A program made the position numbers and the translations under genes. Shown piece by piece: positions 1 to 53,886 of a stretch of 53,886 bases of DNA. Origin of the DNA: Basidiobolus meristosporus CBS 931.73. Its lineage: Eukaryota; Fungi; Basidiobolomycota. The number at the start of each line of letters is the position of its first letter. Positions within the stretch are counted from its first letter, which is position 1. The stretch covers positions 1 to 53,886 of the forward strand of contig MCFE01000605.1 in assembly GCA_002104905.1 (NCBI GenBank), read 5' to 3'. The notes below the pieces were generated by a model. The model saw only the letters and a list, made by a program, of their open reading frames with translations. It was not told the DNA's origin and ran no database searches.

Positions 1-2513
1 GCAATGGAGGCAACGGCGGTGGCTGTGGCGGCGGCAATGGAGGCAACGGCAGTGGGAGGAAACGGCGGCGGCAATGGAGGAAATGGCGGCGGTAATGGAG
101 GCAACGGTGGTGGCAACGGAGGAAATGGTGGTGGTAATGGGGGGAATGGCGGAGGAGGTTCATGCAATGACATTGTCGCAAAGCTGAATGTCCTGGGAGT
201 TCCAGTCGATGCTAATGTTTGTCTTGGTGGTGGCGGGGGTGGCAACCCTGGTGGAGTCACACCGCCGACCTCGGGAGGTAATAGCTGCCCTGATGTTGTG
301 GCTGACGCCAATATTTTGGGAATCAAGGTCAACGCCAATGTTTGTCTCGGTGGTGGTAACAATGGCGGTAACAACGGTGGAAAAACGGTGGCAACAATGG
401 CGGTAATAACGGCGGAAATAATGGTGGTAATAATGGTGGCAATTCATGCCCCGACATCGTGGCCAAATTGAATGTCCTCGGCATCAAGGTGGATGCTAAC
501 GTATGCTTAGGAGGAGGAGGTGGTGGTAGTAATGGCGGAGGAAAGGTGGAGGAAACGGAGGAAACAACGGAAACCCACCACTCTCCGGGGGAAGTAGTTG
601 CCCTGACATTGTTGCTGATGCCAACATCCTAGGAATCAAGGTGAACGCTAACGTCTGCTTAGGCGGAGGAAGTGGTGGCGGAAATGGCGGCAACAATGGA
701 GGCAATAACGGCGGCAACAATGGTGGTAATAATGGAGGAAACGGAGCCACCTGCCCCGATATCGTTGCCAAGGTCAAGCTTCTTGGTATCAATGTTGATG
801 CCAGCATTTGCTTGAGCGGAGGAAACAACGGACCCAACGCCCCACCGCTCTCGGGTGGAAGTAGCTGCCCAGATATCATTGCGGATGCCAACCTACTAGG
901 CATCAAGATCAATGCCAGTGTTTTGCTTGGGTGGAGGTAACGGTGGTAACAATGGCGGCAACAACAATGGAAATAATGGTGGTAATAATGGGGGAAGTGG
1001 AGCCACCTGCCCTGATATTGTTGCTAAGGTCAATCTTCTTGGTATCAAGGCCGATGCCAATGTCTGCTTGAGTGGTGGAAACAATGGACCCAACGCTCCA
1101 CCACTCTCAGGTGGAAGTAGCTGCCCAGATATCGTTGCTGATGCCAACATCCTAGGTATCAAGGTGAACGCTAATGTCTGCCTAGGCGGAGGAAGCGGTG
1201 GCGGAAACGGTGGTAATAATGGCGGTAACAACGGAGGTAATAATGGAGGAAACGGGGCCACCTGCCCTGATATCGTTGCCAAGGTCAATCTTCTTGGTAT
1301 CAAGGTCGATGCCAATGTCTGCTTGAGCGGCGGAAACAATGGACCCAACGCTCCACCACTATCCGGTGGAAGTAGCTGCCCAGATATAGTTGCTGATGCC
1401 AATCTGCTAGGCATCAAGATCAATGCCAGCGTCTGTTTGGGTGGTGGTAATGGAGGAAACAATGGGGGTAATAACGGTGGTAATAATGGCGGAAACAACG
1501 GTGGAAATGGGGCCACCTGCCCTGATATTGTTGCCAAGGTCAACCTCCTTGGTGTCAAGGTCGATGCCAATGTCTGCTTGAGCGGTAGAAACAATGGACC
1601 CAATGCTCCACCACTATCAGGTGGAAGTAGCTGCCCCGATATTGTTGCCGACGCTAATCTGCTAGGCATCAAGATCAATGCAAGCGTCTGTTTGGGTGGT
1701 GGAAATGGAGGAAATAACGGCGGTAACAATGGAGGCAACAACGGTGGGAATAATGGAGGAAGCGGAACCACCTGCCCTGATATTATTGCCAAGGTCAATC
1801 TTCTTGGTATCAAGGTCGATGCCAACGTCTGCTTGAGTGGAAGAAATAATGGACCTAACGCTCCACCACTATCAGGTGGAAGTAGCTGCCCTGATGTTGT
1901 TGCCGACGCCAATCTATTGGGTATCAAGGTTAATGCCAATATCTGCTTGGGCGGAGGTAGAGGTGGCAATAATGGTGGTAATAATGGGGGTAATAACGGT
2001 GGTAATAATGGAGGAAGCGGAACCACCTGCCCTGATATCGTTGCTAAGGTCAAGCTTCTTGGTATCAATGTTGATGCAAGCATTTGCTTAAGTGGAAGAA
2101 ACAACGGACCCAATGCGCCACCACTCTCCGGAGGAAGCAGCTGCCCAGATATCGTTGCCGATGCTAACCTATTGGGTATCAAGGTGAATGCCAGGGTCTG
2201 TCTAAGCGGCGGAAATGGTGGCAATAACGGTGGTAATAATGGAGGTAACAACGGAGGAAACAACGGAGGAAACAACGGAGGTGGCAACTCCCCAGCCACT
2301 GGGTGCCCCGATATCACCGCCAGGCTCGTTGCAGGAGGAATTCGCGCCAATGCATTTGTCTGCTTGAGTGACTCGTCATCCCCCAGACCCAATCCCACCG
2401 ATGGCTCAGGTGGCAACACAAGAGCATGCAACGGTATCAGAGCCCGTGTCGATGCTCTCGGCATCCAAGTCAGAGCAATCATCTGCCTCCCACGTATTGA
2501 AATTCGCATCTAG
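1..2513 (+). CDS. Gly/Asn-rich Cys-x18-Cys repeat protein, copy 1 (5' end outside window; four 1-nt indels in the first 930 bp)
   Basis: ORFs 4..471, 641..940 and 912..2513 join into one reading frame after indels at ~54-56, ~381-385, ~544 and 921-924. It has 8 A/B module pairs (CPDIVAKVNLLGIKVDANVCL / CPDIVADANLLGIKINASVCL) plus two terminal modules and ends PRIEIRI*. Collinear with 3023..4564. Confidence 0.85.
752..2282 (+). repeat. 255-bp (85-codon) coding tandem repeat
   Basis: The first Cys codon of successive A modules lies at 752, 1008, 1263, 1518, 1773 and 2028. The spacing is 255 bp, or 256 across the 921-924 insertion. Confidence 0.95.
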
Positions 2514-2571
2514 ATAGGCTTTCATTGCTTCGATATTATTTCTGGGTGATGCCACTAAGAACAAAATCATG

Positions 2572-2577
2572 AATAAA
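2572..2577 (+). terminator. putative polyadenylation signal of copy 1
   Basis: AATAAA ~60 bp after the stop codon; a short motif, supported by position only. Confidence 0.45.
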
Positions 2578-2900
2578 CTGCATTACTCCTAACCATATCA
2601 AAAGACCGCTCCCTATATCTGTCGAGATGCGAATGAAGTGAGAGAAAGTAAAGCGATGCATCATCCAAGGGATTGCTTCCAATCTGCATTAGCTCCTTAA
2701 GGTTAAGTGCCGTTCATGATGGATTGGAACCAACGTGACCATGCGTGGTGATCATTCTTAGGAGCATCAAAAGCGCTCCAGAGGGAAAGAAAGGGGCGGC
2801 GGCAATTTCGAGCCAAATTTAAGTATGTCTATCCTAATATCTGCAGTGTTCCTAGAGTGTACATCGAATGATCCCGGAGCTTAAGGGGTTCGTGGCTCTC

Positions 2901-2907
2901 TATAAAT
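2901..2907 (+). promoter_or_regulatory. putative TATA box of copy 2
   Basis: TATAAAT ~120 bp upstream of the ATG at 3023. Confidence 0.55.
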
Positions 2908-3022
2908 GCCGTGAAGAACTGACCCAAAAGTATCATTCCAGCATATCTCAATTGGTGCCTTCATTATTCTACTTAATTCTATATCATAGAGGCCCTTATA
3001 TCATCTTTGTACTTACAATAAT

Positions 3023-4564
3023 ATGAAATTCTCGTCCAAGGCTTTAATATTCTTTGCGGCTATTTCCTCCCTAGGATTAGCCTCAGCTGCTCCGCCTCAT
3101 TATCGTGGTAACAATGGCGGAGGAAACGGCGGCGGCGGTGGTGGGGGTGGTAACGGTGGTGGCAATGGTGGTGGCAACGGCGGTGGCAACGGTGGAGGTA
3201 ATGGTGGTGGTAATGGAGGAGGCAACGGCGGAGGCAATGGTGGTGGTAACGGTGGAGGAAATGGTGGAGGCGGAGGAGGCGGTGGTAGTGGCCCTTGCAA
3301 TGATATTGTCGCGAAGCTGAATGTCTTAGGAGTTCCAGTGGATGCTAATGTGTGTCTTGGTGGTGGTGGCGGCGGCGGCGGCGGAAATCCCCCCATTTCT
3401 GGTGGTAATAGCTGCCCTGATATCGTTGCCGATGCAAATATTCTGGGAATCAAGGTCAACGCCAATGTTTGTCTCGGTGGCGGAGGTGGTGGTGGTGGTG
3501 GCGGAGGAAATGGTGGAAATAATGGCGGCAATAACGGAGGTAATAATGGTGGCAACAATGGCGGCAACCCATGCTCCGACATCGTGGCCAAATTGAATGT
3601 CCTCGGCATCAAGGTGGATGCTAATGTGTGCTTGGGAGGAGGAGGTGGTGGAGGAGGCGGAGGAAGTCCACCACTCTCAGGTGGCAGCAGCTGCCCTGAT
3701 ATTGTTGCTGACGCCAATATCCTAGGAATCAAGGTGAACGCCAACGTTTGCTTAGGTGGTGGTGGTGGCGGTGGCGGAAACGGCGGCAATAATGGTGGTA
3801 ACAACGGTGGTAACAATGGTGGTAATAATGGAGGAAACGGAGCCACCTGCCCCGATATCGTTGCCAAAGTCAAGCTTCTTGGTATCAATGTTGATGCCAG
3901 CATTTGCTTGAGCGGAGGAAACAACGGACCCAACGCCCCACCACTCTCAGGTGGAAGTAGCTGCCCTGATATTGTTGCCGACGCCAATCTATTGGGTATC
4001 AAGGTTAATGCTAGTGTCTGTTTGGGTGGTGGTAGCGGAGGCAACAATGGTGGAAACAACGGCGGCAATAATGGAGGAAACGGAGCCACCTGCCCTGATA
4101 TCGTTGCTAAGGTCAAGCTTCTTGGTATCAATGTTGATGCAAGCATTTGCTTGAGCGGAGGAAACAATGGACCCAACGCTCCCCCACTCTCCGGAGGAAA
4201 CAGCTGCCCAGATATCGTTGCCGATGCTAACCTATTGGGTATCAAGGTGAATGCCAGTGTCTGTCTAAGCGGCGGAAATGGTGGCAATAACGGTGGCAAT
4301 AATGGAGGTAACAACGGAGGAAACAACGGAGGTGGCAACTCCCCAGCCACTGGGTGCCCCGATATCACCGCCAGGCTCGTTGCTGGAGGAATTCGCGCCA
4401 ATGCATTTGTCTGCTTGAGCGACTCATCATCCCCCAGACCCAATCCCACCGATGGCTCAGGTAGTAACACAAGAGCATGCAACGGTATCAGAGCCCGTGT
4501 CGATGCTCTCGGCATCCAAGTCAGAGCAATCATCTGCCTCCCCCGCATCCAGATCCGAATCTAA
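3023..4564 (+). CDS. secreted Gly/Asn-rich Cys-x18-Cys repeat protein, copy 2 (513 aa, intact)
   Basis: Uninterrupted ORF with signal-peptide-like MKFSSKALIFFAAISSLGLASA, (GGGN)n/(GGNN)n linkers, 10 two-Cys modules and C-terminus PRIQIRI*. Confidence 0.95.
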   Translation: MKFSSKALIFFAAISSLGLASAAPPHYRGNNGGGNGGGGGGGGNGGGNGGGNGGGNGGGNGGGNGGGNGGGNGGGNGGGNGGGGGGGGSGPCNDIVAKLNVLGVPVDANVCLGGGGGGGGGNPPISGGNSCPDIVADANILGIKVNANVCLGGGGGGGGGGGNGGNNGGNNGGNNGGNNGGNPCSDIVAKLNVLGIKVDANVCLGGGGGGGGGGSPPLSGGSSCPDIVADANILGIKVNANVCLGGGGGGGGNGGNNGGNNGGNNGGNNGGNGATCPDIVAKVKLLGINVDASICLSGGNNGPNAPPLSGGSSCPDIVADANLLGIKVNASVCLGGGSGGNNGGNNGGNNGGNGATCPDIVAKVKLLGINVDASICLSGGNNGPNAPPLSGGNSCPDIVADANLLGIKVNASVCLSGGNGGNNGGNNGGNNGGNNGGGNSPATGCPDITARLVAGGIRANAFVCLSDSSSPRPNPTDGSGSNTRACNGIRARVDALGIQVRAIICLPRIQIRI

Positions 4565-4645
4565 TCATCAGCCTTCACGAGCACATCTATCGATTATTTA
4601 TTTCCCCAATACCCAATATTTTTAGCATTGAACCATTTTTATGCT

Positions 4646-4651
4646 AATAAA
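4646..4651 (+). terminator. putative polyadenylation signal of copy 2
   Basis: AATAAA ~80 bp after the stop codon, in AT-rich sequence. Confidence 0.45.
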
Positions 4652-5349
4652 ATAATCTTGGATAATTATCTTGATGCATGAAGTACTGCGTGTCTGGTGG
4701 TTGAGTAATAATACAGTGTAGCCCACCTATATTGAGCTTAAAAGGATGCAGGAATGCTCTAACATCTTAGGAGATAGAGATCGATCCACAGCATCCTAAA
4801 TTTCATGCATCCAGGACAAATATGCATTGCATCTAGCCAAATATTCACTTGAACTTGATATCGTAGCGAATCTTTTTTTGACTCCTGCAAAGCAAACTGT
4901 ACCAAGTGGTGTGTACTTCATACAAACTTTTGGCGTCCTTAATCCCATTTTCAGGTAACAGATCCTTGCTTTTTATATTACTTACGCACACTACCTGGTA
5001 AGAGATGTGAATATAGATGGCTTCGTACATCCCTATTAGTATCAAAGTGTAAGTCACTGGTGGCTGGTATGCCTAAGAAGCAAATATCCTACAAAATGTA
5101 AATGGTGGGAGAATACTTGAAATGGGCAAGATAAGCATATGATCTCTCCCTCAAGTAGAAAGGTATCAAAGTGAGCAAAAATGAACCTGTGGGTACAGTG
5201 GCTACCAACTAGTTATATGCACCATCATAATCTCTCATGATTTTTAAAGCCCTGCATATAGCTATAGGAAGTCAAATTTCCAATTGGGTTAATGTATTGT
5301 AGGAAATACATGAATATCAGAAACCACTGCAAAAGCAAATATACAGGCC

Positions 5350-6150
5350 AACCCAAATAGCACTTCAAATCCCCTATGGGATCTTGTAGCCAGTGGCAAG
5401 CCAAAGGATGCAGTGTACAGATGTTTGGAATGACAAGCTAAAGGCTGCTGCTGGTCTATGCTGCCACTTCAAAGATAGATAATAACTTTGGCTATTACAG
5501 TTCTGGAGCAGGAATGATACAGAGCAAAGCAGCATTGGTGCTTTGCTGATCTCTCTCAATAGCTCCAAGCAACAAATGAATGCCAAGATTACCAGAAAAT
5601 AAAAATTACTGTCCTAATAGTCTTACTGTTGGTTAGATGATACAATGGCCACATACTAAGTATGCTTGCTTAGCTGTGGCAAGCTGCCAATCAAAATCTC
5701 TTATCCTTACAAAGCTTATGCTTACTATGTTGGTAATGACCACCTGAGAGTGAGTAGGCCAAGCTTATGGATAATATGCTATTTGTAGATATAGGAGTGA
5801 AGGCAGGGAGAGGCTTTTTTCTGTGCATCAGCAATCAGAAGTTGGGGGAGAGCCCTAGGCTTAGCATACTTGATGTAGGATGTGGTGTGGCTAAAAGATA
5901 TCTTAAGTCATAACCAAGCATACTGTATATCACTGATAATACTGGACCAGAGTATAAAAGCAAGCTCTGAGTTATGCTCCACTAATGCAATAGTAGCTGC
6001 AGAAGCAGTTTATGAGATATGGTGCCACTTTTTTAGGTGTTTGTGAAGTCAAATCAAGTTTAATACTTCAGCCAAATAAAGCTCTTCTATAATCTGATTG
6101 GAAATGATATAACATGAGGAGTAACAATGGCTCTGACTTTCAAAGGCCAT
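5350..6150 (+). mobile_element. possible highly decayed KDZ (Kyakuja-Dileera-Zisupton) transposase remnant
   Basis: Broken frames give WLDDTM..VC, then MLFVDIGVKAGRGFF..KLGE...SILDVGC, then MLH*CNSSCR. The order resembles KDZ DxTG..C.H / LF.D...GE / LYDIGC / H..H..CQ. Weak match by eye. Confidence 0.35.
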
Positions 6151-6204
6151 TGCCAATAATGACTTAGTCATTGAGAAAAGTGCATAAAACTATGAAAAAA
6201 AAAT

Positions 6205-7590
6205 TGGTCCTATAGGTGAATGCAATCCAAATCAGCCATTAGGATCACACAAAGAGACCATCATAATTCCAGCAGCTTGGCATCATTGACCCTCTGTACA
6301 TTCTTATGATGGATTGTGACAGCATCTTGTTGCTTTTACCACAGATAAAATAATAAACTTGATGATATCTGAATGGTTTTTTGGCAAGACTTGAATGGCT
6401 CTTTGTTGGTCTTAATGTCATCTACACTTATTTGAGCAGACCTAACCTGTCAATACATGCAATTCCCTTATACAGCAAAAAGCTTCACAGATTCTTGACA
6501 ACCTTGATGTGGACCTCTGTTGGCTTTATCACACCAGTACAGCAGCCTAGAGCTAGTCCTTTATAATACAATTGTGCCAATTTACCAAACAGTATGAGCT
6601 TTTGCTACCTCCCCTTGTGCCATACATATATCCCACTGTAGATTCACCCCGCTTTAGATCCTTACCCACAATAACCAAGGATATTCCATATAAACTTCAA
6701 ATAAAAAAAAACTATGGCCCCCTCCTTACACACCTCAGCCTACACACACCCCTGCTGCAATTGCAACACTTCTTTCACCTGAACTTTACATCTTCTCAAT
6801 GTGACAATTGTAAAGCTGTCATATATCTTGTGCTGATTATGGCATATACATCTTGCACACATATACTTGACTGCTGTCACATTTACCACAAATACCTCAT
6901 GAATATACACAAGATACCTTTTAGTACTTGGCCACTCTATTCCATTTCCCTACTGGAATCTAGTCCCCCTTATATGTGTGCTCAGTTCTTGCTTGTCTGA
7001 ATTCCATATTGAAGTGTGTAGAAACTGCTTTGTACCTAACAGAAACAACGGTTTGGTAAGGCTATCCTAATAGAAGTTAGCTACTGGTTATGTACAACTA
7101 AACCCTCCATTTCTTAACTGTTTACCTATGCATTGGGGTTACTAAGCTTCTTAACAACAAAGGCATTGGTGTATCCATGTGTACACCTGTCCACAGTATT
7201 TTCCAACCCTGCCAGGCTGTCCTCCATATGCCAGCCCATCACATCCATGACAGACTCAAAGGTAAGATTTTTATGAGATTGGGACATGGCAGTACTAGCC
7301 ACTGGACTGATTGTCCTATCTCCCCTACATAGACTCCATAGGAGACTCCCAAAAGGTGAAGCAAAGCCCAATATTCTCCACACATGGGGCAAGATGGAGT
7401 AGAGAATGGATACAGTAGTGGCAAGGATCTACATGTTGAGCTTTAAGCTTGTAGTTTAGCCATTTAAATCACATCACAAACTCCACATATAGAAGCTACA
7501 GATATACCAAACTGGCCTTGGTAAACAACTTTTTGATAAGTATTCCTGTAATATCAATATATGACTCACAATACTTCCAATGTATTGTAT
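6205..7590 (-). mobile_element. CACTA/EnSpm transposase remnant (C-terminal, DUF4218-like part)
   Basis: Alignable by eye to 14590-15990 and 45065-46440; encodes the decayed H.LLH...NIG.....W..PME motif region. Confidence 0.7.
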
Positions 7591-8700
7591 AACCATACAT
7601 GCTGACCTGATACACAGCACTCTTGTGAAAGAGGTTACATAGATTGGGTTAACATGTGCTGGCATGTTGGTAGTGTAATGCTTGGTAGCGACTCCAGTAA
7701 AGCATGCTGCCACAACCTTCATGCATTTGCTCAAAGCCTGTATTCTTTTTCTTGAAGCTCACCTACTAATACTTCAAGGTACTCACTCACCCTTTATCTG
7801 ATACTCTAAAACTGTTGCCTTGATGAGTCATGGGTAAACTGCTCTTGCAGGCCACTTTTCTTTACTAGTATATCATGTAGTACATTTGTCATTGGAGGCA
7901 TAAACCTGATCACAATCTCCTTAGTTACAAAAGTTGAGGTACAAACATATGCGTCTGGTCAGCACTGTCTAAACTGTGTGTAGAATTGTTTTCATATTGC
8001 TTCATCATAAAATTCACTCACTCTCTGCTCATTCTTGCTTTCAATACTTGTCTTGTTATATGTCTTACATACATTTGCTGGCATATTGTTCTGGTACTCA
8101 TGCCACAGCTTTCTACTGCAATTCTTCCATCACTGTTGACTCTCTGGGGTTTCCAGCTCAGCTAGATTAATGGGTATTGCCCAAATAGCTATATGAAGGC
8201 TCATCATAGACACTTGGGCCATAATGAAACTATTTGGCAAAGACTCAAAGATATCCAACCTTGATATGTCTGGTCCTGTCTGTGGATGTGAGCTGGGGGG
8301 TGGGTTTTGTCTGGGTTGCACTAAAGATGGGTTGAGACTTGGCATATGGACTATAGTGACTGATGTGGATACTTATATAGTAATATATTGGCCTCAACCT
8401 GGTCCCATATCAAATATATATAAAAACTAATGTGATTATTTAATTTCTCAAACACCATATGATATCTGCAACTGCATCAATGTGATTAGATTACATAAGC
8501 TACAGATTTCTTGTTTGATTATAATGATGTGACTTACTCTTGTTACAATCACTAATTCATTGCTTAATGACAATTTTGCAATATATTAATGGGATAAATG
8601 GCATTTGATGCAGACTTACTCATAGTGAATAGAGAAAATAATTAAATTAGACATATGGTGCCAAACTACATTAACATAATCCCATCTGATCACTTAAAAG
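7580..8700 (-). mobile_element. PIF/Harbinger-like remnant copy 1 (Myb/SANT-like ORF region)
   Basis: Homologous to 19530-20560. The minus strand reads WKNCSRKLWHEYQNNMPANVCKTYNK. Confidence 0.55.
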
Positions 8701-8923
8701 TTGCAATATTAATTGCTTGTCTGAACAGTCTTTTCTTGTCAGTCCTTTAAACACCACCATAACTCCTTTGGACATATTACAGGAGAATGACACCAAGCAC
8801 TGTGGACCATCTACCTTAATCCACTCGAGGAGATGCCTTGTTGAGCATCTCAATAATTAAAAGAACTATTACCCTACAAGGTTTCATCTCACCATTCATA
8901 TCGACAGAAGTCCCAACTACAAT

Positions 8924-9637
8924 AGACTTGTTCCATTGTATAGTGCCACATTGAGCCATGAGTGCCAAATGATGCCATAGTGTGCCAGGGAGGCCAAGTG
9001 AGTCTATACCTGGCCACAAAGTGTGAAACATAGCTCTGCATCCTCATGCAAAGCAGCCCCTGTGTTTCACCCATTGTACCAGAGAAAATCAATTTTTGGA
9101 CCTGTTTTTTTGGATCTATGTTGTGCAGGATGTGTAAGAGCACCGAAGACCTAAAAACATGCAACTGGTACTCAATGCCTATGGCGCTATGAATCTAGCT
9201 CCTGTAGGTTGTATCATGTAACAAAAGTGCATGGCACTATCTGGCACTATATTTCAATATTAGCCCAAAAGTAAGATCTACACAAAGCACTTATAGAGCC
9301 AGATAGTACCAGTGGACCATGATAGCGCCATGCATTTTTGTGACATGTTACAAGCCACAAGAGCTAGCTTTAGAGTGCCATGGGTATTGAGTACCAGATG
9401 CATGTCTTCAGTCCTTCTGTGCTCTTACACATCACGCACAACATTGATCCAAAAAAAAGGTCCAAAAGCGGATTTTCTATAGTACAATGGGTGAAACACA
9501 GGGGCGGTTTTGCATGGAGATGCAGAGCTATGTTTCACACTCTGTGGCCAAGTACACGCTTACTTGGCCTTGCTGGCACACTATGGCATCATTTGGCATT
9601 CATGGCTTGACTTGGCACTATCCAACAGAACAAGCCT
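8924..9637. mobile_element. palindromic foldback MITE, copy R1 (complete)
   Basis: Runs AGACTTGTTC...GAACAAGCCT with ~340-bp inverted arms around a ~45-bp spacer; flanks are AAT/GAT. Confidence 0.85.
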
Positions 9638-9779
9638 GATATGTAAATGGCTTTTGATTGTGTTTCTGTCAGTTCTGTCACATTCTGATCCTGGAAACTC
9701 AATCACTTCCTACACTTATTACATTTGTTGGGTATTACCTCTTTTGCATGCTCCTTACTTTTGGACTCAACCAATGATG

Positions 9780-10740
9780 TAACTTTTAATGCACACAAAT
9801 GATTTCATTTCCATCAAATCATCAGTTTTAACTTAACTACCAATTGCGCTAACCTTTACAAGTCCCTATATCCAATAATAACATCACACTTAACCTCTCA
9901 CTCAGCAAGTAGCTCCATTAAGATCCACCATACAACAAGCTTTCCTGCAGTACTGACCTTTTTCCAAGCCTTTGACAGAGTTCTAGGGCACTATGCAATG
10001 GCTCATTCTCTGATTCTTATACATCCTGTTCTCTAGCCAGCACTAAAAGGTCTAGGTTTGCATCTGCCAGCCTTTAAAACTTATCCATGCAATGTTCCAG
10101 TATGTTCTCTTCAGTAGTGCTCTGAAAGAAGTGCAGCAACCTCATTGTGGGCTTCTTCATATGCCAAATTCACTGTAGGATTATTGATAGACCTCTAGTT
10201 TCTTGATGTTATTGCTTTGCCAGATTGTGGGAACTTCACTCTGTTTACAATGGAAGACACAGAGGCTGTAGACTTAGTATAACCTCATGAATATTAGCTC
10301 AATCTTCATCACTGTACTCAATGGCTTCACAAAATTTCAACAATATGTGATTACTAGGCTTTGGTAAAAGTATCACATTTGCTCCCCTCCATGATGTGGT
10401 AGATTTTTTGCTGGGCCTTATCTTTGGGTACTGTATTTGTGCTTCAAAGACTTTACAGTATTCAATGACTGTTACATCAAGAAAAGACTCAGTTCTCAAC
10501 TGCTACATTGAGCTACATCAGTCCATTCTTTGCAGCAAAGATACTGCATTCTCTACCTGGGATACCAATTGCTCTAAATGTGCTATCACCTCATCCTGTC
10601 TCTGAATTTTTGCTGATTTCTGTAGAGTGTTGCATCTGTCCTATTAGCTGCCAGACCTAATTGTTGCCTCCATACTTTGGTATGAGCTGACAGCACACTT
10701 GGCAGTGTTAGCGGTGGTGATATTATGACATACATTTATT
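9780..10740 (-). mobile_element. fragment of CACTA-associated accessory ORF region (family K), internally deleted
   Basis: Reverse complement aligns to 21370-21790 and 22690-23150, and directly to 48830-49300. Confidence 0.6.
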
Positions 10741-11839
10741 GGACTTCCACCAGAGTTACCACACTTGCTACATTCTCATCTGCCTGAGTATTGTGGTCAG
10801 TACGCAGCTCTGTGTTGTATCCAAGAGAAAAGTGTAATAAAACCCCTGAATGACTTAACTGAACCAAAGTGACAACCAAGTGCAGAATCTTAGAAATGTC
10901 AGAGATGGGCAGAAATAGTAGCAGAGAGGTTCTGGACTAATAATGGTCTTGTATATAGCTGGGTTTGACTATAAAGGCAACAGAGTTGGATTGCTATGCA
11001 GGTTAGGCTTAGTGTTCTTGGGAGTGCTAGTTACCCTAGGCTTGGGTAGAAACTAGAATGTAATTGTTCAGTTCTTAATTTTGCTGAGGCACAATCTTGA
11101 TGTTGTTGAGACACACCCTAAACCAAAAGGTTCAGTAAGCTTTATTTATACTTTTCTGATTAAGTTAAGCAAGTAAGCACCAAGTGACTGGATTGATTGA
11201 AGTCAGTTTGAGTGTTTATAGGTGCACAAGATAAGTGAAAGTTGCATCATTAATCAGCTGATGTCATGGCAACTCCTAAGTGGTTGGATAGATCTGTGAT
11301 GACTAATTACCTGAAAAGGCTTTGAAGATCAGGTTGAGGATGTAAGGGCCACATAAAAATTGATTAGGGGTGACAGCTAAAATAGATTTTGAAAAGTGAT
11401 AAAACAAACCATAAAGGGGATTAGTTATGTTTGGGCTAGGGAAAATCAGTTAGGGTGCATAATCTTTGAGCTTAGTAAAATTGGCCAAGTTTGAAATCTT
11501 TGATATGCAACTCTCTGCAAAGATTTCTAATAGCCTACTTCATTGATAGCCTGAGAAGTGAGCAATATTACCTTCAGGAGGCAAGGTGCTAACATAGTCT
11601 TTTTGGGATGTAGCTCTACTGGCTGTGCTAAATCTCTAAGCCAGCTATTATCTAACTGCTTCCTGCTGTTGAGTGCAGCAGGGTTTGATTGGAAACCACA
11701 AAGCTTTGCTTTAATTTTGGCTGCTTATATATAAAAGTGCATCAAACAAGAAGGTAATAGTATTACATATACATGTGTATGTAGTGCTGCAGGTTTACTT
11801 ATAGCTTAAATATGGTACTCAATAATTGAGCCAAACCAT

Positions 11840-12950
11840 ATGTAAAATAATTTGGTCCTGCAGGTGTACACAATCTCAATAAGCCAGCAGGATTCTACAA
11901 TGAGGTTGTCAAGATGTCAGATGCTCAAAATTATTGACTCCCTACACATTCTTACAATGTAATGGTAATTGTATTTTGCTGATTTTAGGGTTAAATAAAG
12001 TTAAAAACTTGACAGTGTTGGAGCAGTTTTTTAGCAAGAATTGCATGGTACAATGTTGGACTTACCAGACTTGTTCTGTTGGATAGTGCAACATTGAGCC
12101 ATAAGTGCCAAATGATGCCATAGTGTGCCAGGGAGGCCAAATGCGCCTATACTTAGCCACGGAGTGTGAAACAGAGTGCTGCACTTTGATGCAAAGCTGC
12201 CCCTGTGTTTCACTCATTGTGTTGGAGATAATACATTCTTTGACCTTTTTTTTAGGTCAATGTTGTGCAGGATGTGTAAGAGCACAAAATGATTGAAGAC
12301 ATGCATCAGGTACTCAATACCCATGGCACTCTGAATCTAACTCCTGTGGCTTGTAGCATGTCACAAAAATGCATGGCACTATCTTGGGCACTGATACTAT
12401 CTGGCACTATAATTGCTTTGTATAGATATTACTTTAGGGCTAATGATTAAATATAGTGCCAGATAGTACTCGTGGCCCAAGATAGTGCCATGCATTTTGT
12501 GACATGCTACAAGCCACAGGAGCTAGATTCAGAGTGTCATGGGTATTGAATACCTGATGCATGTCTTCAGTTCTTCTGTGCTCTTACACACTCTGCACAA
12601 CATTGATCCACAAAAAAACATCAAAAAATGGATTTTCTCCTACATCATAGGTAAAACACAGGGGCTGCTTTGCCTGAAGATGCAGAGCTCTGTTTCACAC
12701 TCTGTGGCCAGGTATAGGTTCACTTGGCCTCTCTGGCACACTATGGCGTCATTTGGCACTCATGGCTCAATGTGGCACTATCCAACAGAACAAGTCTACT
12801 ATATTCTACATATATTTGAGCAGGCCTAACCTGCCAGCACATCTAGCTGCCTTATATGAGAACAAATGTGACACTGCCATGATGGCATTTTTTGAACCTC
12901 TGTTGGCACTATAGGGGCAGTGCAGCAGCCTACAGCTAGCTGTGTATAAT
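11840..12950 (-). mobile_element. CACTA transposase fragment interrupted by MITE R2
   Basis: Aligns to 6205-6560. Removing R2 plus 3 bp restores collinearity with the empty site at ~6404-6440. Confidence 0.65.
12067..12797. mobile_element. palindromic foldback MITE, copy R2 (complete)
   Basis: Runs AGACTTGTTC...GAACAAGTCT. The 3-bp TSD ACC/ACT is supported by the empty-site comparison. Confidence 0.9.
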
Positions 12951-13384
12951 AGACTTGTTCCACTGAATAGTGCCACATTGTGCCATCATAGTCAAGTAGA
13001 GACATAGTGTGCCTTATTGGCCAAGTAGGTCTATACTTGGTCATATAGCATAGAGCATAGCTCTTCCTCTTCATGCAAAGCAGCTCCTTTGCTTCACCCT
13101 TAGCACAGGAGAAAATCCTATTTTTCCTCTTTTTTTGTGGATCAATGTTGCACCAGATATATAGTAGTAAAGAAGTACTGAAGACATACACTTTGTACTC
13201 AATACACATGGTGCTCTGAGTCTAGCAGCACAGGTTTGAAATATTGCACAAAAATGCCCAACACTATCTTGGTCCACTGATACTATCTGACAATTTAAGT
13301 GCTGTGTATTGGTTGTACTTTAAGGCTAATATTTAAATATAGTACCAGATAGTACCAGTGGACTAAGATAGTGTCATGTAATTT
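12951..13384. mobile_element. foldback MITE copy R3 (diverged, one arm plus centre)
   Basis: Starts AGACTTGTTC and breaks ~45 bp past the spacer. Confidence 0.75.
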
Positions 13385-13390
13385 GGTAAA

Positions 13391-14055
13391 GCCAAGTGAC
13401 CCTATACTTGGCCACAGAGTCTGAAACATAGCTCTGCATCTTCATGCTAAGCAGCCCCTGTGTTTCACCCATTGTGCAGGAGAAAATCCATTTTTTGACC
13501 TTTTTTTATGGATCAATGTTGTGTAGGCTGTGTAAGAGCACAAACAGATTGAAGATATGCATCTGGTACTCAATACCCATGGCACTCTAAATCTAGCTCC
13601 TGTGGCTAGCAACATGTCACAAAAATGCATGGCACTATCTTGGTCCACTGGTACTATCTGGCACTATATTTAATCATTAGCCCTAAAGTAAGACCTATAC
13701 AAGGCACTTATAGTGCCAGATAGTACCAGTGGACCAAGATAGTGCCATGCATTTTTGTGACATGTTACTAGCCACAGGAGCTAGATTTAGAGTGCCATGG
13801 CTATTGAGTACTAGATGCATGTCTTCAGTTTTCCTGTGTTCTTACACATCCCAAACTACATTGATCCACAAAGAAAAGTCTAAAAATGGATTTTCTCCTG
13901 CACAATGGGTGAAACACAGGGGCTGCTTAGCATGAAGATGCAGAGCTATGTTTCAGACTCTGTGGCCAAGTATAGGGTCACTTGGTCTCTCTGGCACACT
14001 ATGGCATCATTTGGCACTCATGGATCAGTGCGGCACTATACAACAGAACAAGTCT
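13391..14055. mobile_element. foldback MITE copy R4 (left terminus missing)
   Basis: Inverted arms around the spacer at ~13670-13710; ends GAACAAGTCT. Confidence 0.85.
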
Positions 14056-14074
14056 ATTATATCAAAGAAAAAGT

Positions 14075-14580
14075 GTCATACCATTCAGAAGGCACTCAGT
14101 CAAAGTTGCAGTGAAGGACCTGTCAGTGATAAAAACCAGCAGCTTAGGAATGTTAACATGCTGAAACAGTGCCATCAAGGAGCAAGAAGACAGAAACAGG
14201 TGCATCAGTTCAGCATTTATCACAAACAAGACATAGTTTAATACAATGAGCACTCAGATAAACTGGTAGTGAAAGACCCATCAGTACTAAAGAGAATGAT
14301 AAAGGGAGAAAGTTGACCAAAGCAAGTAACAAGGGAGTGTAAGAAAAATTGCAATATGTGCCAATTACTACCTTAAGCTCAGAGCAAGCTGAATCCCATC
14401 ATAGCCAAGATGATTTATCAACAACACAGAAGCTGCTTTCTTTGGGGTTGAAAGCACAGCTAGTTGAGCTGCAGAAAATGTCAATTTGTTTACCCCTGCC
14501 TACACATCCTCCAATGTTGATCAAGTGGATATCCCACAAATAGATACAGCAACAACATCAGGAACTGAAAAGACTATTCC
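14075..14580 (+). mobile_element. family K fragment
   Basis: Aligns to 22190-22750 and to the reverse complement of 49250-50680. Confidence 0.55.
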
Positions 14581-14589
14581 ATATCAAAA

Positions 14590-17500
14590 GTAATTTGGTC
14601 CTGTGGGTGGATCCAATCAAGATCAGCTGACAAGATCCCATCAGGAGACTGTTATAATACCAGCAGCTTGGAATTAATGACCTTCTATACAATCTTATGA
14701 TGAGATCACTGCTGCATTTGGCTAATTTTACCACCAACTAAAGTTAGAAAACATAATGGTGTGTGGGTGTTGCTTTGCCAAGCGTAGCATAGCATTGTTG
14801 CAGTCTTAGTGTGCTCTATAACTATTGAAGAGGATCTAACTGGCAGGTATATCCAATTACCTTATGTTGTAAAACCTTTACAGTATTTTGACAGCATTAT
14901 TGTATGCCTCTGATGGCATTATAATGGTGGTATGGTGGCCTACAGCTAGTTGTGTATAATGAAACAATACCAATTTACCAATTGGTATTTCCTTCTCTAA
15001 CCCCCCTTGTGCAATTCATTTATTCCACTGTAGAGTCACCCATCTTTCTTTGCTTATCCACCGCTGCCTTGGGAGTTCCACATTTGGTTTGAGTCAAAAA
15101 TTACTGTAGTCTCCTGCCTACTAACCTCTACAAACATGTGCACCTGCTGCAATTTACATACTTGTACCACCTCAACTTTACAGCTTTTTAGTGTGATACT
15201 GCAAAGTTGCAATATACCTTGTATTACAGGTCACATATATATCTTAGAAGCATATGCTTTGTTGCCACCACTTCTGCCATGAATACCTCCTCAGAATCCG
15301 CAAAGTACTTCTTAGTATTGAGCCAATATACTCCTTCTCCCTGCTGGATAGTAGTCCCTGCAATAGATGTACTCTGGCTCTTATTTGTGTGAATTCACTA
15401 TTGAATGGTGTAGAAACTGGCATATAATCAAAAGTAACCCTGCACATTGGTAGAGCTTTCCTATTAAGAATTAGTGGCTTGCTGTACCCAGCCTAGCTTT
15501 GCATTACCTAATCAATAATCCAAGCATTGGGGCTGCTTAGCTTCTTAATACCATTGGCATAGGTGTCTCCATGTGCACATCTGTCCTCAGCTTTTTTAAC
15601 TCTGCCAGGCTGTTCTCCATGTGTCAGCTCATCACATCCATGATGGACTTGAAGGTCATATTCTTGATGAAATTGGGATATGGAGCACCTGCCACTTAAC
15701 TGGTCTTCCAATCTTGTGAACATCTGCTCCATAGGAAACTCCCAAAGGTGATGCAAAGCCCAATATTCCCAGCACACCAAGCAAGATGGAGTAGAAAGTG
15801 GATACAGTAGTGGCCAAGATACATGTGCTCAGCTTTATGTTGTGGTAAAGCTGCTCAGATCCTGGTACAAACTCCTTGCACCAAAGCTCTTGATGCATCA
15901 AGTTGGCATTGGTGATCTGCTTCTGGACAAATATTCCTACAACATTCACATATGACTCCTAATGCTTCCAATATACTCTTGGTAGCAATGGCCTCAGAAG
16001 GCTGCCTGAATAAGTATATATCTGGTTCATCCAGTCCTTGCATTTGTATTGCCACATATGCATATGAATGGTGACTGGAGCTCATGAGAAGTTCATAGCA
16101 AAGCAGATACTCTGTAATATCTGGCCAACTATTTCATATATCTCTGGTATCTCACAGGGCTCATTGAACTTAAGTGCCCCATGTACAACTTGGTCATCAG
16201 TATAGGGATGTTGAACAGCAAATCCATGGCTCCTAGTTGAAAGTTTTTGCTCCAACAGATACCCTCTATCTTAAGTATAACTGGTTTCCAGTTAATACCA
16301 TATTCCAGCCAATGGCTTATAGCTTGCCAACTTTGCTGCAAAAGCTTGCTGACTTTGGCACCTTTGCTCTGTGGGAAGATGTTTTTCTTAGTGTTGGTGT
16401 TTGGGTAATAATACTGTGTGTGAGTTATGGAGTATATCCCCTGGACCTCACACATTTGACAGCAATATCATACATTATGCCCAGAAAAGCTGGCTATATT
16501 GCTGATGGCTGGGGTATCTCCACTGCAGGCAATAAAACATACATTGATATGACAGCTGTTTACTGTTATCCTGCTGGAAAGCATAAAAAACTCTTCTGGT
16601 AATAGTTACAGGTTGCTATCCAGGTTGGACAGTGATTTAGGCCCAGATACCAGTGAGACTACCATCAGATTTCTGCTCTGATACTGTAGGATAGGTGGCA
16701 TATTCAGGTTGATGAGAGTCAGTGGCCAGCAGGATTTGCTGGTACACTACTTGTTTAACAAGAATCCAGCAGGTGCCAAGGCAAGGGCCTATTAATACAT
16801 ACCTTCAAAGTTGTTTGTGATGTTTTCCATCAAAAAATATGGAAATGGATGTACTTGATTGATAATGAGTGCAGTACTTTGTAGCTTTACAATATTTGTT
16901 AGGCCTCATGATCCTCTTTAGATGGGATATTACTGGAATATATTCAGAGTGTGAATGATGTTTTCCCTCATTGATGGTAGATTCCTGACAGGTTGGACAC
17001 CTTGCAATGGTAGCATATTCTGATGTGAATGCTGTGCAACTGTTAATACATGTAGGTATCAGGACAGTTTCTGGGTCATATGTTGCCAGCTGCATGACAA
17101 TTTTCTATTATACCATATGCATGGCATGTTGCACCTGGGATGATTATAGCAAAAAGTTGTAGTAGATTGTCAAGGCCCCCATTACTGATATTAATGAAAA
17201 TGTGCCAATTCTCTAGCAACAATATGAGATCATACACCAGTAAATGGATTACTAGGCTCACTTGACTCCATATAGTATTCTTGGCGTTTTTTCCACAAGT
17301 GTTAACTCATTGCATATCAGTATTTTGCAACGCTCATGCAGGGTACTGTTGTTTGTAGAGATAGACTCACAATCTATTAGTGAGCCTGCTCCAACAGAGC
17401 TCTCACTTTGCTTGAAATATTCAGGAGGCTGGGGTGAGCCTAACGGCAACACAAACTCACCTGACTCAGCTTGTATAAGGTGACAAGTATGGAAAGCTGC

Positions 17501-18050
17501 CATAACAGCAAGATATTGTTGGTCAGTAGTGATTGATGAATTGTCAAATAGGAGATGTGTGGCAAAACACTGGCCATGATACTTGTAATACCCCCTATGC
17601 TGTCTGCATGCCTCATGGCTGAGAAGCTTGCTACAATAGCCTTATGGTCTTTTTTCTCTTCTCTTACTATGTTGAATTAAAGTAGTCTTGTCCATGGGGC
17701 ATACTGCATGATACTCAACAACATGATGCAATTATATTTTTTCTTTGGCAACACTCATGTGAACAGCCTTATATTTTGGACATTGCACCTACAAGAGTGT
17801 GAGATTCAATGATGACCTGCCCTAGTAAGCATTCTAAGTAGAGTTGTAGCACCACATACACACATATATGTAAAACCATTTCCCCTTTGGTGTGACTAAC
17901 TTCCATATATATGCCACCAAAAAATAAAGCAAAGTTGTATGGTGTGCAACCAAACCCCACTGCTGACAGCAACAGAAGAATGGTTGGTCAGCAGCTTACT
18001 TTGATATTCATTGTAACATTTGGGGCTACAAACAAAAAAGGCCCTGTGTA
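14590..18050 (-). mobile_element. CACTA/EnSpm transposase pseudogene (Transposase_21 + DUF4218-like)
   Basis: ORF 16805..17095 has CINSCTAFTSEYATIARCPTC..YIPVISHLK. Downstream reads LALAPAGF..CWPL..INLNMPP and WEFPMEQ. Collinear with 45065-48520. Confidence 0.8.
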
Positions 18051-18054
18051 CAGT

Positions 18055-18590
18055 AGACTTGTTCTATTATACCATTCCAGGGTGTGCAGCACAATCTGCG
18101 GTTGTTTAGAACAATCAAGCGCAATATTTAGCTACCAGTAGGCAGGATTGCTGTTGGACAATTTTGCGCTGTGTGGGAAAATCTTGTACATTATGGCACA
18201 ATGTGACACAATGTGGTTAGCACAGATGATTGTGCCAGCTTGTAATGCTTGTATCACATGCGCAATTTGATACCTCTATTATGGTAGGTAAAATCCAGTA
18301 TTTGGATTGGTTTCTTTAGTGTAAATGAAAATGGACTTGTTCCATTGTACCATGCTAGGGCGCGCAGTGCAATCCATGGTATCCAAGAACAATTGGGTGC
18401 AATATTGTAGCTACTAGTAGGCAGGATTGCTCTTGGACAATATTGCCCACTATGGCACAATCTGACACAATGAGGTTGGCACAAATGATTGCACCCACTT
18501 GTAATGTTTGCATCACATGCTCAATCAAATACCTCTATTATGGTAGGTTAAATCTGGTATTTGGAAATGTTGCTTTAACATAAATGGAGA
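18055..18590. repeat. two tandem ~278-bp units, each starting with the MITE-type terminus (A/G)GACTTGTTC
   Basis: Units begin at 18055 and 18333 and share e.g. TAGGCAGGATTGCT and ATACCTCTATTATGGTAGGT. Confidence 0.8.
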
Positions 18591-19124
18591 TAAATGTGTA
18601 TCACACTATTAACTACACTGATACTTACTATTTTAGCTACCATCACTTCAATTAAATGGTATCTCAGTGGCTAATTGGTCCAAAAGTATCCTGAAGCTGT
18701 CAGCCCCAAATTGACTCTTTGCCAACACACAAGCTACTGAATTTGCCATCAAATATCCCATTTTGCCCATTAAGCAAGTAAATCCCTGATCCTAGCAATT
18801 GAACAAGGTGTCATAGCTAGCACATGGCCAATTGTATAGGTGCAAGTCAGATCAAATGGCTACACTGGTGCCACAGATGATATATACATATGCAGGGTGT
18901 TTATTTTAGTGGTCCTGTCTCAAATGTGAGCCAGCCTTGATATATTTATATATCAAAAATTTAGTGATCACTGATTTGCAAAGGTTGATACGGATTGCAA
19001 AAAAATGCGTTGTTTGGATCATTACAAATAATAGCAATTCAATGCAATTGCATTGTCTTCTCCTAGGTTTTTTTCTCACAGGGATCAATACTGAAGCATT
19101 TGGTAGTGATTATCCTTGCACACC

Positions 19125-20170
19125 TCAACTACTCTCTTGTTGACTATCCTCTTTGCTACTTGTGTATTTGTAGCCTGTATTTTGCCTCCTAGTAGATGAG
19201 TGCAATGCTGCAGCTTGACCGCACTGAATTGCTCTGGAGGATGCAACTGAGCCAGCCTGCAGTGCTATGTGCTGACACATTCTTTTACTTGCCAAAGGCT
19301 CTGGTGGTGGAGACACTTCATATGGGTCATCATTGGTCAGTTCACCAGTAGAGACTTGCTGATGGTCAAGTGTAATGGCACGTGCAGACTCAACATGATG
19401 CGCTGACATGGCCCTTTGCTGAGTTTGATGTGAAGCTGCTTGTTGATGCAACTTGGCTTGCTCCAATGGACTTGTGTCTTTTTGAGCAGTTTGGCAGGTT
19501 CTGATGGTTTTGCTCTGAAGCATGTGCGTTGACCCAATATGCGTTGACTCAATGCAGGGTGCTTTTGTGAAGGGTGTTGGCAATGTTTGGACTGGCATGT
19601 GCTGGCACACTAAGTTGCAAGGGATGGTAAGGGATCCAGTAGGGCATGCTAGCGCAATCTAGACAATGTTGCTTGCAGTCTGTATTCTTCCTCTTGAGGC
19701 TCACCTTCTGATTCCTCAAGGTGTTCACTTACCCTCTGTCTAATACTTTGGAACTGTTGCCTGGATGAGTCCTGTGTATATTGCTCTTGGAAGTCACTTA
19801 GCTCTGCTAATATATCACGTAATACATTAGTCATTTGAGGCAAAAACTCACTCAAAATCTCCTTGGTTCCCAAGGTGGAGGCACAAACACACACATCCAG
19901 CCTGTACTGAGCAAACTGCGTGCAAAATTGCTCCTGCGTGGCTTCTTCATCAAATCCCCTCACTCTCAGCTAATTCTTGATTTCAATACTGGTCTTGTTA
20001 TATATCTTCTTACACACATCTGCTGGCATCTTGATGTAGAACTTGGGCCACAGCTTTCTACTCAGGTTCTTCCATCTCTATCAACTCTCTGAGGTATCTA
20101 GGTTGGCTAGATTAATAAGTAATGCCCAAATATCTTTATGAAGGCTCATCATTGGCACTTGAGCCATACT
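19125..20170 (-). pseudogene. Myb/SANT-like accessory ORF of PIF/Harbinger-like element, copy 2
   Basis: Reads RWKNLSRKLWPKFYIKMPADVCKKIYNK, continuing into ORFs 19649..19963 and 19125..19610 (low-complexity tail). Divergent from the adjacent DDE_Tnp_4. Confidence 0.5.
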
Positions 20171-20539
20171 AAAACTATTTGGCAAGAGCTTGAACAGATC
20201 TGACATTGACTTTTCTGGTCCTAATCATGCTTGTGAGCTGCAGGATGGGTTTTGTCTGGGCTGTACTAACAATGGGCTGAGACTTGGTATAGAGACCTTA
20301 GTGACAAATTTGGAAACTTATATCTTAGTGCATTGTCATCAACCTGGTGTTATATGAGATATATGAAAACTAATGTGATTGTTGCATTTTTCATATATTA
20401 TGCATGATGCACCTCAGATTACATTGACATGAATCAGATCACATCAATCTCAGATTTCCTATTTGATTATAGGCTTGTGAATAAAGCAGTAATAAAAATA
20501 CCAAGTCATTGTTTGAGGATGATTTTGCAACATAATGAT

Positions 20540-20960
20540 TGGATACATGGCAATTGATGGTGATTTAATCATAATGCATGGAAAATCTGGCAAGTAAAAG
20601 GCACAATATGTGAAGTTTCAAGCACTGTCTGACATTGAGGGTAACATCATCTAATATAGTGGGCCATTTGCTGGAAGTAGTCATGACAAGGCACTCTGGG
20701 TAGAAAATCATCCAGAATTCAGTAGAGGGAAGACATTTATGGCAGACTTAGCTTATGTAGGAGAGGATTATCAGAGATCAGGATCTATCACAGCATATAG
20801 GAAGCCAAGGAGTGGTGTGCTTTGAAGGAAGCAGAAGCTCTACATTGCAATATTAAATCATTTCAGAGTGAGCATAAAGCATATATTTGGATATATGAAG
20901 AGATTCTGTATATTGGCAGGTGAATACAGAGGAAAGTCATATATAGGAGGAAACAGTAGA
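20540..20960 (+). pseudogene. PIF/Harbinger (DDE_Tnp_4, IS5-like) transposase remnant
   Basis: Motifs IDG, SGK*KAQYVKFQALSDIEGNII*YSGPFAGSSHD, MADLAYVG and FRVSIKHIFGYMKRFCILAGEYRGK appear in the expected order. Confidence 0.8.
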
Positions 20961-21349
20961 ATGGGCAAAACTGATAAGATGCTTATCAATGCACAATATA
21001 CTTGTACAAGAAGACATCCACAGCAAGAAATTTGTCTGGAGCATTAGGAAGAGTAAATAAAGCAAGGAAAGCACTATTCTGCACAACATAAGTAAGATTG
21101 AGTAAAATTACCAGTAACTATATTCTACCACTGTCATTATGGTAGACATTATAATGCAAGATAGTGCCCTAGAATGCCAGAATGATCCAGCACTATAAAC
21201 AAGCTGGCACTTTGTCACACAATCAAATGGAAAAACTCTAGTGAGCTCACTGAAGGTAATAATGCAGACTCCTCAGGCTCTCAGTCAAGCAGGCAATTGG
21301 GAATATCTGCAGAGGCAGACAAGAATGTAGCAAAAGCAGTACCTTCAGT

Positions 21350-23790
21350 TGAAGACCAGCAAGTGGCCATCATAACATCACCACCACCTGTATTAGCAAG
21401 TATGTTGTCAGCCCATACCAAAGCATCAATGAGACAATAGGCAAAGTGGCTGATAGGATAGATGCAATGGCCCAGTGAAGTTGGGAAATAGTCCAGAAAC
21501 AGGATGATTGGATATTACATGCAGAGCAAGCATTATTTCTGGTAGAGAAAGCAGCATGTTAGCTGCAAAGAAGGAACTCAAGTATCTTAATGTCACAGCC
21601 AAGCATCAAGCCATTTACTGATGTATCAGCGGAGGAACAAAGTAAAGTCTTTGAGGCACAACAACACTGCCCAAAGAAAAGCCCATAGACAGACCTAATA
21701 CAGCTTGGGAGGGAGAAGCTGCAGTGCATATAACAAAGCCTAATAATCAAAGACATTGAAGATTGATGAAGCCATGCAGTGCAATGATGAAGAATGGGCT
21801 AATATTCAAGAGGCTGCTAGAAGTCTAGCTTGACAACACATTAAGGCTGGCATACAATGGGACCATCAGGAACTCAAGGTCAAGTGGAATGTGCTTGACT
21901 TGTTCCATGAGCATCATCCTGGAATTAAATGTGTAAACAGATCTTGGGCTGGCACTGGTATGTAAAGAAAGCATCTCAAGAATTGCCAAGACTATCAATG
22001 GCAGAAGTACTAGGGTGCAATGGCTAAAAACCTGTGGCTTCCACAAGAACCTATTACATGCAGGGCTGAAAGCTCCAAATCAGTGCCAATGAAACATCAG
22101 GTTGCTGGAAGAGTGCCAATAAGGGACAAGCAGGATGACACAGATGCACCAGCATGACATTTATCAAGGAAAAAGCATAGTTCCACTTAAGAAGCACTCA
22201 GTCAAAGTAGCAATGGAGGACCTGGCAGTGAAAACAACTAGTGGCTACCTCAGTAGACCATCACAGCATGGGCTGAGAGCTTAAAACAAACAGGAAAAAT
22301 TGTTGGGTTGCCCACAAAGTGCTAGCAAGCAACAAGCAGGCCAAAACAGATGCATTAAAGCAGCATTAATTAGGAGAAAATGTAGTTCAATACAAGAAGC
22401 ATTTAGACAAAGTAGCAGTAAAAGACCGGGTGGTGATGAAGGAAATGGTTAAGGGAAAAAGTCTATCCCTGCCAGAGAGTTGGAAGCATGAGAAAAAAGC
22501 TGCAGTACTTGACAATTAATGCAGTAAGCCTGGAACAGACTGAATTCTTTCATAGCTAAGAAGGATTACCAAAAGAAAGCAGCTGTTTCTGCAAGAGTTA
22601 GAAGTGCAGCCAGTTGAGCTACACTTGAGTGAGGTAGCTGAGTTTGCCAAGACAGACAATTTGTCTGCCAAAGCCTCTACATCCTCTGTTGTTGACAGAA
22701 TGGAGATCCCATCAACAGCAAAGTAGCAACATCAAGAACTTAAAAGATTATCCTAATGCCTTCAGAGGAATTTTTAAATATCAATAGGCACACCAAGAGT
22801 CTGCAGCACTTCTTCAAGAGCAGTACTTAACAAAACACACACAAATACTGCAAGGACTTATTGCAAAGACTGGCAGACAAGGTGTTAAACCTTGCAGTGC
22901 CAGCTGAAGACCAGGATGTATGGGAACCAGGGAATGAACAGTGGCATAAAGCTGTAGGGGTCCTGCCAAGGTCATGGAAACAGAGCATTACTGCAGATAT
23001 ACTATTGAGTGGTGGATTTTAATGGAGTACTTGTTGAGTGTGAGGTTAGCCTTAATGCTGATGTAAGGTAAAGGAACTAATATAGGCTGATACAATTGGC
23101 AATTGAGGTACAGATGAAGTTTCAATGGAAATAAATCAACTTGTATGCATGAAAAGTAATTAATTTTACAAGGACTCATTGCAAAGACTAGCAGATGAGG
23201 TGCCAGACCTTCCAGTACTTGCTGAAGACTAGGACATAAGGCAAGCAGGAATGGGCAATGGCACATAGCCATGGGATTTATGCCAAAGTCATTGAAAAAA
23301 GGCATTTAGGCAGATATTTCTATAGAATAGTGAATCTTAATGGAGATACTTGTTGAGAGTTCAGTTGCACCTGATGAATATATATTGGGTATAGGGACTT
23401 GTAGATGTCAGTAAAGTTTGAATCTAAGTTACAATTGTTGGTTGAAAGGACAATGACCAAATGTTATGTATGAAAGGTAAGAGTATTGTTGGAGTCTGGG
23501 AGTAACAAGTGTGAAAAGGTGACAATAGCCAATCAATACTTACAAATATAGAAGGGCATTGCCTCTCTGGGATTAGAAAGTGTCAGAACTAGCAGGGAAT
23601 CAATTAAAGCCACTTATATTGCTTTGATGAAAAATTCTGGCCAAGGTTTTGGTGAGATCTGGCATGTAATATTTTCTGAACTGTGTTTGTATAGTGTCCC
23701 AGTGACATCACTACCTCTTAGTCACAGGATATAAATTTTGTGATGTCAATTTAACAGGATTATCATAATTATTTTCATAGGGTAGGCTAC
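21350..23790 (+). mobile_element. family K (CACTA accessory ORF and downstream spacer)
   Basis: Reads EEWANIQEAARSLA*QHIKAGIQWDHQ...LDLFHEHHPGIKCVNRSW. Inverted homologue of 48520-51100. Confidence 0.65.
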
Positions 23791-24129
23791 TATACAAGAG
23801 GCCATTAGCAGTCTAAAATGCTATCACATTAAAGCCAATATAAAGGGTGTAGAATCTTGTTGTGCTGTTGTTGGGCATTTACTATTGCTAAAACTGTAGT
23901 ACTAACAGATTCTCACCAAAACCTGCACACCATTTCATTGTTATGTATTTAGATCTTCCACCTCTACCATTGTTCTATTTGCATGTTCTGCTACTGTATA
24001 TATGCTTGAATGTTTCAGAGCCTCATCATTTGTCTTATAGAAGTACATACATGTGTATCTTATGTTATAGTCAATAACCATAATACAATATATCTTGGAC
24101 TCAAAGGACAGTGTTTTTATGGGCCCACA

Positions 24130-25640
24130 AATGTTTAAATGCTTAATATAGTATTTTGGTGGCTCCTGAGATGCTGCCTAACTAGTTTTCCATGTGAACA
24201 TCCCTTGCATACACTCAATTTCATCAAAGTCAAGTAGTTGAGGCCAAGAATAAGTTAGTTTCTTATCAGTTATCTGATTTTCTGTTCCTTAATGTGTCCT
24301 AGTATTTATTGCCACATCTTGTAGTCAGATTTATTGGCTTTAGCGGTGGTCAGATACTCAGGTACAATAATCTTACATTGAAACTTGAGCATTTTGTGAT
24401 AGATAAATCCCAGGTCTAATTCTTGCCCATATTCACTCAAAATTAATAAGCTGAGCTCAGCAAAAACAAATTTATATTCCTGGGTAGTTGTGTCACCCAC
24501 CAAGAGCAGGTTCTTGGCTATTCCAGGAGCATAGAGTATGTCTGTCAATTTTGCTGCCATTACCTCTTAGTTATCACTACTGGTTAGCTGTATTGACCCT
24601 CTGGTGGTAACTACTAGCGCTGAGTTATCTCCCAGGTAACACTTTCCAAACAAGCATAGTCTTCAACTTACTGACCACTCCTTTATACCACATATATAGT
24701 GTGATACTCCAGAATTAATATCTTGCTGATTGCTATAGTTACTTGCACTCTCTTACGCAGCTTCAAACAAATGTTCTTCCGTAGTTGTATGGTTTATGTG
24801 CTCTACTCTGTACTTTTCATCCTCTAGGTTTATTATGCATTCTCATGCACAGTGTTCTGGTGTCTAACCGCAGCAACAACAATAGGTTTCTGTTGGCTCT
24901 TTTGCTTTCCCTTCTTTTCTGTATCCCTTTTGTAGTCAAATAAAGCATTATATTGATTTCCTTTGCTTGGACATTACATCAGAGTACTTCAAGAAGAAGT
25001 CTTCCTTTGACATTGTCCAAGTGCAGATTGACCTGTCATGTATTAGAGAGTGCTCTGAATTCTTCTTGGTATACCTTATGCAGGTATCTGCAATGCCTTT
25101 TAGTATCTCAATATTGGCTAGATTGCTTAAAAGAAACAGATCCAAAGTTCTGATTATATTGAGAGACAAATGCCACTGATTATGGGATTGACCAGCAAGC
25201 TCTTAGCATAAGATACATGAGGCTCCTAAGCACAAATTAGTCAGGGAAGTCTAGGCTTTCTGATAGCATCCAGCACTTTCACTTGGCCAGGTGCTGTACA
25301 GGTATGGTTTGTCCCCATAGAGATTGCAATGGGCTTACAATCACTTGTTTGGCATTACCTAGGCGTATCTTGAATATTGCACAACTGCTTAAGGTTGATG
25401 TCTGCATACTTCTCTATGCAGAGCCTTATCCCAAAGTTGTAACTTGGCTCCCTTAGATCAGATATTTTGACTTCTTTGGTAGGCTTAGCTTCATCACTTT
25501 TTGCTATAATTGGCTACTGGTGACTATAGTAAGATCATCTATTTGGAGAGCTAATAGAACTGGACTTTTTCAGCTTGTCTCATAGTAGATATTTTGATCA
25601 GCAGTGCTACTTAACAAATCAAAAGATTACATATCAATAT
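24130..25640 (-). mobile_element. Ty1/copia gag-protease-pre-integrase fragment
   Basis: Motifs INSGVSHYICG, LTDILYAPGIAKNLL and MWQ*ILGHI...CKGCSHGK, plus UBN2-like gag in ORF 24948..25169. Confidence 0.75.
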
Positions 25641-25652
25641 TTATCTTGCAAT

Positions 25653-26021
25653 TGTCACAAGTCTTGGTATAAGAGTTGTGGAGGAATAGGGAGTTTAGTT
25701 AGTATTCTATTCACTAAAACTTGAGCTGATTTTTATTGAGGTTCCAGCAGCTTCATATATACATTTTGCCAGACCAATTGCTGACCAATTATATTTCCTG
25801 ATGTAGGCTGTAGCTGATAACTCATTTGATTGCATCATCATCACCCTACAAGATCCTACTTAAAATATCTATTTCTGTCTGATAAGGATCTGCTGATTCA
25901 TTTGCTGACAAATACTACTGATATGATAGTTGATACTGATATACTGGTAAGCTAAACATATAACTAATTGATTTGACTAAAAACTGATCTAACTTATTCA
26001 CTCAAGTAGTATATTGTAACA
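25653..26021 (-). repeat. family L 3' LTR
   Basis: TGT...ACA, ~370 bp, abutting the polypurine tract. Confidence 0.85.
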
Positions 26022-26195
26022 TTCTCCCCTACTAAAGTTGAGAGGGTTCTCTTGAATCTCTTTTCTTGCAATACCAATATCTTGATGGTTCAGTATTATC
26101 AGCAAGTCTTGCAAGCTTGAGTATGTCCCTATGCTCTAAGTCATCCTGGATATTGCCTTGTTTGTCCACTAGTGGGTAAGTTGCCAATGGACATT

Positions 26196-26526
26196 AGACT
26201 TGCTCCGTTAGATAGTCCCACATTGAGCCATGAGTGCCAAATGATGCCATAGTGTGCCAGGAAAGCTTAGTGAGCCTATACCTGGCCACAGAGTCTGAAA
26301 TATAGCTTTGCATCTTCATGCAAAGCAGCCCCTGCGTTTCACCCATTGTACTGGAGAGAATCTGTTTTTTAACCGTTTTTTTGGATCAATGTTGTGCATG
26401 ATGTGTAAAAGCACAAAAGGATTGAAGACATGCACCTGGTACTCTATTCCCATGGTACTCTGAATCTAGATTCTGTAGGTTGTATCATGTCACAACAATG
26501 CATGGAGTTATCTGGCACTATATTTA
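26196..26526. mobile_element. foldback MITE copy R5 (single arm)
   Basis: Starts AGACTTGCTC and ends at the spacer edge, joined to Ty3 RNase H. Confidence 0.8.
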
Positions 26527-26954
26527 CATATTCATCCTTCTCATGGCTGGGTCCTCCAAGTACTTTGGTAATAGGCTAGGCCAATCTGATTCATGCACCA
26601 AGTTGAGTGGTGCAACTTGTTCTAATCTTGATAAGGCATCAGCAACCATGTTATTTTTCCCAGGGCAGTATATAATCTCCAAATCAAATTGCTGAATGTA
26701 TTCACTCCATTGTATCATTCTGCTAGAGAGTACCTTCTGAGTAAATACATACTTGAGAGAGGCATGATCAGTTTTCACAGTGCATTTGACTCCTTCAATA
26801 TAGCATCCCCATGTCTTCAAACAGTGTATTATAGCAAGCATGTCCTTCTCATGCACTGGATAGTTTTGTACTGCTGAGCTCAGTTTCTTGGATTCAAAGG
26901 CAACTTGGTAGTCCATTCCCTTGTGTTCTGGCTCAACACTCCACCAATTGCATA

Positions 26955-27322
26955 TGTTACTAGTCTTAGTATAAGAGTTGTAGAGGAATAGTGAGTTTAG
27001 CTAGTATTGTATTCACTAAAACTTGAACTGATTTTTATTGAGGTTTCAGCAGCTCCTTATATACATTTTGCCAGATCAATTGCTGACTAATTGTTTTTCC
27101 TAAAGTAGGTTGTGGCTGATGACTCATTTGATTGCATCATCATCACCTAATAAGATCCTACCTAATATATCTATTTCTGTCTGATAAGGATCTGCTGATT
27201 CATTTGCTGACTAATACTACTGATTTCATAGATAATACTGATACACTGATAACCTAAACATATACTAATTGATTTGACTAAAAACTGATCTAACTTAAAC
27301 ATTCAAGCGGCAGATCATAACA
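26955..27322. mobile_element. family L solo LTR inside Ty3 RNase H
   Basis: Perfect CATA TSD; removing it restores DASDYAIGGVLSQ. Confidence 0.92.
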
Positions 27323-29843
27323 CATAATCTGAAGCATCTGTGCACCAAGTAAACTCTTTTCCAAAGTCAGGTAATTTTAAGCTTGGCAGCTTAACCAGTT
27401 CATTCTTGAGCATCTGGCAGGTAGTCTCACAAGCTATGTCCCACTTGTGGGTAATGTTTTTCTTAAGGATATCAGCTAAAGGGGTTGCAATACTTGCAAA
27501 GGACTTGACTAATCCAACAATAGGGAACCATTCCAAAAAATGATCTGAGCTCTGATATACTATGGGGCTGCTTCAGATTCTTGATAACTTAAACCTTCTT
27601 AGTGTCTAAGGTTACTCCTGTGCTAGTCACTATGTGTCCCAGATATTCAACATGTTCCTTGAAGAATCCACTCTTGGGTAGCTTGCCATAAAGCTTGTTC
27701 TCACTTAGCTTCTTCAAGATCTTTTCAATGTGCATCAAGGGACACTCTTCTGTCTTGCTGTATATAAATATATCATTTAGGTAGATTATCACAAACTTGT
27801 CTAGGTAATCCTGGAAGACAGTCTGCAACAGGATTATGAATGTTGCAGGGGCATTAGTGAGGCCGCAACTCATGACTAAGTACTTGTAAGGTTCATATCT
27901 GGTCCTGAATGCTGTCTTAGGGATGTCTTCTGGCTTCACCCTAATCTGGTTGTATCCTGACATGAGGTCAATCTTGCTGAAAATAGTGGCTCCATTGAGT
28001 TGGTCCAAAAGCTCATCAATCTAAGGTATGGGGTACTCATTCCTCATAGTAACTGAGTTGAGGGCTCTGTTGTCAATGCATATCCAAAGTGCTCCATCCT
28101 TCTTCTTCACAAAAAGCACTGGTGCTCCCCAAGGTGACTTGCTGAGTGTGATATATCCTTAATCCAGTAACTGATCTATTTGTCTCTTCATCTCTTCCAA
28201 GTCCAATGGACTCATTCTGTAAGGTGTCTTACTCACTGGAGGGCTATCTCCTGCTTCAATGGCATGATCCACGTCTCTGACTAGTGTAGGTCTACTAGCT
28301 CATCTGGAAATACATCTGAATATTCCTTCAAAAGAGTCTGGACCTTGTGGGGTACTGGGGTAGACAAATCTCCTGTAATACTGCAATGAGGAACATCTGG
28401 GTGCCTTTTCTTAGTGCTCTACAGAACTGTGTCTTGCTAAGTTCAGTTGTTAAACACACTGGAATTGACCAAGTTAAAATCCAGTCTGGCAGGTAATAGC
28501 TCATAGGTCTTATTGTCCCTCTGGATTGGAGTAGCATGGGTTCACCAGTTGATTGATGGACTACAACATAATAGCCAGGTCTTTGCAAGTATAAGGTCAA
28601 ACTTGCAGTTCCCAAATACATAGGCCAGTAGATCTTCCTAATAGTCATTTATCTGCATCCTTACAGGCTGAGTAATATGGTTGATTATGTGAGAGTTCCC
28701 ATCAGCTGTTGTGACTGAAGTTGCTTTTGTGGGTTCCAAGTTGATTCCAGTTTTCAAAGAAAATTTCTCATACACATACTCATGCAATGCTCCTGAGTCA
28801 ATCATGATCTTGGCCAGTTCTCCATTGATCACTGCACTCATGTTTAACAGCTTTCCTGAATTGGAGGTCATCTGGGATAGGTATTCTTCTGCCATATGGA
28901 AGGTGATGCTGAGTCTTCTTCATGTTCATCCTCCATGTTACTATGCTCCAGTGCCTCAATATGGTTAAAGGTTCTTGATGGCTGGTGTCCATTTCTTCTC
29001 TGAGGGCAGTACTTTGCAATATGTCCCTGCTGGTGGCGATTGAAGCAAAGTCCTTTCTTCTTACATTCTCCTGAGGTAGGATTCTTCTGCTTAGCATCTA
29101 TTTCCATTGGCACTGCTTCTAACTGTCTTCTTTCATAGTGATTGTAGCCTCTCTGATTAGTCATTGTGGGCTTCCCGGCTCCAAACATAGCTGAGTCATA
29201 GTCAATGGCAATCTTGATGGCTTCTTCAATATTCTGAGGTCTTTGATAATTCACTTCCTTACAAGTTCTTTCTTTCATCCCATCAATAAAGTATTCAGCT
29301 TGATCCAGCAGGTCCATTTTTTCAACTTGCAAAAGTAGACATCTATATTCATAGATGTACTCTTACACCATTCCTTTCTGTCTGAGTGTCTTCAAGTTTC
29401 TTCTTAGTAGTGTCTGTTGGTGTGGGGGCTCAAAGCCATCCTGAATTTCCAACACAAACTCATCCCAGGTAGAGATTGTATAGCATCCCATCATGGTGGC
29501 TGACCTAATCTTACTATGGTACCACTGTAAAGCTGCATCTGCCTGGTAAGTGGCTGCATAGCTTAACTTGCTTTCTGGAGCAATTCCCTTAGCTTTGAAA
29601 GCTACTTCAATCTGGAAGCGCCAAGTTCCCAGGTTTGCATTGACTCTACCATAGTACTGGTTGACCTTTACACTAAAGTTGCTCTTGACAGGGTTTTGCT
29701 GGCTTTGGGCCATGGCAGTCATTCCTTGTTGCTGCTGGGACAGGATATGTTGCATAGCATTCATCCATTCTTGATTTTTGGACATCTTGAAGGAGGCTTC
29801 TTCTTTCTTCAGGAGAGATGTTTCTGGTTATTGCTGCTACCAA

Positions 29844-30212
29844 TGTTACAAGTCTTGGTGTAAGAGTTGTAGAGGTATAAGGAGTTTAGCTAGTATTGTA
29901 TTCACTAAAACTTGAACTGATTTTTATTGAGGTTCCAGCAGCTCCTAATATACATTTTGCCAGATCAGTTGCAGGCAAATTGTATTTCCTAATGTAGTCT
30001 GTGACTGATAACACATCCAATTGCATCATCATCACCTAGTAAAATCCTATTCAATGTATCTATTTCTGTCTGATAAAGATCTGCTGATTCATTTGCGGAC
30101 TAATGCTACTGATTTGATAGATAATACTGATATACTAATAAGCTAAACATATATCTAATTGATTTGACTAAAAACTGATCTAACTTAAACATTCAAGTGG
30201 CAGATCATAACA
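29844..30212 (-). repeat. family L 5' LTR
   Basis: TGT...ACA, followed on the minus strand by TTGGTAGCAGC and gag. Confidence 0.88.
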
Positions 30213-30384
30213 AAACCATAAGTGGATTTTGTGAACTTCACAAACAGTTTCACTGAATGTAAAAGGGGGCATTGATACTATTCTATAGTTTTGGAAATAC
30301 CAACACACAGAAAATGCTTGACTAGGTCCCAAGAGCATGTGTCCAACATTCAGGGCTGTCTGGATAACTTTGAGAAATTTGATG

Positions 30385-30750
30385 TGTTACAAATGTTGAT
30401 ATAAGAGTTGCAGAATTATACAAAGTTTAGCTAGTATTGTACTCACTAACACTTGAAATGCATTTTATTGATATTCTGGCAGCTCCTTGTTTATATTTTG
30501 CCAGTTCAACTGCCAACTAATTGTATTTACTAATGTGGATTCTGGCTGATCACGCAATTGATTGCATTATCATCACCAGTTAGACCTTACTCACTATATA
30601 TATTTTGTCTGATAAGGATTGGTTTATGCATCTGCTGATTAGTAATACTGATTTGATAGATAACACTAATATACACATAGGCTAAACATAGTACTAGTTA
30701 ACTTACTAAATAACTTATCAAACTTTAATAATCAGGAGGTGATCACAACA
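30385..30750. mobile_element. family L solo LTR (diverged)
   Basis: TGTTAC...ACAACA with a perfect GATG TSD. Confidence 0.88.
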
Positions 30751-31719
30751 GATGTGCTTAGTACTTGGTTTGTATGTGGGAATATTTCTAGTTAGTTCAA
30801 GTATAGAATATGATCACATTTCTCTAAGATACGTATGTAATGGCCAAGTCAGATAAATGCCTAGGTGCAATTGTTAAATTTACAACAATGACAAAGGTAA
30901 AGTCATAGGAAAGAAGTGTATGAAAAATCTGAAGCTTTTACTGATTAATGGCAGCAACCTGGAACTGTTGGGCCCATAGTTACTAAGAAGATTTGCAGCT
31001 TGGAAACATCTGCTTGAACACAAGTTGAGAGTGCTGCAAGCTAAGCCATATTCCTGCAAGGTAGATAAATTTGCAGTAAACAGCAGTCTGTCTGCCATAG
31101 CCTCCATGTCTATCATTATATGCAGAGTGAAGTTCCTACAAACTGACACAGTAATAATCTCATGGAATTAGTGGACAATGCATGTTCCTACAGTAGAATT
31201 TGGATTAGCAATGGGCATGCTGAGAGTATAAAACACTACTTCAAGAAAACCTCTCAACAAAACATACTAATATATTGCAGGGATGCATTATCAAAACTAG
31301 AAGATCAGGTACCAGGCATACAATATGGAATGGGGACTGGAAAATATGTAAATCAATCATCAGAAAATGAAACAAAGCTGTAGGATTTCAACTCAAGTAA
31401 TGTGTCAGGAGTGTTATAGCAGAAACTCATATTGAATGGTGGGTATTAATGCAGTTATTTATTGAGTTTGTGGTTAGTAGATGTATTGACTTTCTCTGCA
31501 AGCTCATTGACTTCATTGGAGTGGAGCTCAACTGGCTATGGTTTGGGCTCTTGTGAAAACAGATGTTGTCATGTTAGTATATCTCCCTTGTTACTATTGA
31601 ACATTGCCTTTTTGGCTGCAGCTCCTCTTGTAGCTAAGAGCACATATATCTTAGACAATCAAGTGGTGGATATAAGCATTTTCCACTGCTAGAGCTGAGG
31701 TGGTTCACCTGTGTTTACT

Positions 31720-33550
31720 TACTTCTGATACCAATAACTTGATGGCTAAGTATTGACAATCTGTTTAGCAACTTCAGTCTGTCTTTATGAGCTCAATCTT
31801 CCTAGGTGTTCCCATGTTTATCTACAAATTTGTAAGTTACCAATGATATTTACTTACATTTTCAATGTGTTGTTGATTGTAGTTAAAACTTTTTCAGAGT
31901 GGTGCTTTTCAACATTGTAAATTCCCAATTATCATTTTTTCTAGTTATGTATGCTTCTCAGATCTCTGCTTCATCTATTCAGCTTTTTTAGACACTTTGG
32001 GCTTTGCCTCTTGGCATTTTGCTCAAATGGTGGTTTAGAAATGCTTGACCTGCTGCATTTCCAGGTAAGCTTCTAATATTATTATCTTATACTTTGCTCC
32101 TCAAGCAGATATGCTTCTTACAGGACATCCAAACTTTATCCAGATCAAATGGTAGATGGAATTTGCAATTCCCATATTTACTGGCCACATACACAGCATG
32201 AGCAAGTGACCATCTGGTGGTATGGTTAATTGCTACTTATAGCCACCATTAGTGCTTCCTAGTGGAGGGCAGTCTTCCAGCAAAGTGAATTCCCTATCTC
32301 TCAGATTGTTGTTTGGGTCTCAAAGAAGAGAATTTAGAAATTTTTTGTTGTTGCCCTTGCTTGATCTGGCAGTTGGCTCACAGCTCACTGGCTGCTCAGC
32401 TTTTTTGATCATTTTGGGCCACTATGACCTGGCTTTCCCATTGCTTTATATTCTTCTAAATCTAAAATGTGAATATCCATTGTGTAGCTTACACACTTTG
32501 AGCAATAGGAAATGGGCTTTTTGTAACAATTTGGCCAATTATTTCATACTGCTCTACAAGCTTGCTGGCTTTATCCTGGATTTTCATCTTGCTATCTTCA
32601 TTCACCTTACTTGGGATGACTTGGTCCCCAAAGCACCTTCATAGTGGGCTGGTCCAATCTGATTCATGCACCAGGTTGAGTTGTGTAACTTGTTCTAGTC
32701 TTGATAAAGCATCAGTAACCATCTTGTTTTTCCTGTGGCAATACAAAAACATTAAGTAAAATTCAAAATGGATTCACTCCATCTAGTTAGTCTCATGGAA
32801 GTATATTCTGAATAGAGTGCATCAGAGTGAGACAAGATCAGCCCTTGAGGTGCACTTAACTTCATCTATGTAACATATCCATATCTAGAATCAGTGTTTT
32901 ATAGTAAGCATCTATTTTCAATGTATTGGGTAGTTTTGTACGGCTATGTCTACTTTAGTTTATTCAAAGTGACAGCATATTTCTTTTTTTACAAATAAAG
33001 CTTATATACTGATAGACTAAATATAACATTACCGGGTTTGACAGGAACAAGTCTTACTTGAACATTCAAGCAGCATATCATAGAAACAATATGTAATTTG
33101 GCATTCATGGACTAACTATTCTCATTGCATTTGCAAAATATCTATGTTCAGATACTACCACGTACATCTGGCAACCATTTACTTATTAATAGGGAAAGTT
33201 CAGCTCTGAATTGAGGAGATTAGAGCCAAAATTGCAATGCTTTGCTGAGTTTTATGATACTTTCAGTAAGAATAGCTGCTGACTTGCAAAATCACATCTT
33301 AAAGCAGCCAAGAGTGTCCAAAATGCTATTACATCATTTCTGCACAATATTCTGCTTCAAATAGTCAGATCTGACCACAGTTCCAGGGAGATTGTTAAGT
33401 TCTGACCAACCTTTATATTATAAGTACTGAGATATTGTATTTGCTCACTCAAGTGCCTCTGTTCACTTCTTTCCCTTACTTCATGGTCTACAAAAACAAT
33501 CAAGATAATATATCACTTTAGAAGCCAACACACATATTCCACAATCTGTT
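31720..33550 (-). mobile_element. decayed Ty3/gypsy pol (RT, RNase H, integrase pieces) with an LTR fragment at ~33000-33085
   Basis: Motifs IYYLD, ANSIYHLIWIKFGCPV and DKHGNT*ED.AHKDRLKL; homologous to 35450-36770. Confidence 0.65.
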
Positions 33551-33554
33551 GTAC

Positions 33555-33655
33555 TGTTACAAGTCTTGATATCAGAGTTGCAGAGGAGTAGGGAGTTCAT
33601 CTAGTAATGAACTCACCAACATTTAAACTGATATTTAATGAGGTTCCAGCAGCTT
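33555..33655. repeat. family L LTR fragment
   Basis: Matches the first ~100 bp of the LTR consensus. Confidence 0.75.
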
Positions 33656-34715
33656 CTTTGCTTTGATTGCAACCAGCAGGAACTTATTGCAAAGTACTGC
33701 CCTTGGACAGGAAATAAACACCAGCCATTGCAAACTTTCAGCCATATTGAAGCCCTTGTGCATAGTAACATGGAGGATGAGCTTGATGAAGAATCAGAAC
33801 TTGCATTCTGTATGACAGAAGAATACATATTCCAAATGTCCTAAACTCAGCAAAGCTATCATACTTGAATGGAGTAATCAATAGTGTACTTGCCAGGATC
33901 ATGATTAACTTAGGAGTATTGCATGAGTATGTGTTGGAGCAATTTGCTTTGAAGGCTGAAATCCACACAGAACCTACCAAATCTACTCCAGTCGCAACAG
34001 CAGATGGGAACTCTCATATAATCAGCCATATTACTCAGCCAGTAAGGATGAAAATTAATGACTATGACAAAGTCCTACAGGCCTGTATATTGGGCAACTA
34101 CAAGTTTGACCTTGTACTTAGAAAATCAGGCTATTTTGTTGTAATCCATCAATCAACTGGAGAGCCCATACTACTCAGATCCAGATGGACAACAAGATCT
34201 ATGAACTATTACCCAATAGACGGGATTTCAACTTGGTCAATTCTAGTGTGAGTGAAGCAAGTGATTTTAAGCAAGACACAGTCCTGTAGTACACTTGAAA
34301 AGGCACCCAGATGTTCCTCATGCCAGTATCGCAGGAGGATCCCTCTACTCCAGCACCCCAGGAGATCCACACTATTGTGAAGGATTATTCAGACAAATTT
34401 GAGATCAACATGTAAGCCTACCACCAATCAGAGATGTGGATCATTTCATTGATACAGGAGATAGCCCTCCAGTGTGTAAAACACCTTACTGAATGAGTCC
34501 ATAGGAGTTGGAAGAGATGAAGAGACAAATGTATCAGTTACTGGAATAAACATATATCAAACCCAGCAAGTCACCTTGGGGAATACCAGTACTTTTTGTA
34601 AGAAAGAAGGATGGAACACTCAGGATATGCATTAACTACAGCGCCCTCAACTCAGTTATTGTCAGGAATAGAGTACCCCATACCATGAATGACAAGCTTT
34701 TGGACCAACTTAATG

Positions 34716-34932
34716 GATATATTAAGTAGGATCTTATTGGGTGATGATGATGCAATCAAATAAGTCATCAGCCACAACCTACATTAGGAAATACAATTAG
34801 TCAGCAATTGATCTGGCAAAATGTATTTAAGGAGCTGCTAGAACCTCAATAAAAATAAGTTCAAGTTTTAGTGAATACAATACTAGCTAAACTCCCTATT
34901 CCTCTACAACTCTTATACCAAGACTTGTAACA
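34716..34932. repeat. family L LTR fragment
   Basis: Reverse-orientation match ending TTGTAACA. Confidence 0.8.
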
Positions 34933-35414
34933 TACCCATGGCACTCTGAATCTAGCTCCTGCAGCTTGTATCATGTCACAAAAATGAATGGCAATATCTT
35001 GGTCCACTGGTACTATCTGGCACTATAAATGCTTTGTATAGATCTTACTTTATGGCTAATATTTAAATATAGTGCCAGATAGTACCAGTGGACCAAGATA
35101 GTGCCATTCATTTTTGTGACATGATACAAGCTACAGGAGCTAGATTCAGAGTGCTATGGGTATTGAGTACCAGATGCATATCTTCAATCTGCTTGTGCTC
35201 TGACACATCCTCAGCTACATAGATCCACAAAAAAAGGTCAAAAAACGGATTTTCTCCAACACAATGGATGAAACACAGGGGCTGCTTTGCATGAAGATGC
35301 GGAGCTATGTTTCACACTCTGTGGCCAGGTAGAGGCTCAATTGGCCTCTCTGGCACACTATGGCATCATTTGGTACTCATGGCTCAATGTGGCAATATCC
35401 AACGGAACAAGTCT
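34933..35414. mobile_element. foldback MITE copy R6 (left arm truncated at the LTR junction)
   Basis: Spacer at ~35026-35070; ends GGAACAAGTCT. Confidence 0.85.
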
Positions 35415-37176
35415 AAGAAGTTTGGCAATTTGATATGGAGACTACTGAATGCCCTGTGAAAAGCAACACAGTTGCTGATGCCTTATCATGAAGAGAATAA
35501 CTTGCACAACCAACTTGGTGCATGGATCAGGTTGACATAACCTACTACCAAAGTACTTGGAGGACCAAGACACTTCTAATGAGGTAGATGTAGAGATCAA
35601 GAGGATAATACAGGATGAAGCCAGCAAGTTTGTAGTACAGAATGAAACACTCTGCCAAACTGTTGATGGAAGCCCTACTACCTATTGCCCTTATGTTCTT
35701 TGCCTGGATTTAATATGTGAGTTACACAATGGATATGGACATCTTGGAATTGAAGGAACCTATGGCCTTGTGAAAGCCAGAGCTTGGTGGCCTAGAATGA
35801 AACAAGACATTGAGAAGCTAGTGAAAACATGCCCAAATTGCCAAATCAATCAAGGCCAACCACAGAGAATTGCTGAACTCTTTCCGTTGTTGCCTGTACA
35901 ACCATTTGAAAGTTGGGGAATTGACTTTATTGGAAGACTTCCAACCACCAGGAAATGCTACTTTTGGATCCTAGTAGCAATTGACCATGCCACTAAATGG
36001 CCAGTAGATAAGGCAGTACCTGTAGCCAGTGAACAGGAAGTTGCAGGTTTCATCTACCATGAGATCCTTATGAAGTTTGGATGCGCTGTAGGGATTTTAT
36101 ACAATAGAGGAGCAAACTTTATGGCAACAACATTGAATGCTTACCTGGAAATGCATAAGATCAAACACTTAAAAACCTTGGCATGTCACCCTAGAACTAA
36201 TAGAGGCACTGAGTGGTTTAGTGAATTATTTGTAAAAATGCTAACAAAGTATGCAAATGGAGTTGTCAGTAGATGGAATCAGTATATAGACCAAGCACTC
36301 TTTGCATGAAGAGTTAGAGTACATAACACCACTCAACAATTGCCATTTTAATTAGTGTATGGATACCAACCAATGATTCCAAGAGATCTCACACACCCAA
36401 AGCTTGCAGATGGCTTAGAAGAAGAGTTCAGTCAGCAAAGTAGACAGCAGCAGCTGGAACAAGGACGTCAAGAGGCACAGGCTAAAGTATCTCAAAGTGC
36501 AGAAAAGATGAAGCAGAGATTTGATAAGACTTTATCACCAGAAGCATTGACAGTTAGGAACTTTGTGTGACAAGAATCAATACTTGGAAGAAGTCTGAGC
36601 CACAATGGACAGAGCCTTTTAAGATCATCAGAGAATGTCCACATGCAGCTAACCAACCAGTGGACAAACAAGGGAATATCCGGGAAGATTTAGTTCATAG
36701 AGACAGACTCAAACTTGCAAGACTTACCAACAATACTGAACCATTAACATTTTGGCATCACAAGTAAAGAGATTCAGGAGTACCCTTCCAACTTTAGTAG
36801 GGGAGAATGTAATGATCTACTGCTTAAATGTTCGAGTTAGATCAGTTCTTAGTCAAATCAATTAGGTATATGCTTAGCCTATCAGTATATCAGTGTTGTC
36901 TATCAAATCAGTAGCATTAGTCAGCAAATGAATCAGCAGATCTTTATTGGACAGAAATAGATATATAAATTAGGATCTTATTAGGTAGTGATGATTTATT
37001 CAAATGAGTCATCAGCCACAACCTACATTAGGAAATGTAATTAGTCAGCAATTGATCTGGCAAAGTGTTCATAAGGAGCTGCTGGAACTTCAATAAATAT
37101 CAGTTCAAGTTTTAGTGAATACAATACTTGCTAAACTTGCTGTTCCCCTACAACTCTTGTATCAAGAGTTGTAACA

Positions 37177-38400
37177 CTGATAAGGACCTACTGATTCATC
37201 TGCAGACTAATATGACTGTTTGATTGACAATACTTATATATTGATTGGCCAAACATAAGATAAATTATTTTACTAAATATTGCTCTGAGTTGAGCATTCA
37301 AGCAGCAGATCTTAAAATTCATCCCTCTAAATCTGAAAGGGTTCTGCTGAGTCTCTTTTTTAATGAAACCAGTATCTTAATGGTCAATATTGTCCGTAGC
37401 TTATGTGGGCTTGAGTCTGTCTCTATTAACCAAATCTTCTAGAATATTTCTTTGTCTGTCTACTGACTGTAAGTTGCAAATGGACATTCTCTGATGAACC
37501 TGAGTGGTCCTGTCCATTATGGCTCAAACATCTTCCAAGTGCTTTCTCCTAGCAGTACAAAGTTCCCAACTGTTACTACCTCTGGTGTTATAGTCCTATC
37601 AAACTTATCAAGCATCTTTACTGCACATTAAGATGTTTTGGCCTGTGACACCTGGAATTTTTGTTCCAGTTGTTGGTTTATACTAGGCACACTGAGTTCA
37701 TCCCACAAGTTGGTGGTGAGCTTTGTATATGGGATATATCCTGCAATCCATGTTTTACATTCACAATGTTGTGCTCCCTAGCTCTGCAGCAAACAGTGCT
37801 TGGTCAATATACTTGTCCCATCTACTTATAGCTCCATTTGCATACTTAGTCAGCATTTTTTCAAATAATCCATTGTGCACCTCAGTGACTCCATTAGTTC
37901 TAGAGTAATATGACAAAACTTTCAAATGTTTGCTTTACTGCATTTCCATGCAGGTTTCCAATGCTTTTGTTAAAAGTTTGCACCACTATCAGGTAAGATT
38001 TCCACAGGGCATCCAAACTTCATCTGGATCTTGTGGTAGATTAAGCTTGCAACTTCTTGTACACTGGCTGCTGGTACAACTCCAGCCACTGGCCATTTGG
38101 ATGAATAGTCAATTGTCACTAGGATCTTCCAATTACATTTCCTAGTATCTGATAGTCTTCCCATAAAGTCAATTCCCCAACATTCAAATAGTCTTACAGG
38201 CCTTAAGGGAAAGAGCTTGGTAATTCTCTGCAGTTGGCTTTGGTTGATTTGTCAACCTGTGTGCACTTTCACTGGCTTCTTAGTATCCTGTTTGATTTGG
38301 GGTCAGCATTTTCTAGCTTTTACATGGCTATAGGCTCCTTCAGTTCCAAGATGTCCATTTCCAATGTGTAGCTTGTGAACTAGATCCAGGCAAGTAATTG
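37177..38400 (-). mobile_element. Ty3/gypsy integrase fragment with partial 3' LTR (37177-37330)
   Basis: ORF 37970..38164 reads IDYSSKWPVAGVVPAASVQEVASLIYHKIQMKFGCPVEILPDSGANF. Confidence 0.8.
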
Positions 38401-38499
38401 CTGAAAAATTGAACTTTTTGGTATCATTCAGCATCTAAGAGTTTACGTGGGAGTTCAGGACTAGTCCTGGTCAGTGTGTGGCTAACTCACAGCCCTAAC

Positions 38500-41400
38500 T
38501 TTCCCACTTTATTCAGATCTATGATCCTTTGATTTTCCCCTTATAGTCAAGCTCAAGTAGCATTTTTACCAAACATTATGTACAAACCCCAAAACTGTTA
38601 GAGAATGATCCAGATTGTTGTAAAGCCTCCTTACTTAGTGATACTGTTGTATTACTTCTACAAAGGATTAAATACTGAGCTTCTTTTGAATGTGCAACTC
38701 ATCAACTATTATCAATATTACTTGGTAAATTCCTTATATCCAAAGCCCTTCTGAATTTCCATCAGGTTGTAAGCTGCAATTGCCGTAACCTAATCTAAAG
38801 ATGACATCTGTGGTAATGGAGAGTATTTCATGACTACAGTATCCCAACAACATGGCACTCATTTCTTTATTTTGCTTTTTGCTATTGTAACATACAGAAT
38901 AAAGATCAAGAATTTACAACTATCAAGGACAAATACTTCAGACCCTGCCAAGCAATCCACCCAAGAATATCATGTCATACAGAACACACAGTTGCCAGCA
39001 TATTTTTGAAATTACAGCTCATTTGAAGCAGTACTTAAGGAGTTATGGCCAAACAAGTTCAAGTATTATATTTACCATGTCTCTATTGCTAGGATTATTA
39101 TGGTGACTTTGGTTGCATGTAACTTTCAAACCAGCCAATCACATCATGTGAAATTTATACTGGTGCTGTGCCTTTGTCCAATCTGCCCCACTGCAAGACT
39201 TCAGCTTTGTATCACGTGTATTGCTTTCACAATTGCCCAAAAAGTTTGATCCTTCAGAAATTTCATATATATGACTTCTCCAGCTGAAAAATAAGGGAGA
39301 GCCTCTCTTTCCAGAATCTCCACACTACAATTACAATTTTAAAGGTTATAAGACTTCCCCTGCATCACTTGCACTATTGAGCATTTTGACTTTGATTGGT
39401 ACCACATCAGTAAAGAGACTGCAAAGCTCACAAGAATTCAATCTAAGTTCTACAAGAAACTACCACTTTTCTGTTAGAAAAGTCCCCTCTAGAAACCCCT
39501 GTACTCTGAAGACACCCCTATAGAGAGCCTTCTAAGAAACATCTTTACTCTAAAGAAGCCCCTTTAGGCACCCCTTTAGTGTGAAGTCCACTGCAAAGAC
39601 TACTGGGAGAAGCCCCATTACTCTAAAGTCACCCCTTTAGACACCCCTCTAGGTCTAAAGACTCCTTCAGAGACTTCTATAACACACCCCTTTAGGTTAA
39701 AGGGGAGCTCCAAATTTCCATATTAGGAAATATTCTCTCAGAAAGTAAAGTGACTCCCAAATAAGGAAAACTCACTATAACAGAAAATAAGCCCATTAGT
39801 CAACAGAAGGTCAGAACACTGTTGTAGAAGTGAGAAACACTGCCTATAGTATATTTTGAGCCTAATATTGAGGATATTAGTGAAAGTTGCATCTTCTATT
39901 GGTATATCAAACTCCCAATAAAAATTTCAGTATTAGCAAACTGGAAGTTGTTGTATATTGTTGATTAGCCTTTACATTGTAGAACAAGCCCCAAACTAAT
40001 CATAATACAACACAACATATTCAGTAGCAATCAGAACAATACATATATCTTTCTTGTAAAGGTGAGGTTTAATAGAAAGAACTACACATGTTGGATGCAG
40101 TTGTATATGATAAATAAAAGATGCACTGTCTGCTTTGCAGCTTACCAGACAAGTCTGAGCCGCTCATACTTTCTTTTGAAAGTAGAGAAGACAATCAGCC
40201 TTGGACATTGTCATAGGAGGACTCTCCATGAAGGACTCAGATGTTATGATCAAGCAGAGAAAATTACATGAAAAGAAGGGAAAATAACAGAACCAAAGGA
40301 AACCTGTTTGCTGTAGCTACTGTAAGAGGTCAGGACAAGCTACAGCCAGTAGGTCTTCACAGCTCAGTATAAGTGATATCTCAGGGGCCATACCAGCAAA
40401 ATTGACCAACATACTATGTGCCTGGAATGACTAAGTACCTCTCTCAGTCAGTAGAGCAACTACCCAAGGACCCAGGGACCAAAATTTGCTTTTACTAAGC
40501 TGAGCTGCTTGATAGTAAGTGAAAATTGTCTAAATTTAGCTTTGGGAATCAGGGATCACAAAATATACAGGTTAAAATGTAGGATCATTGAATTGAATAT
40601 GTTGCCATTGCTGAAACTAATGAAACTAGCTGTGAGATGTTGCATAGGAGGCTAGGACACATTGAGAAATAGAAAATGAGATGATTGGCAAAATATCCAC
40701 TTTTTTAGGGCCTAAATTACTTGATTCCAAGCAAGTTGAGTATCTGCAAGAGATGTTCATATGGCAAACATGCTAGGGAATGTTTCAGGAGCTCAGGAGG
40801 CCTTAACATCACTTAATTTTGGCTATTGTGCACTCAGCCATATGTGGGTCCATCAGAAAATGGTGATTTGGAGCCAGGACATACTTTATGGCATTTATTG
40901 ATGACAATACAAGATATTAATAGGTGTTCTTCCTCATGACAAAGGATGCAGCTCTTGAGAAGTTCAGGCGCTTCAAAAACATGGCAGAAACATAAAATGG
41001 GCTAAGTTCAAGGTACCTCAAAGTGACAATGGAGGGGAATACTGCTTGAAGGAGTTTGCAGTATACTGCTCATATACTTGAACACTTCAATAGACCACTG
41101 TTCCACATACTCCACAGGAAAATGGAGTAGCAGAACATGCAAACTGAACAGTAGTATAGATGGGAAGATCTATGCTATATGAAAAGGGAATAGACATCAG
41201 GTTTTGGGCCAAATCTGTTGCTACCACAGTATACATCACAAAGTGATGCCCTACAATAGCACTACATGAGTCTACACCCCTGTAAGCATATACAGGGAGA
41301 AAACCAGACCTCCAGTGTATCAGGATCATTGACAGTGATGTGTTTTACCGCATCCCTGACAACAAACAATCAGAGTTGGAAGCAAAGAGTAGAAAATGGA

Positions 41401-42185
41401 TCTTACTTGGCTATTGTGATGATATTAAAGGGTATAGACTTTATGATGGCAAAATTCACAATCTGATCAAGAGTAGTGACATTATACTTGAGGAGAACTC
41501 ACAACATAGAGTCACTGAGATTATTAGCCAGCTACCAGATGATGCAATCACCACTAATGAAGACAATACTAACCAAGCCATATATGGAAGAAAACTCTAC
41601 TAGTTCCAGAACAGAACAGATCATCCCTGTTAGGAGATCTACCAGAGTAAGAAACAACCCTGGAGCTTGGAGGCAAACATCCAATGACCATGGAGAATCT
41701 TATCTTGACTTGGGTGCCAAACTGCAGAGTCTAGAACAAGTAATGCAAGGTACAAATATTACTATGTAGCAGCAAGCCATGAAGGGCAACTTTCATTTAT
41801 TGATCAGGGCTAAAATGTGGGAATGGGTAGTTAACCAATTGGGAGAAAGTCAATAGGATGTAGCTTGGTCTTCTACATTAAGATAACCTCAAATGGTACC
41901 ATTAATAAGCACTAGGCTTGATTGATGACTAGATGCTGTTCCCAGATCCAGGGACTAGACTTTAGCTAACCTTGGCTCTGGTAGCCAAATTTAACTCCAT
42001 TAGGACAGTTCTAGCCCTAGCAGCTGTACACAGTCTAGATGCACACAAAATGGATGTTAAAACAGCCTTTCTAAATGTAGATCTGCTAGAGGCTATATAT
42101 ATGGAGCAATCAAGGGGTCTTACAAAACTTTGCCAGCCCCATAATGTGTGCAGAATCAGGAAATTGTTGTATAAGCTTAAGGAGA
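38500..42185 (+). mobile_element. Ty1/copia gag-pol remnant interrupted by solo LTR Y
   Basis: Motifs LLCSLPDKSEPLI, LHRRLGHI, FIDDNTRY, PHTPQENGVAE, ILLGYCDDIKGYRLYD and KMDVKTAFLN appear in copia order (integrase before RT). Confidence 0.88.
38809..40017. mobile_element. solo LTR-like element Y (long copy, ~350-bp extra segment)
   Basis: Runs TGTGGT...CAACACAACA; inverted homologue of 49595..50453. Flanks CATC/TATT differ by two transitions. Confidence 0.65.
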
Positions 42186-42269
42186 CACTTGTAAACTTAC
42201 TAGGACTTGCCCTAGCTCTAGTCAAAGAATTGTTAGAGGGACTCAAGGGGATAATGACCCTTCATGTCA

Positions 42270-43970
42270 GTCAGACAGTCCTACAGGAGCCAAATAAGGG
42301 TACATACATAAATGTATGCATAGGGAATAAGGAGATTCTTGCCCTTATTGACACAGGATCATCTATGTTGATGATGACAGAATCATTAGCAAAACATTTA
42401 AAATTAGACATAAGACTTGTTCCATTAGATAGTGTCACATTGAGCCATGAGTGCCAAATGATCCCGTAATGTGCCAGAGAGGCCAAGTGAGCCTATACTT
42501 TGCCACAGAGTGTGAAACTTAGCTCTGCACCTTCACGCAATGCCACCCTTGTGTTTCACCCATTGTGTTGGAGAAAATACATTATTTAACCTTTTTTTTT
42601 AGGTCAATGTTGTGCAGGATGTGTCAGAGTACAAAAGAATTGAAGATATACATCTGGTACTCAATACCCATGGCACTCTGAATCTAGCTCTTGTGGCTTG
42701 TAACATGTCAGAAAAATGCATGGCACTATCTTGGTTCACTGGAACCGTCTGGTACTATATTTAATTATCAACTCTAAAGTAAGATCTATACAAATCACTC
42801 ACAGTGCCAGATAGTACCAGTGGACCAAGATAGTGCCATGCATTTTTCTGACATGTTACAAGCTACAGGAGCTAGATTCAGAGTGCCATATGTATTGAGT
42901 ACCAGATGCATGTCTTGAATTCTTCTGTTCTTTTACACATCCTGCGCAACATTGATCTACAAAAAACATCAAAAAATGAATTTTCTCCTGCATCATAGGA
43001 GAAACACAGGGGCTGCCGTGCATTATGATGCAGAGCTATGTTTCACACTCTGTGACCAAGTATAGGTTCACTTGGCCTCCCTGGCACACTATGGCATCAT
43101 TTGGCACTCATGGCTCAATGTGGCACTATCCAATGGAACAAGTCCATAATCCCCAACAACACCATCTGAAGCTGGGTAGCAAATGACCAACTAGATCAAA
43201 CAGTAGGTGGGGAACCTAATTGCCCCCTCTGGCTAGGTAAACTGATTATACACCAAGATGTTGTGGTCTTACCTATTGCAACCAACAACCTAGTTTTTGG
43301 CAAGAGTGGGCTTATCTCAAATAAGATGGACATACTCTACAGTGCATCTGAGCTCAGGTAGGATACCAGAGTATCCCTTGTTTGCCCAAATAGTGGAACA
43401 AAAGAATGCACTTGGAAAGTGCAAACGGAAACAGGTCACTCAAAGCTGGCAACACTCCCTCCACCAGCAAAAATCAATATAATAATGAAAACAAGACCAA
43501 CCTGTAGGTTTGATGAGGTATGACACAAACATTACATGCAACAAGAATCACCTATGAAGAAATATTTGCTGGGGCAGTCAGTTTAATACAAGACATAATC
43601 AGAGAGGGACAAGGCAAGTTACCCATGCCAATACAAAGTACGGAGTTATTACCCAAAAAACAGAATACCACCTGAGAGGAGGTTCCTTGATCATTAAGGA
43701 GAGGGATGCTGCATTGATTCCCATGTCCATACTGAACACTGTCAGACATAAGATGCAAGGAATCAACTGTTGTGCCCTCACAAGGCCTTGACAGCCCCCC
43801 TGTTTTGTTGGATATGTATCAGTGATAGGTACCGCAGTTGTTGAGGTATATGCAGGCCTGGTAGAAGCTGCTAGATCACCAGAAGTAAAGCTCCTAATCA
43901 AAGGACCCCTCCATGAAATCCACACACATCTTAAACTCTATTTCTAAGAAAGACCTATCCTGGTGTCAAT
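42270..43970 (+). mobile_element. Ty3/gypsy protease to RT-start fragment (different family)
   Basis: Reads LALIDTGSS. The frame is restored across R7 (LDI|IPNNTI), and LNSISKKD lies near 43930. Confidence 0.65.
42413..43145. mobile_element. palindromic foldback MITE copy R7 (complete)
   Basis: Runs AGACTTGTTC...GAACAAGTCC with a perfect ATA TSD. Confidence 0.92.
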
Positions 43971-44283
43971 AGACTTGCTCTATTGAATAGTGCCACATTG
44001 AGCCATGAGTGCCAAATACTGCCATTGTGTGTTAGAGAGGCATAGGAGACCTAAATTTGGCCACAGAGTGTGAAACATAAATGCTCATATTCATGCAAAG
44101 CTGCCCCTCTATTTTGCCCATTGTGCTGGGAAAATCCATTTTTTGACCTTTTTTTGGGGGTCAATGTTGTGCATGATGTGTAAGAACACAAAAGGACTGA
44201 AGATATCTACCTGGTACTCAATAATCATGGCACTCTGAATCTAGCTCTTGTTGCTTGTGACATGTTACAAAAATGCGTGGCAC
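43971..44283. mobile_element. foldback MITE copy R8 (single arm)
   Basis: Starts AGACTTGCTC and stops just before the centre. Confidence 0.8.
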
Positions 44284-44959
44284 CAAGAACAGGCCCCAAC
44301 AATGTTTATAAGATAAAGAAGCAACACTTTATTATATTATTGCATATCTTCCTGTTTGCCAATCCCCCCAAGGAACTCACCCAGAACCCTTTGGTTTGCC
44401 AATTGTTTGGCTCTGCGGAATACATCCCTTGAACAGCCCAAGCCACATCCCACTCTGCTGCTAAATGGTATCAGGTACATGCCTGCAATCCTCTTGCAAG
44501 TGACAACCAACAATAATACTATGCTGACTCCCCATGCTCTGTAAACTAGTTTGACCCTGGAGAAGCAAGTTAGCTATAGTACTATGAGGACAAAGCTCCA
44601 TCTTAGCCTCTGGGATATGTGAGTACTAAATGTAATACCCACTCTTTGCCCAAGAGTTCCCCCAGAGTCCTACCCAAAGTATCCCCAGTATCCTCCCTAT
44701 GAGTTCCTCACACATCCTTCCTCCTAATCCTGTTCTTACCTAGTAACAATGGTTACCATAACAGGAAGGTGTTCACACCCCTATTTTCTAACACATTGTC
44801 TATCATCTAAGCCCCTCTCAGTAAGATACATATATATCCAACAGAGACAAGTTGAAAAGGACATATTTTTGACACACTAAGTATAAGTCTTTATTATGCT
44901 GCTCTCTTTGATTGGAAGCTATTCTGAGCCAAATGGTACTGACTTGACCTACAAGCTCT

Positions 44960-45060
44960 CCCAACTACTGAGTATAGTCAGTAATAATCCACACATTGGA
45001 GATACTGCAGCCATCAGCAAGATAGCTGGCTTTTCTGGGCACAATGGATAGTATTGCCCT
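44960..45060 (+). mobile_element. small inverted CACTA transposase fragment
   Basis: Reads GDTAAISKIAGFSGHNG*YC. Confidence 0.6.
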
Positions 45061-45064
45061 ATGA

Positions 45065-48000
45065 AAAATAATTTGGTCCTGCAGGTGGATCCACTCTGGA
45101 TCAGCCATTGTAGTCCTCTCAGGAGAGTGCAATAACATCAGCAGCTTGGGATTAATGACTATTTACACAATCTTATGATGGGATCAAAATGGTGTTTGGA
45201 TAATTGTACAGCCAAACAAAGTTAAAAACATAATAGTGTCTTTAAGGTATTTTACCAAGGATGGCATAGCATTGTTGCAGTCTTGGTAGGATCTACAACT
45301 ATATAAGTGGATCTAACCAGCCAGTACATTCAATTGCCTTATATGAAAAAACATGATGTTTTTTTGATGGCCTTATTGCAATCTCTCATGGCACTACAGC
45401 TAGTTTGTATAATTCTACCATACCAATTACCAAATGGTATTTCCTTTTTCTACCTTCCCTGCACAGTTCATATATTCTACTGTAGAATCACCCCACTTTA
45501 TTTGCTTACCCACTACTACTTTGGGTATTCCACATATAGTTCAAATCAAAGAATGCTATGGCCTCCTGCTTACTAGCCTCTACAAATGCACACACCTGCT
45601 GCAATTGACATACTTCTATAACCTCAACTTTACGGCTTTTTAGTGTGATACCTACAAGGGTTTCCATATACCTTGTATTGCTAGTACCATTTATATCTTG
45701 GAAACATATGCTTGGCTGCCACCACTTCTGTCATCAGTACCTCCTGAATATCTGCTAAGAACTTACTGATATTTAGCCCATATATTCCTTCTCCCTGCTG
45801 GATTCTAGTACACCTTATAGATGCACTCTGCCTCATGCTTGTGTGAATTCTGTGTTAAATGGTGTAGAAGTTGGCTTCTGACCAAGAGAAATCTAGCATA
45901 CCTTGTCAGAGTTTTCCTAATAAAAGTTAATTGCTTGTTGCACCCAACCCAACTTTGCATTACTTAACTGATCACCCATGCATTGGGGCTGCTTGGCATC
46001 TTAATGCCATAGGCATAGGTGTCTCCATGTGCACTTCTGTTCTCAGTATTTAACACCTCTCCCCTGCTGTTGCACATGTGCTAACTCATCACATCCATGA
46101 TGAACTTGAAGGTAGCATTCTTGAGGAGATTGGGATATGGTAGTACCTGCAACTTGACTTGTCTTCCCACCTCCCCAAACATCTGCTCCATAGGAAACTC
46201 CCAAGAGGTGAAGCAAGGTCCAATATTTTCAGCACACCAAGCAAGATGGGGTAGCAAATGGATACAGTGGCAGCAGAGATCTATGTGTTCAGCTTTATGC
46301 TTGTAGTATAGCCACTAAAATCCCATGACAAACTCTTTCCACAAAAGCTGTAGATGTGTCAAGTTGGCATTGGTGATCCACTTCTAGATGTAAATTCCTA
46401 CAATCTACATATACAACTCCCAATGCTTCCAATGTACACCTGGTAGAAATGGCTTTTGAAGGTAACTTCAATATATACATATCCAGTTCATCCAGTCCTT
46501 GCACTTATAATGTTGCCTATGCATATAAATATTGATTGGAGCCTGTGAGAAGTATTTAGGGTAGCAGATGCTCTGTAATACTTTGCCAATTCTTTCCAAT
46601 TTCACCAGTATCTCAAAGGGCTCATTTAGCTTGAAATACCCTGTGTACACTTTGGTCATCAGAACATGGATATTGTTGAAAAGCAAGTGCATTGCTCCCT
46701 GTGGAAAGCTTCTGATCCAACAGATACCCTCTATCTTAAGTATCTCTGGTTCCCAACTAATTCCATATTCTGGCTGATGACTTATAGCTTGCCAACTTTA
46801 CTGCAATTGCATGCTGCATTCTCTATGTTCTCTCCACCAAAAGATGATGTTCTCAGTATTGGTGTTTGGGTAGTAGTAATGTGTGTGAGTTATGGAGTAA
46901 GTCCCCTGGATCTCATACAACTGAAAGCAATACTGTCAATTGTGCCTGAAAAGCTGGCTGTCTTGCTGATTGCAGGGGTGTCTGCAATGCAGATAATCAT
47001 ATGAGCTTTTACATGTCAGCCATTTACTGTTATCCTGCAGGGAATCATACAAGTTTATCCAGCTATGGATACAGGTAGCTATCAAGGTTGGAGGGTGATT
47101 TAGGCTTATATACAAGTGAGACTACCATCAGATTTCTACTCTGATATTGTAAGATAGGTGGCAGATTTAGGTTGATGAGAATCAATGGCCAGCAGCAATT
47201 GCTGGTAGAGTACTTTTTTAATGAGAACCCATCAAGTGCCAAGGCATAGGCATGGTCATACACACCTTCAAAGTAGCACTTGCTTCTTGGCTGCTTGTAG
47301 TGTTTGCCATCAAATATATCTAATATTTTTGCACTAGATTAATTCTGAGTGTTATACTTTATAGCTTCAAAATATGTGTTGGACTGCATGAGCTTCTTTA
47401 GACAGGGTATTACCAGAATATATCCAGAGTGTGACCTATATTTTCCCCCAATGGTGGTGCATTCCTGACAAGTTTGACAGCTTGCAATGGTGGCACTTTC
47501 TGATGTGAGTGCCATGCAAATGCTAACACATGCTGATATCAGGACAGTGTCTGGGTCATATGTTACCAGCTGCATGATGGTTTTGCATATACTATTTTCA
47601 TGGTAAGTAGCATCCCAGGATAATTTAGGCAAGAAGCAGTAGTAAATCCTCAAAGCCCCCATTACTGATATTAGTAGATATGTGCCACTTCTCTTGACAC
47701 AACATTACATCATTCACCAGTAGATGGATTACTGGGCTTTCTCTATTCCATAGAGCATCCTTGGGATTTTTTCTGCAGGTGTTGTTTCATTGCATAATGG
47801 GACTTTGCTGGGCTCATGCAGGGTACTGTTGTTAGGGAAGGTAGGCTCACAATCCATCAGTGAGCCTGCTTCTTCAGAGCTATCACTCTGTGTGCCATAT
47901 TCAGAAGGCTGGGGTTAGCCTAAAGGCTTCACAAACTCTCCTGACTCAGTTTGTGCAAGGTGACTAGTATGGCCTGATGCTGTTATAGAAGCATCAAGTG

Positions 48001-48520
48001 GCTGGCAAGATGTTGTTGGTATAGTAGTGACCAGTGAATTGTCAAATATGACTTGTGTTGCAAAACATTTGCTATGATCCTTGTAATACCTCCTATGCTG
48101 TCTATGTGCTTCATGACTGAGAGGCTAGCTACAATAGCCATACAGTCTTTTTTCTCTTCTCTTACAGTGTTGAATCAAAGTAGCCTTGTTCATGGGGCAA
48201 ACAGTTTGACACTTGACAACATAGCTTGATTATATCACTCTTTTGTCAAGACTCATTTAAATAAAAGACAGTCTTGTATATGAGACATTGCACCTATATG
48301 AATGTAGAGTTCAATGATGACCCACCATAGTGAGCATTATAAGTAAAGTTGTAGCACAACATACATATGTATATGTAGCCCCATTTCCCCTTTGGTTTGA
48401 CTCACTTCCATATATATGCCACTAAAAAATAAAGCAAAGTTGTCTGGTTCCCAACCAGACCCTACTGCTGGCAGCAGCAGGAGAATAGTTGGACAACAGC
48501 TTGCCTTAACATTCCTATGA
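45065..48520 (-). mobile_element. CACTA/EnSpm transposase pseudogene (Transposase_21 + DUF4218-like)
   Basis: ORF 47339..47662 carries the C..C...CxxC..YI..IP.LK region. ORF 47063..47263 reads ALALDGF...CWPLILINLNLPP...PSNLDSYLYP; ADTPAISK follows downstream. Confidence 0.85.
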
Positions 48521-51100
48521 AAAATAATTGAGATGATCCTGTCAAAAGGCTGTCACAAAGTTAAAGTCCTGTGACTAAGAGGCACTGGTCTTGGCAGGAC
48601 ACCATCCAGACACCATTGAAAAATCATTACACCCCAGATTTCACAAAAAACTTTGTCAAAATTTTTCATCACAACAATGTATAAGTGGCTTTTGATTGGT
48701 TCCCTGCCAATTTGCTCACTTTCTGAACCCAGACACTCCATTGCCTCCTATGTTTGTGTGAATTGATTGGCTATTGCCTCTTTTTCACACTCCTTACTTC
48801 CTGACTCAACTGTTTCTCTTACTTTCATGCATACAAATTGATTTATTTCCATTGAAACTTCAGTTTTACCTCAGTTGCCAATTGTATTGACCTATACAAG
48901 TCTCCATACCCTACACTAACATTACGTCCAACCTTACACTCAACAAGTAACTCCATTAAAATCCACTGCTCAATAAGTATTTTGGCTGTAATGCTCTGGT
49001 TCCACGGCTTTGGCAGGAACTTGGTGGCTTTATACTACTGTTCATTCACTGGTTCCCACATGTCCTGGTCTTCAGCCAGCACTGGAAGGTCTAGCTCCTC
49101 ATCTGCCAGTCTTTGCAATAAGTCCTTGCAATATTCCAGTGCATTTTCTTGAGCACTGCTCTTGAAGAAGTGCTGCAGCCTCTTGGTGTGCCTATTAATG
49201 TTCCAAAACTCCTCTGAAGGCGTTGTGATAGTCTTTCAAGCTCTTGAAGCTGTAGCCTTGTCTGTCAGTGGGATCTTCACTCTGTCAACAATGGAGGCTG
49301 TGGAGGCTGTGGATGCTGTGGTAGTCAAGTTGCCTTTTTGAGCAAACTCATCTACCTTGCTGGAGTGTAATTCAACTGGCTGCACTTCCAACTCTTATGA
49401 AAACAGTTGTTTTCTTGTTAGTAATTCTTCTTGCTAAAATGGGACTCAGCCTGTTCCTGGCTTGTGGCATTAATTGGCATGAACTGCAGTTTTTTTTGTA
49501 TGCCTCCCTGTCTCAGGCTTGTGTAGACATTTTTCCCTTTACCTTTTCCTTTATCACTGCCAGGTCTTTCACTGCTACTTTGTCTGAGTGCTTCTGTTGT
49601 GTTGTATTATGATTAGTTTGGGGCTTGTTTGACAATGTAGAGGCTAATCAACAATATACAACAACTTCCAGTATGCTAATACTGAGATAGTTTATTGGGA
49701 GTTTGATATACCAATGAAAGATATAACTCTCACTAATTTCCTCAATCTTAGGCTCAAAATATACTGTAGGCAGTGTTTATCACTTCTACAGCAGTGTTCT
49801 GACCTTCTGTTGACTAATGGGCTTATTTACTTTTATAGTAACTTTTCCTTATTTGGAAGTCACTTTCCTTAATGAGAGAATATCTCCTAAAATGGAAATT
49901 CTGAACTCCCCTTTAACCTAAAGAGGTGTGTTGTAGAAGTCTCTAAAGGGGTCTTTAGACCCAAAGGGGTGTTTAAAGGGGTGTCTTTAGAGTAAAGGGG
50001 CTTCTTGTAGTGGTCTCTAAAGTGGACTTTACACTAAAGGGGTGCCTAAAGGGGCTTCTTTAGAGTAAAGGGGTTTCTTAAAGGGGTCTCTAAAGGGGTG
50101 TCTTTAGAGTAAAGGGGTTTTTTAGAGGGGACTTTTCTGACAGAAATGTGGTAGTTTCTTGTAGAACTTAGATTGGATTCTTGTGAGCTTTGCAGTCTCT
50201 TTACTGATGTAGTACTGATCAAAGTCAGAATACTCAGCAGTGCAAGTGATGCAGGGGAAGTCATATAACCTTTAAACTTGTAATTGTAGTGTGGAGATTC
50301 TGGAAAGAGAGGCTCTCTCTTTATTTTTCAGCTGGGGAAGTCATATATATGAAAATTTTGAAGGATCAAATGATAGCAAAAAGCAAAATAAAGAAATGAG
50401 TGCAATATTGGTTTTAGAGATATTGTAGTAATGGAATACTTTCCATCACCACACTTCTTGTAAAGAACTACATTTTCTCCTGGATAAATTCTGCTCTGAC
50501 GCATCTGTTTTGGCCTGCTTGTCCCTTGCTGGCACTCTTCTGGCAACCTGACGTTTCTTTTCAGCTTGCTTTGAGCTCTCAACCGTAGTTGTTACAGTCT
50601 TCTGTAAAAGCTGCTGGTTTTTATCACTGCCAGTTCCTTCACTGCTACTTTGACTGGGTGCTTCTTGAGTAGTACTATACTTTTTCCTTGATAAATGTTG
50701 TGCTGGTGCATCCATGTCTGCACGCTTGTCCCTAATTGGCACTCCTCCAACTGCGTGACGTCTCTTTGGCGCTTGTCTGGAGCTTTTGGCCCTGCTTGTA
50801 ACAGGCTCTTGAGGAAGCCACTTTTTTTTAGCCATTGCACCCTTGTTCTTCTGCCTATGATAGATTCTGCTATTTTTAAGATACTTTATTAGCATACCAA
50901 TGCTGACCCAAGATTTGTTTGCCCATTTGAATCCTGGATAATGTTCATGGAACAAGTCAAGTGCATTCTGCTTGGCCCTGAGCTCCTGATGGTCCCATGG
51001 TAAGCCAGCCTTAAGGTGATGGTGTGCTAGACTTCTGACAACCTCTTGTATATTAGCCCACTTTTCATTACTGCACTCAATGGTGTGGTGGGGTCACAGT
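48520..51100 (-). mobile_element. family K accessory ORF upstream of the CACTA transposase, interrupted by solo LTR Y
   Basis: ORF 50446..50955 and upstream sequence read KWANIQEVVRSLAHHHLKAGLPWDHQ..FHEHYPGFKWANKSW..MLIKYLKN; same strand as the transposase. Confidence 0.65.
49595..50453. mobile_element. solo LTR-like element Y (859 bp)
   Basis: TGTTGTG...CACCACA termini with a perfect CTTC TSD; removal rejoins family K sequence (compare 22385-22425). Confidence 0.85.
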
Positions 51101-51251
51101 GACACCCACAGGCAGATGTGCTCATTCCCATACGTTCACTTCCCTAAAAAGGATTACCCCCCACCTATATTAGTATCATCCCAAATTGCAATATTTTCTA
51201 TCTGTCTATGTGATTATTACTATGCAACCTGACAAACTATTTGTCACTATT

Positions 51252-51780
51252 TGTCATGATCACATGATAACCATGAACACCCATGCCAAGTTTCAGCTTC
51301 CTAGCTCAATTACTAAGAGATTCCTTCTGGAACCTTCTACCACCTTCCAGAAAGTTCCTGACCATTCCAAACCATTGTTACACAATGGAACATTCCATGG
51401 AAGCTTTCCATCGTATTTTTCATAGTCCAGTACCATATATGGAGATACCAGGTCACATGACTTAGTCACATGATCAGGTGACCCAATCCATTTCCCCATC
51501 CTGTCTCAGTGCCATGTCATCTATGTCATTATCCCCAGCACCATTGCTGTGCCTCACCCCACAACCCCATTAGTATTAGCTAATATCTCTTGGCATCAGT
51601 ATAGCCAAAAAGTATATATAGTCCTATTCCCCCTTAAGTATTCCTCAGTCTGATAAACACAGGTCTTGAATAAACAGCCTTGCCTTGGAAATCCGCCTTG
51701 CCTTGTTGATCCACACCTAAGTCCTTTCCTGGTCCTGCCTTGCCTAGCTCTACACTCCGGCCTTGTGTCTATTCATAACA
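51252..51780 (+). repeat. probable 5' LTR of the young Ty3 element
   Basis: TGTCATG...CATAACA termini, TATA-like tract near 51612, AATAAA at 51669, upstream of gag. The second LTR is not in the window. Confidence 0.6.
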
Positions 51781-52186
51781 GTTTTATCAGACTCTCCTGA
51801 CTTACCTGTGGATCCCTGCCTTCTGCCCAAAGTTTGAAGAAAACTTGTAAAAGGAATACTCACCGTAAGTATCACCCATCATCTTTCCCTAGTCTTGTCC
51901 TATAAAGGCAAAGATACTTTATCTTTGTAAAACTATTGGTCAAAGCTGCATTGACTTTATTACCCTGCTGGTGGATTTTACAGTTGTTACAGTATTGGAA
52001 GCTTTAGTACAATACTCTATCAAAGGACGTTGAAACCAGTACCTTCTGAAGTGACGCTAACTTATTTAAGTTGGGGATTGTGGCTCAATAGTTGTATTCT
52101 TGACATACTAGTGGCTTTACAAACCCACAATCTAGTTTAGTATATTCCAGTATTCCTTGCAAGTTCATCCGCCTCCCTCTGCTACC

Positions 52187-53119
52187 ATGTCCAACCTAGA
52201 GCTGAACTTTGCCCAGCTCATGGCTGCCTTTACCCAACTGCAGCAAGACCATGCAGACCTCAGAAACACTCTTGCTCAGTTCCAGAACCAAAGTGTCCAG
52301 CAAACTAGCCATGTCCCAGTCTACCAAGAACCCAAGTATACTCCTGCTACCAAGTTCAATGGCTCTCAGAATGAATTTCGTGGCTTCATCAACATGGTGA
52401 AGAACAATCTTGCACTCCAGCCCAACCGGTACCCCACTGACCAGGCCAAAGTTGGTTTCATCTCCAACCTGCTTACTGGTACAGCTCTCAAGTGGTTCTC
52501 CCCATTAGTGGAGACCAACTCTCCCCTACTCAGAGACTATCAAGCCTTTCTCACTGAAATGGAGCTAACATTTGGTAACCTTGACCAAGCCAGAACTGCT
52601 CCCAACAAGATCAAGACCCTCAAACAAGGGAACAAACCAGCATCAGTCTATGCCTCAGAATTCCGACAACTCTCCAGTGACCTCAGCTCCTGGGGTCAAG
52701 CAGCCTTGATAAGCCAATTCCAAGATGGCCTTAATGATGAAGTTTGTGATCTGCTACTCACACTCCCAGATCCAGATACATTGGTTGAAGCTATGCACCA
52801 GGCAATCCGGTGTAATAACAGACTATTCCAGAAGAAGCAAAAGAATTGTCAAAGACACATTCCTGTTGCAGTCCCAGCCCTTACTGCTCCCCAAGTCACT
52901 CCAGAAGATCCTATGCAGATTGATAGTGCTAAATACAAGAAACTATCAAAGAGTGAAAAGTCCAGACGTCAACAAGCCAACCTCTGTCTATACTGTGGCC
53001 AACCAGGTCACTTTGCCAAGTCCTGCCCCAACAAGAAGTCCAGCTTCAAGCTGGTGCAGTCCTCCAGTAACCAACCTGATTCAGATCTGTCGGGAAACTC
53101 TAATGTCCAGTTGCACTGA
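52187..53119 (+). CDS. Ty3/gypsy Gag (PEG10/sushi-like capsid plus CCHC knuckle), intact
   Basis: Reads MSNLEL..KFNGSQNEFRGF..KVGFISNLLTGTALKWF..QFQDGLNDEV..CLYCGQPGHFAKSC. Confidence 0.93.
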   Translation: MSNLELNFAQLMAAFTQLQQDHADLRNTLAQFQNQSVQQTSHVPVYQEPKYTPATKFNGSQNEFRGFINMVKNNLALQPNRYPTDQAKVGFISNLLTGTALKWFSPLVETNSPLLRDYQAFLTEMELTFGNLDQARTAPNKIKTLKQGNKPASVYASEFRQLSSDLSSWGQAALISQFQDGLNDEVCDLLLTLPDPDTLVEAMHQAIRCNNRLFQKKQKNCQRHIPVAVPALTAPQVTPEDPMQIDSAKYKKLSKSEKSRRQQANLCLYCGQPGHFAKSCPNKKSSFKLVQSSSNQPDSDLSGNSNVQLH

Positions 53120-53886
53120 CAGGCTTGCAACTGGACCCACCCATGAAAATCCAGCATATCCAAGAATCTTCCTTTGCCACAAAATCTATCCAGTCCTTGA
53201 GAATGCCTGTCAAAATCCAGATCCCTGACTCCAGTCCTGTCCCAGTCCTAGCCCTGATGGATTCCGGTGCTTCATCCTGTTTCATTGACCAAGCCTTTGT
53301 CCAGAAGCACTCTATTCCTGTTACCTTGAAATCCTGTCCAGTCCAAGTAGAAGTTATTGATGGAAGATCACTCTCCTCTGGTGCCGTTACCCATGAAACA
53401 TGCTTACTCCAGCTGTCCAGTACTGCCACCAAGAAAGAATCGCCTTCAACATCATCAACTCACCACACTATCCTATTGTGCTTGGAAGCTCATGGCTGAG
53501 TTACCACAATCCAAGTATTGATTGGAAATCCAAAATCCTGTCATTCACCAGATCCCACCAAGTCAACTCCATGAAATCTCCAGACCTTGATAACTGTGAA
53601 AAGACTGTTGCCAACAGTTCAACAGCCCAAGATACCTTGCCAGCTGAAGGAGCCCCCCCAGCAAACATACCATCCAAGTACCAAGAGTTTGCCCATGTCT
53701 TTGACAAGAAGAAAGCAGAACTCCTCCCTGACCATTGGCCTTATGACTGCCCTATTGACCTTGAAGATGGAAAAGTCCCTGCATTTGGCCCAATATATAA
53801 CCTCTCCCAGCCGGAGTTGAAAGAACTCCATGGTTATATTCAAGAAAACCTCCAGAAGGGTTTTATTCAGCACTCCAAATCACCTG
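53092..53886 (+). pseudogene. Ty3/gypsy Pol start (protease, RT N-terminus), disrupted, runs off window
   Basis: Lies in the -1 frame from gag. Has LALMDSGAS, a frameshift near 53415, VLGSSWLSYHNPSIDW and LPDHWPYDCPIDL..FGPIYNLS..KSP; TAA at 53101-53103. Confidence 0.9.

Follow-up and report, generated by a model that had tools for sequence, protein, structure and literature searches.

Tandem genes of Basidiobolus meristosporus for putative extracellular proteins built from a four-cysteine unit

Two neighbouring genes of Basidiobolus meristosporus CBS 931.73, here called copy 1 and copy 2, encode long repeat proteins in which cysteine-bracketed modules alternate with Gly/Asn-rich spacers. With moderate confidence, we regard them as paralogous tandem genes for putative non-enzymatic proteins of the cell wall, the spore surface or an adhesive extracellular matrix, belonging to a family whose members, where a source was traced, all come from Basidiobolus. 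Their four-Cys unit is a protein family and domain without detectable relatives or fold match and hence new, while secreted fungal repeat proteins as a general idea are not.

Organization of the tandem locus

The analyzed window comprises positions 1 to 53,886 of contig MCFE01000605.1. A six-frame HMM scan of the window returned the two genes with E-values of 1e-127 and 1e-159 and no other match, and the module pattern is well above chance expectation. The remainder of the window consists of retroelement debris. Long ORFs on the antisense strand of the genes read as Pro/Leu runs, the product to be expected from the complement of GGN/AAY codons. The annotated features are as follows.

1..2513, + strand: copy 1, with modules in an ORF and in the frames of nt 1-940; frame changes near 55, 380, 537 and 921
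537..547, + strand: point where copy 1 passes from frame 3 into frame 2; in public DNA runs, contigs are 11 bases shorter here, which restores the frame
912..2513, + strand: longest continuous ORF in copy 1 (533 aa, 12 modules), beginning at an internal ATG that is not the true start
921..921, + strand: extra T in a T4 run, which takes copy 1 out of frame 2 and into frame 3; contigs of two public DNA runs lack it
2514..3022, no strand: intergenic spacer between copy 1 and copy 2, spanned by contigs of public DNA runs
2898..2907, + strand: TATA-like box (ctataaatgc) that precedes the copy 2 ATG by about 120 nt, read from the sequence; putative promoter element
3023..4564, + strand: copy 2, from ORF call, module count and six-frame profile scan
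3848..4024, + strand: example 59-aa four-Cys unit, made up of an A module, the conserved Pro-containing linker and a B module, the source for the profile and the structure model
4355..4561, + strand: C-terminal unit and tail, CPDITARLVAGGIRANAFVC ... CNGIRARVDALGIQVRAIIC-LPRIQIRI, kept in paralogues and in B. ranarum

Copy 2 is a single intact and intronless ORF of 513 aa. Its N-terminus, MKFSSKALIFFAAISSLGLASA followed by APP, combines an n-region containing K with a hydrophobic core and ends in A-x-A, so that residues 1-22 are signal-like, and secretion of proteins of this type is predicted from that feature. A Gly/Asn run comes next and leads into four A/B module pairs; the protein closes with a divergent C-terminal pair and the tail CLPRIQIRI. 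The 20 Cys residues make up exactly ten C-x18-C modules, or five module pairs, and the composition is dominated by Gly (32%) and Asn (16%). We looked in copy 2 for a transmembrane segment and a GPI-like tail and saw neither, nor was a wall-anchoring signal of the GPI or PIR type seen. The same ten-module layout is also present in B. ranarum.

Copy 1 is a gene of the same type with 18 modules, or nine module pairs, of which 12 fall in the ORF at 912-2513 and six are spread over frames 1, 3 and 2 of nt 1-940. The gene begins before the start of the window, which leaves its signal peptide outside. The counts of 10 and 18 modules and the secreted look of copy 2 had been proposed by a sequence-only reading of this DNA, and both held. 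A correction applies to copy 1, whose assembled frame is broken by four 1-base changes in short homopolymer runs near 55, 380, 537 and 921. Two of these four breaks (537 and 921) are in frame in independent contigs from public DNA runs; the contigs without the extra T at 921 are otherwise identical to the assembly over 773-1196. The junction of copy 1, spacer and copy 2 is bridged by individual contigs in two public DNA runs (2462-3473 and 2462-3483), which confirms the tandem arrangement. The likeness between the 3' flanks of the two copies ends exactly at the stop codon.

Repeat unit, selection and family distribution

The single 21-aa module had been taken as the repeat. The true building block turned out to be the module pair, a 59-aa four-Cys unit: the DNA period is 243-279 nt, and the small members of the family, 107-131 aa long, have exactly one pair behind a signal peptide. 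Each unit contains two homologous half-modules of 21 aa, in which a Cys is followed by hydrophobic and polar residues around a conserved Gly and then by Cys-Leu. The pairs are separated by (GGNN)n or (GGGN)n spacers, while the linker within a pair is a Pro-containing stretch, SGGNNGPNAPPLSGGSS, that is also conserved, in keeping with the earlier description of Gly/Asn and Pro-rich linkers. Among 58 units, there is no variation in the Cys residues C1, C20, C39 and C58, and G50 is kept in at least 90%. About half of the residues of each half-module are hydrophobic, and the modules are neutral or acidic in charge. As previously stated from the sequence, CC doublets are absent from copy 2 and from the copy 1 ORF, and KR, RR, KK or RK dibasic sites occur nowhere in either protein. 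The defining features of the Basidiobolus four-Cys unit family, namely C-x18-C pairs with the conserved Gly after a signal peptide, were thus found at this locus.

Seven units compared within and between both genes gave pS of 0.46, pN of 0.047 and omega of 0.01-0.17. Because synonymous sites differ by 46% and non-synonymous sites by only 4.7%, the units are old and strongly constrained, under very strong purifying selection. This low omega across old repeats speaks against the view that the locus is non-functional, i.e. low-complexity repeat DNA or decaying pseudogenes beside transposon debris. That view would draw on the four frame breaks of assembled copy 1, the retroelement debris in the rest of the window, the long antisense ORFs and a search for public RNA runs that found none. 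However, copy 2 has an unbroken reading frame that opens with a start codon and a signal-like N-terminus, and a TATA-like box precedes it. Its ten-module layout recurs in B. ranarum, two of the copy 1 breaks are missing from other DNA data, and the antisense Pro/Leu runs are what the GGN/AAY codons would produce. We consider the non-functional view extremely improbable.

An exhaustive search with the unit profile over 1.84 billion proteins yielded 32 representative proteins, and all 27 for which the source was looked up came from B. meristosporus or B. ranarum. A further search with a broader profile gave 20 proteins, all labelled Basidiobolus. Among relatives with a source looked up or listed, the four-Cys unit family was found only in the genus Basidiobolus, to which it would be confined. 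It comprises at least 32 clusters at 50% identity, ranging from 107-aa single units to 18-module proteins. Many paralogues have one unit fused to Gly-, Pro- or Asp/Tyr-rich low-complexity tails; such tails are common in wall and matrix proteins. One metagenomic ORF (P0006) carries a module that is 95% identical at the protein level and 73% at the DNA level and is flanked by KRR and KR. A search with an ORF adjacent to the module on a metagenomic contig matched only that ORF itself.

The flanking basic residues of P0006 bear on another reading, in which the proteins would be polyprotein precursors whose spacers are cut to free modules or pairs as disulfide-looped signal, pheromone or antimicrobial peptides. 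The Ustilago Rep1 repellents and Kex2-processed repeat proteins are likewise fungal secreted tandem repeats. Among the strains surveyed in one study, B. meristosporus CBS 931.73 is the richest in Kex2-processed repeat proteins (43; PMC7329392). In contrast to these proteins, neither Basidiobolus copy has a dibasic site, and both combine disulfide-capable repeats with distinct conserved terminal units. The modules are not cationic, the distinct and conserved C-terminal pair and tail set the proteins apart from uniform peptide repeats, and single-unit family members would need no processing. We therefore judge a precursor role to be quite unlikely.

Database searches agreed with the earlier proposal of an uncharacterized family, in that profile, Pfam, PDB sequence and fold searches led to no known family and relatives were found only in Basidiobolus. 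Pfam searches of the two window proteins, of 10 relatives and of the 32 relatives gave only sub-threshold, repeat-summed noise (GPHH, DUF2583, PTP-SAK), and the unit profile had no match among PDB sequences at E<=10. A literature search on Basidiobolus secreted, cysteine, repeat or hydrophobin proteins found no paper on the four-Cys family. Four relatives (P0011, P0038/P0045, P0059 and P0063) bear the automatic UniRef name "Hydrophobin". Since another relative is named 'Xylose isomerase-like TIM barrel', such names are unreliable, and the hydrophobin label is unsupported for family members.

Predicted structure and comparison with known surface proteins

The AF2 model of the unit, based on a 58-sequence alignment, is of moderate confidence (pLDDT 74, pTM 0.55) and places a helix of 9-10 residues in the first half of each module, giving the order helix, coil, short helix. 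A full-length model of the paralogue P0002 is of low confidence (pLDDT 38); it also has helix in the first halves and, in the last two modules, short strands in the second halves. A clear 180-degree hydrophobic periodicity is confined to the second half (G-I-x-V-x-A-x-V-C), where the moment is about 2.2 at 170-180 degrees versus 0.5 at 100 degrees. The Pro-Asp at the start and the Leu-Gly at the end of the first half look like helix caps, and the conserved Leu-Gly would fit a helix C-cap better than a tight beta-turn. The modules had been read as beta-hairpins; the strand-like periodicity of the second half survives from that description, but the first half is modelled as helix, and on the strength of these models the modules are probably not two-strand beta-hairpins.

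Fold comparisons of the unit model gave a best E of 3.6 with Foldseek against the PDB, a best Z of 2.3 in a wide VIA-align fold search, and TM <=0.5, only to unrelated enzymes, in an ESM Atlas shape search. ESM Atlas feature searches with P0019, P0038 and copy 2 gave no usable match. An ACT/SecD-like alpha/beta domain considered for P0038 came from a low-confidence Atlas model with weak likeness (TM 0.33 by query) and was set aside.

These models also weigh on the idea that each module is a disulfide-stapled two-strand beta-hairpin assembling into functional amyloid or beta-solenoid surface layers, as in chaplins or class I hydrophobins. The alternating pattern in the second half of every module (family-mean moment peak at 180 degrees), the short strands of the low-confidence full-length model, the prion-like composition of the Asn-rich linkers and the possibility that a strand-like segment unpaired in the monomer pairs between molecules are all consistent with it. 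Against this, the 58-sequence model has helix and not strand in the first half of both modules, with which the shallow full-length run agrees, the first half is apparently framed by helix caps, and none of the 32 members has a Pfam chaplin or hydrophobin match. We find this idea unlikely.

In chaplins, a hydrophobic segment is bracketed by two Cys some 17-18 residues apart. Streptomyces chaplins thus resemble the Basidiobolus proteins in this segment, in having short and long multi-domain forms and in their proposed surface assembly. However, they are bacterial (actinobacterial), whereas the Basidiobolus unit is fungal, forms a four-Cys pair and has a first half-module predicted to be helical, and the chaplin domain (PF03777) had no match in the window proteins or relatives. 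Hydrophobins of class I and II share Cys-bracketed hydrophobic secreted segments and, with the small members, a size of about 110 aa, an arrangement in tandem arrays and a plausible surface-active or coating role. The small members also end in C-L-P-x-I-x-I, which we take to recall hydrophobin ends. A very divergent hydrophobin, as the UniRef names would have it, is nevertheless very improbable. Hydrophobins have eight Cys in the pattern C-CC-C-C-CC-C, in contrast to four Cys per unit and no CC pair here, and they form a beta-barrel, whereas the Basidiobolus unit is predicted to be helical or alpha/beta and belongs to multi-domain proteins on Gly/Asn spacers. The hydrophobin families PF01185 and PF06766 had no match at E<=1 in the window proteins or at E<=10 in the 32 members (HMMER filters drop very weak matches), and three fold searches with the helix-rich, moderate-confidence model matched no solved hydrophobin structure. 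The earlier judgement that hydrophobins, Kex2-processed repeats and chaplins all fit poorly is thus borne out by Cys pattern, dibasic sites and Pfam.

Fungal wall proteins and adhesins of the Als or Flo type and glycine-rich structural proteins offer a further comparison, with a signal peptide, variable repeat number, low-complexity spacers and no enzyme domain. The Basidiobolus proteins differ from them in having no sequence relation, GPI signal or Ser/Thr-rich stalk, and unlike those of Als/Flo-type proteins their repeats are old, diverged at synonymous sites and not homogenized.

Proposed role in the wall and on spore surfaces

Under the preferred reading of extracellular matrix proteins, each half-module would run from a Cys through a short amphipathic helix, the conserved Gly and an alternating hydrophobic/polar strand-like segment to Cys-Leu, as in the moderate-confidence model. 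Two half-modules and the conserved Pro-containing linker would form a domain of about 59 aa, with the Cys residues assumed to pair in disulfides, and flexible Gly/Asn spacers would string together five of these domains in copy 2 and nine in copy 1. About half of the half-module residues are hydrophobic, and a core of 40 residues cannot bury so many; the domains would therefore be expected to associate with one another or to adhere to hydrophobic or wall surfaces. The proteins may thus act as multivalent components of the wall, the spore surface or an adhesive matrix.

A bolder version, which we consider unlikely, holds that the four-Cys unit is a new fold and a self-assembling amphiphile, i.e. 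a hydrophobin-like surface or adhesion system that Basidiobolus evolved independently. At air-water or host-cuticle interfaces, the free amphipathic strands of the half-modules would then pair between molecules, and the multi-unit proteins on their spacers would serve as multivalent cross-linkers in places such as the sticky capilliconidial tip or the spore coat.

Basidiobolus is a gut inhabitant of amphibians and reptiles that insects carry and that occasionally causes disease in humans. To our knowledge, hydrophobins have been described essentially from Dikarya, and the means by which early-diverging fungi such as Basidiobolus make water-repellent or sticky spores and aerial structures are largely unknown. 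The 59-aa unit is short and thus easy to synthesize, express and solve; a new fold would mean a further protein family and perhaps a small amphiphile of practical use. Even if the proteins are only wall filler, the four-Cys family would still be a clear marker of the genus. As an expanded, constrained and genus-restricted set of predicted secreted hydrophobic mini-domains, it is a concrete candidate for the water repellence or stickiness of Basidiobolus spores and aerial structures.

Gene pair and integrity of copy 1

Two genes built from C-x18-C modules (21 aa each with the final Leu) lie next to each other:

1-2513, +, copy 1, 18 modules; the gene begins upstream of the window, which therefore lacks its 5' end and the expected signal peptide
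3023-4564, +, copy 2, uninterrupted ORF of 513 aa

Copy 2 is preceded by a TATA-like box read from the sequence about 120 nt upstream, and its N-terminus, MKFSSKALIFFAAISSLGLASA followed by APP, has a textbook signal-peptide layout, as the sequence-only reading had supposed. A direct count likewise agreed with that reading: the protein has 20 Cys forming exactly ten modules, while CC doublets and dibasic sites are absent from all 513 aa. Its composition is dominated by Gly (32%) and Asn (16%). The 18 modules claimed for copy 1 were also recovered, twelve in the ORF at 912-2513 and six within nt 1-940 (frames 1, 3 and 2). Long antisense ORFs were rejected as genes; they read as Pro/Leu runs, which is what GGN/AAY codons give on the opposite strand, and have no support.

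The coding sequence of copy 1 changes frame four times, near nt 55, 380, 537 and 921, each time at a short homopolymer run (G3, A5, A3, T4), and is otherwise perfectly module-coding. We compared nt 1-5000 with contigs of public DNA runs under the same species label. One contig from each of two runs lacks the base at 921, is otherwise identical over 773-1196 and restores the frame, so this break looks like an assembly consensus error. At 537 a further contig from each run is 11 bases shorter, again restoring the frame; since it differs from the window at three further positions, it may represent another allele. Because the run contigs repair these two breaks, copy 1 is probably intact in the organism, with assembly or strain indels as the likely source of its breaks; this is proven for only two of the four, and the contigs listed do not cover 55 and 380. 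Other genes near contig ends of this assembly may hold similar artefacts.

Single contigs of the public runs (2462-3473 and 2462-3483) run unbroken from the last part of copy 1 across the spacer into copy 2, which confirms the tandem layout. The copies share 94.6% similarity over the last 223 coding nt, ending exactly at the stop codon (2513 and 4564), and their 3' flanks are unrelated, a pattern that hints at an old duplication in which conversion or selection was confined to coding sequence. The remaining 49 kb (4600-53886) is poor in ORFs, the larger ones being fragments of Ty3- and copia-type LTR retroelements:

29363-29785, gag fragment
35557-36309, integrase fragment
41972-42469, copia-type RT and protease fragment
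52157-53119, gag/Ty3 capsid fragment

The gene pair thus borders DNA rich in transposons.

The module pair and its conservation

The repeat unit is a pair of modules, 59 aa with four Cys. Its DNA period of 243-279 nt comprises an A module (CPDIVAKVxLLGIxVDAxVC-L), the conserved linker SGGNNGPNAPPLSGGSS, a B module (CPDIVADANLLGIKVNAxVC-L) and a Gly/Asn spacer. The ten-module layout recurs in the paralogues P0001 and P0002, but with short, non-Gly/Asn linkers, and many small members (107-131 aa) consist of a signal peptide and one pair only. For instance, near-identical single-unit proteins of 107-119 aa (P0019, P0041-P0044, P0063, P0065) form a tandem array on one 188-kb contig of B. meristosporus CBS 931.73, with consecutive locus tags K493DRAFT_298299-298305. 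When 58 units are aligned, all four Cys are invariant, and at least 90% of the units keep the second module's Gly. The last pair and C-terminal tail (C-L-P-x-I-x-I-x-x) are distinct and conserved across paralogues and species; in divergent subfamilies a stretch resembling this tail, L-x-x-hydrophobic-x-hydrophobic, also follows the first module.

Among seven equal-length units from both genes, 46% of synonymous sites differ compared with 4.7% of non-synonymous sites (pairwise dS 0.16-1.45, omega 0.01-0.17). On these figures the repeats are old and non-homogenised, encoding a protein that is almost unchanged, intra-pair linker included. Over their last 69 codons the two copies differ with dS 0.22 and dN 0.013. 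This excess of synonymous change is strong evidence that the forward frame is translated and functional. With omega so low, non-functional DNA is scarcely a credible description.

Family members and their sources

The closest proteins come from B. meristosporus CBS 931.73 and B. ranarum. A word-based search returned four paralogues or orthologues from Basidiobolus, 41-48% identical. When 1.84 billion representative proteins were searched exhaustively with HMMER and the unit profile, 32 matched, and all 27 whose source was looked up belong to these two fungi; a broader profile of 19 sequences, used in a second search, gave 20 proteins, every one labelled Basidiobolus. Nothing real was found in Pfam for the window proteins or their relatives. 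The proposal of an uncharacterised family held. Public databases already list homologous members as hypothetical proteins. Neither exact window protein occurs in a collection of 15 billion; the ESM Atlas contains copy 2 letter for letter. Searches found no paper on the family and no RNA run among public runs under the species label.

Several relatives carry automatic UniRef names (P0011, P0038/P0045, P0059, P0063, P0009). 'Hydrophobin', given to four, and 'Xylose isomerase-like TIM barrel domain-containing protein', given to one, correspond to no such Pfam domain, and no test run supports either. Both are probably machine-predicted and unfit to propagate. A divergent hydrophobin, to which the four names would point, is very improbable for a protein lacking both the CC doublet and a Pfam match.

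The sole exception in source is a metagenomic ORF cluster, P0006 (572 aa, charged), with one lone B-type module:

L001:7129-7191, lone B-type module, JGI metagenome contig Ga0683347_0000823 (92 kb; locus read, 13.7 kb, GC 51%)

This module (CPDIVADANLLGIKVDASICL) matches window modules at 95% protein identity but at only 73% DNA identity, and stands between KRR and KR. P0006 is one of two things: a relative that lies beyond the Basidiobolus genomes sequenced so far, or the module in a Kex2-type peptide form. Its KR flanks, and the abundance of Kex2-processed repeat proteins (KEPs) in B. meristosporus (PMC7329392), would fit a peptide precursor, an improbable role for the two window proteins, neither of which has a dibasic site.

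Fold and putative role

Full-length AF2 modelling of P0002 failed (pLDDT 38), though nearly every module in it still began with a 10-residue helix. The unit model from the 58-sequence alignment (pLDDT 74, pTM 0.55) has helices at 2-10 and 39-48, short helical turns at each module's second Cys, and the G-x-V-x-A stretch as coil. Averaged over the family, hydrophobicity in the module's second half is strongly periodic at 180 degrees, and the first half has no clear preference. We infer a half-module of amphipathic helix, Gly cap and amphipathic extended segment, so the two-strand hairpin proposed earlier is half right at best: the periodicity favours its second strand, and the AF2 helix occupies the place of the first. 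Assembly of such hairpins into amyloid draws on the same periodicity, but that helix counts against it; the mechanism is not supported, and we consider it unlikely. No meaningful match came from Foldseek against PDB, VIA-align against 48,161 chains or an ESM Atlas shape search, and none when PDB sequences were searched with the unit profile. The family is an orphan: it has no detectable relatives and no fold match, and is clearly under selection.

The window proteins show no enzyme identity, TM segment or GPI-like tail. Hydrophobic residues make up about half of each 21-residue module, a share too large for so small a domain to bury, so the domains are likely to self-associate or to bind hydrophobic or wall surfaces. 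Many paralogues fuse one unit to low-complexity tails rich in Gly, Pro or Asp/Tyr, a build often seen in proteins of the wall and extracellular matrix. Multivalent arrays of self-associating hydrophobic units could build a wall, spore surface or adhesive matrix, and this is the role we favour for the family, at about an even chance.
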